64,000 bases of DNA from Candidatus Marinacidobacterales bacterium (lineage in GTDB: Bacteria; Acidobacteriota; Vicinamibacteria; Marinacidobacterales; DATDRI01). The notes under the pieces were generated by a model, which worked only from the letters and a program-made list of their open reading frames with translations, made no database searches and was not told the DNA's origin. The translations under genes and the position numbers were made by a program. Location of the stretch: NCBI GenBank assembly GCA_965219415.1, contig CBDCNP010000002.1, forward strand, positions 1,632,001-1,696,000, written 5' to 3'. Shown here in pieces: positions 1-64,000 of this stretch (positions within the stretch are counted from its first letter, which is position 1; each line of letters begins with the position of its first letter).

Positions 1-714
1 TTGGGGGTCAAGGAGTACTACTTCACCGGCGGAGAGCCCTTCATTCATCCCAATATGGTCGAGGTCCTAGAGGCCACCCTTTCGATCGGCCCAGCCACCG
101 TCCTGACGAATGCCACGGTGATAAAGCCCCAGCACGCGGAGCGTCTCGCCGCCGCCGAGGCGCGATCGCCCTATTCGCTCGAGTTTCGCGTCAGCATCGA
201 TGGGTACTCCCCGGAGATGAACGACCCCATCCGAGGGGTAGGAACGTTTCGCAAGGCCATGGATGGCGTTCGACTCCTACTGGCGCATGGGTTCCTCCCC
301 ATCATCACCGTGGCCCAAACCTGGGAAGATGGTCGAGACGACGAAGTCTTTCAGCGTTTCGTCGAAGTACTGAGGATGGAAGGCTATTCCCGTCCCCGGA
401 TCAAAATCATTCCGCCTCTGCGTATCGGTGCCGAAGAAAATAGGTCGCGCTCTTACACCGATACGGAGCGGGTGACATCAGACATGATGTCGGGTTTCGA
501 CACCTCACAACTCATCTGCTCCCACAGTCGTATCGCCACCGATCGGGGCGTGTACGTCTGTCCGATCCTCATCGATTCGCCAGAGGCGAAGATGGGAGCT
601 ACCCTGGCCGAATCGGCCGAACCTTATCCTCTCAAGCACGGTGCCTGCTACACCTGTTACGTGGGGGGCGCTATCTGCAGCAATCTGAGCTCGGGAGGCC
701 GAGATGTCTCTTGA
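1..714 (+). CDS. Radical SAM protein (5' truncated by window edge)
   Basis: FTGGEP, LTNAT and RVSIDG...D.IRG.GTF motifs, plus a Cys-rich C-terminus (C..SR, VCP, CYTC, ICS). The CxxxCxxC motif lies upstream of the window. Confidence 0.85.
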   Translation: MGVKEYYFTGGEPFIHPNMVEVLEATLSIGPATVLTNATVIKPQHAERLAAAEARSPYSLEFRVSIDGYSPEMNDPIRGVGTFRKAMDGVRLLLAHGFLPIITVAQTWEDGRDDEVFQRFVEVLRMEGYSRPRIKIIPPLRIGAEENRSRSYTDTERVTSDMMSGFDTSQLICSHSRIATDRGVYVCPILIDSPEAKMGATLAESAEPYPLKHGACYTCYVGGAICSNLSSGGRDVS

Positions 715-1507
715 GCGCTACGAACGGATCGCGGCCATCGGTGGCGTCTACAGCAACCACCTTGCGCTCGAGGCCGCGGTGAACGACGCGCAACGGCGAG
801 GAGTGGACGCGATCTTCTGTCAGGGCGACCTCGGCGCCTTCGGCCCCAGCCCGGACAAGGTTTTTCCGATTCTGATGGATGCGGGTGTCCAGGTGATGCA
901 GGGCAATTACGACAATTCGATCGGCGCAGGGCTTGCCGACTGTCAATGCGGCTACGTCGATCCCAGAGACAACCACTTCGCAAAGCTCTCTTATGACTAC
1001 ACGTTCGCCAACACGTCCGACCGTTGGAAAGCATGGATGCGCGAGCTACCGGGGTCCATTCGCATTCAACTGGGAAGCCATCGACTGCTGATGAGCCACG
1101 GTTCGCCCCGTAAGATGAACGAGTTTCTGTGGGAGTCGACGACGCCCACTCACTTCTTAGACCGTTTGCTCCAGGAGCACCAGGCCGACGTCGTGCTCAC
1201 GACCCATACCGGCATTCACTGGAAACGTGAGGTTCCAGGAGACCGACACTTCGTCAATGTGGGAGTGATCGGACGCCCGGAGAACGATGGCAACACGCAT
1301 GTCTGGTACACCATCCTGGATGCGCGGAAGGGCCGGAAAGGGTTGACCGTCGAGTTCGTCCCCCTCGAATACGACCACCGAAGTCTCGCCCAGGAAATGG
1401 CTAGCGAGGGACTGCCCCAGGAGTTCATCGACACCGTTCTCACCGGATGGTGGACGACGTGCCTGGAGATTTTGCCTTCAAAGGAACGTAAACGAGGCAA
1501 GTTCTAG
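704..1507 (+). CDS. Calcineurin-like metallophosphoesterase, Cys-containing subfamily
   Basis: GDLG, GNYD, SHGSP and THTG motifs plus DCQC. Overlaps the rSAM stop by 11 nt. Confidence 0.85.
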   Translation: MSLERYERIAAIGGVYSNHLALEAAVNDAQRRGVDAIFCQGDLGAFGPSPDKVFPILMDAGVQVMQGNYDNSIGAGLADCQCGYVDPRDNHFAKLSYDYTFANTSDRWKAWMRELPGSIRIQLGSHRLLMSHGSPRKMNEFLWESTTPTHFLDRLLQEHQADVVLTTHTGIHWKREVPGDRHFVNVGVIGRPENDGNTHVWYTILDARKGRKGLTVEFVPLEYDHRSLAQEMASEGLPQEFIDTVLTGWWTTCLEILPSKERKRGKF

Positions 1508-1518
1508 GAGCCATGGCT

Positions 1519-1550
1519 AGTAATCAGTCACTGATAACTGTTCAATGAAC
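1519..1550. repeat. Short heptamer repeat tract (ACTGATA/ACTGTTC type)
   Basis: agtaatc-agtc-actgata-actgttc-aatgaac; same unit family as 12201-12261. Confidence 0.5.
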
Positions 1551-1568
1551 ATGTAGGAGCGAATTTTC

Positions 1569-2732
1569 ATGTCAAGCGATTCGAATGTTGAGCACGCTGT
1601 CAAAGACCGCTACTCGAAGGCGGCTTCCGCGAAGGAAGACGCACTTTGCTGTCCCGTCGAATGCGAAGAACGCTTCCTCGACGTTCTCCCGAATGAGATT
1701 TTGGAGCGGGACTACGGGTGCGGCGACCCCTCCAAGCACCTCCAGCCGGGCGAGACGGTCCTCGATCTAGGAAGCGGTGGGGGCAAGATTTGCTACATCG
1801 CCGCCCAAGTCGTCGAAAGGGAGGGTAAGGTCATCGGCGTCGACACGAACGATGAGATGCTCGACCTGGCTCGACGCTACCGTCAGGAGATCGGCGATCG
1901 GCTCGGCTACCACAACGTCGCCTTTCACAAAGGCAAGATTCAGGACCTTGCCCTCGACTATGGAAAGCTCGAGCAATACTTGGCCGAGCATCCAGTTACC
2001 ACCGCAACGGAGCTAGAAGCGCTAGAGAGCTGGAAGGACGACCAACGGCGAAACCACCCGATGGTCCCCACGGCGTCGGTCGACGTCCTGGTAAGCAACT
2101 GCGTGCTGAACCTAGTCCGGCCCCAGGACAAGACCGAGCTCTTTCGAGAGATGCATCGCGTCCTCAGGAAAGGCGGTCGGGTCGTGATCTCGGACATTGT
2201 GAGCGATGAGGACGTGCCGGCTCACCTTCAAGTCGATGCGGAGCTTTGGAGTGGCTGTCTTTCTGGTGCCTTTCGCGAGGATGGCTTCCTGACCGCCTTT
2301 GAAGAGGCGGGATTTTACGGCATCCAAGTATTGAAGCGCGACGACAAGCCATGGCAGACGATAGAGGGCATCGAGTTCCGCGCGGTAACCGTCGAGGCCT
2401 ACAAGGGGAGAGAGGGACCATGCCTCGAACGCCACCAGGCGGTCATTTATAAGGGGCCCTGGCGCAGCGTGACCGACGACGACGGCCACACTCTGTTCCG
2501 AGGCCAGCGCATGGCAGTCTGTGACAAGACCTATCGCGTCTATAGCTCTGAACCCTACCGGGGCGCGATCGAGCCGGTAGAGCCATACGAAGACACTCCC
2601 TTATCGGAAGCGACTCCGTTCAATTGCCGGAAAGACACGGTACGACATCCGAAGGAGACCAAGGGGACGGAGTACAACGTTACCGAAACGACCGACGCGC
2701 CCTACTGTGGGCCGGATGGAGACTGCTGTTGA
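1569..2732 (+). CDS. arsM: Arsenite S-adenosylmethionine methyltransferase-like protein with C-terminal extension
   Basis: LCCP, YGCG, LDLGSGGG, SNCVLNL and WSGC match ArsM/AS3MT cysteine motifs. Ends in CC. RBS GGAG upstream. Confidence 0.8.
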   Translation: MSSDSNVEHAVKDRYSKAASAKEDALCCPVECEERFLDVLPNEILERDYGCGDPSKHLQPGETVLDLGSGGGKICYIAAQVVEREGKVIGVDTNDEMLDLARRYRQEIGDRLGYHNVAFHKGKIQDLALDYGKLEQYLAEHPVTTATELEALESWKDDQRRNHPMVPTASVDVLVSNCVLNLVRPQDKTELFREMHRVLRKGGRVVISDIVSDEDVPAHLQVDAELWSGCLSGAFREDGFLTAFEEAGFYGIQVLKRDDKPWQTIEGIEFRAVTVEAYKGREGPCLERHQAVIYKGPWRSVTDDDGHTLFRGQRMAVCDKTYRVYSSEPYRGAIEPVEPYEDTPLSEATPFNCRKDTVRHPKETKGTEYNVTETTDAPYCGPDGDCC

Positions 2733-2774
2733 GCCCGCAAGCTTAGCGCCTCTCATCCGCAGAGCGACGCACCA

Positions 2775-3523
2775 GTGATTCTAGCTGCCCTACTCATCGC
2801 CGGGGCGCTGTTTGTGGCCTATGCCAACGGCGCCAACGACAACTTCAAGGGAGTCGCGACCCTCTATGGAAGCGGCACCGTCGGGTACCGAGGTGCTCTC
2901 GCGTGGGCCACGCTTACTACGTTTGCGGGGTCGCTCTGCTCGGTGTTGCTCGCCGAGAAGCTCGTAAGAATTTTTTCCGCGAAAGGTTTGGTCCCGGAAT
3001 CGGTCGCGGGAACGCCCGAGTTCCTCGCTGCGGTGGCACTCGGAGCCGCTCTCACGGTATTCTTGGCGACCCTCCTCCTCTACTAGACGCAGGACACTTT
3101 CTCAGCGCGGGCGCGGTGAGTTTTGCGCGAGGGTTGAACGACGCACCGAAGATCGTAGGGCTGATGTTTGTGCTCGAGGCCCTAAGCGTACGAACGAACC
3201 TCTTGCTGGTCGCCACGGTCATGGCGGTAGGAGGTCTCCTCCAAGCGCGGAAAGTAGGAGAGACAGTCGCTCATCGAATTACGCGGATGAATCACGCTCA
3301 AGGCTTCGTCGCCAACCTCGTCACGTCTTGCCTCGTGCTCACAGCCAGCGCGAGCGGACTACCCGTTTCCACGACTCACGTGTCTTGCGGATCTTTTTTC
3401 GGAATCGGCCTAATCACCGAGCAAGCCAACGTTGGGGTTATCCGGCAAGTCGTGTCGTCCTAGCTCCTGACACTTCCACTCGCAGCGGTCCTCGCCGGCG
3501 TCGCCAGTCTAGTCTTGAGCTAG
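2775..3523 (+). pseudogene. PiT-family inorganic phosphate transporter pseudogene
   Basis: N-terminal GAND motif in one frame; GLND and PVSTTH in another. Frame break near 3070-3086, premature TAG at 3461, probable original stop at 3521-3523. Confidence 0.85.
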
Positions 3524-4134
3524 GGGCCAGCGAGCCGTGCTCTCCGAACGTCCCGTGTAATCCGAGCGAAACGTTCGCCAGCGAGGCGCGCCTCCTCCAA
3601 CTCTTTTTCCGATAGACCCGGATCGGCGGGCCCGGTAGTGGCTTCCGCGCCGAGGTTGCCGAACCCGTCGGCCTGGAGCCCTCCGACCGCGACAAAGCGC
3701 ATGTTCATGAAGGCGGAAAGGATGGCGATTCTAGCGAGCTCTTTCCCCGACGCCACGGCTCCCCCGGTGCAGAACGCGCCCGCGGTCCGCCCCTCTCCGT
3801 GTTGTCCCTCACCCTCACCCAGGACGCGACCCACACGATCCACGAAGTCCTTGGCGCGCGCGCTGAGTCCTCCCCACTGGACAGGCGTTCCTACGAGAAT
3901 ACCGTCCGCGTTCCGAATGTCCTCGTCCTTTACCTCAGACACACTCCGCAGAACCGGCTCGGTATTCGGAACCGAGGAGATCCCCTCCACGATCGTCTTA
4001 GCCAGCGACTCGGTATTCCCCGTTTCGGAGTAATAGGCCACCAAGATGGTCGCTTTGCCGGCCTCCGCCGCGCTCGATGCCGCCGGAGTCATCAAGGCTG
4101 CCAGGAAAAGCATGAAAGAAAGGAGAAAATTCAT
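3520..4134 (-). CDS. WrbA-like flavodoxin / NAD(P)H:quinone oxidoreductase with signal peptide
   Basis: YYSETGNT FMN loop and ADGILVGTP. GGAGG RBS before ATG 4134. Hydrophobic N-terminus ending in Ala-rich ASSAA. Confidence 0.8.
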   Translation of the reverse strand: MNFLLSFMLFLAALMTPAASSAAEAGKATILVAYYSETGNTESLAKTIVEGISSVPNTEPVLRSVSEVKDEDIRNADGILVGTPVQWGGLSARAKDFVDRVGRVLGEGEGQHGEGRTAGAFCTGGAVASGKELARIAILSAFMNMRFVAVGGLQADGFGNLGAEATTGPADPGLSEKELEEARLAGERFARITRDVRRARLAGP

Positions 4135-4222
4135 CGATCGCCTCCGCAACTGAGCGTCTATCGCCAGCCAATAGTACATGCTGAAGTGACCCCGCTTTCG
4201 TGGACAGGTTAAGAGTTAGGGA

Positions 4223-5074
4223 TCAAGCGTCGCGATAGTACCTCCTTTCGAATTGGATAGGCGAGCAATAGTCGATGGCGGAGTGTCGTCGTCGCGGGTT
4301 GTACCAGCCTTCGATGAAATCGAAGGTCGCCATGCGCGCCTCAGCGTGGTAGCGAAACGACCGGCGCTCGATCAGCTCGCACTCGAGCGTCGCGAAGAAG
4401 CTCTCGCACATCGCATTGTCGTAACAGTCCCCGACCGAACCCATCGACGGTCGCACCCCGGCCTCCCGGCATCGCTGGCCGAACGCTAGTGACGTGTACT
4501 GCGTGCCCTGGTCCGAGTGATGGATGACGTCGCCGGGCTTGCGTTGGAACAGCGCCATGTCGAGGGCGCTCAAGACGAGCGACGTCCGCAGGTGGGTAGC
4601 CATTGCCCATCCGACGATGCGTCGGCTGAAGGCGTCCAGCACGACGGCGAGGAACAAGAAGCCCGACCACGTGGGCACGTAGGTGATATCGGCGACCCAC
4701 AGGCGGTCGGGCCGGTCCACCTCGAAATTCCTGTCGACGAGATCGGGGGCGGGACGGGCGTCGTCACAGCGAATCGTAGTGTGCGCCCTCTTGCGCCGGT
4801 GAACACCTTGAATGCCAGCCTCGCGCATTAGCCGCGCTACACGCTTGCGTGAGACGTGGAGCTCGTGTGTCTCTCGTAGCTCGTGGAGGATCCTCGGCGC
4901 GCCGTACGTGCTCCGCGACGCGGTGTGAATCGCCCGGATCTTCTCAAGCAACTCCGCATCCGACACCGCGCGGGCCGACGGGGCACGCTCAAGCCACGCA
5001 TAGTAGCCGCTGGCGGAGACGTCCAGCAGTCGGCACATCGTGGCAACCGGTAGTGAATCCTGGTTCGCCCTCAC
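4223..5074 (-). CDS. IS3 transposase OrfB (DDE/rve domain)
   Basis: WVADITY, HHSDQG.QY and DNAMCESFF motifs. GTGA overlap with the orfA stop. Confidence 0.95.
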   Translation of the reverse strand: MRANQDSLPVATMCRLLDVSASGYYAWLERAPSARAVSDAELLEKIRAIHTASRSTYGAPRILHELRETHELHVSRKRVARLMREAGIQGVHRRKRAHTTIRCDDARPAPDLVDRNFEVDRPDRLWVADITYVPTWSGFLFLAVVLDAFSRRIVGWAMATHLRTSLVLSALDMALFQRKPGDVIHHSDQGTQYTSLAFGQRCREAGVRPSMGSVGDCYDNAMCESFFATLECELIERRSFRYHAEARMATFDFIEGWYNPRRRHSAIDYCSPIQFERRYYRDA

Positions 5075-5385
5075 GAATCGGAAGGCTTCGGTGGTACCGA
5101 CTCGGTCTCCCGAGCGAACCAGGCCGCGGCTTTTGAGAGGATCTCCCGCTCCAACCGTAGTTGACGGTTCTCCCGTCGCAGGCGGCGGAGCTCCGCACGC
5201 TCCTCACTCGTCAGACCGTCCTGCCTGCGACCCTCGTCGAGATCCGCCTGGTTCACCCAGTTCCGGATCGTCTGGCCCGAGGGCTCAAACTCTCGCGCCA
5301 GCTCTTCGGAGCCGCGGCCAGCTCGCACCAGCTCTACCATTTGGCGCCGGAATTCGGCCGCGTATCTGTTTCCCTGCTTTGACAT
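5071..5385 (-). CDS. IS3 transposase OrfA (HTH, leucine zipper)
   Basis: Y..EFR.....L HTH and ELRRLRRENRQLRLEREILSKAAAWF motif. Confidence 0.95.
   Translation of the reverse strand: MSKQGNRYAAEFRRQMVELVRAGRGSEELAREFEPSGQTIRNWVNQADLDEGRRQDGLTSEERAELRRLRRENRQLRLEREILSKAAAWFARETESVPPKPSDS
5130..5134 (-). promoter_or_regulatory. Probable -1 programmed frameshift site (AAAAG) for OrfAB
   Basis: A4G tract at the ILSKAA codons, the usual IS3 frameshift position. Confidence 0.65.
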
Positions 5386-5546
5386 CGTGGACTCCTGTCT
5401 CCCAAAGGATTAGGTGTCCACGAAAGCGGGTCAAGTCCATGCTCCGCGTGGGACTTGCAGGCCGGGCCCCAATTGTGGCATTTGTTACGTGCGATTGGTC
5501 CTTTGGCGGCACTCAGGGCCGCCCGGCCGGCTTTCTGGCCGCGAGC

Positions 5547-5650
5547 GAGGAGCCTTCAGCTGCCGCGGAGCGCGAACGCGCGGAGCGGCTAGCGGTGGGG
5601 GTGGGGGTGGGGCCCCATCGCACTATTGGATGAACGGGGCGCGAGCGAGC
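5547..5650. repeat. Dispersed GC-rich intergenic repeat, family A (GGGGGTGGGGCCCC core)
   Basis: Shares GAGCCTTCAGCT, AGCGGCTAGCG and GGGGGTGGGGCC with 18500-18590. Confidence 0.6.
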
Positions 5651-5669
5651 ATTAATTAATGGAGGCTAG

Positions 5670-5987
5670 ATGGAGTTCAAAGACCTAGAAAAGATGACCG
5701 TCGTCAAACTTCGTGCGGAAGCAGCGAAGTTCGAAGACTTGAAAGGCGTCTCCGGCATGAACAAGCCGCAGCTCATCGACGCCTTATGCCAGAAACTCGA
5801 AATCGAACGACCGCACGTCGAGGTCGAGGGGATTGACAAACCCACGATCAAGGGCCGCCTCAAGGAACTTCAGGCCAAGCGTAAGCAGGCACTTGCCGAT
5901 CGCAATAACGAAACGCTCGCCGACCTGAGAATGAGAATCAAAAGATACAAGAGGATGCTCAAGAAGCACAGTCACGTGACGGCATAG
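5670..5987 (+). CDS. Small basic protein with Rho N-terminal-like domain
   Basis: LEKMTVVKLR..A......GVSGMNK.QLIDA pattern; GGAGG RBS. Confidence 0.7.
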   Translation: MEFKDLEKMTVVKLRAEAAKFEDLKGVSGMNKPQLIDALCQKLEIERPHVEVEGIDKPTIKGRLKELQAKRKQALADRNNETLADLRMRIKRYKRMLKKHSHVTA

Positions 5988-6153
5988 CGCTAAATCCAAG
6001 CAGCCTATCCCCACCCTTCCGAATATCGGCCGGCTCTTCGGTCATCAGGTCGCACACCGGGTCGGACTTTGTGGCCCGATAGTTGCAACTGCCTCACCCT
6101 TCGAGCACTCCTGATCGCCTTTTCGACCGACCGGATTTTTTTTGATTCCGGGG

Positions 6154-6183
6154 TTGACTTCCTGCACTTGGAGCGGCTAGGAT
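6154..6183 (+). promoter_or_regulatory. Putative sigma70 promoter of the Lrp gene
   Basis: TTGACT-18-TAGGAT. Confidence 0.5.
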
Positions 6184-6210
6184 CGCCTCCTCTTTTCGGT
6201 TGTGGATTCT

Positions 6211-6729
6211 ATGAGCCCGCCTATTGACTTTATCGATAAACAGATTCTCAAAGCGCTCCTCTCCAAAGGACGAAGTACGTTCGCCGAGTTGGCCGCGCAG
6301 GTTGGCCTAACGGCACCTACCGTTCACGATAGAGTCAAGAAGCTCGAACGCACCGGAATCATCGAGGGTTACTCCGCCTCGGTCAATCCTTCGACCCTGG
6401 GATACGACATCAGCGCCTTCGTCAGCATCACCACAAGCGGTAGCGTCCCTTCGCGTGAATATGAAGGAAGACTCGCTGGGATGACCGAGGTTCAGGCGTG
6501 TTACAGTGTTGCAGGGGAAGAAACCTACATGGCTCGGGTCATTACGAAGAACCCGCGAACCCTAGAGTTGCTCCTACAAAGAATCAAAGACTTACCCGGC
6601 ACGCTGCGCACGAAGGCGACCGTCGTGCTGTCCTCCCCAGTCAACCGACACACGCTGCCGCTGGACGAGGAGGTTCGAGAGTTTCCGGGAGAGCAGCCGG
6701 CTCTTGCTCGGTCTCAGGGCATCCGCTAA
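6211..6729 (+). CDS. Lrp/AsnC family transcriptional regulator
   Basis: ID.ID.QIL..L...GR....ELA..VGL HTH with RVKKLE..GII and a C-terminal RAM domain. Start could be GTG 6202. Confidence 0.92.
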   Translation: MSPPIDFIDKQILKALLSKGRSTFAELAAQVGLTAPTVHDRVKKLERTGIIEGYSASVNPSTLGYDISAFVSITTSGSVPSREYEGRLAGMTEVQACYSVAGEETYMARVITKNPRTLELLLQRIKDLPGTLRTKATVVLSSPVNRHTLPLDEEVREFPGEQPALARSQGIR

Positions 6730-6759
6730 GTTCTACTCACCTCGCGCTTCCAGACCGGT

Positions 6760-6799
6760 GTCTGGCCACGTTGACGTAAAGCACCGGGCCATTTTGACG
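6760..6799 (+). repeat. Dispersed 40-bp motif, family C
   Basis: GTCTGGCCAC-N-TTG-N7-GCAC-CGGGC-CATTTTGACG; 33/40 identical to 11612-11651. Confidence 0.75.
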
Positions 6800-6889
6800 C
6801 CCGGCATGCGACCCCGTTGAGGAGCGACACGGGGCTCTGACCCCCAGTAGAAACTGCACTCGAAAAGCGGAGTGCGGAAATTCTCGCAC

Positions 6890-8257
6890 CTAGCGCTCGT
6901 CTAGACGTCGCAGCAGCAAGTTCATCGCAACCAGTAGCGGGTTCCAGAGGGTTCCAACCGGCGGTGTGTACGCAAGGTCCAGCTGAGCGGCGTCATCCAC
7001 GGTCATTTTTGTGGCGAGCGCGGTCGCTACGACATCGATTCGCACCGAAGCCATGTCGCTGCCAACGATTTGAGCACCCAAGAGTCGGCGAGTTACCGGA
7101 TCGGCAAGAACCTTGACCACCGAGGGTTCGGCTCCGAAATAGGAGGCCTGAAAACGGCCTTCCACCCGTGCCTCTACGACTCGATACCCCTCTCGCTTCG
7201 CCTGCTCGGTCGTCAGGCCGGTTCGTGCGGCGACAAGCCCGAAAACCTTCACCGCGGTGGTGCCCACCGCCCCACGGAAATACGACACCCTGCCGGCCAT
7301 GTTCTCGCCCGCCACCCGACCCTGCTTGGCGGCTACCGTTCCGAGAGGGTCGAAGCTTGGCCTACCGGTGACTAGATTCACCGACTCTGCACAGTTGCCC
7401 GCCGCGTAGACGGCCGAGACATTCGTCTCCATCCGCTCTGAGACCGCGATCGCGCCACTTGCTCCGAGCTGGATACCTGAACCAGCTATGACGTCTACCC
7501 GAGGCGCCACGCCGACATCTGCGAGCACGAGATCTGCAGGCAGCCGGTGTCCACTTCCGACCAATTCCACGCCTTCTACCGAGCCATCGGGGCGGGATAG
7601 GATCCGCCCTACCGAGCGACGCGTCATGACCCGGACGCCTTTCGCCTGGAGCTCCGATTCCAGCGGTGAAGCCATGTCGGGATCGATGGCTGGGAACACG
7701 GCTGGCGACTTCTCTACCAGCGTGACACGAACCCCACGCTCACGGAAGGCCTCCGCCATCTCCAAGCCGACGTATCCCCCTCCGATCAAAACAACTTGCT
7801 TCACTCGCCCCGAATCGAGCCACTGGCCGATGGCCTCACCGTGCTCGATACGGCTGACAGTGAAGACCCCGGAGGCATCGAGGCCTTGGATCTCGGGACG
7901 GGTCGTTTTGTATCCAGTAGCTATCAGCAGTTTGTCGTACTTGAGGGTCTCCTTCTTGTGGTTCGCCAGGTCTTCGACGACCACCGAGCGCCTCGAAGGA
8001 AGGATCTCCATCACGCGGGTCTCGATCCGAGCGGATATCCCACGATCGTTTTGTAGGCGTTCTGGAGAAAAATAAAGAAGATCGCCGAAGCGCGAGATGC
8101 GCCCCCCCAACCAGTAAGGTAGGCCGCAAATGCTATACGAGATATAGCGGCTCGCTTCGAGAACCGTGATGGAGAGCGAAGGACAGAGTCGCTTGGCTCG
8201 GGAGGCCGCGGTCATTCCGGCAGCGTTCCCGCCGATCACGAGATGGTGTTCAGCCAT
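6890..8257 (-). CDS. CoA-disulfide reductase / NADH oxidase-like flavoprotein
   Basis: VIGGNAAG, SYSICGLPY, IGGGYVGLEMAE and LDLAYTPP motifs. Confidence 0.9.
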   Translation of the reverse strand: MAEHHLVIGGNAAGMTAASRAKRLCPSLSITVLEASRYISYSICGLPYWLGGRISRFGDLLYFSPERLQNDRGISARIETRVMEILPSRRSVVVEDLANHKKETLKYDKLLIATGYKTTRPEIQGLDASGVFTVSRIEHGEAIGQWLDSGRVKQVVLIGGGYVGLEMAEAFRERGVRVTLVEKSPAVFPAIDPDMASPLESELQAKGVRVMTRRSVGRILSRPDGSVEGVELVGSGHRLPADLVLADVGVAPRVDVIAGSGIQLGASGAIAVSERMETNVSAVYAAGNCAESVNLVTGRPSFDPLGTVAAKQGRVAGENMAGRVSYFRGAVGTTAVKVFGLVAARTGLTTEQAKREGYRVVEARVEGRFQASYFGAEPSVVKVLADPVTRRLLGAQIVGSDMASVRIDVVATALATKMTVDDAAQLDLAYTPPVGTLWNPLLVAMNLLLRRLDER

Positions 8258-8268
8258 GGACACTGGAA

Positions 8269-8703
8269 TCAGTGGACCGCGGTGGTTGCGTCGGGGGGCA
8301 TTTCAACCGGCACCACCGATGCATGGTGAAGGACCATCCGCCACCCCGAGGATGTATGCACAAAGAGGTTGGTTCCTTGCGCCAAAGAGATGAGATTTCC
8401 CGATTCGGGTCGACTGATGATCCGCTCCAGACAAAGTGCCCACGCGAGCTCACCGAAGAGCCGTAACTTGACGTCGCCCGCCTTTACGCGTTGGCTCAAA
8501 GTATTGCTGAAGATCTGCCTCCAGCTCTCCTGTACGTCATCCCAGCTGCTCAGCATCTCCCAACCGGGGTGGACGCATCGGACCCAGGGCTCGTGCAGCC
8601 AGATCTGCTCCATCGCCGCCGCGTCCAGCGCGGTCAGAGCCTGGTAGAAGCAGTGATTCGCCTCCAGAACTGCCTGCTCGGCACTCACAACGCCCGTCAT
8701 CAT
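8269..8703 (-). CDS. SnoaL-like / NTF2-fold protein
   Basis: AN..FY.A....D...M..IW, CVHPGW, TNLF and WRMVLHHAS motifs. Start uncertain. Confidence 0.85.
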   Translation of the reverse strand: MMTGVVSAEQAVLEANHCFYQALTALDAAAMEQIWLHEPWVRCVHPGWEMLSSWDDVQESWRQIFSNTLSQRVKAGDVKLRLFGELAWALCLERIISRPESGNLISLAQGTNLFVHTSSGWRMVLHHASVVPVEMPPDATTAVH

Positions 8704-8770
8704 AGCAGAAGCCCGAGGAAGGGGAAGCGCAGCCCGGCCTGGCCTGGCACCTTTCAAATCGTTCTCTTGG

Positions 8771-8898
8771 CGCCAAACCAGGGAAGGTGCCTATGGGCAA
8801 AGTGGCCAGGCGCCCCTCTTCAAGACTGCTGGCCGCAAAAACACCGCGTTGCCCAGCATCGGCGTCCTTGCCGCGTTTGATAGCGGGGCATCTGGCCA
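8771..8898. repeat. Family C copy (minus, 8771-8811) forming an inverted repeat with a partial copy at 8885-8898
   Basis: Reverse complement reads GCCTGGCCAC-T-TTG-cccatag-GCAC. Arms are TGGCCAGGCGCCCC ... GGGGCATCTGGCCA. Confidence 0.6.
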
Positions 8899-9075
8899 TC
8901 GGGGCTCGCAAGGCGGCTCTCTAGATCCTGCTGGCCGCCCACTAGGCGTCATTTCGTGCTGGCCGCTAAATACACAATTGCCAGTATTCGGGCTAGCCAG
9001 GCGGCGGGTGCTGCTATCGGGGTACGGGAGGACGCCGGTGTACAGGGAGGACGAGCGTGGTACCTTACTCAATAG

Positions 9076-10578
9076 ATGTGGACCCCCCCAGAGCGAATTC
9101 GCCATCGGCTTCCCGAGGTCTCTTGGCCGACCGCGGAGCAGACACGATCTTCCTTGTGGTTCAGCCCCATCCGGCTGGGAAAGACCGTGCTGGCCGAGCA
9201 ACGTACGTGGGTTCCCGCCATGGTGCCCTGGCGAGCCACCGAGGACGGTTTCGTCACCGAGGAAGTCATTGAATGGTACGCGAGGTTTGCCGAAGGAAGA
9301 CCGGGGGTCATTGTGGTCGAGGCCACCGGCATTCGAGACATACCGAGCGGACCGCTTCTTCGTATCGGCCACGATCGGTTTCTGGAAGGCTTGCGAGAGC
9401 TGGTCGAAACGGTTCGCCGAGCCAGTCACGGTCAAACCCGTCTCCTCATCCAGACCATCGACTTTCTCTCCATCAGGCGGCGCCCATCCGCAGACAAGTA
9501 CTTCAACCGTTTTCTGAAGCTCACCGACCGCCATCGCCAGAAGTTGGCACAGCTCACGGGGGGCGAAGAATGGCGTGACGCGTCGGAACCCGAAGTCCGT
9601 CAGAGACTGTTGGACGCCACCGACGAGGAACAGGATTTCGTCTTAGATGAGCGGGAGCTCGAAGACCTCCGATTCGGGGCGAGGGAACGCGTGACCGACG
9701 TGCACCTCGAACACATCCGCGACTTGCCGAAGTTTCTTCCCGGACTTTTTGCGGACGCTGCGGCAAGGGCTCAAAAGGCTGGGTTCGACGGCGTGGAGCT
9801 TCACTACGCCCACGCTTACACCATGGCATCCTTCCTTTCAGCGCTCAATACACGGCAAGACGGCTATGGTGGTCCGCGCAAAAACCGGGCGCGATTGCCC
9901 CTCGAGGTGTTCCGAGAGGTTCGAGACCGCGTCGGAGAGGACTATCTCGTCGGCTGCCGCATGCTCGGAGACGACGTGATCGAAGGTGGCAACCACATCG
10001 AGGACGCTCTCTACTTCGCAGTCGAGCTCGCTCGCGCCGGCATGGACTATCTTTCTATTTCGAAGGGGGGCAAGTTCGAAGACGCCAAGCGCCCCGACGT
10101 AGGGTGGGCGGTATACCCTTACACCGGTCAAAGCGGCTACGAATGCATGCCCACCGTCTATTCCGATGAGCGAGGACCGTTTGGCAGGAACATTCCCCTC
10201 GCGGCCGCCATCAAGAAGGCCATCAACGCCACCGGCATGGAGACCCCTATCGTCACCTCGGGGGGAATCGGCAACTTCGAACAGGCCGAAGCCGCTCTCG
10301 AACGCGGCGAAGCGGATATCGTTGCTGCGGCTCGCCAAACGCTCGCCGATCCGGACTGGTTTCGAAAGGTTCTTCTCGGGCGCGGCGAGGAAGTTCGCCG
10401 ATGCGAGTTCACGAACTACTGTGAAGCGCTGGATCAGAAGCACAAGCAAGTGACTTGCAAGCTTTGGGACCGACGGGAAGTCGACGAGCCAGACGTGAGA
10501 CTCGACACGAGTGGCAAGCGTCGACTCACCGCGCCTCGCTGGAACCCGGCGCCGAAGCCAGCATCCGTCCGCCGCTGA
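9076..10578 (+). CDS. NADH:flavin oxidoreductase (Old Yellow Enzyme family)
   Basis: AGFDGVELHYAHAY, N.R.DGYGG..NR.R and ARQ.LADP motifs; C-terminal C...N.C...C. Confidence 0.9.
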   Translation: MWTPPERIRHRLPEVSWPTAEQTRSSLWFSPIRLGKTVLAEQRTWVPAMVPWRATEDGFVTEEVIEWYARFAEGRPGVIVVEATGIRDIPSGPLLRIGHDRFLEGLRELVETVRRASHGQTRLLIQTIDFLSIRRRPSADKYFNRFLKLTDRHRQKLAQLTGGEEWRDASEPEVRQRLLDATDEEQDFVLDERELEDLRFGARERVTDVHLEHIRDLPKFLPGLFADAAARAQKAGFDGVELHYAHAYTMASFLSALNTRQDGYGGPRKNRARLPLEVFREVRDRVGEDYLVGCRMLGDDVIEGGNHIEDALYFAVELARAGMDYLSISKGGKFEDAKRPDVGWAVYPYTGQSGYECMPTVYSDERGPFGRNIPLAAAIKKAINATGMETPIVTSGGIGNFEQAEAALERGEADIVAAARQTLADPDWFRKVLLGRGEEVRRCEFTNYCEALDQKHKQVTCKLWDRREVDEPDVRLDTSGKRRLTAPRWNPAPKPASVRR

Positions 10579-11546
10579 TGCCGCGGACGAAGCTCTGGCT
10601 ACTCATCTGCTCGGTACTAATCCTCCCGTCCTGCGTTTCTCGCGGGGTCAACGTGCCTCCGTTCATTGCCCCCACTAGCGACGCGACACTTCAAGATTTG
10701 GTCGCAATAGTGAACCAGCGGCGAGACGTCGCAACGCTCACCGCCAAGGTCGACCTCCAATTCGAAACCAACGAGGGCGAAGAGGCCGGCCGGCTGCGGC
10801 GATTCCGCACCGCGCAGGGCCGAATCATTCTGGCCCGGCCCGAGAGCATCAGACTTCAGATCGAGGCTCCGGTGCTTGGAGTCAATCTGGCCGAGATGGC
10901 TTCGGACGGCCGACGATTTCAGCTTCTCATCTACCCCGAGGACCACCGCGCCTTCATCGAAGGCAGCAACAACAGAGATTACTCGGAGCAGACGGCGAAA
11001 ATGGAGTCCGATCCTGAGCTAAAAAGGGCAGGCCCCCTGGCCAACATCCGCCCTCAGCATTTCACATCGGCCTTCCTCTTCGAGCCCATCGACATAGAAG
11101 ACCCGAACACGATTGCAGTGATGGAAGAAGATCGGCCCCTCGAAGAGGACAACAGTCCAGGTGCAAAAAAGGGACAAACGGTGATACGCAGCTACTACGT
11201 CCTGACGGTCATTCGCCGGGGCGAGCGGAGTCCACGCTATCGATATTGGTTCGACCGTACCCGCGGCCTCGAGCTGGTGGGACTAAGGACCTATAGTCGG
11301 AAAGGACTGTTGCTGGGCGACGTCACCTTCTCGGATTTCCAGCCGGCCCAAACGAACGCAGAGCTGGGGCTTCCCGGCGAGACCTATATCGTTCGGCCCG
11401 AAGACCGATACGCTTTGCGCATTACCATGAAGTCCGGAACACTAGTCCTCAACCGGGACATCCCGCAGACGGCATTCTCTATAGAGGCGCCCCCGGAATG
11501 GGGCGATGCGGTGAGCCGGATCGACCTCGATCGAACCGGACACTGA
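10578..11546 (+). CDS. Lipoprotein, possible LolA/LolB-like fold
   Basis: Signal peptide with lipobox LPSC; TGATG coupling to the upstream gene. The fold is a guess from beta-rich sequence. Confidence 0.6.
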   Translation: MPRTKLWLLICSVLILPSCVSRGVNVPPFIAPTSDATLQDLVAIVNQRRDVATLTAKVDLQFETNEGEEAGRLRRFRTAQGRIILARPESIRLQIEAPVLGVNLAEMASDGRRFQLLIYPEDHRAFIEGSNNRDYSEQTAKMESDPELKRAGPLANIRPQHFTSAFLFEPIDIEDPNTIAVMEEDRPLEEDNSPGAKKGQTVIRSYYVLTVIRRGERSPRYRYWFDRTRGLELVGLRTYSRKGLLLGDVTFSDFQPAQTNAELGLPGETYIVRPEDRYALRITMKSGTLVLNRDIPQTAFSIEAPPEWGDAVSRIDLDRTGH

Positions 11547-11581
11547 CACGAGCGGCGGACCATCGGGTCGGCCGCATCCTT

Positions 11582-11651
11582 CGTCAAAATGTTAGACGGG
11601 ATAACAGGGGCGTCTGGCCACCTTGGTATGTAGCACCGGGCCATTTTCACG
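11582..11651 (+). repeat. Family C copy (11612-11651) with upstream inverted CGTCAAAATG
   Basis: CGTCAAAATG ... CATTTTCACG inverted ends around the core. Confidence 0.75.
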
Positions 11652-11773
11652 CCGTGCATTTATGGCGTTTGATTGGCAGCAACTCTTGTCCTCGTGATCC
11701 TGTTTAGTCTTTTTGCCGTTTGATTTAAGGAGGGTAGAAGGCGTAGCATCGCACTCACTCGCGGAAGGTAGGG

Positions 11774-12190
11774 ATGTCCACCGACACCGACGAAAGATCC
11801 CGCCAGGAAGTGCTTCGGCTTCTGGAAGCCATGCGCCAGGACTATGTGCGAGGCAGCTTGAAGCTCTACAAGGAACACCTCTCGGAAGACGCCATCTCAC
11901 TTGGGATCGGCGATCCCGGGGTCCGCAAAGGCAAGGAAAGCTGCCTCGAGTACCTACGCCTTTCCACCCAAAAGGGATTGGTACAGGAAGTTCAGGCGGA
12001 GACGGAGGACGTCAAGTTGCTCGGCGATCTTGCGATCGTAGTCGAGAGTTTCACATCACGCTATAAGATAAAGGACGAGTCCTTTCGGGACTACGGTCGG
12101 TCGACCAGCGTTCTGCAGCTTCGTAAAGGGCGCTGGTATGTGATCCTCTCTCACATCGAGAGGCTGGCCTCCAACAAAGTCATACCTTAG
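11774..12190 (+). CDS. SnoaL/DUF4440-like NTF2-fold protein
   Basis: LLGDLAIV, GRSTSVL and GRWYVILSH pattern. Confidence 0.8.
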   Translation: MSTDTDERSRQEVLRLLEAMRQDYVRGSLKLYKEHLSEDAISLGIGDPGVRKGKESCLEYLRLSTQKGLVQEVQAETEDVKLLGDLAIVVESFTSRYKIKDESFRDYGRSTSVLQLRKGRWYVILSHIERLASNKVIP

Positions 12191-12200
12191 CTTGCTGCCA

Positions 12201-12261
12201 AGTAAACAGTCATCAACTATCAGTGGCGACTTTACTGATCACTGTTCACTGATTACTATCC
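12201..12261. repeat. Inverted heptamer arrays between convergent genes (possible bidirectional terminator)
   Basis: agtaaac-agtcatc-aactatc-agt facing actgatc-actgttc-actgatt-actatcc. Confidence 0.65.
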
Positions 12262-12272
12262 ACGGATTGCGT

Positions 12273-13199
12273 TCAGCGGATGCGGTACGTGACCAAAGAG
12301 AGGATGTTGAACAAGCCGTCGGTTTGGCTCGCGGTGCTGGGTGGCCGAATGACGTCGAGGGGGCTATAAAACACTTCGCCGCTAATGCTGAATCGTTCGG
12401 TGATGGCATAGCTCACGCCGCCTGTGAAAGACACCGTGAAACCCTCGGCTAGCAGGAGCGTCCGGTCGATCAGTCCCGAATAGCGGGCGTTTACCTGGAA
12501 ATCGGCGTCCAGGTAGTTGAACGCAACGCCGAGGTACGGTTCCAACTTGCCCGCGGCGTCCACCTGAAACGCGGAGCTCACCTCCACACCAAAGGAGCCG
12601 AGCGAGTACGTGTCTTCCGATACCTCTCGGCAATCGAACGGATTGCGGATCGGATCCACACCTGCCGCAACTGTCTCCTCGTCACAGGTGAAATCGCCTT
12701 CGATAGTCCCGAATTGCCCATATCCCCGGAGGCCGAGCCGCCACCTCTCTCCTTGGTACAGGGGCCGTCCGATAGCAGCACCAAACAAATGTGGCTTCAC
12801 ACCGAACGCGTTCACCGGCGGAACGTAGGTCAACGTCAGTGAGAAGTCGTTGGGCAGGCCGAATACGAACCACGGCCGAATGAATACCGACGTCTTGTTC
12901 AGATCTTCCAGCTTGGTTCCTTCGAATCCCACCGTCCGCTGCGCGTCGTTGAGAGATGGGACCCAATCGATTTCGAGGCCCACATCGATCGTCCCCGAGC
13001 GAGTGGGGCGCGGCGATCCGAATCCAGTCAACAGATTCATGGATCCAAAGTACTTCATCGCCCACGCCTCAGGACGTGAGAAGTCCAATTCCTCTTCGAA
13101 TTCGACTACTGGTTGAGCACCGGCGATAGCAACCGGCATCAGAAAGAAAATGGTCGTGGCAAAGCTGATCCAACGTGTCGTCCGAGTTGATTTCCTCAT
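12273..13199 (-). CDS. Predicted outer-membrane beta-barrel protein
   Basis: Signal peptide ending AGA-Q, amphipathic beta strands, C-terminal LVTYRI. Confidence 0.65.
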   Translation of the reverse strand: MRKSTRTTRWISFATTIFFLMPVAIAGAQPVVEFEEELDFSRPEAWAMKYFGSMNLLTGFGSPRPTRSGTIDVGLEIDWVPSLNDAQRTVGFEGTKLEDLNKTSVFIRPWFVFGLPNDFSLTLTYVPPVNAFGVKPHLFGAAIGRPLYQGERWRLGLRGYGQFGTIEGDFTCDEETVAAGVDPIRNPFDCREVSEDTYSLGSFGVEVSSAFQVDAAGKLEPYLGVAFNYLDADFQVNARYSGLIDRTLLLAEGFTVSFTGGVSYAITERFSISGEVFYSPLDVIRPPSTASQTDGLFNILSLVTYRIR

Positions 13200-13425
13200 C
13201 CAATCATGAAGTGCAAGCTTTGTGCCCGACCGGGACCTCCAGTTGGACCGTAACTGATACAAATTATTGACAATAGAGCTATCCAAAACACCGGCCGAAC
13301 GACCCGGCTTACCGGTTGCGTAAGCGACTTACGAAATTGGTAAGAGCTGCAAACTCACGGCTACTCGGGAAGTTCGTTCGTCTAATTGTGACGTTAGAGT
13401 TATCATGATTGGGAAGGGAGGCGAT

Positions 13426-13889
13426 ATGGAACTCTATCTCGTGCAACACGGCGCCGCGGCGACAAAAGAGGAAGATCCGCAGCGGCCTTTGAACGAAACG
13501 GGGCGAGCTTTTTCAAAACGGTCGGCCGCCCACGCCGTGCGTCTTGGTGTACGAGTCGCGGAGGTTCGCCACTCCACACATTTGCGTGCCATCCAAACCG
13601 CCGAAGAGTTCGAGAGCGCTCTGGGTGCCCGCGGCGCGAGGTGGAGGGCCTCGATCCCGACGATGATGTGAGCCCGCTCCGGCGAGAAGTCCAATCTCGC
13701 AGCGAGGGTCTGCTAGTAGTAGGCCACCTGCCATTCCTCGCTCGGTTGGCTGCGGCGCTTCTCTGTCAAAACGAAAGCATGCCAGTGGTGGGCTTTCGGC
13801 AGGCCGGCCTGGTGAAGCTCGAGCGGGCGGAGGGTGGCACTTGGAGCGTAACCTGGGCACTGCCTCCCGAGATCGTGCCGGAAGCCTGA
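13426..13889 (+). pseudogene. sixA: Phosphohistidine phosphatase SixA, frameshifted
   Basis: LYLVQHG..R.L..RA.QTAE in one frame; GLDPDDD..LLVVGHLP in the next. Break near 13625-13641. Confidence 0.8.
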
Positions 13890-13900
13890 GGGAGTTTGAG

Positions 13901-16117
13901 CTAGCTAACTTCCCAGATGCGAATGCGACCGTCCGACATGGCGCAGGCGATCTGGCGCCCCTGGCCTAGAACCGCCACGCTGGCGAACGCCTCTTCTTGA
14001 GTTCCCCAAAGGGTTGCGGAGGGCGTGCCCTTTTCCAGATCCCAGAGAATGAGCGAGTTGTCCATCGCGACGGTAGCCAAATGCTCACCGTCGGGAAAAA
14101 AGCCTATCGAGGAAATCGCCTTCTTGTGCCCGTCTAGCAGCGCCACTTGGGCTCGCTGTTCGAGATCGAAGATACGGACGGTCCGATCCTGCCCTCCGCT
14201 GGCGATCAAATTCCCGTCCGGTGAAGTGGTCATACAGCTAACGCCTGCCTCGTGACCACGGAGCGTGGAAGTAAGTCTCCCGGTGACCGCATCCTGAACG
14301 CGCATGAGCCGGTTCGTATGACCGGTGACGATGACCGCACCTTCGCGTGCGTAGACGAGGGAGGTGACACCCGCGGGCTGCCGATGGATGCGACGGCGAG
14401 CTTCGCCGAGACGCAAGGCCTCGAGCTCCCAAAGTTTGAGTGCGGAATCTTGTCCTCCGGAGGCCAAGCTCTTCCCGTCCGGCGAGAAGGCCAAGGCGCC
14501 CACAGCGGAATCGTGCCCCAGCTTCACCTTCATTTCTTCGCCCGTGTCGAGGCCCCAGACGTGTATGGCCCCATCAAGGTGTCCGGACGCAAGCAACGCT
14601 CCGTCGCCAGACATGACTAACGTCGTAACCAAGCCCTCGTGGCCAGTCCGCTTGTGCATGTCGCTTCGTAGGGTCGCCAACTTGTTGCGGACCTCAGGGT
14701 CCCACAGGCGAATGGCGCCATCGAGCCCTCCTACCGCAACCAAGTTCTCCATCGGCGAGATGGCGACGGCGCGGATCTCAACCGGCTCACCGAACGTAAC
14801 TTGCTCGCGAAACTGGGCTCCCGCCCTCAGCCGTGCCTCGGTGCCGGTGAACGTCCGGTGTTGTCCGGTTCGCACTCGTCCCGGTGCGGCGGGTGTGTCC
14901 AAGATCTCGCGCAGCTCGACGGCCGGCGGAAATTTCGGATCGATCGCTAGAACATCGCCTACGATGCGGAGCGCTTCGGTGCGGTTGCCACCGGTCAGGG
15001 CGAAGCGAGCCTCGTCGATCCACTTTTCGATATCGATCTTCGCGTCGGTCGGCACGCGACGCTTCGCCGGGGGCGGTTGCGCCAACGTGGGCTCGTCGGC
15101 TTGCTCACGGAGCTCGCGCTCGAGCAGTGCGATCAGGTCCGACACCTCCGGGCGGGATGGCTCGAGGACTTGCGCACGCCGCGCCGCTTCGAGCGCCCGC
15201 CCGGTTTGGCTCTGTTCGCGAAGTGTTCGAGCAAGCCCGAGATTCCGTGAATAGCTGCCCTCTCTCGCCTCATCGGTCAAACCTACTTCGGCTGCCGGTG
15301 CGCCCATAGCTTGTTGAAGGGCATCCGCCATTTCCGCGAGATTGCGATAGCGACCGTCTGGATCTTTGGTCAATGCGCGATCGACGACCTCCACCACGCC
15401 GTCGGGAAGACCTATCGCACGGGCGTCGAGGGATGGTGGTGAGGCATGGACGATCTTATAGATCAGGCTAGGAATGGTATCTGTGTCGAAGGGACGGTGC
15501 CCGCTCAGAAGCTCGTAGAGGATCGTTCCCACCGCCCACATGTCGGCGCGATGATCGACCGGCTCGCCCTTGATTTGCTCAGGTGCCATGTAGGTAGGTG
15601 TGCCCATCACCAGACCGGTCTTGGTTTTCGCTCCGGTAGCACCCTCGAGCCGCGCGATGCCGAAATCTAGGATCTTGGCTGTTCCATCGGGAAGGACCTG
15701 AATGTTTCCGGGCTTGACGTCCCGGTGAATGACGCCCCGCTTGTGAGCGAAGTCGAGACCCCGGCACACCTGGGTCACTAAATTAACCTTGTCCTCGAGT
15801 CGGGTGAGCTTCTGGTGGTCGACGATCTCTCCGAGATCCAGTCCACCGAGTAGCTCCATGGCGATGAAGTGCTTACCTTCATGCACGCCCAGCTCGAAAA
15901 TGGTCACGATGTTGGGATGCTGCATCGCGGCGGCGGACTGAGCCTCACGGAGAAAACGATCCTTCATCTCCTTCTCGGCCAGAAGCTCCTCGGACATCGT
16001 CTTGATCGCCACCTCCCGACCGAGGTCTGGGTCGCGGGCCTTATAAACCGTGCCCATCGCTCCTCTTCCTAGCTCGCCTATGATCTCGTATTTTCCGATT
16101 TTTTCGGGGGCTGACAT
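13901..16117 (-). CDS. Hanks-type Ser/Thr kinase with TPR-like helices and WD40 propeller
   Basis: LGRGAMG, VAIK, HRDVKPGN, DFG and APE motifs; about 7 GH...WD-type repeats. Confidence 0.92.
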   Translation of the reverse strand: MSAPEKIGKYEIIGELGRGAMGTVYKARDPDLGREVAIKTMSEELLAEKEMKDRFLREAQSAAAMQHPNIVTIFELGVHEGKHFIAMELLGGLDLGEIVDHQKLTRLEDKVNLVTQVCRGLDFAHKRGVIHRDVKPGNIQVLPDGTAKILDFGIARLEGATGAKTKTGLVMGTPTYMAPEQIKGEPVDHRADMWAVGTILYELLSGHRPFDTDTIPSLIYKIVHASPPSLDARAIGLPDGVVEVVDRALTKDPDGRYRNLAEMADALQQAMGAPAAEVGLTDEAREGSYSRNLGLARTLREQSQTGRALEAARRAQVLEPSRPEVSDLIALLERELREQADEPTLAQPPPAKRRVPTDAKIDIEKWIDEARFALTGGNRTEALRIVGDVLAIDPKFPPAVELREILDTPAAPGRVRTGQHRTFTGTEARLRAGAQFREQVTFGEPVEIRAVAISPMENLVAVGGLDGAIRLWDPEVRNKLATLRSDMHKRTGHEGLVTTLVMSGDGALLASGHLDGAIHVWGLDTGEEMKVKLGHDSAVGALAFSPDGKSLASGGQDSALKLWELEALRLGEARRRIHRQPAGVTSLVYAREGAVIVTGHTNRLMRVQDAVTGRLTSTLRGHEAGVSCMTTSPDGNLIASGGQDRTVRIFDLEQRAQVALLDGHKKAISSIGFFPDGEHLATVAMDNSLILWDLEKGTPSATLWGTQEEAFASVAVLGQGRQIACAMSDGRIRIWEVS

Positions 16118-16165
16118 TTGGCGGTGTCCTAGGGCTTCGAGTGCCTCGAGGAATGCAGGAAAACG

Positions 16166-16194
16166 ACTATAGCGTTGCTGGCCACTCCTGTCAA
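16166..16194 (-). promoter_or_regulatory. Sigma70 promoter of the kinase gene
   Basis: TTGACA-17-TATAGT on the minus strand. Confidence 0.75.
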
Positions 16195-16216
16195 CCTCAT
16201 GCCAAAACAGGGTTTA

Positions 16217-16517
16217 AGATGGTTTCCTCATCCTTTACTCCCTCTCCCTCAGGCTACTGTGGCCGTCAAAATGCGTTGTGCCAACGAACAAAGTGGTCAG
16301 ACGGCGGGTGAGGGTCAGATGGTCTCTTCATCCTTTACTCCCTCTCCCTCAGGCCACTGTGGCCGTCAAAATGCGTTGTGCCAGCGAACAAAGTGGTCAG
16401 TCGGCGGGTGAGGGCCAGATGGTCTCTTCGTCCTTTACTCCCTCTCCCCTCAGGCCACTGTGGCCGTCAAAATGCGTTGTGCCAAGCAAACAAAGTGGTC
16501 AGACGGCGGGTGAGGGC
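16217..16517. repeat. Tandem array of three ~100-bp units containing the family C motif
   Basis: Near-identical units start at 16217, 16317 and 16417. Period is not a multiple of 3. Confidence 0.95.
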
Positions 16518-16539
16518 AAACGAAGCTGGCTTACTTCAA

Positions 16540-16983
16540 TTAAGACGCGCGCGGCGAGACCTCATCGACTTCGATGAACTTGCCTCGGTCTTCGGGACTA
16601 GGGATTTGACAGACTTCGTATCGTCCAAAAACGCGATAGCGATTCCGGGCGACGAGGTTATAGCCAAAATCGAGTAACCCGCCAGGTAGATATCCGAGAA
16701 CCTGGGCGAGGCGCCAGGGACCACCCAGCTCCCCGAGTATGAAGAGCACCGCCTCCGATCTCATGAGAAGCCTCTCGGACGAAGTCCCTTGTCGAGCGAG
16801 AACATAGAGCGTGTCCAGGTCTCGTGGATCCTTCCCGTACGCTGACAGGGCCTCGGCTGCGAAGCGGCTCTGCAAGGACGCGTAGCGGAAAACCCCCTGT
16901 CGATCGCGGCGGATCACGAACCGATTGAGGCGGCTACACAGACCGCACACCCCGTCGTAGAGAATGATGTGACCTTGGTCCAC
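16540..16983 (-). CDS. DCC1-like thiol-disulfide oxidoreductase (DUF393)
   Basis: LYDGVCGLC and Y..VARNRYRVFG...C motifs. Confidence 0.92.
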   Translation of the reverse strand: MDQGHIILYDGVCGLCSRLNRFVIRRDRQGVFRYASLQSRFAAEALSAYGKDPRDLDTLYVLARQGTSSERLLMRSEAVLFILGELGGPWRLAQVLGYLPGGLLDFGYNLVARNRYRVFGRYEVCQIPSPEDRGKFIEVDEVSPRAS

Positions 16984-17085
16984 CTGACTTCCCTCTCCCC
17001 TCAGAGTAACAATAAACCAGCTTGGCGTCCAAGTGTAGCTGGCGCTTGTCTTTGCCCCTGAGATGCTGTAACAAACGGCTCATCG

Positions 17086-18405
17086 ATGAACCCTCCGAGA
17101 CGGAACAGTCCGATGGAGACCATGGACCGGCAGGAGCGGGAGTCCCTGCAGGTCGGACGACTTCAGGAGCTCGTCGCGAGTGTCGGTGCCGCCGTACCGC
17201 ACTATCGGCGGCACTTCGACGAGAGCGGCATCCAGTCGGACAGTATCCGCTCCCTCGAGGACTTGGAGAAGCTGCCGTTCACGACCAAGCAAGACCTGCG
17301 CCGCAGTTACCCCTTCGGTATGTTTGCCGTACCCCTCGAGCGCGTGGTTCGTCTCCACGCGTCGAGTGGAACGACCGGCAAGCCCACTGTCGTCGGCTAC
17401 ACCGAGCGTGACATGGAAACTTGGTCGGAAGTGATGGCTCGCTCCTTGGCGGCTGCCGATGTCACCGCGGCAGACGTGGTCCACAACGCCTACGGCTACG
17501 GGCTATTTACAGGAGGTTTGGGATTCGGCCTCGGGGCCGAGACCATCGGCGCGGCCACGGTTCCCGCCTCCGGCGGCTTCACCAAGCGACAGTTCATGCT
17601 CATGGAGGATTTCGGCGCAACCATCCTTTGTTGCACTCCCTCCTACGCGTTGGTACTCGCGGAAACAGCCCGAGAAGAAGGAATCGATTTTCCGGGACGC
17701 ATGAAGCTTCGTGCCGGTTTTTTCGGAGCCGAGCCTTGGTCGGAAGCGATTCGCCGGGAGCTCGAGCGCCGCTTGGGACTGGAGGCCTTCGACGTCTACG
17801 GGCTCTCCGAGATCATCGGACCCGGCGTCTCCGTGGAGTGCAGCGAGCACGACGGACTTCACATCGCCGAAGATCACTTCCTTCCTGAGGTCGTCGATCC
17901 GGAAAGCGGTGCGCAGTTGCCCGAAGGATCCGAGGGCGAGCTCGTTTTCACGACTCTCACCAAGGAAGGCCTTCCCCTCATACGCTATCGGACCCGGGAC
18001 CGGGTACGACTATCACGTGAGCCCTGCGCGTGTGGCCGGACGACTGCACGGATGAGTAAATTGCTCGGGCGCACCGACGACATGCTCATCATCCGGGGCG
18101 TCAACGTATTCCCATCCCAGATCGAACAGGCGCTTCTCCACATCGACGGGCTCGCGCCTCAATATCAAATCGTGGTGGACCGCACCGGGGACCGGCTCGA
18201 TGACTTGGAAGTTTGGGTGGAAAGCTCCGAAGAGGTGCACCGCGGCGGCGAGACCGCGGTGGCGAGGATCCGAGAGCTGGCGCTCGAAACGGTACAAGAG
18301 AGCCTGGGTATCCGCGTTAAGCTTCGAGTCGTAGGCCCCCGCGAAATCCCGAGAAGCCAAGGGAAGGCGGTTCGTGTGATCGATCGAAGAGAAGTGAGTT
18401 CCTAG
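17086..18405 (+). CDS. paaK: Phenylacetate-CoA ligase
   Basis: HASSGTTGKP, YGYGLFTGGLG, YGLSEIIGPG and GRTDDMLIIRGVNVFPSQIE motifs. Confidence 0.92.
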   Translation: MNPPRRNSPMETMDRQERESLQVGRLQELVASVGAAVPHYRRHFDESGIQSDSIRSLEDLEKLPFTTKQDLRRSYPFGMFAVPLERVVRLHASSGTTGKPTVVGYTERDMETWSEVMARSLAAADVTAADVVHNAYGYGLFTGGLGFGLGAETIGAATVPASGGFTKRQFMLMEDFGATILCCTPSYALVLAETAREEGIDFPGRMKLRAGFFGAEPWSEAIRRELERRLGLEAFDVYGLSEIIGPGVSVECSEHDGLHIAEDHFLPEVVDPESGAQLPEGSEGELVFTTLTKEGLPLIRYRTRDRVRLSREPCACGRTTARMSKLLGRTDDMLIIRGVNVFPSQIEQALLHIDGLAPQYQIVVDRTGDRLDDLEVWVESSEEVHRGGETAVARIRELALETVQESLGIRVKLRVVGPREIPRSQGKAVRVIDRREVSS

Positions 18406-18484
18406 CGCCCGGAGAGCCAGCAGCTAGCGAAGGCGAGGGGCCCCGCGCCATGGGGCCAAGACCGGGGGCGCAACGAAAGGGAGC

Positions 18485-19003
18485 CCTCAGCAGCCGCGAA
18501 GGCGCCGAAGCGGCTAGCGCCCAAGAGCCTTCAGCTTGCGCGCAGTCGCTTGCGGCGAAGCGCAGCGCCTGGGGGTGGGGCCTCAGGCGATTCGGCGATG
18601 TTGAGTGAGGCCGATTAAAGGAGGTCACATGGGAAAGCTGGAAACGATGAGTTGGGAAAAGGATGGGAAGGTGGCGCGCGTCACGCTGAATCGCCCCCAA
18701 CTCTTGAACGCCATGAACAACCAAGCGACGTTCGACCTCAATGCCTCAGCAGCCGCGAAGGCGCCGAAGCGGCTAGCGCCCAAGAGCCTTCAGCTTGCGC
18801 GCAGTCGCTTGCCGGCGAAGCGCAGCGCCTGGGGGTGGGGCCCCAGGCGATTCGGCGATGTTGAGTGAGGCCGATTAGAGGAGGTCACATGGGAAAGCTG
18901 GAAACGATGAGTTGGGAAAAGGATGGGAAGGTGGCGCGCGTCACGCTGAATCGCCCCCAACTCTTGAACGCCATGAACAACCAAGCGACGTTCGACCTCA
19001 ATG
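18485..19003 (+). repeat. 259/260-bp tandem duplication of a family A repeat, RBS and the first 38 codons of the crotonase gene
   Basis: Copies at 18485-18743 and 18744-19003 differ by two substitutions and one indel. Confidence 0.95.
18629..18868 (+). pseudogene. Truncated duplicate of the enoyl-CoA hydratase 5' end
   Basis: Identical N-terminus (MGKLETMSW...FDLNA), then reads into the repeat. Confidence 0.75.
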
Positions 19004-19656
19004 CGGTGGCCGATGAAATTTCCGCCGATCCGTCGATCCGAGTCGTCACCATCGTCGGCACCGGGCGGGCCTTTTGCACCGGAATCGATTTGAAAGAGCT
19101 TGCGGCTGGCAAGATCGACATTACCTACCATGACCACTGGGAGGGGGCACTTCGCAAATTCGAAACGATGGAGCCGATCGTCCTCTGCTTGATCCACGGC
19201 TACTGCCTGGGGGGCGGACTACAGTTGGCCATGGCCGCCGATATCCGCATCTCGACGCCTCTTGCGAAGATTGGCTTGCCGGCGATCCGAGAGTCACTGA
19301 TTCCCGGCCTGGGAACCTGGCGATTGCCCCGCTTCGTGGGGATGGGGCGCGCAAGATGGATGATTCTTTCCGGCGAGAACATCGGCGGCGAGGAGGCCGC
19401 CCGCATCGGGCTCGCCGATCACCTGGTGAGCCAAGACAATTATCGTAAGGAGTTCGAGGAGTATGTCGGCAAATACTTGGGGGTTTGCTCCAAGGGAAGC
19501 CGAATGGCCAAATTGGCCACCAACCGAGCGTTCGATTTGGATTTCAAGAACTTTTACGAGGAGTACATCAAGCTACAGGAGGTTGCGATGACCTCGGCAG
19601 ACTTCGATGAGGCCGCGGTGGCCTATCGAGAAAATCGCGATCCCGAGTGGGAATGA
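18889..19656 (+). CDS. Enoyl-CoA hydratase/isomerase (crotonase) family protein
   Basis: TLNRP..LNAM, AFCTGIDL and GYCLGGG motifs. The usual catalytic Glu positions appear to be Q and A, so it may not be a hydratase. Confidence 0.88.
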   Translation: MGKLETMSWEKDGKVARVTLNRPQLLNAMNNQATFDLNAVADEISADPSIRVVTIVGTGRAFCTGIDLKELAAGKIDITYHDHWEGALRKFETMEPIVLCLIHGYCLGGGLQLAMAADIRISTPLAKIGLPAIRESLIPGLGTWRLPRFVGMGRARWMILSGENIGGEEAARIGLADHLVSQDNYRKEFEEYVGKYLGVCSKGSRMAKLATNRAFDLDFKNFYEEYIKLQEVAMTSADFDEAAVAYRENRDPEWE

Positions 19657-19659
19657 CGA

Positions 19660-20679
19660 CTACTTCTGGGTCCGCCGCCGATAGGCCTCGGTCTCGTAGA
19701 CTTCCGGATTAATGCAATTGGGAGCCTTCTCCCGCTTGAGATGGGCCACTGCGTTTTCTGCGCACATCGTCGCCATCCGATTTCGAGTATCGCGGCTGGC
19801 GCTCGCGATGTGAGGTACGACGACGACGTTGTCGAGCTCGGCCAAGCCGTGGGCCATCTCCGGCTCGCCCTCGAAGACATCCAACCCCGCCCCCGCAATC
19901 TTCCTCTCACGGAGCGCTTCCACCAAAGCTTTTTCATCGATGATCGGACCGCGCGCAGTATTGACGAGATAAGCGGTGGCTTTCATCTTCTCGAAAGTTT
20001 CGGCATTGAAGAGGTGGCGGGTGCTGTCGTCTAGAATCGTGTGAATGGTTACAAAGTCGCTTTCTTCAAGGAGGCGATCCATCTCGGCGTACTCCACACC
20101 ATCCGTCTTCGCAATGAGGTCCTTGAGTGGCGGGTCGTAGGCGAGCACGCGCATCTCGAACCCCCGCGAACGGCGGTAGACGGCCTGGCCGATGCGGCCG
20201 AAGCCTACGATGCCCAGTGTCTGGGGGCGATCGTCGCCGCCCCGGCTGATGTCCGCACCCAGAAACAGGCTCGGACCCCATAGACGAAAACGGCCGCCAC
20301 GCATGTAGTTGTCGGCAGGAACGATGTTGCGCGCTACCGCCATCAGGAGGGTCCAAGCAAGGTCCGCCGTCGTGTCAGTGAGCACCCCCGGTGTGTTCGT
20401 GACCGGCAGCCCGAGCTCGGTCGCCACCGCCACGTCGATGTTGTTGAACCCCACCGCGTAATTGACCACGCCAAGTAGACCCGAGCCTGCCTCGAGGACT
20501 GGACGGTCGACGGCCTCGGTGAGCAGAGAGACGAGTACGTCAGCGGCCTTCACGCCCTCGATGACCTTCTCCCTAGAAACTACCCGGTTGGCGACGTCCT
20601 CGGCCACGTGAACATCGGCGGCGCTTTTCAAGATCTCGAGACCAGCATCAGGAATGGCGCGAGTCATGAAGATTCTCAT
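19660..20679 (-). CDS. D-glycerate dehydrogenase / glyoxylate reductase
   Basis: NTPGVLTDTTAD, GFGRIG, NTARGP, GLDVFE.EP and PHIAS motifs. Confidence 0.92.
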   Translation of the reverse strand: MRIFMTRAIPDAGLEILKSAADVHVAEDVANRVVSREKVIEGVKAADVLVSLLTEAVDRPVLEAGSGLLGVVNYAVGFNNIDVAVATELGLPVTNTPGVLTDTTADLAWTLLMAVARNIVPADNYMRGGRFRLWGPSLFLGADISRGGDDRPQTLGIVGFGRIGQAVYRRSRGFEMRVLAYDPPLKDLIAKTDGVEYAEMDRLLEESDFVTIHTILDDSTRHLFNAETFEKMKATAYLVNTARGPIIDEKALVEALRERKIAGAGLDVFEGEPEMAHGLAELDNVVVVPHIASASRDTRNRMATMCAENAVAHLKREKAPNCINPEVYETEAYRRRTQK

Positions 20680-21983
20680 ATCTCAACTCCAACCGCTTCT
20701 CGATCCTTGGTGAAAGAGACGAACCCATCTCGGTCCTTGCTCGCCTTGACGAGGCGATCGATACCCCGCCTCAGAGTCTCCACATCGCTCGCGATGCTAA
20801 ATCGCACGAAGTGCTGACCCTCACTCCCGATGGCTCCGAAGCTTCTTCGATCCACTATAGCTACGCCATGATGATAGATGAGGAATCGCATCAACAAGGT
20901 GGCGGGGCTGGTCATGGCACGTGCGGCGCCTGGCATTTTGCCATAGAACTCGTGGATACCCAGGTCACCACAGAGTCCATCTACTTTCGGAAAGAGGTAA
21001 AAGGCACCCAGCGGCTTGAGGCAGCTGACGCCTGGTACATCGTTGAGCGCTGGAACCATGTAGTCCCGCCGCTTCTTGAACTCACCAACCATGTGGGCGA
21101 CGACATCGTCCGTCTTAGGGTTTTCGAAAGCCTCCCGAGCCGCTTCCTGAACGAACGGCGGCACACAACTCACGATATTGATGTTGAGCTGCTTGAAGAG
21201 CCTCGCCTCCTCCACGGTTGGAAGAACGACGAATCCGATTCGCCAACCCGTCATAGCGAAACTCTTGGAATGACCGCTGGAGATCACCGTCCGCTCCTCC
21301 ATTCCCGGAACCGAGGCGATCGAGTAGTGTTCGAAACCGTCGTACGTGATCCGCTCGTAGATTTCGTCTGAGTAGACTCGAATGTCGGGCCGCGCCTTTT
21401 TCTTAATGATTTCTGCGACGCCCTCCAAAACCTCGCGGGAGAGCACTCCACCGGTTGGATTAGACGGAGAGCACAGAATAATCAGCTTGGTCTTCGGCGT
21501 AATGAGCGCATCGATCTCTTCGGGAGTGAAGGCAAAGTCGCTTTCCTGCCGGAGGTGCAGCGGCACTGGTTTTGCGCCCACGAACGTTGCCCATGACTCG
21601 TAGATCGGGAACCCCGGGCTCGGGTAGATCACTTCGTCGCCCGGGTCGACGTACGTCGTTACGGAGTAACCGATCCCAGGCTTGGCCCCCGGCAGACCGA
21701 CCACCCGCTCCGGGTCGATCGAGAGACCACGGGTCCGGGACACGTAATCGGCGACCGCCTTGCGGAACGGCGCGATCCCGGCCGGATCCACGTAGTGCGT
21801 ATTCCCCGCCAGAATGTTGTCGATGCCCACTTGATTGACGTGCGGCGGGCTGGCGAAATCTGGCTCCCCCAGCGTGAACCGAATCACGTCCATGCCACGC
21901 TTCTCGGCGCGAGCAATGTCCTCGCCCACTTTGAAGGCGTTCTCGGTCCCGAGCGCGGCCATCCGGTCTGCAATCACACCCAT
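20676..21983 (-). CDS. PLP-dependent aminotransferase class I/II
   Basis: GEPDF, SPSNPTG, SDEIY and SKSFAMTGWRIG motifs. ATGA coupling to the next gene. Confidence 0.92.
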   Translation of the reverse strand: MGVIADRMAALGTENAFKVGEDIARAEKRGMDVIRFTLGEPDFASPPHVNQVGIDNILAGNTHYVDPAGIAPFRKAVADYVSRTRGLSIDPERVVGLPGAKPGIGYSVTTYVDPGDEVIYPSPGFPIYESWATFVGAKPVPLHLRQESDFAFTPEEIDALITPKTKLIILCSPSNPTGGVLSREVLEGVAEIIKKKARPDIRVYSDEIYERITYDGFEHYSIASVPGMEERTVISSGHSKSFAMTGWRIGFVVLPTVEEARLFKQLNINIVSCVPPFVQEAAREAFENPKTDDVVAHMVGEFKKRRDYMVPALNDVPGVSCLKPLGAFYLFPKVDGLCGDLGIHEFYGKMPGAARAMTSPATLLMRFLIYHHGVAIVDRRSFGAIGSEGQHFVRFSIASDVETLRRGIDRLVKASKDRDGFVSFTKDREAVGVEI

Positions 21984-22209
21984 CCTGCGACCTCCTAAAT
22001 TGACTGTTCATCATATGTTTACGGAACTACCGGGGCAACAGGACTTATCATTTCCCAGGCGCGAAGTCGATTCGACGAGGTCGAGCGCGAGTGTTGGCTT
22101 AGGCTGGCGGCACTCAACCAGTGCAAGTACTTACTTTAGAGTGAGTTAATGGCTGTCTGGCCAGAGAACGTCTACGTCTTTTTTGTCTCGGCCCCTCCAA
22201 GGGGCTCAC

Positions 22210-22238
22210 TTGAAGGCCTCGTCCCTCAGAACTACAAT
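22210..22238 (+). promoter_or_regulatory. Sigma70 promoter predicting a leaderless transcript
   Basis: TTGAAG-17-TACAAT, with ATG 6 nt downstream and no SD. Confidence 0.65.
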
Positions 22239-22244
22239 AGAACC

Positions 22245-22901
22245 ATGAGGTGGCGCATACTGTTCGGTCTATCCCTCGCCCTCGCGGTTCCAGCATTCAT
22301 GGTCGCCCAGTCTCTCACCGAGCTGGCGAAAGAGGAAAAGGAAAGGCGCAAGAAGAACAAAGAGCAAGGAGAGCAAGTTCACGTAATCACAGAGAAGGAG
22401 CTGGTAGAGAACACCGGGACCATCGCCAACCCCGGCGCTCCGACAACTTCGGCTCCGGACAACACAGCAGGAGGAGCGCGGAAACCGGCCTCAAAAACCA
22501 GTGCTGACTCGACCAGTGGGGACGACGCCTCGGCTGACGATGACGTTCCTGAAAACCTCGCCGCGGACGCGGCGATCGAAGACAAGTTAAAGACTTTTGA
22601 AGCGATGAAGGCCGGCTATCAAACAAAGGTCAAGAAGATCGACGAAGAAATACAGAAAAACAACGAACGGCTGACGGCAATTCAAGAGGAGCTCGTCTCG
22701 ACCGGCGGCACGGGATTGCCCACCGCACCGCAAGCGGACATGACACCGCGCAATCCGGCCAGCATCCCTGCTTTGAGAAGCGAACAGCAGCAACTGCGGG
22801 ATAAGAATCAGGCGCTAGAAGCTCAGAAGAAGACCCTCAAGGACGACTTGATTCAAAAAGGTAGGCGCGCAGGGATCCCGAACCGTTATCTACAGCTCTG
22901 A
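22245..22901 (+). CDS. Exported coiled-coil protein of unknown function
   Basis: Signal peptide then QSL.ELAKEEKERRKK, followed by long heptad segments. Confidence 0.8.
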   Translation: MRWRILFGLSLALAVPAFMVAQSLTELAKEEKERRKKNKEQGEQVHVITEKELVENTGTIANPGAPTTSAPDNTAGGARKPASKTSADSTSGDDASADDDVPENLAADAAIEDKLKTFEAMKAGYQTKVKKIDEEIQKNNERLTAIQEELVSTGGTGLPTAPQADMTPRNPASIPALRSEQQQLRDKNQALEAQKKTLKDDLIQKGRRAGIPNRYLQL

Positions 22902-22905
22902 TCCC

Positions 22906-23409
22906 TTAATCGATTCCGATGCGGCTCTCCTGACCGCTCCCTTCTTCAACTAAAAAGACCTCTTCATCTTCCAGCACGATCCGCTGTACTCGATAGGGTC
23001 CGACGAGCTCACCCTCCCCGACCAACCAAACTCTTCCCTCGAATCGGATAGCGGCCGAAACCCGCGAAGTCTCGTTGTCCTCGTCACGTAATACGAAGCC
23101 GGCTAGTTGAGGCGCCGCGTGAGGAGGCACGAACGCGGTCACCGCCGGCTCGACGACAGAGGGCTGGGACCTCGGAGGGGGCTCGACGACCTCCCGGAAG
23201 ATGTCCCGTTCGGGCGGCTCCTGTTGGCCCGCGCTTTCCTCCCGAAGCCAGTTCCCGAGTCGCGCCAGACTCTCGGGTGAGAGCCCTTCCGGAAGAGACG
23301 AGGTTGCACGCTCGTCAAGAGGAGTCTTCTGAACAGCAGGGGGACCGAGCGACAACCAAAATAGGGCACCCGCACCAAGAAACAAGACCCCTGCTGCCAA
23401 CCACCTCAT
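22906..23409 (-). CDS. PilP/GspC-like membrane-anchored protein
   Basis: N-terminal TM, RDIF, Pro-rich linker, then L.G...AAI......VGEGE.VG.YRV..I. Confidence 0.55.
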   Translation of the reverse strand: MRWLAAGVLFLGAGALFWLSLGPPAVQKTPLDERATSSLPEGLSPESLARLGNWLREESAGQQEPPERDIFREVVEPPPRSQPSVVEPAVTAFVPPHAAPQLAGFVLRDEDNETSRVSAAIRFEGRVWLVGEGELVGPYRVQRIVLEDEEVFLVEEGSGQESRIGID

Positions 23410-23442
23410 GGCCCACCCTCTTCTAATCGCACGGGATGCTCG

Positions 23443-23949
23443 TTACGATTCCGGCCAAAGCGTCGACCACGTCGCAATGAGACGTAAAGCCGAAGCAGGA
23501 TCTTCGGTCAGTTGCATTTTCGACAGCCTCAGTGGAACGCCCAGTCGTGACAGGCGAAACAGGTACTGGTATATGTTTGCGAAATCGCCCCTCGTTTCCA
23601 TATCGATTCGGTATCCCCGAAAACCGACCGGAACCTCGCTGTCGAGGCGTATGTCCATTGATCCCCGCCGGATAGTAAGTCCTCGCTCCGCATCGAGAAG
23701 AGCACCCTGGAGAACCGAGAGTTGGACCTTGCTCTGAGTCGGAGTGGGCTCCAACCGCGACGCGGTGAGGCGAACCAACTCTTGGAGCTCCTTCCATTGC
23801 TCCACTTCTATCAAGCGACGGGTATGGGATTCCTCGAGATCTTCCGCCTGCCGTTGGAGCTCGCCGAGCTCGCGCTTCGCAGGAGTAGTGAATAGCGCAA
23901 AGGCCAACCCGTTCATGCCCAACAATGTCAGCAGTAAGGCGGACTTCAT
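23443..23949 (-). CDS. PilO/GspM-like protein
   Basis: TM, coiled coil, then G.F..I..YL..L ferredoxin-like motif. Confidence 0.6.
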   Translation of the reverse strand: MKSALLLTLLGMNGLAFALFTTPAKRELGELQRQAEDLEESHTRRLIEVEQWKELQELVRLTASRLEPTPTQSKVQLSVLQGALLDAERGLTIRRGSMDIRLDSEVPVGFRGYRIDMETRGDFANIYQYLFRLSRLGVPLRLSKMQLTEDPASALRLIATWSTLWPES

Positions 23950-24512
23950 CTCGCCCCCCCGGTCGGACCGAGCTCCGCCACGATCCGATAGAAGAACTCC
24001 CCCCCTGGTCGAGGGGTCTCTTCGAGCACCTCCGCTCGCCGCACTAATGGCGATTCGGTAAGTCCACTCAGGAAGGACACGACTGCATGCGGGTTGGCGG
24101 TCGCGGCGTCCAACTCCAGCTCTCCTTGGGAAGCGGTAGCACTGAGGCGAACCGATATTACGCGTGCCTCTTCCGGCAAGACCTTTGAGATTTCGTAAAG
24201 TACCGCGGCGGGTGCAATGGTCACCGGTAGGCCCGCACGATCCAGTGCAACGAGCTGTCCGATGGTCTCAGCGGCAGCCGGCGCGTCGAGGTAGGTGCGC
24301 ACCGTCTCGAGCTGTCGCTCCGATCGTTCGAGGCCATCCTGGCCCATTTGGATTCGATGCGTAAATTCTTCCTTGGCGCTTCGAAGCCGCAACATCATTG
24401 CCACGTGCAAACCGGAAACGAGAAGAACCCCGAAGAGAACGAACCACCAAAGCTTCGGCGGAATCTCGCCTAAGAACGACCGACTCGAACTGAGGTTGAT
24501 GCCGTTTTTCAC
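23946..24512 (-). CDS. PilN-like protein
   Basis: INL, TM, coiled coil, L.EISKVLPEEARV.SV and FL..L.ESP. Confidence 0.7.
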   Translation of the reverse strand: MKNGINLSSSRSFLGEIPPKLWWFVLFGVLLVSGLHVAMMLRLRSAKEEFTHRIQMGQDGLERSERQLETVRTYLDAPAAAETIGQLVALDRAGLPVTIAPAAVLYEISKVLPEEARVISVRLSATASQGELELDAATANPHAVVSFLSGLTESPLVRRAEVLEETPRPGGEFFYRIVAELGPTGGAR

Positions 24513-25411
24513 GTTTTGTTCACTCTGCGAACCAGCGTTGCCATGAGTGAAGAAAGGTGGGCCTGGTGTCCATCCTCGCCAAGTCTCACCCGCCCCTTCA
24601 TCAGTTTGTGTTCACCGAGCTGTTCGAAAAGAGTGGCGGCACCGACGCCGTGAATCGTCAACCGTTCGTACTCTGCGCCTCCGGACATTGCTGGTAGTCG
24701 GGTCAGTTCATCCATGATTCGGTTGCTTTCCGCCCCGCCGACTAGCTTCACGCGGATGTCGATCAACTCTCCCCCACGGAAAACCGAAAGGGAGTAGTGG
24801 CCGGGATAGAGTTGAACGTGTACTTGCATGCGTGCCGAGGATTCTTCTCCTCCCCGGCCGTTTTCCCGCTCGCCACCCACCTCCTGGGACCAATCCGGAA
24901 TTCTAATGAGACTCGCACCGTCGACCCAGGAGACGCGGCAGCCGACCGCCTCGACCGCTCCCTCGTATTGGCGGAGTACCGCTCCCCGGACGGCGGCGAA
25001 GAGCACCCACCTGGACCCACCGCGCCAGGTGTCGAAGACGGCCTCGTGGCTCGCGTACGGTAACCGCGAGGCGACATTCGCCAGCATCTGGACCGGCTTG
25101 GTGCGCTTCGCAACGGGTAGAGCGAAGGCACGGACCGCCAAATCCGAGAGGATGAGGGACAACCCCGCCCCCTGACATTCCACCTCGCCCAAGGCCTCGC
25201 CGGTAATACGGGCCAAGCCGGACACGGATTGGACGTTCGGTTCGGCGGGGGACGTGGAAACCAGATCGGCAGGAAACGGGCGCTCTGCTGTATCGACCAC
25301 CACCCAATCGCGCCCCCACGATGCCAGTCGGGCGGCGAAAACAGATCGCTCTCCGAACGCAAGAGCGTATCGCGTCCGCCTGCCTTTGAGACCAGAGACC
25401 CCGTTAACCAT
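24509..25411 (-). CDS. Divergent PilM/GspL-like cytoplasmic protein
   Basis: First gene of the coupled block; LSD..VR, RLPY and AAV...VL.QYE..VEAVG. Start uncertain. Confidence 0.55.
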   Translation of the reverse strand: MVNGVSGLKGRRTRYALAFGERSVFAARLASWGRDWVVVDTAERPFPADLVSTSPAEPNVQSVSGLARITGEALGEVECQGAGLSLILSDLAVRAFALPVAKRTKPVQMLANVASRLPYASHEAVFDTWRGGSRWVLFAAVRGAVLRQYEGAVEAVGCRVSWVDGASLIRIPDWSQEVGGERENGRGGEESSARMQVHVQLYPGHYSLSVFRGGELIDIRVKLVGGAESNRIMDELTRLPAMSGGAEYERLTIHGVGAATLFEQLGEHKLMKGRVRLGEDGHQAHLSSLMATLVRRVNKT

Positions 25412-25507
25412 CTCGTCCGGTTGATTATAACCCACTCAAATCTGGTCTCGCGGCGGCGCAGCTAACACCTTCTCGCCGCTGCGCTTGTCCCGGGACGCGC
25501 GACGGCG

Positions 25508-25537
25508 TTGCACGAAAAAACACGCCGGTGATATAAT
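25508..25537 (+). promoter_or_regulatory. Strong sigma70 promoter with extended -10
   Basis: TTGCAC-18-TATAAT with TG-N immediately before the -10. Confidence 0.8.
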
Positions 25538-25541
25538 CGCC

Positions 25542-25659
25542 GCCCGTCCAGGGGTCCCTCGAGACCGACGGCCTCGTGGAATCTCCGGCCGCGACCCGAA
25601 CCATTCGGGTCCAAGGAGCTCAAGGTTGATCCGCAGCCTGGTATGACGGGCCGGTTTTT
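25542..25659 (+). ncRNA. Candidate structured RNA / leader upstream of EF-G2
   Basis: 5' GCCCGTC-CAGG pairs with 3' CCTG-GTAT-GACGGGC. Two inner hairpins; a T5 tract follows. Confidence 0.55.
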
Positions 25660-25685
25660 CCGAGATATTGTAAAACGGAGGGGCG

Positions 25686-27776
25686 ATGAAGACCTACGAA
25701 ACCGCCAACATCAGGAATATTGCTATCGTCGGCCATGGAGGCTCGGGAAAAACCTCCCTAACCTCTGCCATGCTCTTCGATTCCGGTACGGTCAACCGTA
25801 TGGGAAAAGTCGAGGAGGGTAACACCGTTACCGACTTCGACCCCGACGAGATCGAACGCCAGATCAGCCTCTCCACCGGCCTGGCACACTGCGAGTGGCA
25901 CAAGGCCAAAATCAATATCTTGGACACGCCGGGTTATGGCAACTTCATCAATGAGGCGCGTGCCGCATTGCACGTCGCGGATACCGCCGTGGTCACCGTC
26001 TGCGCGGTGGCCGGGGTTGAGGTCCAAACCGAGAAGGTTTGGCAGTTTGCCGAAGAGTTCGGTCTGCCCCGCGTTCTGGTAATCAATCGGCTGGACCGAG
26101 AACGAGCAAGCTTCGAAAGAAGTCTCGGCTCGATACAACAATCTTTTGGGCGTACTGCGGTTCCGATACAACTACCAATGGGCGAAGAGAAGGACTTTCG
26201 CGGCGTCATCGATCTCCTTCGGATGAAGGCTCTCGTCTCGAGCGGAGACGAGAAAGGCTCATACGAAGAGCAGGATATTCCCGAGGACATGAAAGGCACG
26301 GCGAACGACGCCCGCAACGCGCTGACCGAGATGATTGCGGAAGGTGACGATGCGCTCATGGAAAAATTCTTCGAGGCGGGCGAGTTGACTCAAGACGAGT
26401 TCACGAACGGGTTAAAAGCCGGCCTTCTGGCGGGCCGGATCTTCCCGGTGCTAGCGGTGTCGGCGACTCACAACATTGGCGTCCAAACGCTGTTGGATCA
26501 CGTGACGGACCTCGCGCCGTCCCCGGAGGCTCGCGGAGAAGTGAAAGGAAAAGATCCCTCGAATGGAGACGAGATTACCCGCAATCCCTCAGCCGATGAT
26601 CCAACTTCGGTCTTCGTCTTCAAGACCATTGCCGACCCTTACGCGGGACGCATCACCTTGTTTCGCGTTATGAGCGGCGTCTTCAAACCGGACACCGCCT
26701 ACTCGAACGCCGGCAGGGAGTTGACGGAGCGGGTCGGTGCCTTGTCGCTGCTTCAAGGCAAGAACCCGGAGTCGATCTCCGAGATCACCGCCGGGGATCT
26801 CGGCGCCGTCATGAAACTGAAAGAAACGCGCACCGGGGATACGCTGAGCGATAAAGCGCACCCCATCGTGTACGACCCGATTTCTACACCTGAACCGGTC
26901 ATCAGTTTCGCCATCGAGCCCAAGTCGCGAGGTGACGAGGAGAAGATCAGTCAAGCCCTGCAGCGGTTGGTAGAGGAAGATCCGATTCTCCAATACCACC
27001 GCGATGCCAACACCAGCGAGTTGATCCTCTCCGGCACCGGCCAGCTCCACATCGAGGTCGTGGTCGCACGGTTGAAGAAAAAGTTCGGTGTAGAAGTGGA
27101 CGTACACCCACCGAAGGTACCGTACCGAGAGACGATCACCGCCAGCGCCGAGGCCCACGGCCGACACAAGAAGCAAACCGGCGGACATGGGCAGTTCGCC
27201 GACTGCTGGGTCCGCTTCGAGCCCCTGGACGGTGGCGCTGAGTTCGAGTTCGCGAACGAAATCTTCGGTGGATCAATCCCCAAGCAGTACATCCCGGCCG
27301 TAGAAAAGGGGATCCAAGAAGCGCGGATGAGGGGGTACGTGGCGGGATTCCCGATGGTCAACTTCAAGGCCACCGTCTACGACGGCAAGTACCACGCCGT
27401 CGATTCTTCGGAGCTCGCCTTCAAGATCGCCGGTTCACTGGCCTTCAAAGAGGCCATGCCCACGTGCCGCCCGACTTTGCTGGAGCCGATCATGAACGTC
27501 GCCATCTCCGTGCCCGACGACACTACCGGAGACGTGCTGGGCGACCTGAACTCGCGCCGCGGTCGTACACAGGGAATGGACAAGAAAGGCTCGCAGACCA
27601 TGATCAAGGCCCAGGTGCCGATGGCGGAGATGCTCTCCTATGAACCAACCCTGACTTCTATGACGGGGGGCCGAGGGGACTTCCACATGGAGTTCGCCCG
27701 CTACGACGAAGTGCCGACGCACTTACGCCAGAAGCTGATCGAGTCGTTGAAATCAGAAAAAGAGGAGGCGAAGTAA
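25686..27776 (+). CDS. Elongation factor G paralogue (EF-G2 type)
   Basis: GHGGSGKT, DTPG, NRLD and KKQTGGHGQF motifs; full five-domain length; divergent from fusA. Confidence 0.92.
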   Translation: MKTYETANIRNIAIVGHGGSGKTSLTSAMLFDSGTVNRMGKVEEGNTVTDFDPDEIERQISLSTGLAHCEWHKAKINILDTPGYGNFINEARAALHVADTAVVTVCAVAGVEVQTEKVWQFAEEFGLPRVLVINRLDRERASFERSLGSIQQSFGRTAVPIQLPMGEEKDFRGVIDLLRMKALVSSGDEKGSYEEQDIPEDMKGTANDARNALTEMIAEGDDALMEKFFEAGELTQDEFTNGLKAGLLAGRIFPVLAVSATHNIGVQTLLDHVTDLAPSPEARGEVKGKDPSNGDEITRNPSADDPTSVFVFKTIADPYAGRITLFRVMSGVFKPDTAYSNAGRELTERVGALSLLQGKNPESISEITAGDLGAVMKLKETRTGDTLSDKAHPIVYDPISTPEPVISFAIEPKSRGDEEKISQALQRLVEEDPILQYHRDANTSELILSGTGQLHIEVVVARLKKKFGVEVDVHPPKVPYRETITASAEAHGRHKKQTGGHGQFADCWVRFEPLDGGAEFEFANEIFGGSIPKQYIPAVEKGIQEARMRGYVAGFPMVNFKATVYDGKYHAVDSSELAFKIAGSLAFKEAMPTCRPTLLEPIMNVAISVPDDTTGDVLGDLNSRRGRTQGMDKKGSQTMIKAQVPMAEMLSYEPTLTSMTGGRGDFHMEFARYDEVPTHLRQKLIESLKSEKEEAK

Positions 27777-27794
27777 CGGCAGGATTTGGGGGTG

Positions 27795-27885
27795 TCCGCC
27801 TTCGCTCGCCTGGGGGTTCAGCTCAGCGAGCTTCGGCGAGACCGCGCCGTAGCCGCCCAGATTCTCACGCGGCGGCGTAGGCGGG
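27795..27885. repeat. Cruciform palindromic element, family B, nested in a family A repeat
   Basis: CCGCCTTCGC...GCTTCGGCG...CGCCGTAGC...GCGTAGGCGG. Confidence 0.8.
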
Positions 27886-27918
27886 GGGCCCCAGGCGACT
27901 AAGTAATTTCGAGGCTAG

Positions 27919-28515
27919 CTAGCCCTCTTTCTTGGACTTCTTCTTACTCGCCTTTTTCTTCCCGGCCTTGGAAGCGGCTTTCTTCTTCGGTGCGGCCTGC
28001 CGCTTGGCCCCTGCTTTCTTAGCCTTCTTGGAAGCGGCAGAAGCCTCTACTTCTTCTTCATGCTCTTCAGCGTCTTCGGGCTCGGGCTCGTCGACAACTT
28101 TAGGCTTCGCTTCGGCCTTTTCTTTCTTCGAAACGGGCTCCCTCTTCTGCGGCGCAAAGGCGAAGTCGACGAGCTCGATGTAGGCCATCGGAGCGCCATC
28201 CCCCTGGCGGGGGCCGAGCTTCAAGATGCGGGTGTAACCCCCGGGGCGATCGGCAAAACGCGCGGAGAGATCCCGGAACAGTTTGGCGACCGCTTCCTTG
28301 TGCACCATGATGCGAAGCGCCCGGCGACGGGCGTGAAGCGAGTCCTTCTTGCTGAGCGTGATGAGCCGCTCCGCAAAGGGCCGAAGCTCCTTGGCCTTGG
28401 CCAAGGTCGTCCGGATACGCTCGTGGATAAAGAGCGATGCAGTCAAATTGCGCAGCAGACTTATCCGGTGCTCGGTCGTTCGGCCTAATTTGCGGTGGGC
28501 TACTCGGTGTCTCAC
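27919..28515 (-). CDS. rplQ: 50S ribosomal protein L17 with long C-terminal tail
   Basis: MRHR...RKLGR and RPGGYTRI motifs. Confidence 0.97.
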
Positions 28516-29471
28516 TATTCCACTCTCATCCCCAGCGCAAGCCCCATCGTCGTGAGGATCTCTTTGATCTCATTGAGAGACTTTCGCCCGAAGTTCTTGG
28601 TCTTCAGCATCTCGGACTCGGACTTCTGTACGAGCTCGCCGATGGTCTGAATGTTCGCGTTCTTCAGGCAGTTGTAGGATCGGACCGAGAGCTCCAGCTC
28701 GTCGACGCTGCGGTTGAGGTTCTCGTTTAGCGTCTCGCGCTCGCGGTCGACCAACACCTCGTCAACCGGACCCTCCTCCTCGAAATTCACGAAGATCGTC
28801 AGATGATCCTTGAGAAGTTTCGCTGCGAGTCCGACAGCCTCCAGTGGTGTGACGCAACCATTCGACCACAAGTCGAGCGTCAACTTGTCATAGTCGGTCG
28901 CCTGCCCGACACGAGCGGCTTCGACGAGGAAGTTGACCTTCTTCACGGGCGAATGAACTGAGTCGATTGGGATGTATCCGATCGAAAGGTCCTCGTCGAA
29001 ATTCCTGTCGGCCGCCACGTAACCGCGCCCGTTCCTGAGGCGCATCTCCACGTTGAGCTTGGCGCCCGTGGCGAGATTCGCGATGTGAACCTCCGGATCC
29101 AGAACCTCGATATCGGAGTCCACTTCGATGTCCCCGGCCTTCACTAAACCCTCCCCCTGAGCCTTTAGATAGACCGTCTTGGGACCGGTGGTGTGGAGCT
29201 TGAAGGGAATCTGCTTGAGGTTCAGGACGATACCCGTTGCATCCTCCAAGGCGCCGGGAATGGGGGAGAACTCGTGGAGGACTCCCTCGATCTTGACTGC
29301 GGTAATTGCGGCGCCCTCGATCGACGACAAAAGAACGCGCCGGAGCGCGTTTCCAACGGTGGTGCCGAATCCCCGTTCGAATGGCTGTGCGTAGAATCGA
29401 CCGTATCTCTCGGTCAAGGTTTCGCGGTCTACTTCCAGCCGCTTGGGCTTTTGAAATCCCTTCCAGTGCAT
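28515..29471 (-). CDS. rpoA: RNA polymerase alpha subunit
   Basis: [18 protein letters not shown] and [12 protein letters not shown] motifs. Confidence 0.98.
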
Positions 29472-29494
29472 CTTTTAAAACTCCTTCTGTAGGC

Positions 29495-30124
29495 CTACTT
29501 CGAGTAAAGCTCGACGACGAGCTGCTCTTGTACCGGCAGACCGACGTCCTCTCGCTTGGGGAGAGAGATGACCTTCCCAGACGTTTGATCCTCAGCGAGT
29601 TCAAGCCAAGGTGGCGTCCCTCGACTCTTTGCCGCCTCCAGCGACTGTTGGAATTGAGGGTTCTTGCTGTACTTCTGACTGACAGACATGACTTCACCCG
29701 GCCGCAGTATGTACGACGGGATGTTGACCCGGCGGTCACCCACCCGTACGTGCCCGTGGCGAACCAATAATCTGGCCTGAGCGCGAGAGCTGGCAAACCC
29801 TAGTCGATACACGGCGTTGTCGAGTCGACGCTCCAGTAACTGGAGAAGGGTTTCACCGGTAATACCACGTTGACGCTCGGCGCGCTCGAAATAGTTGCGG
29901 AACTGCTTCTCGAGCAAGCCGAAGATTCTCTTCACCTTCTGCTTTTCTCTGAGTTGCAGGCCGTAACCCTGTATTCTGGCCCGACGGCTCTTCCCGTGCT
30001 GACCGGGCGCAAAGTTGCGCTTCTCGATAGCGCACTTCTCCGTAAAACATCGCTCTCCCTTGAGGAAAAGCTTCGTGCCTTCCCGCCGGCAGAGCCTGCA
30101 AACTGGGCCTCGATACCTTGCCAA
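29495..30124 (-). CDS. rpsD: 30S ribosomal protein S4
   Basis: MARY.GP.CRLCRRE and LERRLDN motifs. Confidence 0.98.
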
Positions 30125-30166
30125 GAGACTACCTCCGTATCCTCTCGTCGCACTGCTGCGACATCG

Positions 30167-30580
30167 CTAAACTCTCCGCCTCTTTGGAGGCCGACAACCG
30201 TTGTGAGGAATAGGCGTGACGTCGCGAATCGACCGCACTTCGATTCCCGCCGCCTGAAGTGCGCGAATCGCGGATTCGCGCCCCGATCCTGGGCCCTTGA
30301 CCCGCACGTCGAGCTGTTTGCAGCCGAGCGAGCGGGCGGCGCTGGCCGCGGATTGGGCCGCTTGCTGGGCGGCGAAGGGAGTACCCTTACGGGAACCTTT
30401 GAATCCCAAAGACCCCGCGCTCGACCAGCATACTAGATTCCCCTGTTGGTCCGTGATCGTAATCAGAGTGTTGTTGAAGCTCGCGCGGATATGGGCGACA
30501 CCCTGGTAGAGGGTTTTCTTTTCCTTCTTCTTGTACGCCTTGCGCTTGCCCTTTTTGTCTGTTTCTTTCTTCTTCGCCAT
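30167..30580 (-). CDS. rpsK: 30S ribosomal protein S11
   Basis: SFNNT and [18 protein letters not shown] motifs. Confidence 0.98.
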
Positions 30581-30585
30581 GCAAT

Positions 30586-30966
30586 TTACCTCGGCCTCGT
30601 CGGTGTCCTTCTCATCGTGCCCTTGCGAGGCCCTCTCCGGGTCCTGGCGTTGGTGTGAGTCCGCTGCCCGCGACAGGGGAGGCTGCGACGATGCCGGAAG
30701 CCCCGGTAGGAACCAATGTCCATGAGCCGCTTGATGTTCATTGAGATCTCCTGGCGCAGATCTCCTTCCACCCCACCGGCGGCGTCGATTGCTTTTCCGA
30801 TCCGGCTCACCTCCTCCTCGGAGAGATCCTGGACCCGGATGTCGGCACCGATGCCCACCTCATCCAGAATTCGCTTCGCCCTGACCGACCCAATACCATA
30901 GATGTAGGTAAGTCCGACCTCGATGCGTTTGTTGCGTGGTAAGTCCACGCCGGCGATTCGTGCCAC
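30586..30966 (-). CDS. rpsM: 30S ribosomal protein S13
   Basis: ARIAGVDLP and RGQRT.TNARTR motifs. Confidence 0.98.
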
Positions 30967-30978
30967 GATTCTCTTCTC

Positions 30979-31092
30979 CTATCCCTGACGCTGTTTGTGC
31001 TTGGGATTGGGGCAAAGAACGCGCACCACTCCCCGGCGCCGAATGACCTTGCATTTGTCGCACATGCGCTTGACCGATGCTCTAACTTTCAT
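30979..31092 (-). CDS. rpmJ: 50S ribosomal protein L36
   Basis: Hand translation [37 protein letters not shown] (below the ORF-track cutoff). Confidence 0.97.
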
Positions 31093-31100
31093 TTCCGTTC

Positions 31101-31319
31101 CTACTTGTACCGATAAACGATTCTGCCGCGGGTGAGGTCATAGGGAGAAAGCTCCACCAAAACCTTGTCCCCCGGTAAAATCCGAATGAAATGTCGTCTC
31201 ATCTTGCCCGAGACGTGAGCCAGCACTTTGTGCTTGTTCTCGAGCTCTACTTTGAACATAGCGTTAGGGAGCGGTTCCAGCACCGTGGCCACGACCTCGA
31301 TCGCGTCCTCTTTAGACAC
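31101..31319 (-). CDS. infA: Translation initiation factor IF-1
   Basis: LPNAMF.VELEN and [10 protein letters not shown] motifs; GTG start. Confidence 0.97.
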
Positions 31320-32085
31320 CGTTACCACCTCCCGGATTGGGCCCACTCAAGACCCACGGGCCATTGTCGGTAACGGCCACCGATCGCTCGAAGTGAGCCG
31401 AATAGCTGCCGTCCATCGTCACCACCGTCCAATTGTCCGACAGCGTCTTCACGAAGTGCGCCCCTACGTTGACCATCGGCTCGATCGCCAGGGCCATACC
31501 CGGGAGCAACCGCGGCCCTTTTCCAGGCTCTCCGTAATTAGGCACCTGCGGATCCTCATGGAGCGCGGTTCCGATTCCATGACCGACGAAATCCCGTACC
31601 ACCGAGAACCCTTGGTTCTCGACGTAACTTTGGACTGCGTGGCCGATGTCGGAGATCCGGTTGCCGACCCGCATGGCTTCGATACCCTTGTAAAGCGCGG
31701 CCTCCGTGACCTCGAGAAGCTTCCGTAGGGACTCCGAAACCTTTCCCACCGCGACGGTCACCGCGCCATCCCCGTAGAGACCGTCTACTATAGTGCCCAA
31801 ATCCAGGCTTACCAAATCGCCGTCTTTGATCACTCGTTCCGGCGAGGGAATGCCATGCACGACCTCGTCATTTATCGAGACACACAACGTCGCGGGGAAG
31901 CCGCGATAACCCTTGAAGGCCGGCTCGGCGCCCGCCTTACGGATGCTCTTTTCCGCCTGGCGATCCAAATCTTCCGTGGTAATGCCCGGCTCCAACGACT
32001 CCGTCAATTCCTCGAGGACGCTCACCACCAAGGCATTCGCCCGGTGCATCTTTGCGAGCTCATTATCGGATCGACGGACGATCAT
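31312..32085 (-). CDS. map: Methionine aminopeptidase type I
   Basis: [20 protein letters not shown] and SAHFE motifs; ATGA overlap with adk. Confidence 0.96.
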
Positions 32086-32747
32086 GACTTTCCACGCTCC
32101 CCGACCTTCTGCCCGACCACCGAGGAGAGCCGCTCGAACACAGCTTGTGGACTGCCCTGGCCGTCGACGTTCGCCACCCGATCTCCGTAGTAGTCCAACA
32201 AAGGCCTGGTCTGACGATCGTAGACCGCCAGCCGCTCCCGCACCGTATCTTCTTCGTCGTCTGCTCGTTGCGCCAGCCCCTGCCCACAGACATCGCAGAC
32301 ATCTGGCTTCTGCGAAGGCTCCCGGTGCACGTTGAAAACCGCCTTGCAGTTCGGACAACTCCGGCGACCAGAAATGCGACGAACCAGCTCCTCCTCATCG
32401 ACGCTAATGTTGGCCACGACCACGGCCGGCTCCGAGCGTTCCCCCATGAGCTCGTCGAGCGAGCGCGCTTGGGGAAGCGTTCGCGGATAGCCATCCAAAA
32501 TGTATCCCCTGCCGGCGTCGGACTGGGCCAATCGCTCCCGAATGATGCCCAGCATGATGTCGTCACCCACGAGCTGACCGGCTTCCATCACCTTCCTCGC
32601 CTCGAGCCCGAGCCTCGTTCCGTCGGCAACCGCCTGCCGAAGGATGTCTCCGGTCGAGATATGAGGCACCTTCAATTCTTCAGAAAGCCTCTCCGCCTGC
32701 GTTCCCTTGCCCGCTCCCGGAGGCCCCAAAAGGATCAGCCGCAGCAT
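32082..32747 (-). CDS. adk: Adenylate kinase
   Basis: GPPGAGKGTQ and LDGYPRT motifs; Zn-type lid. Confidence 0.97.
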   Translation of the reverse strand: MLRLILLGPPGAGKGTQAERLSEELKVPHISTGDILRQAVADGTRLGLEARKVMEAGQLVGDDIMLGIIRERLAQSDAGRGYILDGYPRTLPQARSLDELMGERSEPAVVVANISVDEEELVRRISGRRSCPNCKAVFNVHREPSQKPDVCDVCGQGLAQRADDEEDTVRERLAVYDRQTRPLLDYYGDRVANVDGQGSPQAVFERLSSVVGQKVGERGKS

Positions 32748-32750
32748 GGC

Positions 32751-34136
32751 CTATCCCCGCCTTCCCCGGACACGCCCTCGCTTCATGAAGCCGTCGTAAT
32801 GACGCATGATCAGCTGACTTTCTACCTGCTGGACCGTGTCCATGGCCACACCCACCACGATGAGCAGCGAAGTGCCCCCGAAATAGAACGTCACGTTCAG
32901 TCCTTCCGTCACGAAGGTCGGAAGAACCGAGTCGAGAAAGGGCCCAATCACGGGTAAGGGAGCGACCTTGAACCCCGCCAGCAGGAACTCCGGCAAGACG
33001 GCCACCGCAGCCAGATAGAGAGCGCCACCTAGAGTCAGCCGCGTCAGAATCGAATCAATATACTCCGCGGTACGTTTACCAGGTCTTATTCCTGGTATGT
33101 AGCCACCATATTTCCGCATGTTGTCGGCCACATCGTTCGGGTTGAAGATGATGGCGGTGTAAAAGTAACAAAAGAATATGATCGCCGTCACGTACAAGAG
33201 CGTATAGAGTGGCATGCCCCAAGCCAGCTGCTGGGCGATATTTATCATCCAGGGACTATTCGGAAACATCGAGGCAAAGGTTTGCGGCAGGGCGATGATC
33301 GAGCTGGCGAAAATGACCGGGATGACCCCACCGGTATTGACGCGAAGCGGCAAGTGCGTCGACTGCCCCTGATACATCTTCCGTCCCACGACGCGTTTGG
33401 CGTACTGGACGGGAATCCTTCGCTGACCGCGTTCTACGAAAACAATGGCTGCTACTACAACGACCATGAAGGCCGATAGGAGCAAGACCACGAGGATCGA
33501 TTGCTGGCCGGTCTGCAGGTTGCGAACGGTGGTCACAATGGCGGATGGAAAACCCACGACGATCCCAGCAAAGATCAACAAGGACATTCCATTGCCGACG
33601 CCTCGTTCGGTGATTTGTTCCCCCAGCCACATGATGAAGACCGTGCCTGCGGTCAAGGTCAACACCGTCATGAGCGTGAAGCCCAGGCCGGGATCGCTGA
33701 CCAATGTAATCCCACCGGTCAGCGTCGTCTTTTGCAAGAAGGCCGCGATGCCCGCCGACTGGATCACGCTCAACAAAACCGTCCCGTATCGAGTGTACTG
33801 GGTTATCTTCCTCCGCCCCAACTCACCCTCCTTGGAGAGCTTCTCCAAGTAGGGCCACACCACTGTCAATAGCTGCAGGATGATCGAGGCACTGATGTAG
33901 GGCATGATCCCAAGGGCGAACACCGTCACCTTGGAGAGATTGCCTCCCGAGAACATGTCCACGAAGCCGAACCAAGTGTCCCGATTCTGCTCGAAAAACT
34001 CCGTGAGAGCCCTCGCATCGACGCCGGGAGTCGGAACGTGGTTACCAAGGCGATACACGGCTAGCATCGCCAAGGTAAACAACACCCGATTCCTCAAATC
34101 GGGGATGCGAAAGATGTTCTTGAGGCTTTCAATCAC
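32751..34136 (-). CDS. secY: Preprotein translocase SecY
   Basis: [28 protein letters not shown] and IPGIRPG motifs. Confidence 0.98.
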
Positions 34137-34579
34137 GTGGGCAAAACCTCCGCCCTACCTCCGGCGGCTTCGATCTTGGCACGCGCTGCGGCGCTGAAAC
34201 GATGAGCCTGAACGACAAGGTTCTTCTTCAATTCGCCGTCGCCCAATATCTTGAGCCCATCGCCCAATTTTCGGATGAGACCGGTGGTCTGCAGAAGCTC
34301 AGGCGTCACGACCCTTCCTTCCGGGAATCGCTCCAGGTCACAAACGTTAACGATGGCCAGCTCCTTGGCAAAGTTGTTAACGAAACCACGTTTGGGGAGG
34401 CGTCGGATGAGGGGCATCTGGCCTCCTTCGAATCCATAGCGTCTCGAGTAGCCGGAGCGAGACTTCGCACCCTTGGAACCGCGGCCGGCCGTTTTTCCCG
34501 AGCCGGAGCCAGGACCGCGGCCAATTCTCTTCTTCGTTTTCGTCGCTCCGCGTGCCGGTTTCAACGATTCCAAACTCAT
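34133..34579 (-). CDS. rplO: 50S ribosomal protein L15
   Basis: [17 protein letters not shown] motif. Confidence 0.98.
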
Positions 34580-34587
34580 TTCGAACC

Positions 34588-34977
34588 TCAGGCGATAATG
34601 TTCACTAGGTGGGGCACCTTGGCCACCATCCCTCGAATCTCTCGCGTATCTTTCCGCGTCACAATCTGATTCATGCGGCGAAGCCCCAATCCGGCGACCA
34701 CCGCCCGCTGATGCGGGGAGCTACCGATCAGACTGCGCACGAGCTGGATCTGCAAACCCTCAGAAGCCCCTGCCACCTTGGTCCCCGCCGCCGTTTTCTT
34801 GGCGGAAGCCGCCGCGCCAGCTTCGTCGGCAAGCTTGACGGCAGCAACAGGTTTGGCAGCCGTGGCGGTCTTCTTCTTGGCGTTCTGAGCCGGCTTGGCA
34901 TCCTTAGCCGGCTTAGCAGACTCGGCCGTGGCCTTCGCCTTGGCGCTCGGCGACTTCTTCGTCGTCTTCTTGGTCAT
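34588..34977 (-). CDS. rpmD: 50S ribosomal protein L30 with long N-terminal extension
   Basis: C-terminal LVRSLIG...LGLRR...RGMV.KV.HL; position between rpsE and rplO. Confidence 0.92.
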
Positions 34978-35011
34978 ATTCTCGTCATCTAATGGCAGGC
35001 TCTGCCATCAC

Positions 35012-35521
35012 CTATCCTGTTACCTCGGAAAGCTCCTTCCCCCTCAAGCGGGCGACCTCTACCGGGTCTCGGAGCGCTGTGAGTCCTTGCATCGTCGCCT
35101 TCACAACGTTGTGAGGATTCGCCGTTCCAAGTGATTTCGTCAGAATGTCCTTGATTCCCGCCGCCTCGACAACGGCACGCACCGCTCCGCCCGCGATCAC
35201 ACCAGTGCCTTCGGGAGCCGGCTTCAGAAGCACGCGGCCCGCGCCGTACCGCCCGGTAACCATGTGTGGAATGGAAGATCCCGCGAGCGGTACGCGAACG
35301 AGATTCTTCTTAGCGATCTCTATCCCTTTTCGGATGGCAGACGGCACTTCCTTCGCCTTGCCCATGCCGAAACCGACGTGCCCGGCTCCGTCTCCGACGA
35401 CGACCAAGGCACTGAAGGACAGGTTCTTGCCACCCTTGACGACCTTGGTGACTCGATTGATGTTGACAACCTGGTCCTTGAGCTCTAATGAGCCCGAGTC
35501 AATCTTCTGTCGTAATCGCAT
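35012..35521 (-). CDS. rpsE: 30S ribosomal protein S5
   Basis: RVTKVVKGG and GTGVIAGG motifs. Confidence 0.98.
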
Positions 35522-35550
35522 GAAGCTCCTTAGCCCTAAAGCAAGTAGAG

Positions 35551-35910
35551 TTAGAACTTAAGCCCGCCTTCGCGCGCCGCATCTGCCAACGTCCTAACCC
35601 TACCGTGGTATCTGAACCCGTTGCGGTCGAAAACCACTTGCTCGATTCCTTTTTCCTTGCTGCGTTCGGCGATAAGTTTTCCGATCTCGGTGGCAGCCTG
35701 CTTGTTTTGACCCACCTTGCTGGAGAAGTCCTTCTCCAAGCTGCTGGCCGACACCAGGGTTCGGCCCGTGGCATCATCGACCACCTGCGCGTAGATGTGC
35801 TTCAGGCTTCTATAGATGCAAAGACGCGGTCGCTCCGCCGTGCCGGAAAGCTTGCGGCGAATTCGATACTTGATGCGCTGTCGCGCCTGCCCTCTGGTTC
35901 GAACTTTCAT
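35551..35910 (-). CDS. rplR: 50S ribosomal protein L18
   Basis: RPRL...RS.KHIYAQ and FDRNG.RYHGR motifs; ATG at 35910. Confidence 0.97.
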
Positions 35911-35947
35911 AAAACTCTTCCTAAGTAGGCTAAATAGACAAAGTACG

Positions 35948-36493
35948 CTAAGTAACAGCGGCTCCGGTCTTGCCCGCCTTCTTCTTGAGCACCTCGCCCA
36001 CATAGCGAATGCCCTTCTGCTTGTAGGGATCCGGCTTCCGAAGGTCGCGGATACGGGCCGCGACCTGTCCCACCTGATGCTTGTCGGCACCGGAGACCGT
36101 AATACGGGTTTGTTTCTCGATGTCGATCTCGATGCCGGCAGGTATTTCGAACTCGATGGGATGAGAGTAGCCCAGACTGAACGATACCTTCTTGCCTTCC
36201 ACCTGCGCGCGATACCCGATACCGACGATATCTAGCTGCTTCGAGAACCCCTGGGATACTCCGTGCACGGCGTTGGCCACCAGAGTGCGAGTGAGACCCC
36301 AAAGCGGTCTCAATCCCTTCGAATCCTCGGCGAGAATGGCGCGCAGTTCCCCATTACCCTGCTCGATCCTCACTCCCTTCGCCAGCCGGGTAACCAACTT
36401 GCCCTTCGGTCCTTCCACCTCGATTCGACCTTCGTGGAGAGCTACCTTGACCCCGCTGGGAATAGGAATGGGCTTACGACCGATACGCGACAT
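35948..36493 (-). CDS. rplF: 50S ribosomal protein L6
   Basis: MSRIGRKP and PDPYK.KGIRY motifs. Confidence 0.98.
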
Positions 36494-36499
36494 GAGTTA

Positions 36500-36895
36500 T
36501 CACCAGATGTTGCAAAGAATCTCACCACCCACGCCGTCACGAGTTGCCTGCCTGCCGGTCATGAGACCGCGAGAGGTGGACACGATGTTGATACCCAAAC
36601 CCCCTTGAACTTTGGGGATCTCATTTTTGTTGCAATAAATCCGGCAGCCCGGCCTAGAGACGCGCGCTAGCCCCCGAATCACTTCCTCACCACCCGCGCC
36701 CTTGCGAAAGAAAACTCGCACCATGCCCTGGTGTCGATTCTCGATGAACTTGTAATTCTGAATGTACCCTTCTTCCTTGAGAATCCTAGCCAGCTCCTGT
36801 TTCAGCTTGGAGCCAGGGACGTCGACTTTCGCTTGACGCGCTTGTAGGCCGTTACGAATCCGGGTCAGCATGTCCGCGATCGGATCGGTCATCAT
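36500..36895 (-). CDS. rpsH: 30S ribosomal protein S8
   Basis: [12 protein letters not shown] motif. Confidence 0.98.
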
Positions 36896-36907
36896 AATGA
36901 ATCTCTC

Positions 36908-37093
36908 CTACCAGCTGGACTTGATCACGCCGGGGATCTGTCCTTCCAAGGCGAGCTTCCGGAAGCAAAGTCGACACATTGCGAACTTGCGTAGATAAGC
37001 ACGCGGCCTCCCGCAGATACGGCAACGGCTATGACGCCGCACCTCGAACTTGGGAGTCCGTCGCATCTTAGCTATGGATGATTTCTTCGCCAC
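36908..37093 (-). CDS. rpsN: 30S ribosomal protein S14 type Z
   Basis: RCRICGR...CRLCFR...SSW. Confidence 0.97.
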
Positions 37094-37108
37094 GCTCAAT
37101 TCCCCCGA

Positions 37109-37654
37109 TTACGTTGGTCGCCGAAACGGCATGCCCAGAAGCTCCAGCAGCCTGCGGGCACTTTGATCATCTCCGGCACTAGTACAAAAAGTCACATTCA
37201 TTCCCCGGGCTTGATCCACATGGGAGTAATCGATTTCCGGAAAGATCAATTGATCCTTCAGCCCCAGCGTAAAATTGCCACGGCCGTCGAAAGACCGAAC
37301 CGGCACGCCCCGGAAGTCGCGCACCCTAGGAAGGGCGATATTGAAAAGCCGATCCATGAACTCGTACATTCGGTGACCGCGAAGCGTCACACTGGTCCCC
37401 ACCGGGTTACCGGCGCGAATCTTGAAAGACGCGATCGATTTCTTGGCTCGCCTCATCTCGGGCTTTTGGCCGGTGATGCGACCCAGCTCGTCCATGGCGG
37501 CTTCGAGCAGCTTGATGTTCTGGGATCCCTCTCCGACGCCCATATTAACGACGACTTTTTCCATGCGCGGGATGGCCATGACGTTGTCGATCGCGAGTTC
37601 CTTTTTTAGCTGGGAGACCACCGATTGCCGGTAGTACTCTTGAAGGCGGCTCAT
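37109..37654 (-). CDS. rplE: 50S ribosomal protein L5
   Basis: LPRVRDFRG and FDGRGN motifs. Confidence 0.98.
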
Positions 37655-37980
37655 TTGTCTATCACCCCTTCGCACTGGTGGCAGACTCGCACCTTACGTC
37701 CATCGTTGAGGCGACGGTGACGAAGCCGGGTTGGCCGATCGCACTCACTGCACACGATCATCAGATTGCTCACGTCGATGGAGGCCTCCCGCTCCACCAA
37801 ACCGCCCTTGATGTTTTGCTGGGGATTAGGACGGGTATGGCGCTTGATCATGTTGATGCGCTCGACGATCGCGCGATTCCTGGTGGGGAAGATTCTGAGA
37901 ACCTTGCCTCTTTTCCCCCGGTCCCGGCCCGCGATCACCACGACCTGATCATTCTTCCTAACACGAAGTCCGACTGACAC
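37651..37980 (-). CDS. rplX: 50S ribosomal protein L24
   Basis: KOW motif [11 protein letters not shown]. Confidence 0.97.
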
Positions 37981-37982
37981 GA

Positions 37983-38351
37983 TTACAAAACCTCTGGCGC
38001 CAACGAAATGATTTTCATGAATTTCTTTTCTCTGAGCTCACGCGCCACCGGTCCGAAGACACGCGTTCCAATTGGCTCTCCCTGATCGTTGATCAAGACC
38101 GCTGCGTTCTTGTCGAAACGAATGTAGGAGCCGTCCCGGCGGCGATGTTCCTTGCGAGTTCTGACGATGACCGCCTTGACCACCGAACCCTTTTTGACGG
38201 CACTCTCTGGCGTCGCTTCCTTGACCGAAGCGGTAATAACGTCACCCAAACGAGCGACCCTTCCCACACCCCCTCCCAGAGGGAGGATGCAAGCGATCCG
38301 TTTGGCCCCCGAGTTATCGGCAACCTCGAGGACGGTTTGCATCTGAATCAT
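37983..38351 (-). CDS. rplN: 50S ribosomal protein L14
   Basis: VADNSGAK and [12 protein letters not shown] motifs. Confidence 0.98.
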
Positions 38352-38417
38352 AACTAGGCTCGACTATCCCTTCGTCTACTTGGCGTCTACTTGGCGATTA
38401 CTCGGCTACTACCCTGG

Positions 38418-38714
38418 CTACCCCTTGGTCGAAGCTTTTTCGGTGCCCGTTGCCACGGGCTCTTCATAGACCGCGGAGCTCCTGATGACTTCGGTCACTC
38501 TCCAATGCTTTCGCTTGGAAAGAGGATGGCTCTCCACGATGCGAACGCGGTCACCGACGCGACAGCGGTTTCCCTCATCGTGCGCCATGAAGGTAGAGGT
38601 CTTCTTGAAGGCTCGTTTGTACAGATGGTGCTGAACCAGTCGTTCCACCGCCACTACGACGCTCTTGTCCATTTTGTTGCTAGTCACCACACCGACTTTG
38701 CTTAACTTGGGCAT
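38418..38714 (-). CDS. rpsQ: 30S ribosomal protein S17
   Basis: G.V.SNKMDK, AHDE and PLSK.K.W motifs. Confidence 0.97.
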   Translation of the reverse strand: MPKLSKVGVVTSNKMDKSVVVAVERLVQHHLYKRAFKKTSTFMAHDEGNRCRVGDRVRIVESHPLSKRKHWRVTEVIRSSAVYEEPVATGTEKASTKG

Positions 38715-38751
38715 CCGGGCACTCTCTCTTGGCTATTCCTAGCTACCTAAC

Positions 38752-38964
38752 TCACTTGGACTCTTGACCTGGCTGATCGCGCTTCCGTTCCACCAGGAGC
38801 GTCTTGACGCGAGCCAGATCCTTGCGCAGGGCTCGCACCTTGCCGGTTTGATCCAGCTGGCCGGTCGCCTTTTGTATGCGCGCGCGAAAGATCTCCTCAC
38901 GGAGATCACCTTCCTTTGCCGTCAACTCCTCGTCACCGAGGTCACGAAACTTTTCCGGCTTCAC
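38752..38964 (-). CDS. rpmC: 50S ribosomal protein L29
   Basis: ATGQL and RKDLARVKT motifs; GTGA overlap with rplP. Confidence 0.95.
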
Positions 38965-39386
38965 CGTTGAGTCTTCTCCTCGAACCGGGCGGCGAACTTC
39001 GTACGGATGGGGAGCTTGTGACCGGCGAGTCTCATGGCTTCGCGTGCCACGTCCTCCGGGACCCCCTCCATTTCGTAAAGGATGCGTCCTGGTCGCACCA
39101 CCGCCACCCAAAACTCGGGGCTGCCTTTGCCCTTACCCATTCGAGTTTCCTGCGGCTTCTTGGTCACCGGCTTGTCCGGAAACACCCGAATCCAAATGCG
39201 ACCGCTACGCTTGATGAACCTGGTGATCGCCACCCGAGCGGCTTCGATCTGCCTATCCGTCAGCCAGCAAGGCTCGAGCGCCTTGAGCCCGTAGTCGCCG
39301 AACACGACGGTATGCCCCCGCCAGGCCTTGCCGCGCATGCGTCCCCGCTGCTGTTTGCGGAACTTAACTTTCTTTGGCATCAACAT
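38961..39386 (-). CDS. rplP: 50S ribosomal protein L16
   Basis: RMGKGKG and WIRVFPD motifs. Confidence 0.98.
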
Positions 39387-39411
39387 ACGGCAATTCTCCG
39401 TCTATTCAGCG

Positions 39412-40386
39412 TTACTCAGCAGGCTTGGTAGGCTCAGCAGGGGGCGCCGATTCGCTGGCAGGCTTGGCATCACTAGCCGGCTTGGCTTCACTGGCAGCCT
39501 TGGCATCACTAGCCGGCTTGGCTTCACTTACAGGCTTGGCTTCACTGGCAGACGCGACCGCTTCACTAACAGCAGGGGCCGCACCAGGCTCAGCCGGCGT
39601 AGGCGGTGCAGGCGGTTTAACCTTGACCGGTTCGGGCGTCGGGGCAGGTTTTGCAAGCTTGGCCTGAGCAGGCTTGGCAGGCTCGACGCCCCGCGTCGGC
39701 GCAGACGGTTCGCCCGAGCGAGCGCGCCGACCAGGAATCCCCTCACGGAAGGCAGGACCCAATGGGAACGCATCACCATTGTAGATCCAGCATTTGACTC
39801 CGATCTGCCCGTAGGTCGTAAAGGCCTCGGCGAATCCATAGTCGATGTCGGCGCGAAGCGTGTGAAGCGGCAACTGTCCGTTCAGGTACCACTCGGAGCG
39901 CGCAATTTCCGCACCGTTCAACCGTCCCGAGCATCGAACCTTGATGCCCCGGGCTCCGAAACGCATCGTCGAGTCGACCGCCTTTCGCATGGCGCGACGG
40001 AAGGCGATGCGCTTCACCAGCTGGAGTGCGATCGACTCCGCTACCAACTGTGCATCCAGCTCCGGCTTCGCCACCTCGATGATATTGATGTAGACCTCGC
40101 GCTGGGTTCTCGCCTGCACGTCGGTCTTCAATTTGTCTACCTCGGTCCCCTTACGACCGATGATGATCCCGGGTCGCGATGTGTGGACATTGATCTTGAG
40201 CTTGTTGGCGGCCCGCTCGATCTCCACGCGCGAAATGCCCGCGTGAGAGAACCGCTTCTTGAGATCCCGTTTGAGCTTCAGATCCTCGTGCAGCAACTTC
40301 CCGTAGTCCCGCTCTGCGTACCAACGCGAGCGCCAGGTCTTGTTATACCCGAGCCGGAATCCGTACGGATGAACCTTCTGTCCCAT
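39412..40386 (-). CDS. rpsC: 30S ribosomal protein S3 with ~115-aa Pro/Ala tail
   Basis: MGQKVHP.GFRLG and [11 protein letters not shown] motifs. Confidence 0.98.
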
Positions 40387-40426
40387 TCAATTCCCCTTGG
40401 CTTGGCCTTCTCTTAGCTTGGCCTTG

Positions 40427-40816
40427 CTATGACGCTCCTTCGCCAGGCTGTCCCCCCAGAGCGCTTTCCTTGTCGGCCACCTGGATGGTCAGGTGAGTCG
40501 TCCGGTGGATGATGCGAAACGCCCTACCCATAGGTGCCGGCCGAATCCTCTTGAACGAGGGGCCCTGATTCGCATAGGCGGCGACAACCACCAGATCATC
40601 CTCGTCGATGCGCTTGGCCTCCTCGAGAGCTTGCTGTTGCGCGTTGGCAATCGCAGAGCGAAGAACCTTCTCCACCAGTCTACAAACCGCCTTATTGGTG
40701 TGTTGGAGAATGGCCAACGCGTCGACGGCTCGCTTACCGCGGATCAGATCGACCACCAACCCCGCCTTCTGAGGCGATCCCCTAACGAATCTGGCCGTCG
40801 CTCTAGCTTGAATCAT
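40427..40816 (-). CDS. rplV: 50S ribosomal protein L22
   Basis: SAIANA and RP...GRA..I..RT.H motifs. Confidence 0.97.
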   Translation of the reverse strand: MIQARATARFVRGSPQKAGLVVDLIRGKRAVDALAILQHTNKAVCRLVEKVLRSAIANAQQQALEEAKRIDEDDLVVVAAYANQGPSFKRIRPAPMGRAFRIIHRTTHLTIQVADKESALGGQPGEGAS

Positions 40817-40839
40817 CTCTAGTCTCTCTCGATCTCCCC

Positions 40840-41142
40840 TTAACTAGATTTAGCGGCTGCAGCTACCTGCGCCGCCTTCTCGGCCTTTGTCGTGTGACCG
40901 CGGAAGATTCTAGTGGGCGAGAACTCACCGAGCTTGTGGCCCACCATGTTCTCGGTGACGTAGACCGGGATAAACTTCCTCCCGTTGTGAACCGCAAGCG
41001 TGTGGCCGACCATCTCCGGAGTGACGGTCGAACGACGCGACCAGGTCTTGATGACCTTCTTCTCGCCCCGCTGGTTCATGTTGTCGATCTTCTTCATGAG
41101 GCTATCATCAACAAAAGCACCTTTTTTTAACGATCGAGTCAT
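40840..41142 (-). CDS. rpsS: 30S ribosomal protein S19
   Basis: KTWSRRS and MVGHKLGEF motifs. Confidence 0.98.
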
Positions 41143-41163
41143 TACGCTTTTCCTAAACTAGAA

Positions 41164-41991
41164 TCACTTCTGACGACGGCGACGGATGATTAAACCGTCA
41201 GTACGTTTGTTGTTACGGGTCTTATAGCCCTTGGTCGGAACTCCCCAAGGAGTCGAGGGATGTCGGCCTCCCGCCGTCCGGCCTTCACCTCCGCCATGAG
41301 GATGGTCCACTGGATTCATGGTCACGCCGCGGTTATGTGGGCGTCGTCCCAGCCAACGCCTGCGACCCGCCTTGCCATAAGTAGTGTTCTCGTGATCTAG
41401 GTTACCCACCTGCCCAATCGTCGCCCGGCAGCTCCGACGAACCTTTCGGACCTCCCCCGAAGGCAGTTTCACATGCGCGTAAGCGCCTTCCTTCGCCACC
41501 AGCTGCACGCTGGCGCCGGCGCTGCGGGCCATTTGTCCACCTTTGCCCGGTTTGAGCTCCACGTTGTGGATGATCGTGCCCAGGGGAATGGATTCGATGG
41601 GCAAGCAATTGCCGGGGAGAATATCGGCGGTGCTACTCGAAACGACGGTCGCTCCGACTTCCAGTCCCGTAGGTTGCAAGATGTAGCGCTTTTCCCCGTC
41701 CGCATAATGTAAGCGCGCGATCCTCGCCGACCGGTTGGGATCGTACTCGATCGCCGCCACTTTTGCCGGTACTCCCTCTTTGTCCCGCTTGAAATCGATG
41801 ATCCGGTATCGACGCTTGTGACCACCACCGCGAAACCAGGACGTTATCCGCCCGTTGGAGCTGCGTCCACCGCTCCTCTTCTTGGACTCCGTCAAGGATT
41901 TGAGAGGTCGTTCGGTGGTCAGTTCGTCGAACGTTTGAACCGTGAGGAACCGCCGTCCCGGCGACGTAGGGCTGAATTTCTTCACTCCCAT
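41164..41991 (-). CDS. rplB: 50S ribosomal protein L2
   Basis: IEYDPNRSA and [13 protein letters not shown] motifs. Confidence 0.98.
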
Positions 41992-41997
41992 AGTTTC

Positions 41998-42288
41998 TTA
42001 GACCCCCTCGAAGAATTCGATCATTTTTTCTCCCTTACGGAGAGTGACGAAGGCTTTCTTCCAATCCGGCCGTTTTCCCTCGAATCGACCGTAGCGCTTC
42101 ATCTTGCCGCGCATCGAGACGGTGCGCACCGAGGACACCTTGACGCCGAACAACTGTTCCACCGCTAGGCGAATTTCGGACTTGGTGGCCGCGGTGGCGA
42201 CTTCGAAACAAAGCGTGCGTCCATCTTCTTTGAGCAGGGTCGTCTTTTCGGTAATGAGGGGCCCCCGAATGACGTCCATCACATTCAT
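41998..42288 (-). CDS. rplW: 50S ribosomal protein L23
   Basis: PLITEK and WKKA.VTL motifs. Confidence 0.97.
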   Translation of the reverse strand: MNVMDVIRGPLITEKTTLLKEDGRTLCFEVATAATKSEIRLAVEQLFGVKVSSVRTVSMRGKMKRYGRFEGKRPDWKKAFVTLRKGEKMIEFFEGV

Positions 42289-42911
42289 GAGCCGAGCCTC
42301 TGTTCGAGGTGCGTGGCCGCGTCCTCTGAGAGGAAAACATGTCGAGCCGCCAAAACCTCGTAGGTATGTAGGCCCGCCACCGACCGCACTTCCACCCCCG
42401 GCAGATTTCTGGCCGACAACAAGAGCTCGCGGTTCGGCTTGACATCAACCAGCAATATCCTCTTTGTGGCTCCGAGCTCGTCGAGCTGCTCACGTAGCCG
42501 TTTGGTGCTAGGTTTCTCGAGCTCGAACTCGCTGACTACCAGGACCGCTCCTTGGCTGGCCCGAAGCGAGAGGGCCGAGCGAAGCGCCCCCCTCTGAACC
42601 TTTCCCGACAGCTTGAACGAGTAACTCCGAGGCAGAGGACCGAAAACGATTCCACCGCCCCGCCAAATAGGCGTCCGGGTGCTGCCAACTCGCGCGCGGC
42701 CGGTACCTTTCTGCCTCCAAGGCTTCCTTCCGCCGCCCGAAACGAGCCCGCGAGTCTTGGTGGCGTGCGTACCGCGTCGCTGCCGGGCGCGAAAGTGTTT
42801 CACCGCCTCGTATAGAAGATGACGGTTTGGCTTGACCCCAAAAACGGCGTCACTCAAAACCCGCTCGCCGCGGTTCTTGCCTGCGATGTCTACCAACGGG
42901 ACGCTTGGCAT
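42285..42911 (-). CDS. rplD: 50S ribosomal protein L4
   Basis: KPWRQKGTGRAR motif. Confidence 0.98.
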   Translation of the reverse strand: MPSVPLVDIAGKNRGERVLSDAVFGVKPNRHLLYEAVKHFRARQRRGTHATKTRGLVSGGGRKPWRQKGTGRARVGSTRTPIWRGGGIVFGPLPRSYSFKLSGKVQRGALRSALSLRASQGAVLVVSEFELEKPSTKRLREQLDELGATKRILLVDVKPNRELLLSARNLPGVEVRSVAGLHTYEVLAARHVFLSEDAATHLEQRLGS

Positions 42912-42916
42912 AGGAG

Positions 42917-43543
42917 TTAGCCTGCCTTGACGATCTCGAGGTAAGTGCCGTTGGCTCCGGGCACCGCTCCCCTGATCAGGAGCAAATTGTCTTCCTCACT
43001 GACTTCCACCACCTGAAGGTTTTTCATCGTGACTCGCTCGTGTCCCATGTGTCCGGGAGCTCTCATTCCCCGCATCACCTTGGACGGATAGGACGATTGG
43101 CCGATGGAGCCGGGGGCGCGGTGGAACATCGAGCCGTGCGTGGCACGACCTCCGCCAAAGTGGTGCCGCTTCATCACGCCGGCGAACCCTTTGCCCTTGC
43201 TCACCCCGCTGACGTTCACCCTTTCCGCAGAAGCGAAAATCGTGGCCTTAACCGATTCCCCCACCTTCAACTCTTCCTCCGGTCCGACCCGAAACTCGCG
43301 CAGCACCTTCATCGGCGCGGTCGACGCCTTCTTGAAGTGCCCCTCCATTGGCTTGTTCACACGAACCTTTCGATCCGGCTCCACTAGACCAAGCTGAATG
43401 GCGTCATAACCGTCTCGCTCCTTGGTCTTCCGTTGCACGACGACACAGGGGCCGGCTTGCACCACGGTGAGCGGGATCACCGAGCCGTCCTCAGCGAAAC
43501 GCTGAGTGATGCCGATCTTCTTGCCGAGGATTCCGTTTGGCAT
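42917..43543 (-). CDS. rplC: 50S ribosomal protein L3
   Basis: [12 protein letters not shown] and GAVPG motifs. Confidence 0.98.
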
Positions 43544-43594
43544 AGCTGCTCTTTCCTGTCTTTCCTGTCAGGCCTGTCAGGGAGTCGGGCGAAA

Positions 43595-43930
43595 CTACTT
43601 GGAATGCTCCTTCCCGAAAGCCTTGATTTCCACATCCACGCCGGCCGGGAGGTCGAGGCGCATGAGTGCGTCTACGGTCTGTGGCGTGGGCTCGAAGATG
43701 TCTAGCAACCGCTTGTGGGTGCGAACCTCGAACTGCTCACGCGATTTCTTGTCGACGTGCGGCGAGCGAAGAACGGTCCACTTGTTCTTTACCGTAGGCA
43801 ACGGAATCGGCCCTGCGATCCGTGCTCCGGTGCGCTTCGCCGTCTCTACGATCTCATGCGTGGACTGGTCGAGGATACGATAGTCGTAGGCCTTGAGCCG
43901 AATTCGGATTTTCTCGCTTATTACTGCCAT
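43595..43930 (-). CDS. rpsJ: 30S ribosomal protein S10
   Basis: IRIRLKAYD and [13 protein letters not shown] motifs. Confidence 0.98.
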
Positions 43931-43977
43931 AGTTTTGCTACCCCGATTTCTGAGCGCTAGCCTCTAGTCTCTAGTCT

Positions 43978-45177
43978 TTACTCGATGATATCGGTGATGG
44001 TGCCGGCACCCACCGTACGACCGCCTTCGCGAATCGCGAGTCGCAGCCCCTTCTCCATCGCGATGGGCGTGATCATCTCGATCGTCAAATTCGTGTTGTC
44101 ACCCGGCATGACCATCTCCACTCCACTCGACATCGTCGCCACTCCCGTCACGTCCGTCGTACGAAAATAAAACTGCGGACGATATCCAGTGAAAAACGGC
44201 GTGTGACGTCCTCCCTCTTCTTTCGTCAGGACGTAGACTTCACCCTTGAACTTCGTGTGCGGCGTGATCGAACCCGGCTTCGCAAGCACCATGCCTCGCT
44301 CCACTTCGTCTTTCTCCGTCCCGCGAAGCAATACTCCGATGTTGTCTCCCGCCATTCCTTCGTCCAGGAGCTTCTTGAACATCTCCACTCCAGTCACTAT
44401 CCGCTTTCGCGTCTCCTGGATTCCAACGATCTCAAGCTCTTCACTCACCTTCACCTTGCCGCGGTCCACACGACCCGTCACTACCGTCCCACGACCAGAA
44501 ATAGAGAACACATCCTCGATCGGCATCAGGAACGGCTTGTCGATGTCTCGCTCCGGTAGCGGAACATACTCATCGAGAGCCGCCATCAAGTCCATAATCG
44601 CCTTGCTCTCTTCCGCCTTCGGATCGCCGCTTCCCTCCAACGCCTTCAGTGCACTTCCACGCACGATTGGGATGTCGTCGCCAGGAAACTCGTACTGCGA
44701 CAATAACTCCCGCACCTCAAGCTCCACCAAGTCCAATAGCTCTGGATCGTCCACCGCATCCGTCTTGTTCAAAAACACCACGATGTACGGCACTCCAACC
44801 TGACGCGCCAACAAAATGTGCTCGCGAGTCTGCGGCATCGGTCCGTCCGCCGCCGAAACCACCAGGATCGCTCCATCCATCTGCGCCGCTCCCGTTATCA
44901 TGTTCTTCACATAATCCGCGTGACCCGGGCAGTCTACGTGCGCGTAGTGACGGTTATCCGTCGTGTACTCAACGTGCGCCGTCGCGATCGTGATCCCTCG
45001 CTCTCGCTCCTCTGGTGCGTTGTCGATCGAGTCGAAGCTCCGGAACGACACCTTGTCGTCCATGCTGTGCAGGATCTTCGTTATCGCCGCCGTCAACGTC
45101 GTCTTCCCGTGGTCCACGTGTCCTATCGTGCCAACGTTTACATGCGGCTTACTTCGATCAAATTTCTCCTTCGCCAT
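43978..45177 (-). CDS. tuf: Elongation factor Tu (str-operon copy)
   Basis: GHVDHGKTT and [11 protein letters not shown] motifs. Confidence 0.99.
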
Positions 45178-45243
45178 GACGACGCAAATCGCTCCTTACT
45201 TGGCCTTCTTAGTCATCCTTTAACGCGGATTGGGCTGGGGCAC

Positions 45244-47322
45244 CTAACGCCCTTGCACCTTGGCCACAACTTCCTCGCCCACTTGCTTGGGCGCTTCCTG
45301 ATACTCTGCGAAGTGCATCGTGTAGGTGGCCCGTCCTTGGGTAGCGGAGCGAAGATCGGTGGCGTAGCCAAACATTTCCGCTAGGGGTACGTTGGCACCG
45401 ATGATCTGCGTATTGCCCCGAGCGGTCATGCCGGTCACGCGACCGCGGCGGGAATTGAGATCGTTGATGACCTCGCCCATATAATCCTCCGGGACCACGA
45501 CTTCGACCTGCATGATTGGCTCGAGAAGGACCGGAGCGGCAGCACGCGCCGCCTCCTTGAAAGCCATGGAGCCAGCTATCTTGAACGCCATCTCCGAGCT
45601 ATCCACCTCGTGGTAGGAACCGTCGTAGAGGCTCACTTTGACATCCACCATCGGATAGCCGGCGAGGATGCCATGCTCCATCGCTTCCACGATCCCTGTC
45701 TGGATCGACGAGATGTACTCGCGCGAAATGGAGCCCCCGCGAATATCGTTGGAGAACTCGAACTTCTCACCCGGAAACGGTTCGATCTCGATCTTGACGT
45801 GGCCGAACTGGCCACGGCCTCCCGTCTGCCGGATATAGCGGCCTTCCGCTTTGGCGTTCTTACGAATCGTCTCTTTATAAGCGACCTGCGGCTTGCCGAC
45901 GTTGGCCGCCACGTTGAATTCGCGGAGCAGACGGTCGACGACGATCTCGAGATGAAGCTCGCCCATACCACTAATGATGGTTTGGCTTGTCTCCGGATCA
46001 TTGAAAACCTTGAAGGTCGGATCCTCCTGTGTGAGCTTGCCCAAAGCCAGTCCTAGCTTTTCCTGATCGACCTTGGTCTTGGGCTCGATGACCACCGAGA
46101 TAACCGGCTCGGGAAACTCCATCGACTCCAGTACGACGGGATTGTTCTGGTCGCAGATCGTGTCGCCGGTTTGGACATTTTTCAGGCCGACCGCAGCGGC
46201 AATGTCACCCGCATAGACTTCCTTTATGTCCTCACGCTTGTTCGCGTGCATCTTGAGGAGTCGCCCTATGCGCTCACGGTTATCGCGCGTCGCATTGAGG
46301 ACATAGGAGCCACTTTTCAGAACTCCTGAGTACACGCGGAAAAAAGCCAACTGCCCGACGAAGGGGTCGGTGAGAATCTTGAACACCAAACCAGAGAAAG
46401 GGGCCTCGTCACTAGACGCCCTCTCCACTTCCTCGTCCTTTCCCGGATCCATGCCTATGATCGGCGGTACATCGACGGGGGAGGGGAGGAGGTCAATGAC
46501 CGCGTCCAGCAGCGGCTGAATGCCCTTGTTCTTGAAGGCGGAGCCGCACAAAACCGGCACGATCTCGAGACCGATGGTACCCTTGCGCAGGGCGGCCCGG
46601 ATCTCATCCTCGGAGGCGGTCTTTCCCTCGATGTAGCGTTCCATTAGTTGGTCGTCGATTTCGCTCACTGCCTCGATAAGCTTGTCCCGCGCGGCCTTGG
46701 CGGCCTCAATCTGATCCTCCGGTATCTCTTCCACGGTGTACTCTGCACCGAGTGTCTCGTCGCGATACCGCACAGCCTTCATGCTGATGAGGTCGATGAC
46801 CCCCACGAAGTTCTCTTCGGTCCCGATGGGTAGCTGGATTGGAACCGCGTTGGCCGCCAGCCGCGTCCTCATCATCTCGACCGCCCGCTCGAAGTCAGCC
46901 CCCGTACGGTCCATCTTGTTAACGAGTGCAATGCGCGGTACCTGGTACCGATCCGCCTGCCGCCAGACCGTCTCCGACTGGGGCTCGACCCCACCTACGG
47001 CACAGAAAACAGCGATCGCCCCGTCCAGCACCCTCAAGGACCGCTCCACCTCTGCGGTGAAGTCGACGTGGCCGGGGGTATCGATAATGTTGATCCGGTA
47101 GTCTCGCCAGAAGCTGGTGGTAGCAGCCGAGGTAATAGTGATACCCCTTTCCTGCTCCTGCTCCATCCAGTCCATGGTGGCCGTACCCTCGTGCACTTCA
47201 CCGAGCTTGTGCGTAATGCCGGTGTAGTACAGGACGCGCTCAGTGGTAGTCGTCTTCCCGGCATCGATGTGCGCCATGATGCCGATGTTGCGCGTCTTGG
47301 TTAAGGGAACTTCTCCAGGCAT
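45244..47322 (-). CDS. fusA: Elongation factor G (canonical)
   Basis: [14 protein letters not shown] and NKMD motifs. Confidence 0.99.
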
Positions 47323-47436
47323 AGGACACTACTTCTCTAGAATCGGATATCCCGTTTCTGGCCTCAAAAGCCCGTTCGCCGCCCGGATTCGGGAGGTCCC
47401 GACGACACCGAGCTCTAAATGTTTCCGGTCCGCTGG

Positions 47437-47907
47437 CTACCAGCGGTAGTGAGCAAAGGCCTTGTTAGCCTCTGCCATCCGGTGGGTGTCTTCTCTTTTC
47501 TTAACTGCGCCGCCTCGATTATTGGCGGCGTCAAGCAACTCGCCAGCCAACTTCTCGATCATCGTCTTGTCCGGCCGGTTGCGCGCGTGATTCACGAGCC
47601 AGCGCAGGGAAAGCGACGTCCGCCGCTCGATTCTCACCTCCACGGGGACCTGGTAGTTGCTCCCTCCCACGCGGCGGCTCTTTACTTCGAGCGCAGGCCT
47701 CACGTTATCGACCGCCTTCTTGAAGAGCTTGAGCGGATCGTCTTGCCCGCGCTCACGCATCTTGTCGAATGCGCGATAAACAATCGTCTCGGCGGTGCTC
47801 TTCTTGCCCTCCTTCATCACGACATTGATGAACTTCGAGACAAGCACACTGTTGTAGAGTGCATCCGCGTTGACTTCAGGCTTCGGTACTTCTCTTCGCC
47901 TAGGCAT
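47437..47907 (-). CDS. rpsG: 30S ribosomal protein S7
   Basis: [15 protein letters not shown] motif. Confidence 0.98.
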
Positions 47908-47948
47908 TGGCCGAAACTCTCAATACTTTCTTAGCCGACTTAGCCGGC

Positions 47949-48323
47949 TTACGCTTTGGGCCGTTTGGCACCGTATTTTGAACGACCGTTCTTCCTACCC
48001 TGAACGCCAACTGCGTCCAGTGCGCCACGCACAACGTGGTAGCGAACTCCGGGGAGATCCTTCACGCGGCCGCCGCGAATCAAGACGATCGAGTGCTCCT
48101 GAAGGTTATGCCCGATCCCGGGAATGTACGTCGTCACTTCGATTCCGTTCGTTAGTCGCACCCTCGCTACCTTCCGAAGGGCCGAGTTCGGCTTCTTGGG
48201 AGTCGAGATAAAAACGCGGACACACACTCCGCGCTTTTGCGGACTACCCTGAAGTGCCGGGCTGTCGGTCTTCGAGCTCAGCTTCTTACGGCCCTTACGG
48301 ACCAGCTGACTGATTGTTGGCAA
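47949..48323 (-). CDS. rpsL: 30S ribosomal protein S12
   Basis: [10 protein letters not shown] and [10 protein letters not shown] motifs; TTG start. Confidence 0.98.
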
Positions 48324-48424
48324 AGGTTTCTACTCCTCAAATACTCGGCAAATCCCCTTAACTTATTGAGCCCCCGTGAGATAGCAATGCAGGGCCGGTG
48401 GCCCTGCAAGAGCACAACCTGACG

Positions 48425-48453
48425 AGTCTAGCAGGGCCGTCAATCGCTGTCAA
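48425..48453 (-). promoter_or_regulatory. str operon promoter
   Basis: TTGACA-17-TAGACT with extended TG. Confidence 0.8.
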
Positions 48454-48561
48454 GGGTTCTTCCACAACAAGTTACGTCCGATCCAGGTCGATTCCCCGCG
48501 TCTGGAGCGGCTTTCTATGGTTCTCGTCATCGGATGTACTAGTGCACGCTCACTCTTCGTT

Positions 48562-48630
48562 CCCGCCTTCGCGCAAGGCTTCGGCGGGTCCACCGAAGTT
48601 TCTCGACGGTTCCCTTCCAACGAAGGCGGA
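48562..48630. repeat. Family B cruciform element
   Basis: CCCGCCTTCGC-gcaag-GCTTCGGCGG..CCACCGAAGTT...AACGAAGGCGGA. Confidence 0.75.
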
Positions 48631-48882
48631 CGCGCGCTCGCCTCGCTCCTGCATCAGCGGCCGCGGGGCCCCACCGCCGCCCGGCTAGCTCCAGATCGGC
48701 TACCACCTACTTTGGCGGCAAACGCGAACTGAGTGCCCGCCTGGCGGTGTCGATTAGTAGCACCGACCTCTTTTGGCGGCCGACACGATCTGCCAACCAC
48801 CGCCGTCCCTTCGCCGGCAGCAAGCGGCCTCGGGACAGCTGATGGCTCCTCGCGCTGGTGCCGTGCGTTCCTGAGCACCCTG

Positions 48883-53097
<4,215 letters not shown>

Positions 53098-53176
53098 GAG
53101 TTTATCCTCCCGTCCTGTCTTTCATACATCGTATACAGGGCATTCATGGCATTGCGTGGCATTACCTGGTGGACCA

Positions 53177-57472
<4,296 letters not shown>

Positions 57473-57574
57473 CGTGCCGGTAGACTCCTATTGGTCGCCC
57501 GAGCCAGAGGCTCGAGCTCGATTCAAAATGAAGGGTCGCCTTATCGCCAACAGGCCGACCCCAGAAAGACGAAG

Positions 57575-57952
57575 TTATTTGAGCTCGACGGTCGCTCCCA
57601 CGTCCGCGAACTTCTTCTGGATCGCCTCAGCCTCTTCCTTGGGAACACCTTCCTTGACCGTTTTGGGGACACCTTCCACGACGTCCTTGGCTTCCTTGAG
57701 ACCGAGACTGGTCACCTCGCGGACGGCCTTGATGACATTGATTTTCTTGTCACCGACGGCGGTCAGCACGACGTCGAAATCAGTCTTTTCCTCGGCAGCC
57801 GCCGGGGCTGCGCCGGGAGCCGCCATTGTGGGCATGGCCGCAGCGGCCTTCACGCCGAGCTCGTCCTCGAGTGTCTTAACCAGGTCGGCCAATTCCAGGA
57901 CCGAAATCCCCTTGATGTAGCCAACTACGTCCTGTTGTGTAATATCTGCCAT
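57575..57952 (-). CDS. rplL: 50S ribosomal protein L7/L12
   Basis: EEKT.FDV and LGLKEAK motifs. Confidence 0.98.
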
Positions 57953-57997
57953 GAATCGCTCCTTCGCTTGGAGTCCTTATCGGACCCTTTTGATTAC

Positions 57998-58516
57998 CTA
58001 CTCCTTCGGCTTGTCCCCTGCGGCCTTCAAAACCAAGATGAGGTCGCGGGCTGGAGCCTCCAACACTCCCAAGAGTTTCTGCATGGGCGCCTGCAGCACG
58101 GAAAGGAACTGCGCCAAAAGCTCTTCCCGACCGGGCAGCGAGGCGAGTTGCTTGCATTCCTCTGGGGTGACTTCCTTGCCAGAGATCATCCCGCCCTTGA
58201 ACGTCAGTACCGGCACATCCTTCGCGAAGTCGTTTAGGATCTTCGCCAGCGCTGCCGGATCGGCTTCGGTGTAAGCCAATCCTGTCATCCCCTTTAGGTG
58301 AACATGGATCGGCTCCAACGAAGTTCCCTTGAGAGAACGGAGGGCCAGGGTATTCTTGACCACGCGGTATTTCGAGCCGGATTCCCTGATCTTCCTACGA
58401 AGCTTGGTGGCCTCCTCCACTTTCAAGCCACGAAAATCCAACGCGAATACGCCTGCGAGGACTTCGAAATCCTTATTTAGTTGCTCGACCGTTTCTTGTT
58501 TTTCGGTTCGATTCAA
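57998..58516 (-). CDS. rplJ: 50S ribosomal protein L10
   Basis: DFRGL.V, VVKNTL and LASLP.REEL motifs. Confidence 0.97.
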   Translation of the reverse strand: MNRTEKQETVEQLNKDFEVLAGVFALDFRGLKVEEATKLRRKIRESGSKYRVVKNTLALRSLKGTSLEPIHVHLKGMTGLAYTEADPAALAKILNDFAKDVPVLTFKGGMISGKEVTPEECKQLASLPGREELLAQFLSVLQAPMQKLLGVLEAPARDLILVLKAAGDKPKE

Positions 58517-58541
58517 TCGTTCCTCCCAGGTCCTCCGAGAC

Positions 58542-59234
58542 CTACTTGATTCCGACAGCTTGCGGGTCGATTCGTAGCCCGGGGCCCATCGTCGAAGAAA
58601 TAGAAATGCTCTTTACGTATTTACCCTTCGCCGCGGACGGCTTCGCCCTCATTACGCTGTCGACGAGGGTCTGTAGGTTCTCCAACAAGCTGTCATCGGA
58701 GAAAGAGACTCTCCCCACCGGAGCATGAACGATGGCAGTTTTGTCTACGCGGAACTCGACCTTTCCGGCCTTGATCTCCTGTACCGCCTTGCCGATGTCG
58801 AACGTGACCGTGCCGGTCTTGGGGTTGGGCATTAGACCTCGTGGGCCCAAGATCCTGCCGAGTTTTCCGACACTGCGCATCATGTCCGGCGTCGCCACGA
58901 CGGCCCCGAAATCCATGAAGCCGCCAGAAATCTTCTCGACCATGTCGTCCCCGCCCACCAGGTCGGCTCCCGCGTCTTCCGCTTCCTTGACCTTTTCGCC
59001 GGAGGCGATGGCCAATACTCGGCGGGTCTTACCGATTCCGTGCGGCAACACCACGGTGCCGCGCACCATCTGATCTGCGTGTTTCGGATCGACGCCGAGT
59101 CGCATCGCTAACTCGACGGTCTCGTCGAACTTTGTGTACTTCACCTTCTTGATGAGCGCGATCGCTTCTTCCGGTGTGAAGTCGCGTCTGTCGCCAATCG
59201 CTTCCTTTGCTTTGGTGTAGCCTTTGCCTGCCAT
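58542..59234 (-). CDS. rplA: 50S ribosomal protein L1
   Basis: [14 protein letters not shown] motif. Confidence 0.98.
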
Positions 59235-59309
59235 GTGTTGTTTTTCTTTAGTCCGCGTGGGGGCCCACCCCCAAGCGCGGCGCTCGCTCTGCGCTCGCGC
59301 CTAAACCCA

Positions 59310-59361
59310 CGACCGGGTTCCCTTGAGCACCGTATCTCACTAACTCAATTCCTCCCGGTCG
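59310..59361 (-). promoter_or_regulatory. Possible L1-binding autoregulatory hairpin upstream of rplA
   Basis: CGACCGGGAGG...TTGAG/CTCAA...GAACCCGGTCG; the GGGAG internal loop resembles L1 operators. Confidence 0.45.
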
Positions 59362-59403
59362 GGCGACCCTAACGGGTCGCTGACTTGCTCTCGTTGCTTG
59401 TGC

Positions 59404-59826
59404 TTACTGCTCTACCTCTATGCCCATGCTGCGGGCGGTTCCCATCACGATCTTCTTCGCCGCTTCGATGTCGCTCGCGTTGAGGTCTGGCATCTTGGTC
59501 TTCGCGATCTCTTCGACCTGTTGGAGCGTCACCTTGCCGACTTTGTCGCGATTCGGCTCGCCGGAGCCCTTCGCGATCCCGACCGCCCGCTTCAACAGCA
59601 CCGAGGCCGGGGGCGTTTTGGTGATGAAACTGTAAGAACGATCCTGATAGACGGTGATGACCACCGGAATGATCAACCCCTCCTGCTTATTCGTCTTGGC
59701 GTTGAAGGCCTTGCAGAAATCCATGATGTTGACGCCGTGCTGGCCGAGCGCCGGTCCAACCGGGGGCGCCGGCGTAGCCTTACCCGCCGGTATGTGAAGT
59801 TTGATGAGTCCCAGTACTTTTTTCAT
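59404..59826 (-). CDS. rplK: 50S ribosomal protein L11
   Basis: [10 protein letters not shown] motif. Confidence 0.98.
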
Positions 59827-59860
59827 GTAAGTCCGTTTACATTAGTTAACTATCGCGCTC

Positions 59861-59917
59861 CCCGCCTCCGCTCTTCGAGCTTCGGCGAGGTCCCGCCGTA
59901 GCCTTGGCGAAGGCGGA
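59861..59917. repeat. Family B cruciform element
   Basis: CCCGCCTCCGCTC-ttc-GAGCTTCGGCG..CGCCGTAGCC-tt-GGCGAAGGCGGA. Confidence 0.8.
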
Positions 59918-59936
59918 CGCTCGGGCTCAGGGCCGC

Positions 59937-60467
59937 TCATGTTTTCTCGACCTGCAAGAAATCTAGCTCGACCGGGGTCGAGCGCCCGAAAATCGTGACC
60001 ATGACCTTCAACGTATTTCGGTCCAGGTTCACCTCATCGACCACACCGGAAAAGTTACTAAAGGGACCGTCGATGATACGCACCGGCTCACCCGCCTCGA
60101 AGGTGTATTTGGGTTTCGGCTTTTCCGCCGCAACCGTGACCTGCTGGATGACTTGATCCACTTCCTCTTGGCTCAGCGGGGCCGGCCTTTGCCCCGCCCC
60201 TACGAAGCCGGTGACTTTTGGAGTGTTCTTCACGACGTGCCAAATGTTGTCGTTCATATCCATCTGCACTAGCACGTATCCGGGGAAGAATCTCTTGGCG
60301 CTCACGACCTTCTTGCCGCCCTTCATCTCGACGACATCCTCGGTCGGGATCAAAACCTCACCGATTTGCTCTTCCAACCCGAAGGCCTGAACTCTCTGTT
60401 TCAGGCTGTCCGCCACTTTCTTCTCGAACCCGGAGTAGGTGTGGACGATGTACCACTGTTTAGACAT
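59937..60467 (-). CDS. nusG: Transcription factor NusG
   Basis: [15 protein letters not shown] and IFGR.TPVEL motifs. Confidence 0.98.
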
Positions 60468-60489
60468 TACGGTTTCGGTCCTCACAAGA

Positions 60490-60708
60490 TTACTGAGCCC
60501 CTACCAGTCGAGTTACGGCCGCCGCGGCGTATGACATGACCAGGTCCAGTCCGTACAGGTAAAAGCCGAAGAAAAATACCGTTAAAACGACCACCCGCGT
60601 GGTCCCTTGGACTTCCTTCCGGGGAGGCCACGTGACCTTCTTGAACTCGTTACGAACCTCAGCGACGAACGTCCGCGCCCGGGTTAAAGAGTCTCCGATC
60701 TTGCTCAA
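60490..60708 (-). CDS. secE: Preprotein translocase SecE
   Basis: E.KKVTWP followed by a single TM. Confidence 0.95.
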
Positions 60709-60727
60709 CGTGTGTTGCCCCTTCGAG

Positions 60728-60803
60728 TGGCAGGCCAGGAGGGACTCGAACCCCCAGCCCCCGGTTTTGGAGACCGGTGCTCTACCAATTGAGCTACTGG
60801 CCT
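60728..60803 (-). tRNA. tRNA-Trp(CCA)
   Basis: 76-nt cloverleaf with encoded CCA end. Confidence 0.97.
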
Positions 60804-60842
60804 ACGGCTTGCCCCCACAGGGATACCAGGCCGCCTCCTCAC

Positions 60843-60995
60843 TTATTTCGTTTCCCGATGCGATGTGTGTATCCGGCAGAAGCGGCAGTACTTCTTAAAC
60901 TCCAAACGCTCGGTAGTCTTCTTCTTGTTCCGTGTAGTCGAGTAGTTCCGCCTCTTGCAGTCGGCACATGCTAGAGTCACGATATCCCGCGCCAT
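60843..60995 (-). CDS. rpmG: 50S ribosomal protein L33
   Basis: Hand translation [50 protein letters not shown]. Confidence 0.97.
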
Positions 60996-61003
60996 GGCTT
61001 CAC

Positions 61004-62203
61004 CTACTCGATGATATCGGTGATGGTGCCGGCACCCACCGTACGACCGCCTTCGCGAATCGCGAATCGCAGCCCCTTCTCCATTGCGATGGGCGTGATC
61101 ATCTCGATCGTCAAATTCGTGTTGTCACCCGGCATGACCATCTCCACTCCACTCGACATCGTCGCCACTCCCGTCACGTCCGTCGTACGAAAATAAAACT
61201 GCGGACGATATCCAGTGAAAAACGGCGTGTGACGTCCTCCCTCTTCTTTCGTCAGGACGTAGACTTCACCCTTGAACTTCGTGTGCGGCGTGATCGAACC
61301 CGGCTTCGCAAGCACCATGCCTCGCTCCACTTCGTCTTTCTCCGTCCCGCGAAGCAATACTCCGATGTTGTCTCCCGCCATTCCTTCGTCCAGGAGCTTC
61401 TTGAACATCTCCACTCCAGTCACTATCCGCTTTCGCGTCTCCTGGATTCCAACGATCTCAAGCTCTTCACTCACCTTCACCTTGCCGCGGTCCACACGAC
61501 CCGTCACTACCGTCCCACGACCAGAAATAGAGAACACATCCTCGATCGGCATCAGGAACGGCTTGTCGATGTCTCGCTCCGGTAGCGGAACATACTCATC
61601 GAGAGCCGCCATCAAGTCCATAATCGCCTTGCTCTCTTCCGCCTTCGGATCGCCGCTTCCCTCCAACGCCTTCAGTGCACTTCCACGCACGATTGGGATG
61701 TCGTCGCCAGGAAACTCGTACTGCGACAATAACTCCCGCACCTCAAGCTCCACCAAGTCCAATAGCTCTGGATCGTCCACCGCATCCGTCTTGTTCAAAA
61801 ACACCACGATGTACGGCACTCCAACCTGACGCGCCAACAAAATGTGCTCGCGAGTCTGCGGCATCGGTCCGTCCGCCGCCGAAACCACCAGGATCGCTCC
61901 ATCCATCTGCGCCGCTCCCGTTATCATGTTCTTCACATAATCCGCGTGACCCGGGCAGTCTACGTGCGCGTAGTGACGGTTATCCGTCGTGTACTCAACG
62001 TGCGCCGTCGCGATCGTGATCCCTCGCTCTCGCTCCTCTGGTGCGTTGTCGATCGAGTCGAAGCTCCGGAACGACACCTTGTCGTCCATGCTGTGCAGGA
62101 TCTTCGTTATCGCCGCCGTCAACGTCGTCTTCCCGTGGTCCACGTGTCCTATCGTGCCAACGTTTACATGCGGCTTACTTCGATCAAATTTCTCCTTCGC
62201 CAT
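61004..62203 (-). CDS. tuf: Elongation factor Tu (tRNA-linked copy)
   Basis: Near-identical to 43978-45177. Confidence 0.99.
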
Positions 62204-62521
62204 GGCTATTCTCCAATGAGTTCGGTTTGATGAGTGTTCTTCACTTTGCGGACCTGGTTTGCGCCAGGGCTTCTCTCCTCGAGACTCGCTAGCCCGTGCG
62301 TCTCGCTTTCCCCCGGGCTGGATGCCCCGGTGACCGCGACCGACGCCTGGCTACTTCCGACAATGGCAACCGGCGGCTGGCTAGCGTTATTACTAGCAAC
62401 TTTCACTTTTGACGCCAGAAACGTGACAGCACTCCGACGGTTCGGCGTCCCGCAGAGCCTGGGAGCCTTAGTCCGCCAGGTTCGCGGCAAGTTACTAAGC
62501 GTCAGTCCTATGAAAACGTTA

Positions 62522-62596
<75 letters not shown>

Positions 62597-62660
62597 CCGA
62601 TTTCCTTGCTTCTTATCCCTCGTCGGCCCCTGCCAACTCGAAGCCCAACGTCTTCGATAA

Positions 62661-62736
62661 TGGAGCGGGAGACGGGACTCGGACCCGCGACCCTCAGCTT
62701 GGAAGGCTGATGCTCTACCAACTGAGCTACTCCCGC
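62661..62736 (-). tRNA. tRNA-Gly(TCC)
   Basis: 76-nt cloverleaf; T-loop reads TCCGA instead of TTCGA. Confidence 0.95.
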
Positions 62737-62845
62737 CCTGGCAAGTCGAATCGGCCGGCCTTCTCGAGCTCTGGGGGCCTCGATCGGCTCTTGCATCGAT
62801 TTCGGCAATTTCACCGGGCTCAGCAATTTCACCAAGCGGAGGTTC

Positions 62846-62932
62846 TGGTGGAGAGGGGAGGATTCGAACCTCCGAAGGCCTGAGGCCGGCAGATTTACAG
62901 TCTGCAGCGTTTGACCGCTTCGCTACCTCTCC
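62846..62932 (-). tRNA. tRNA-Tyr(GTA)
   Basis: 87 nt with long variable arm and CCA end. Confidence 0.97.
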
Positions 62933-63012
62933 GCCTATGACATGTAGCGAGTGAATCGAGCCTTGGGCAACTATGGTCGGGTCGGGGATTATCACTTTAA
63001 AGTGCCTCGAAC

Positions 63013-63087
63013 TGGAGCTGGCGAAGGGATTTGAACCCCCGACCCGCTGATTACAAATCAGCTGCTCTACCACTGAGCTACGCCAGC
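63013..63087 (-). tRNA. tRNA-Thr(TGT)
   Basis: 75-nt cloverleaf with CCA end. Confidence 0.97.
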
Positions 63088-63100
63088 TCGCAAACTAGCG

Positions 63101-63129
63101 AGTGTAGCATAGAGGTTGTGTTGCCGCAA
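63101..63129 (-). promoter_or_regulatory. Promoter of the tRNA-tuf operon
   Basis: TTGCGG-17-TACACT with extended TG. Confidence 0.7.
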
Positions 63130-63281
63130 TAGGAAAAAGGCTCGTCCCGAGCACTTTCCGCGTCCCAAACGCGGCGCGTAGAGGCGATTAGGACGTTGGC
63201 CGCTACTATCGGGCGGGGTAGGACGTCGGGGCCGCTATCGAACGCGGCAGGACGCCACTTCCGAGCGCTTTCGCGCCGATT

Positions 63282-64000
63282 TTAGCTGCCTCGCGGAACC
63301 TCGTCGCCGTGCTCTCTTTGGCGGAGGACCTCGTAGAGAACCACCCCGGCCGCCACCGACAAGTTGAGCGAGCCCACGCTCCCTCGCTGGGGCAAGGAAA
63401 CGAGCTCGTCGCACGTCTTCGAAACCAGTGGGCGAAGACCGCTCCCCTCGGAACCCAACACCAGAACCAGTGGCACGGTGTAGTCGAACTGATACCAGGG
63501 TATGGCTCCGTCGGGAGCCAAGCCCACCACCCATATGCCTTTTTCTTTCAGCTTCTTCAGGGCACTCGTCAGATTGGTCACCCTGGCTAGCCGTGTATGG
63601 AGGAGCGCTCCGGCGGAGGCCGCAACGGCGACTCCAGATGGGGGAGCGCTCCCCCTTTGAGGAACCAAGATTCCAAAGACGCCTGCCCCGTCGGCGGTGC
63701 GGGCCACCGCTCCCAGATTGCGAGGATCCTCGAGTCGATCGAGAGCCAACAGAAGTGCCGGTTCAGGGACCTCTGCTAGTACCTCGTCCAGGTTCCACCA
63801 CCGGAGAGCCGCCATTTCCGCGACGACTCCCTGATGGTGACCGGAGGACGCCAGGCGCTTGAGGACCCGGGGGTGCTCGCGGTAGACGGGTACTCCTTCG
63901 GCCCGCGCGAGATCGAGGATCTCCTGGGCGCGGGCATCCAAACGACCTTCCGAGATGACGACCTTGCGAACCCTCCCAGGGGAGCCCCGGAGGGCTTCAC
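63282..64000 (-). CDS. rlmB: 23S rRNA Gm2251 2'-O-methyltransferase (5' truncated by window edge)
   Basis: HQGVVA, DPRNLGA..RTA, LVLGSEG.G and SLNLSVAAG SPOUT motifs. Confidence 0.93.
   Translation of the reverse strand, partial: EALRGSPGRVRKVVISEGRLDARAQEILDLARAEGVPVYREHPRVLKRLASSGHHQGVVAEMAALRWWNLDEVLAEVPEPALLLALDRLEDPRNLGAVARTADGAGVFGILVPQRGSAPPSGVAVAASAGALLHTRLARVTNLTSALKKLKEKGIWVVGLAPDGAIPWYQFDYTVPLVLVLGSEGSGLRPLVSKTCDELVSLPQRGSVGSLNLSVAAGVVLYEVLRQREHGDEVPRGS

Follow-up and report, generated by a model that had tools for sequence, protein, structure and literature searches.

What does the long untranslated stretch ahead of a second elongation factor G (EF-G) gene do in Candidatus Marinacidobacterales, an uncultured acidobacterial order? 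A preliminary description of this locus had read it as either a discrete small RNA (sRNA) or an attenuating leader. The locus was analyzed within the window, the whole 64,000-nucleotide stretch of DNA that holds it, from a soil or sediment acidobacterium of the class Vicinamibacteria, where the gap at 25436 to 25685 is intergenic with two divergent genes on either side. The untranslated leader of the EF-G paralogue takes up roughly 145 bases. In the list of features, leaders of the window's own type are called type A.

Other side of the gap from the EF-G paralogue, minus strand: open reading frame of 308 amino acids, without a Pfam or NCBIfam match.
25508 to 25513, plus strand: −35-like hexamer TTGCAC, matching TTGACA at three of six positions.
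25529 to 25537, plus strand: extended −10 element, TGATATAAT, a perfect match, with an 18-nt spacer from TTGCAC.
25542 to 25546, plus strand: predicted range of the transcription start, at the usual distance of 5 to 9 nt from the −10 element.
25542 to 25552, plus strand: 5′ strand of the outer helix, composed of P1 GCCCGTC (25542 to 25548) and CAGG (25549 to 25552), from the window sequence and fold.
25569 to 25591, plus strand: hairpin 1, CGGCC ... GGCCG, from the window sequence and the seven-leader alignment.
25593 to 25611, plus strand: hairpin 2, GACCCGAA-CCA-TTCGGGTC, in both the minimum free energy (MFE) and centroid folds when the Shine-Dalgarno (SD) sequence is left out.
25612 to 25636, plus strand: 3′ segment with conserved blocks (TCAA..., ATCC) that are alignable in relatives; its partner in the preliminary description was 25553 to 25563.
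25637 to 25651, plus strand: 3′ strand of the outer helix, composed of CCTG (25637 to 25640), the bulge GTAT (25641 to 25644), and GACGGGC (25645 to 25651), from sequence, fold, and alignment.
25655 to 25659, plus strand: lineage-specific T5 tract, 26 nt 5′ of the ATG and followed by CC.
25660 to 25676, plus strand: A/U-rich spacer separating the SD sequence from the folded domain.
25677 to 25681, plus strand: SD sequence GGAGG, within a block, ACGGAGGGGCGATG, that is almost invariant in type-A leaders.
25686 to 27776, plus strand: EF-G paralogue of 696 amino acids, EF-G2-like (DTPGY), with its ATG at 25686.

Every element reported in the preliminary description is present where it placed it, among them TTGCAC, the 18-nt spacer, and the extended −10 element; the pairing of GCCCGTC-CAGG with CCTG-GTAT-GACGGGC; both hairpins; and the T5 tract. 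A GTCCA repeat occurs at 25546 to 25550 and again at 25609 to 25613. On the opposite strand, a TATAAT running from 25429 down to 25424 lies 12 nt upstream of an in-frame ATG at 25411 (region 25409 to 25430), and the divergent 308-amino-acid frame probably starts at this ATG on an almost leaderless mRNA; one same-genus genome (G001) is arranged likewise.

The gene downstream of the leader had been called EF-G2, and it is indeed a second EF-G beside the fusA of the str operon. Canonical fusA lies in rpsL-rpsG-fusA-tuf on the minus strand (43981 to 48323) and scores 1159 bits on TIGR00484, compared to 725 bits for the paralogue, which reaches 969.6 bits on NF009381 "elongation factor G" (cut-off 583) and falls under both NCBIfam EF-G2 cut-offs (651.7 versus 890 for NF009377, 633.8 versus 1000 for NF058620). 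The two proteins share 44% identity, and the paralogue has GHGGSGKT and DTPGY at the positions of AHIDAGKT and DTPGH in canonical EF-G (residues 16 to 23 and 80 to 84). Among 121 related loci, a count that includes several records fetched twice, none had His at the catalytic position (89 Tyr, 9 Phe, 9 Ser, 7 Asp, 5 Glu, and 2 Gln). Because these loci, from Acidobacteriota, Nitrospinota, Deltaproteobacteria-type, Atribacterota, and Clostridia records, all lack the catalytic His, the whole paralogue family is probably GTPase deficient, by analogy with mycobacterial EF-G2. According to the available part of one preprint, mycobacterial EF-G2 carries the same His-to-Tyr change, and an EF-G1 H88Y mutant almost wholly loses ribosome-dependent GTPase activity (bioRxiv 10.64898/2026.05.25.727771), which together make "EF-G2" a fair functional label by analogy. 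In the portions available of two sources, EF-G2-type factors without the catalytic His are described as slowing or sustaining translation in stressed mycobacteria and Bacteroides (bioRxiv 10.64898/2026.05.25.727771; PMC10294740). An orthologue was present in 41 of 41 relatives, and in at least 28 of these 41 genomes of the order, by a coordinate count, a single contig holds both it and fusA, 17.6 to 22 kb apart. In the window (25686 to 47322) and in relatives, the paralogue and rplQ-rpoA converge on each other at the distal end of the cluster of ribosomal genes.

The promoter ahead of this gene had been described as strong. That description holds for the perfect extended −10 element, where promoter strength resides, and not for the −35 hexamer, whose three matches out of six explain the absence of the site from the promoter-scan list. 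The motif TGnTATAAT occurs only 36 times on both strands of the entire 8.05-Mb genome (59% G+C), and TTG-N17-19-TGnTATAAT occurs at four sites, one of which is the EF-G2 leader promoter. The other three are at C1:860688 (plus), C2:124177 (minus), and C3:1812488 (minus). Upstream of the orthologue, TGnTA[TC][AT]AT was found at 23 of 30 loci, with a G+C-rich discriminator downstream; by family, these were eight of eight loci in f1, 15 of 16 in f2, and none of six in f3, where TGGTAGGAT takes the place of this −10 element. Loci of family f1 retain TTGCAC, TTGCGC, or TTGCAA at −35. Because the predicted start range lies within the 5′ strand of P1, this strand is perhaps partly untranscribed; the seventh base past the −10 element, the expected +1, is the first G of P1 in the type-A leaders of G002, G001, and G006.

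How far the leader extends beyond this genome was assessed using upstream regions of orthologues (30 loci from relatives, 79 from the genome collection, and 80 from metagenomes), with 65 distinct regions out of 86 extracted after duplicate removal. A DNA search with the leader found matches in two same-genus genomes only, plus an extra match in G004 that lies in unrelated sequence. Type-A leaders were recognized in genera g1 (G000, which is the window genome, along with G002 and G001), g5 (G006), and g2 (G003, G007, and the metagenome locus L115), giving an alignment of seven leaders from three lineages; statements about G007 are equally supported by the public record L039, identical over the region used. 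Alignment z-scores between leaders were 19.6 for G000 and G002, 6.0 for G000 and G006, 8.9 for G006 and G002, and 9.8 to 10.8 for G006 and genus g2. Direct comparison of G000 with g2 was weak (z-scores of 0.9 to 2.3), and homology between the g1 and g2 leaders is therefore drawn through the intermediate G006. For the flank of 130 nt preceding the −35 hexamer, z-scores were −2.1 to 3.2, with 4.1 for the pair G000 and G001. Since leaders can be aligned across three genera and the flank upstream of −35 cannot, the leader body is constrained in a way that the adjacent non-coding DNA is not.

Outside these genera, other leaders take its place. Genera g3 and g4 have another leader in common (z-score of 7.0 between them and below 2 to type A), and across the order the sequences downstream of the promoter vary by lineage, with lengths of 33 to 292 nt. 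A covariance model of the type-A leader, built with the inner rod left out, found matches in 6 of 151 Vicinamibacteria genomes, one in each, belonging to 3 of 76 genera; all six matches are training genomes, and every one sits directly before the EF-G paralogue. Applied to 31 other EF-G2 loci, the model gave no credible match, as six matches at E values of 0.94 to 6.3 either aligned little beyond the model ends and SD block or scored below 12 bits. The element is single copy in its own genome. DNA contigs of four public runs contained no variant inside the leader; these runs also contain relatives' contigs with other leader forms, including one short form. By these results, the leader is a narrow-range 5′ untranslated region (UTR) of the EF-G2 gene in three related genera of one Vicinamibacteria family.

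This distribution bears directly on the proposal of a discrete sRNA. An independent trans-acting RNA of about 115 nt would fit a promoter with a T tract downstream of it, an arrangement seen only in G000 and G002. However, the EF-G2 gene has one visible promoter only, which precedes the orthologue at 23 of the 30 loci and accompanies the gene throughout the order, so an sRNA ending before the gene cannot be the main product of this promoter. The element also occurs once per genome and never elsewhere, and the T tract is not conserved. We therefore give this proposal almost no credence.

The family f3 leader is an example of a form unlike type A. It is about 200 nt long (L050 to L066, L097, and L136), lies downstream of the TGGTAGGAT −10 element, and has a mean column identity of 82% over 17 sequences with energy z-scores of −1.7 to −2.4. 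Its invariant UCCAG has a predicted partner, some 130 nt distant, in CUGGA of the SD region, and a GAACGAGCCCT unit is present as three repeats in the f3 leaders L063 and L064.

Whether the type-A leader is structured cannot be read from folding energy in the window sequence alone, where the predicted fold is not beyond chance. A 120-nt stretch folded at −49.3 kcal/mol compared to −46.1 ± 3.9 kcal/mol for shuffled sequences (z-score of −0.83), and 42 of 200 shuffles equaled it. For the G000 leader up to the SD sequence, the z-score was −0.97, with 18 of 100 shuffles reaching the same energy, and G002 and G001 scored +0.58 and +0.35.

When the structure from the preliminary description was placed on the seven-leader alignment, 86.3% of cells were paired, compared to at most 49.7% with slid partners, although the scored structure was derived from one of the alignment's own rows. 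P1 was 97.7% paired across the seven leaders and includes a single change from C-G to U-A. Hairpin 1 was 100% paired and has one position that is G-C in three sequences and A-U in three. The CAGG/CCTG helix was 85.7% paired, with one position appearing as G-C, A-U, and G·U, and the base of hairpin 2 was 90% paired, the G006 equivalent of GACCCGAA-CCA-TTCGGGTC being GGCCCAA-CCAC-TTGGGCC. With three informative lineages and the weak alignment of g2 to G000, compensatory changes are few and partly alignment dependent, so these pairing counts, which come from sequence comparison, are suggestive of a conserved structure. The preliminary description's outer helix and hairpins thus extend to three genera, and two of its parts do not: the T5 tract, discussed below, and the rod CCTCGAG/CTCAAGG. 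The letters of this rod are present, and they include a C·A mismatch. As a helix of 25553 to 25563 with 25619 to 25631, it is the worst kept of all (70% of cells paired, with gaps in most rows), and it was rejected as not retained in relatives.

A natural deletion shows which parts can be lost. In G001, from the same genus as the window, exactly 63 nt are missing between the GTCCA repeats, removing both hairpins. Despite this loss, P1 is kept with a single U·G pair and the EF-G2 gene is intact. The leader core is therefore dispensable. Being the best-kept helix and surviving this deletion, P1 is the best-supported candidate for the part of the leader under selection.

Genus g14 represents a second, independent loss of the leader core. 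Among close relatives in this genus, leaders of 33 nt (L021, L119, L121, and L124) are found alongside leaders of roughly 100 nt (L018, L023, and L123). In the short leaders, the purine-rich 5′ word now stands in the SD position right before the ATG, as TCGAGAGGAC in three of the four and as TAAAGAGGAC in L121.

These losses, energy z-scores near zero, and leader lengths of 33 to 292 nt across the order are all what would be expected if no structure were selected and the leader were a GC-rich spacer whose conserved sequence serves the promoter-proximal region or an unknown DNA-binding factor. We consider this doubtful. Leader bodies can be aligned where flanks cannot, pairing far exceeds that with slid partners, and P1 and both hairpins show compensatory changes.

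The T5 tract raises the possibility of termination within the leader. It is present in two of the seven type-A leaders, G000 and G002. At the same position, G001 has TT; G006, G003, L115, and G007 carry two or three T residues and then CCCC, and the conserved feature 3′ of P1 is TTCC rather than a U run. With only two or three U residues in the other five type-A leaders, a conserved attenuator is unlikely. An attenuator confined to the G000/G002 sub-lineage, in which P1 extended by CCG/CGG or a hairpin at 25636 to 25651 precedes T5 and causes partial termination, would draw on two terminator-like matches at 25636 to 25654 and on a P1 that can be extended to within 0 to 3 nt of T5. We judge it highly improbable, given that 1.2 kb contains three terminator-like sites compared to 1.3 ± 1.2 in shuffles, local stems have five pairs only, the long-range helix encloses about 90 nt, and five of seven homologous leaders are missing T5.

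The leader could also pair with its own ribosome-binding site. Without the SD sequence in the folded stretch, P1 and hairpin 2 are in both the MFE and centroid predictions. With the SD sequence included, the predicted MFE structure drops P1, and the G-rich SD pairs with C-rich 5′ segments; forcing P1 back costs 5.0 to 10.5 kcal/mol over four assumed start sites. The predicted partner of the SD sequence differs from leader to leader. Several of these predictions depend on where transcription begins. If +1 is the sixth base past the −10 element, the 5′-most window is the best or near-best SD partner in seven of seven type-A leaders, with a fraction of better windows of 0.00 to 0.05. Moving +1 to the eighth base weakens this signal, and the fraction becomes 0.34 in G000 and 0.28 in G006. 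A reading of dot-bracket structures suggests that in eight of nine f1 leaders the full-leader MFE joins the SD region to the 5′ end, in folds that contain possibly untranscribed bases right after the −10 element.

Comparison to shuffled leaders tempers this picture. Openness of the SD sequence ranked 25/60 in G000, 34/60 in G002, and 30/60 in G001, so SD occlusion beyond that of shuffled leaders was not found in these three. The SD was more open than in shuffles in G006 and genus g6 (60/60) and in four of five g9/g8 leaders (50 to 53 of 60), with the fifth (g9b) at 45/60. Pairing of the first 8 nt was not enriched over shuffles (43 of 100 reach the G000 value), with the exception of G006 (3 of 100). 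Mutually exclusive pairings are possible in the leader, but no more than in shuffled sequences. A role for the 3′ strand of P1 as an SD decoy was also considered and rejected, as 200 of 200 shuffles reach the G000 value and the signal in g2 is weak (12 to 24 of 200).

The main rival to a constitutive cis role is a regulated translational operator or switch, in which a protein (e.g., EF-G2) or a small molecule binds the hairpin junction and changes how the SD is covered by the P1 5′ strand, CCCTC at 25556 to 25560, or T5-CCG. This model gains from an SD core predicted to be at least 95% paired under all four start-site models, from the 5′-window signal in the seven type-A leaders, and from the apparent 5′-end pairing in f1. 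By analogy with the GTPase-dead factor in the available part of the mycobacterial study, an EF-G that can stall ribosomes would also plausibly need tight control (bioRxiv 10.64898/2026.05.25.727771). Nonetheless, we regard such a switch as unlikely, if worth keeping in view. The SD is no more occluded than in shuffles, the 5′-window signal fades with +1 only two bases on, G002 is without CCCTC, the SD-like decoy is not significant in G000 and weak in g2, the core is deleted in G001, and there is no likeness to rRNA sites.

Searches for known RNA classes also failed to provide an identity. No Rfam 15 family matched the leader at the gathering score, the five matches in the window being tRNAs at 60731 to 63087. 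At an E value of ≤10, the 351 nt from 25400 to 25750 gave three chance matches of 9.8 to 18.1 bits compared to cut-offs of 42 to 70 bits. Neither SRP, 6S, nor Y RNA was among the matches at E ≤ 10, consistent with the earlier decision to leave the element unassigned to these or to a riboswitch class, and ykkC (RF00442) was also missing, so the faint ykkC resemblance once noted is not borne out. The broadly conserved aptamer core with invariant unpaired positions expected of a riboswitch was not seen, as the element is found in 6 of 151 genomes and the core is absent in G001. The leader is probably neither an sRNA, nor a conserved terminator or attenuator, nor a known riboswitch. A full-text literature search retrieved no description of a leader RNA upstream of an EF-G paralogue.

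Two coding possibilities within the leader were rejected. A leader peptide of 17 codons starting at GTG 25576 is kept in G002 only, with two synonymous and four non-synonymous differences. A frame of 43 to 50 codons, running from close to the 5′ end as far as a TGA in overlap with the EF-G2 start codon (ATGA), is closed in G000 and G002; it is open in G006, G003, L115, and G007 (genera g2 and g5; leaders L009, L115, L011/L039, and L010), where changes in the conserved block are mostly non-synonymous and coding bias is absent.

Mimicry of rRNA was likewise sought. The leader compared to its own rRNA operon gave only chance words of 7 to 10 nt, the best being 10 nt at an E value of 0.64. In some family f2 leaders, words of 10 to 11 nt exactly match the EF-G-activating site of the genome's 23S rRNA, the sarcin-ricin loop: CGAGAGGACC in L119, L021, and L124, and AGTACGAGAGG in L047. 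These are absent from the window leader. As the words are purine rich and SD-like and stand at the SD position in 33-nt leaders, they are probably chance matches, and mimicry was rejected.

The explanation we favor, tentatively, is that the leader is a cis-acting 5′ UTR in which P1 serves as a constitutive 5′-end helix that stabilizes or insulates the mRNA; a constitutive role is preferred because P1 is best kept and survives deletion. According to this model, the mRNA would be transcribed from the conserved extended −10 promoter and would begin with a domain closed by P1, built from the first transcribed nucleotides and enclosing two hairpins in the three genera. With P1 occupying the 5′ end, no free single strand would be offered, which could shield the message from 5′-end-dependent decay. 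P1 would also keep the C-rich first nucleotides off the very G-rich ribosome-binding site, GGAGGGGCG, leaving the A/U-rich spacer and SD free to set translation. P1 starts 5 to 7 nt past the −10 element, but the 5′ end of the transcript is a prediction, and 5′-end pairing does not rise above shuffles; consequences for message lifetime or translation are likewise inferred.

A broader scheme for Vicinamibacteria can be imagined, although we consider it a long shot. A conserved near-consensus promoter would drive the GTPase-dead EF-G2 gene, and family-specific, fast-evolving leaders would restrain it through 5′ pyrimidine strands competing for the G-rich ribosome-binding site, with the type-A leader being one such switch, read by EF-G2 or a stress signal. 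If true, an alternative translocase would be under a kind of translational control that is new. As an RNA, the type-A leader is a modest find, with a narrow range, a losable core, and no sign of ligand sensing, and its analysis corrects the earlier reading as sRNA and attenuator. The locus is a concrete handle on the expression of EF-G2-type factors beyond mycobacteria and Bacteroides.

Long bacterial leaders with 5′-terminal stabilizer stem-loops are known, as in 5′ UTRs of the Escherichia coli ompA type. The leader described here has in common with them a predicted 5′-terminal helix, an unstructured A/U-rich stretch, a strong SD sequence, and variable inner parts. It differs in having no sequence relation to them and in that its helix closes a multi-hairpin domain of roughly 100 nt instead of a simple hairpin. 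The autoregulatory leaders of ribosomal-protein and translation-factor operons, among them the ribosomal leaders in Rfam, share a narrow range and the position of a structured 5′ UTR before a translation gene by the ribosomal cluster; the present leader differs in having neither an Rfam match nor a resemblance to rRNA, and its binding partner would be hypothetical. Likeness to ykkC-type riboswitches (including the ppGpp and PRPP subtypes) is limited to short G-rich words, in an element confined to 3 of the 76 genera searched and with a core deleted in one same-genus genome.

At the protein level, the paralogue resembles mycobacterial EF-G2 in the replacement of the DTPGH His by Tyr and in an altered P-loop (GHGGSGKT here), while neither NCBIfam EF-G2 model gives it a score above cut-off; this likeness is one of proteins, as the available part of the mycobacterial study carries no description of a leader (bioRxiv 10.64898/2026.05.25.727771). 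Bacteroides fusA2 (EF-G2) is also an alternative EF-G that stands outside the str operon and is expressed from a promoter of its own (PMC10294740). There, BT4338/Cur controls promoter occupancy during carbon limitation, and a leader RNA is not implicated in the available portion of that source (PMC10294740), whereas the visible features at the present locus are a conserved near-consensus −10 element and a long leader.
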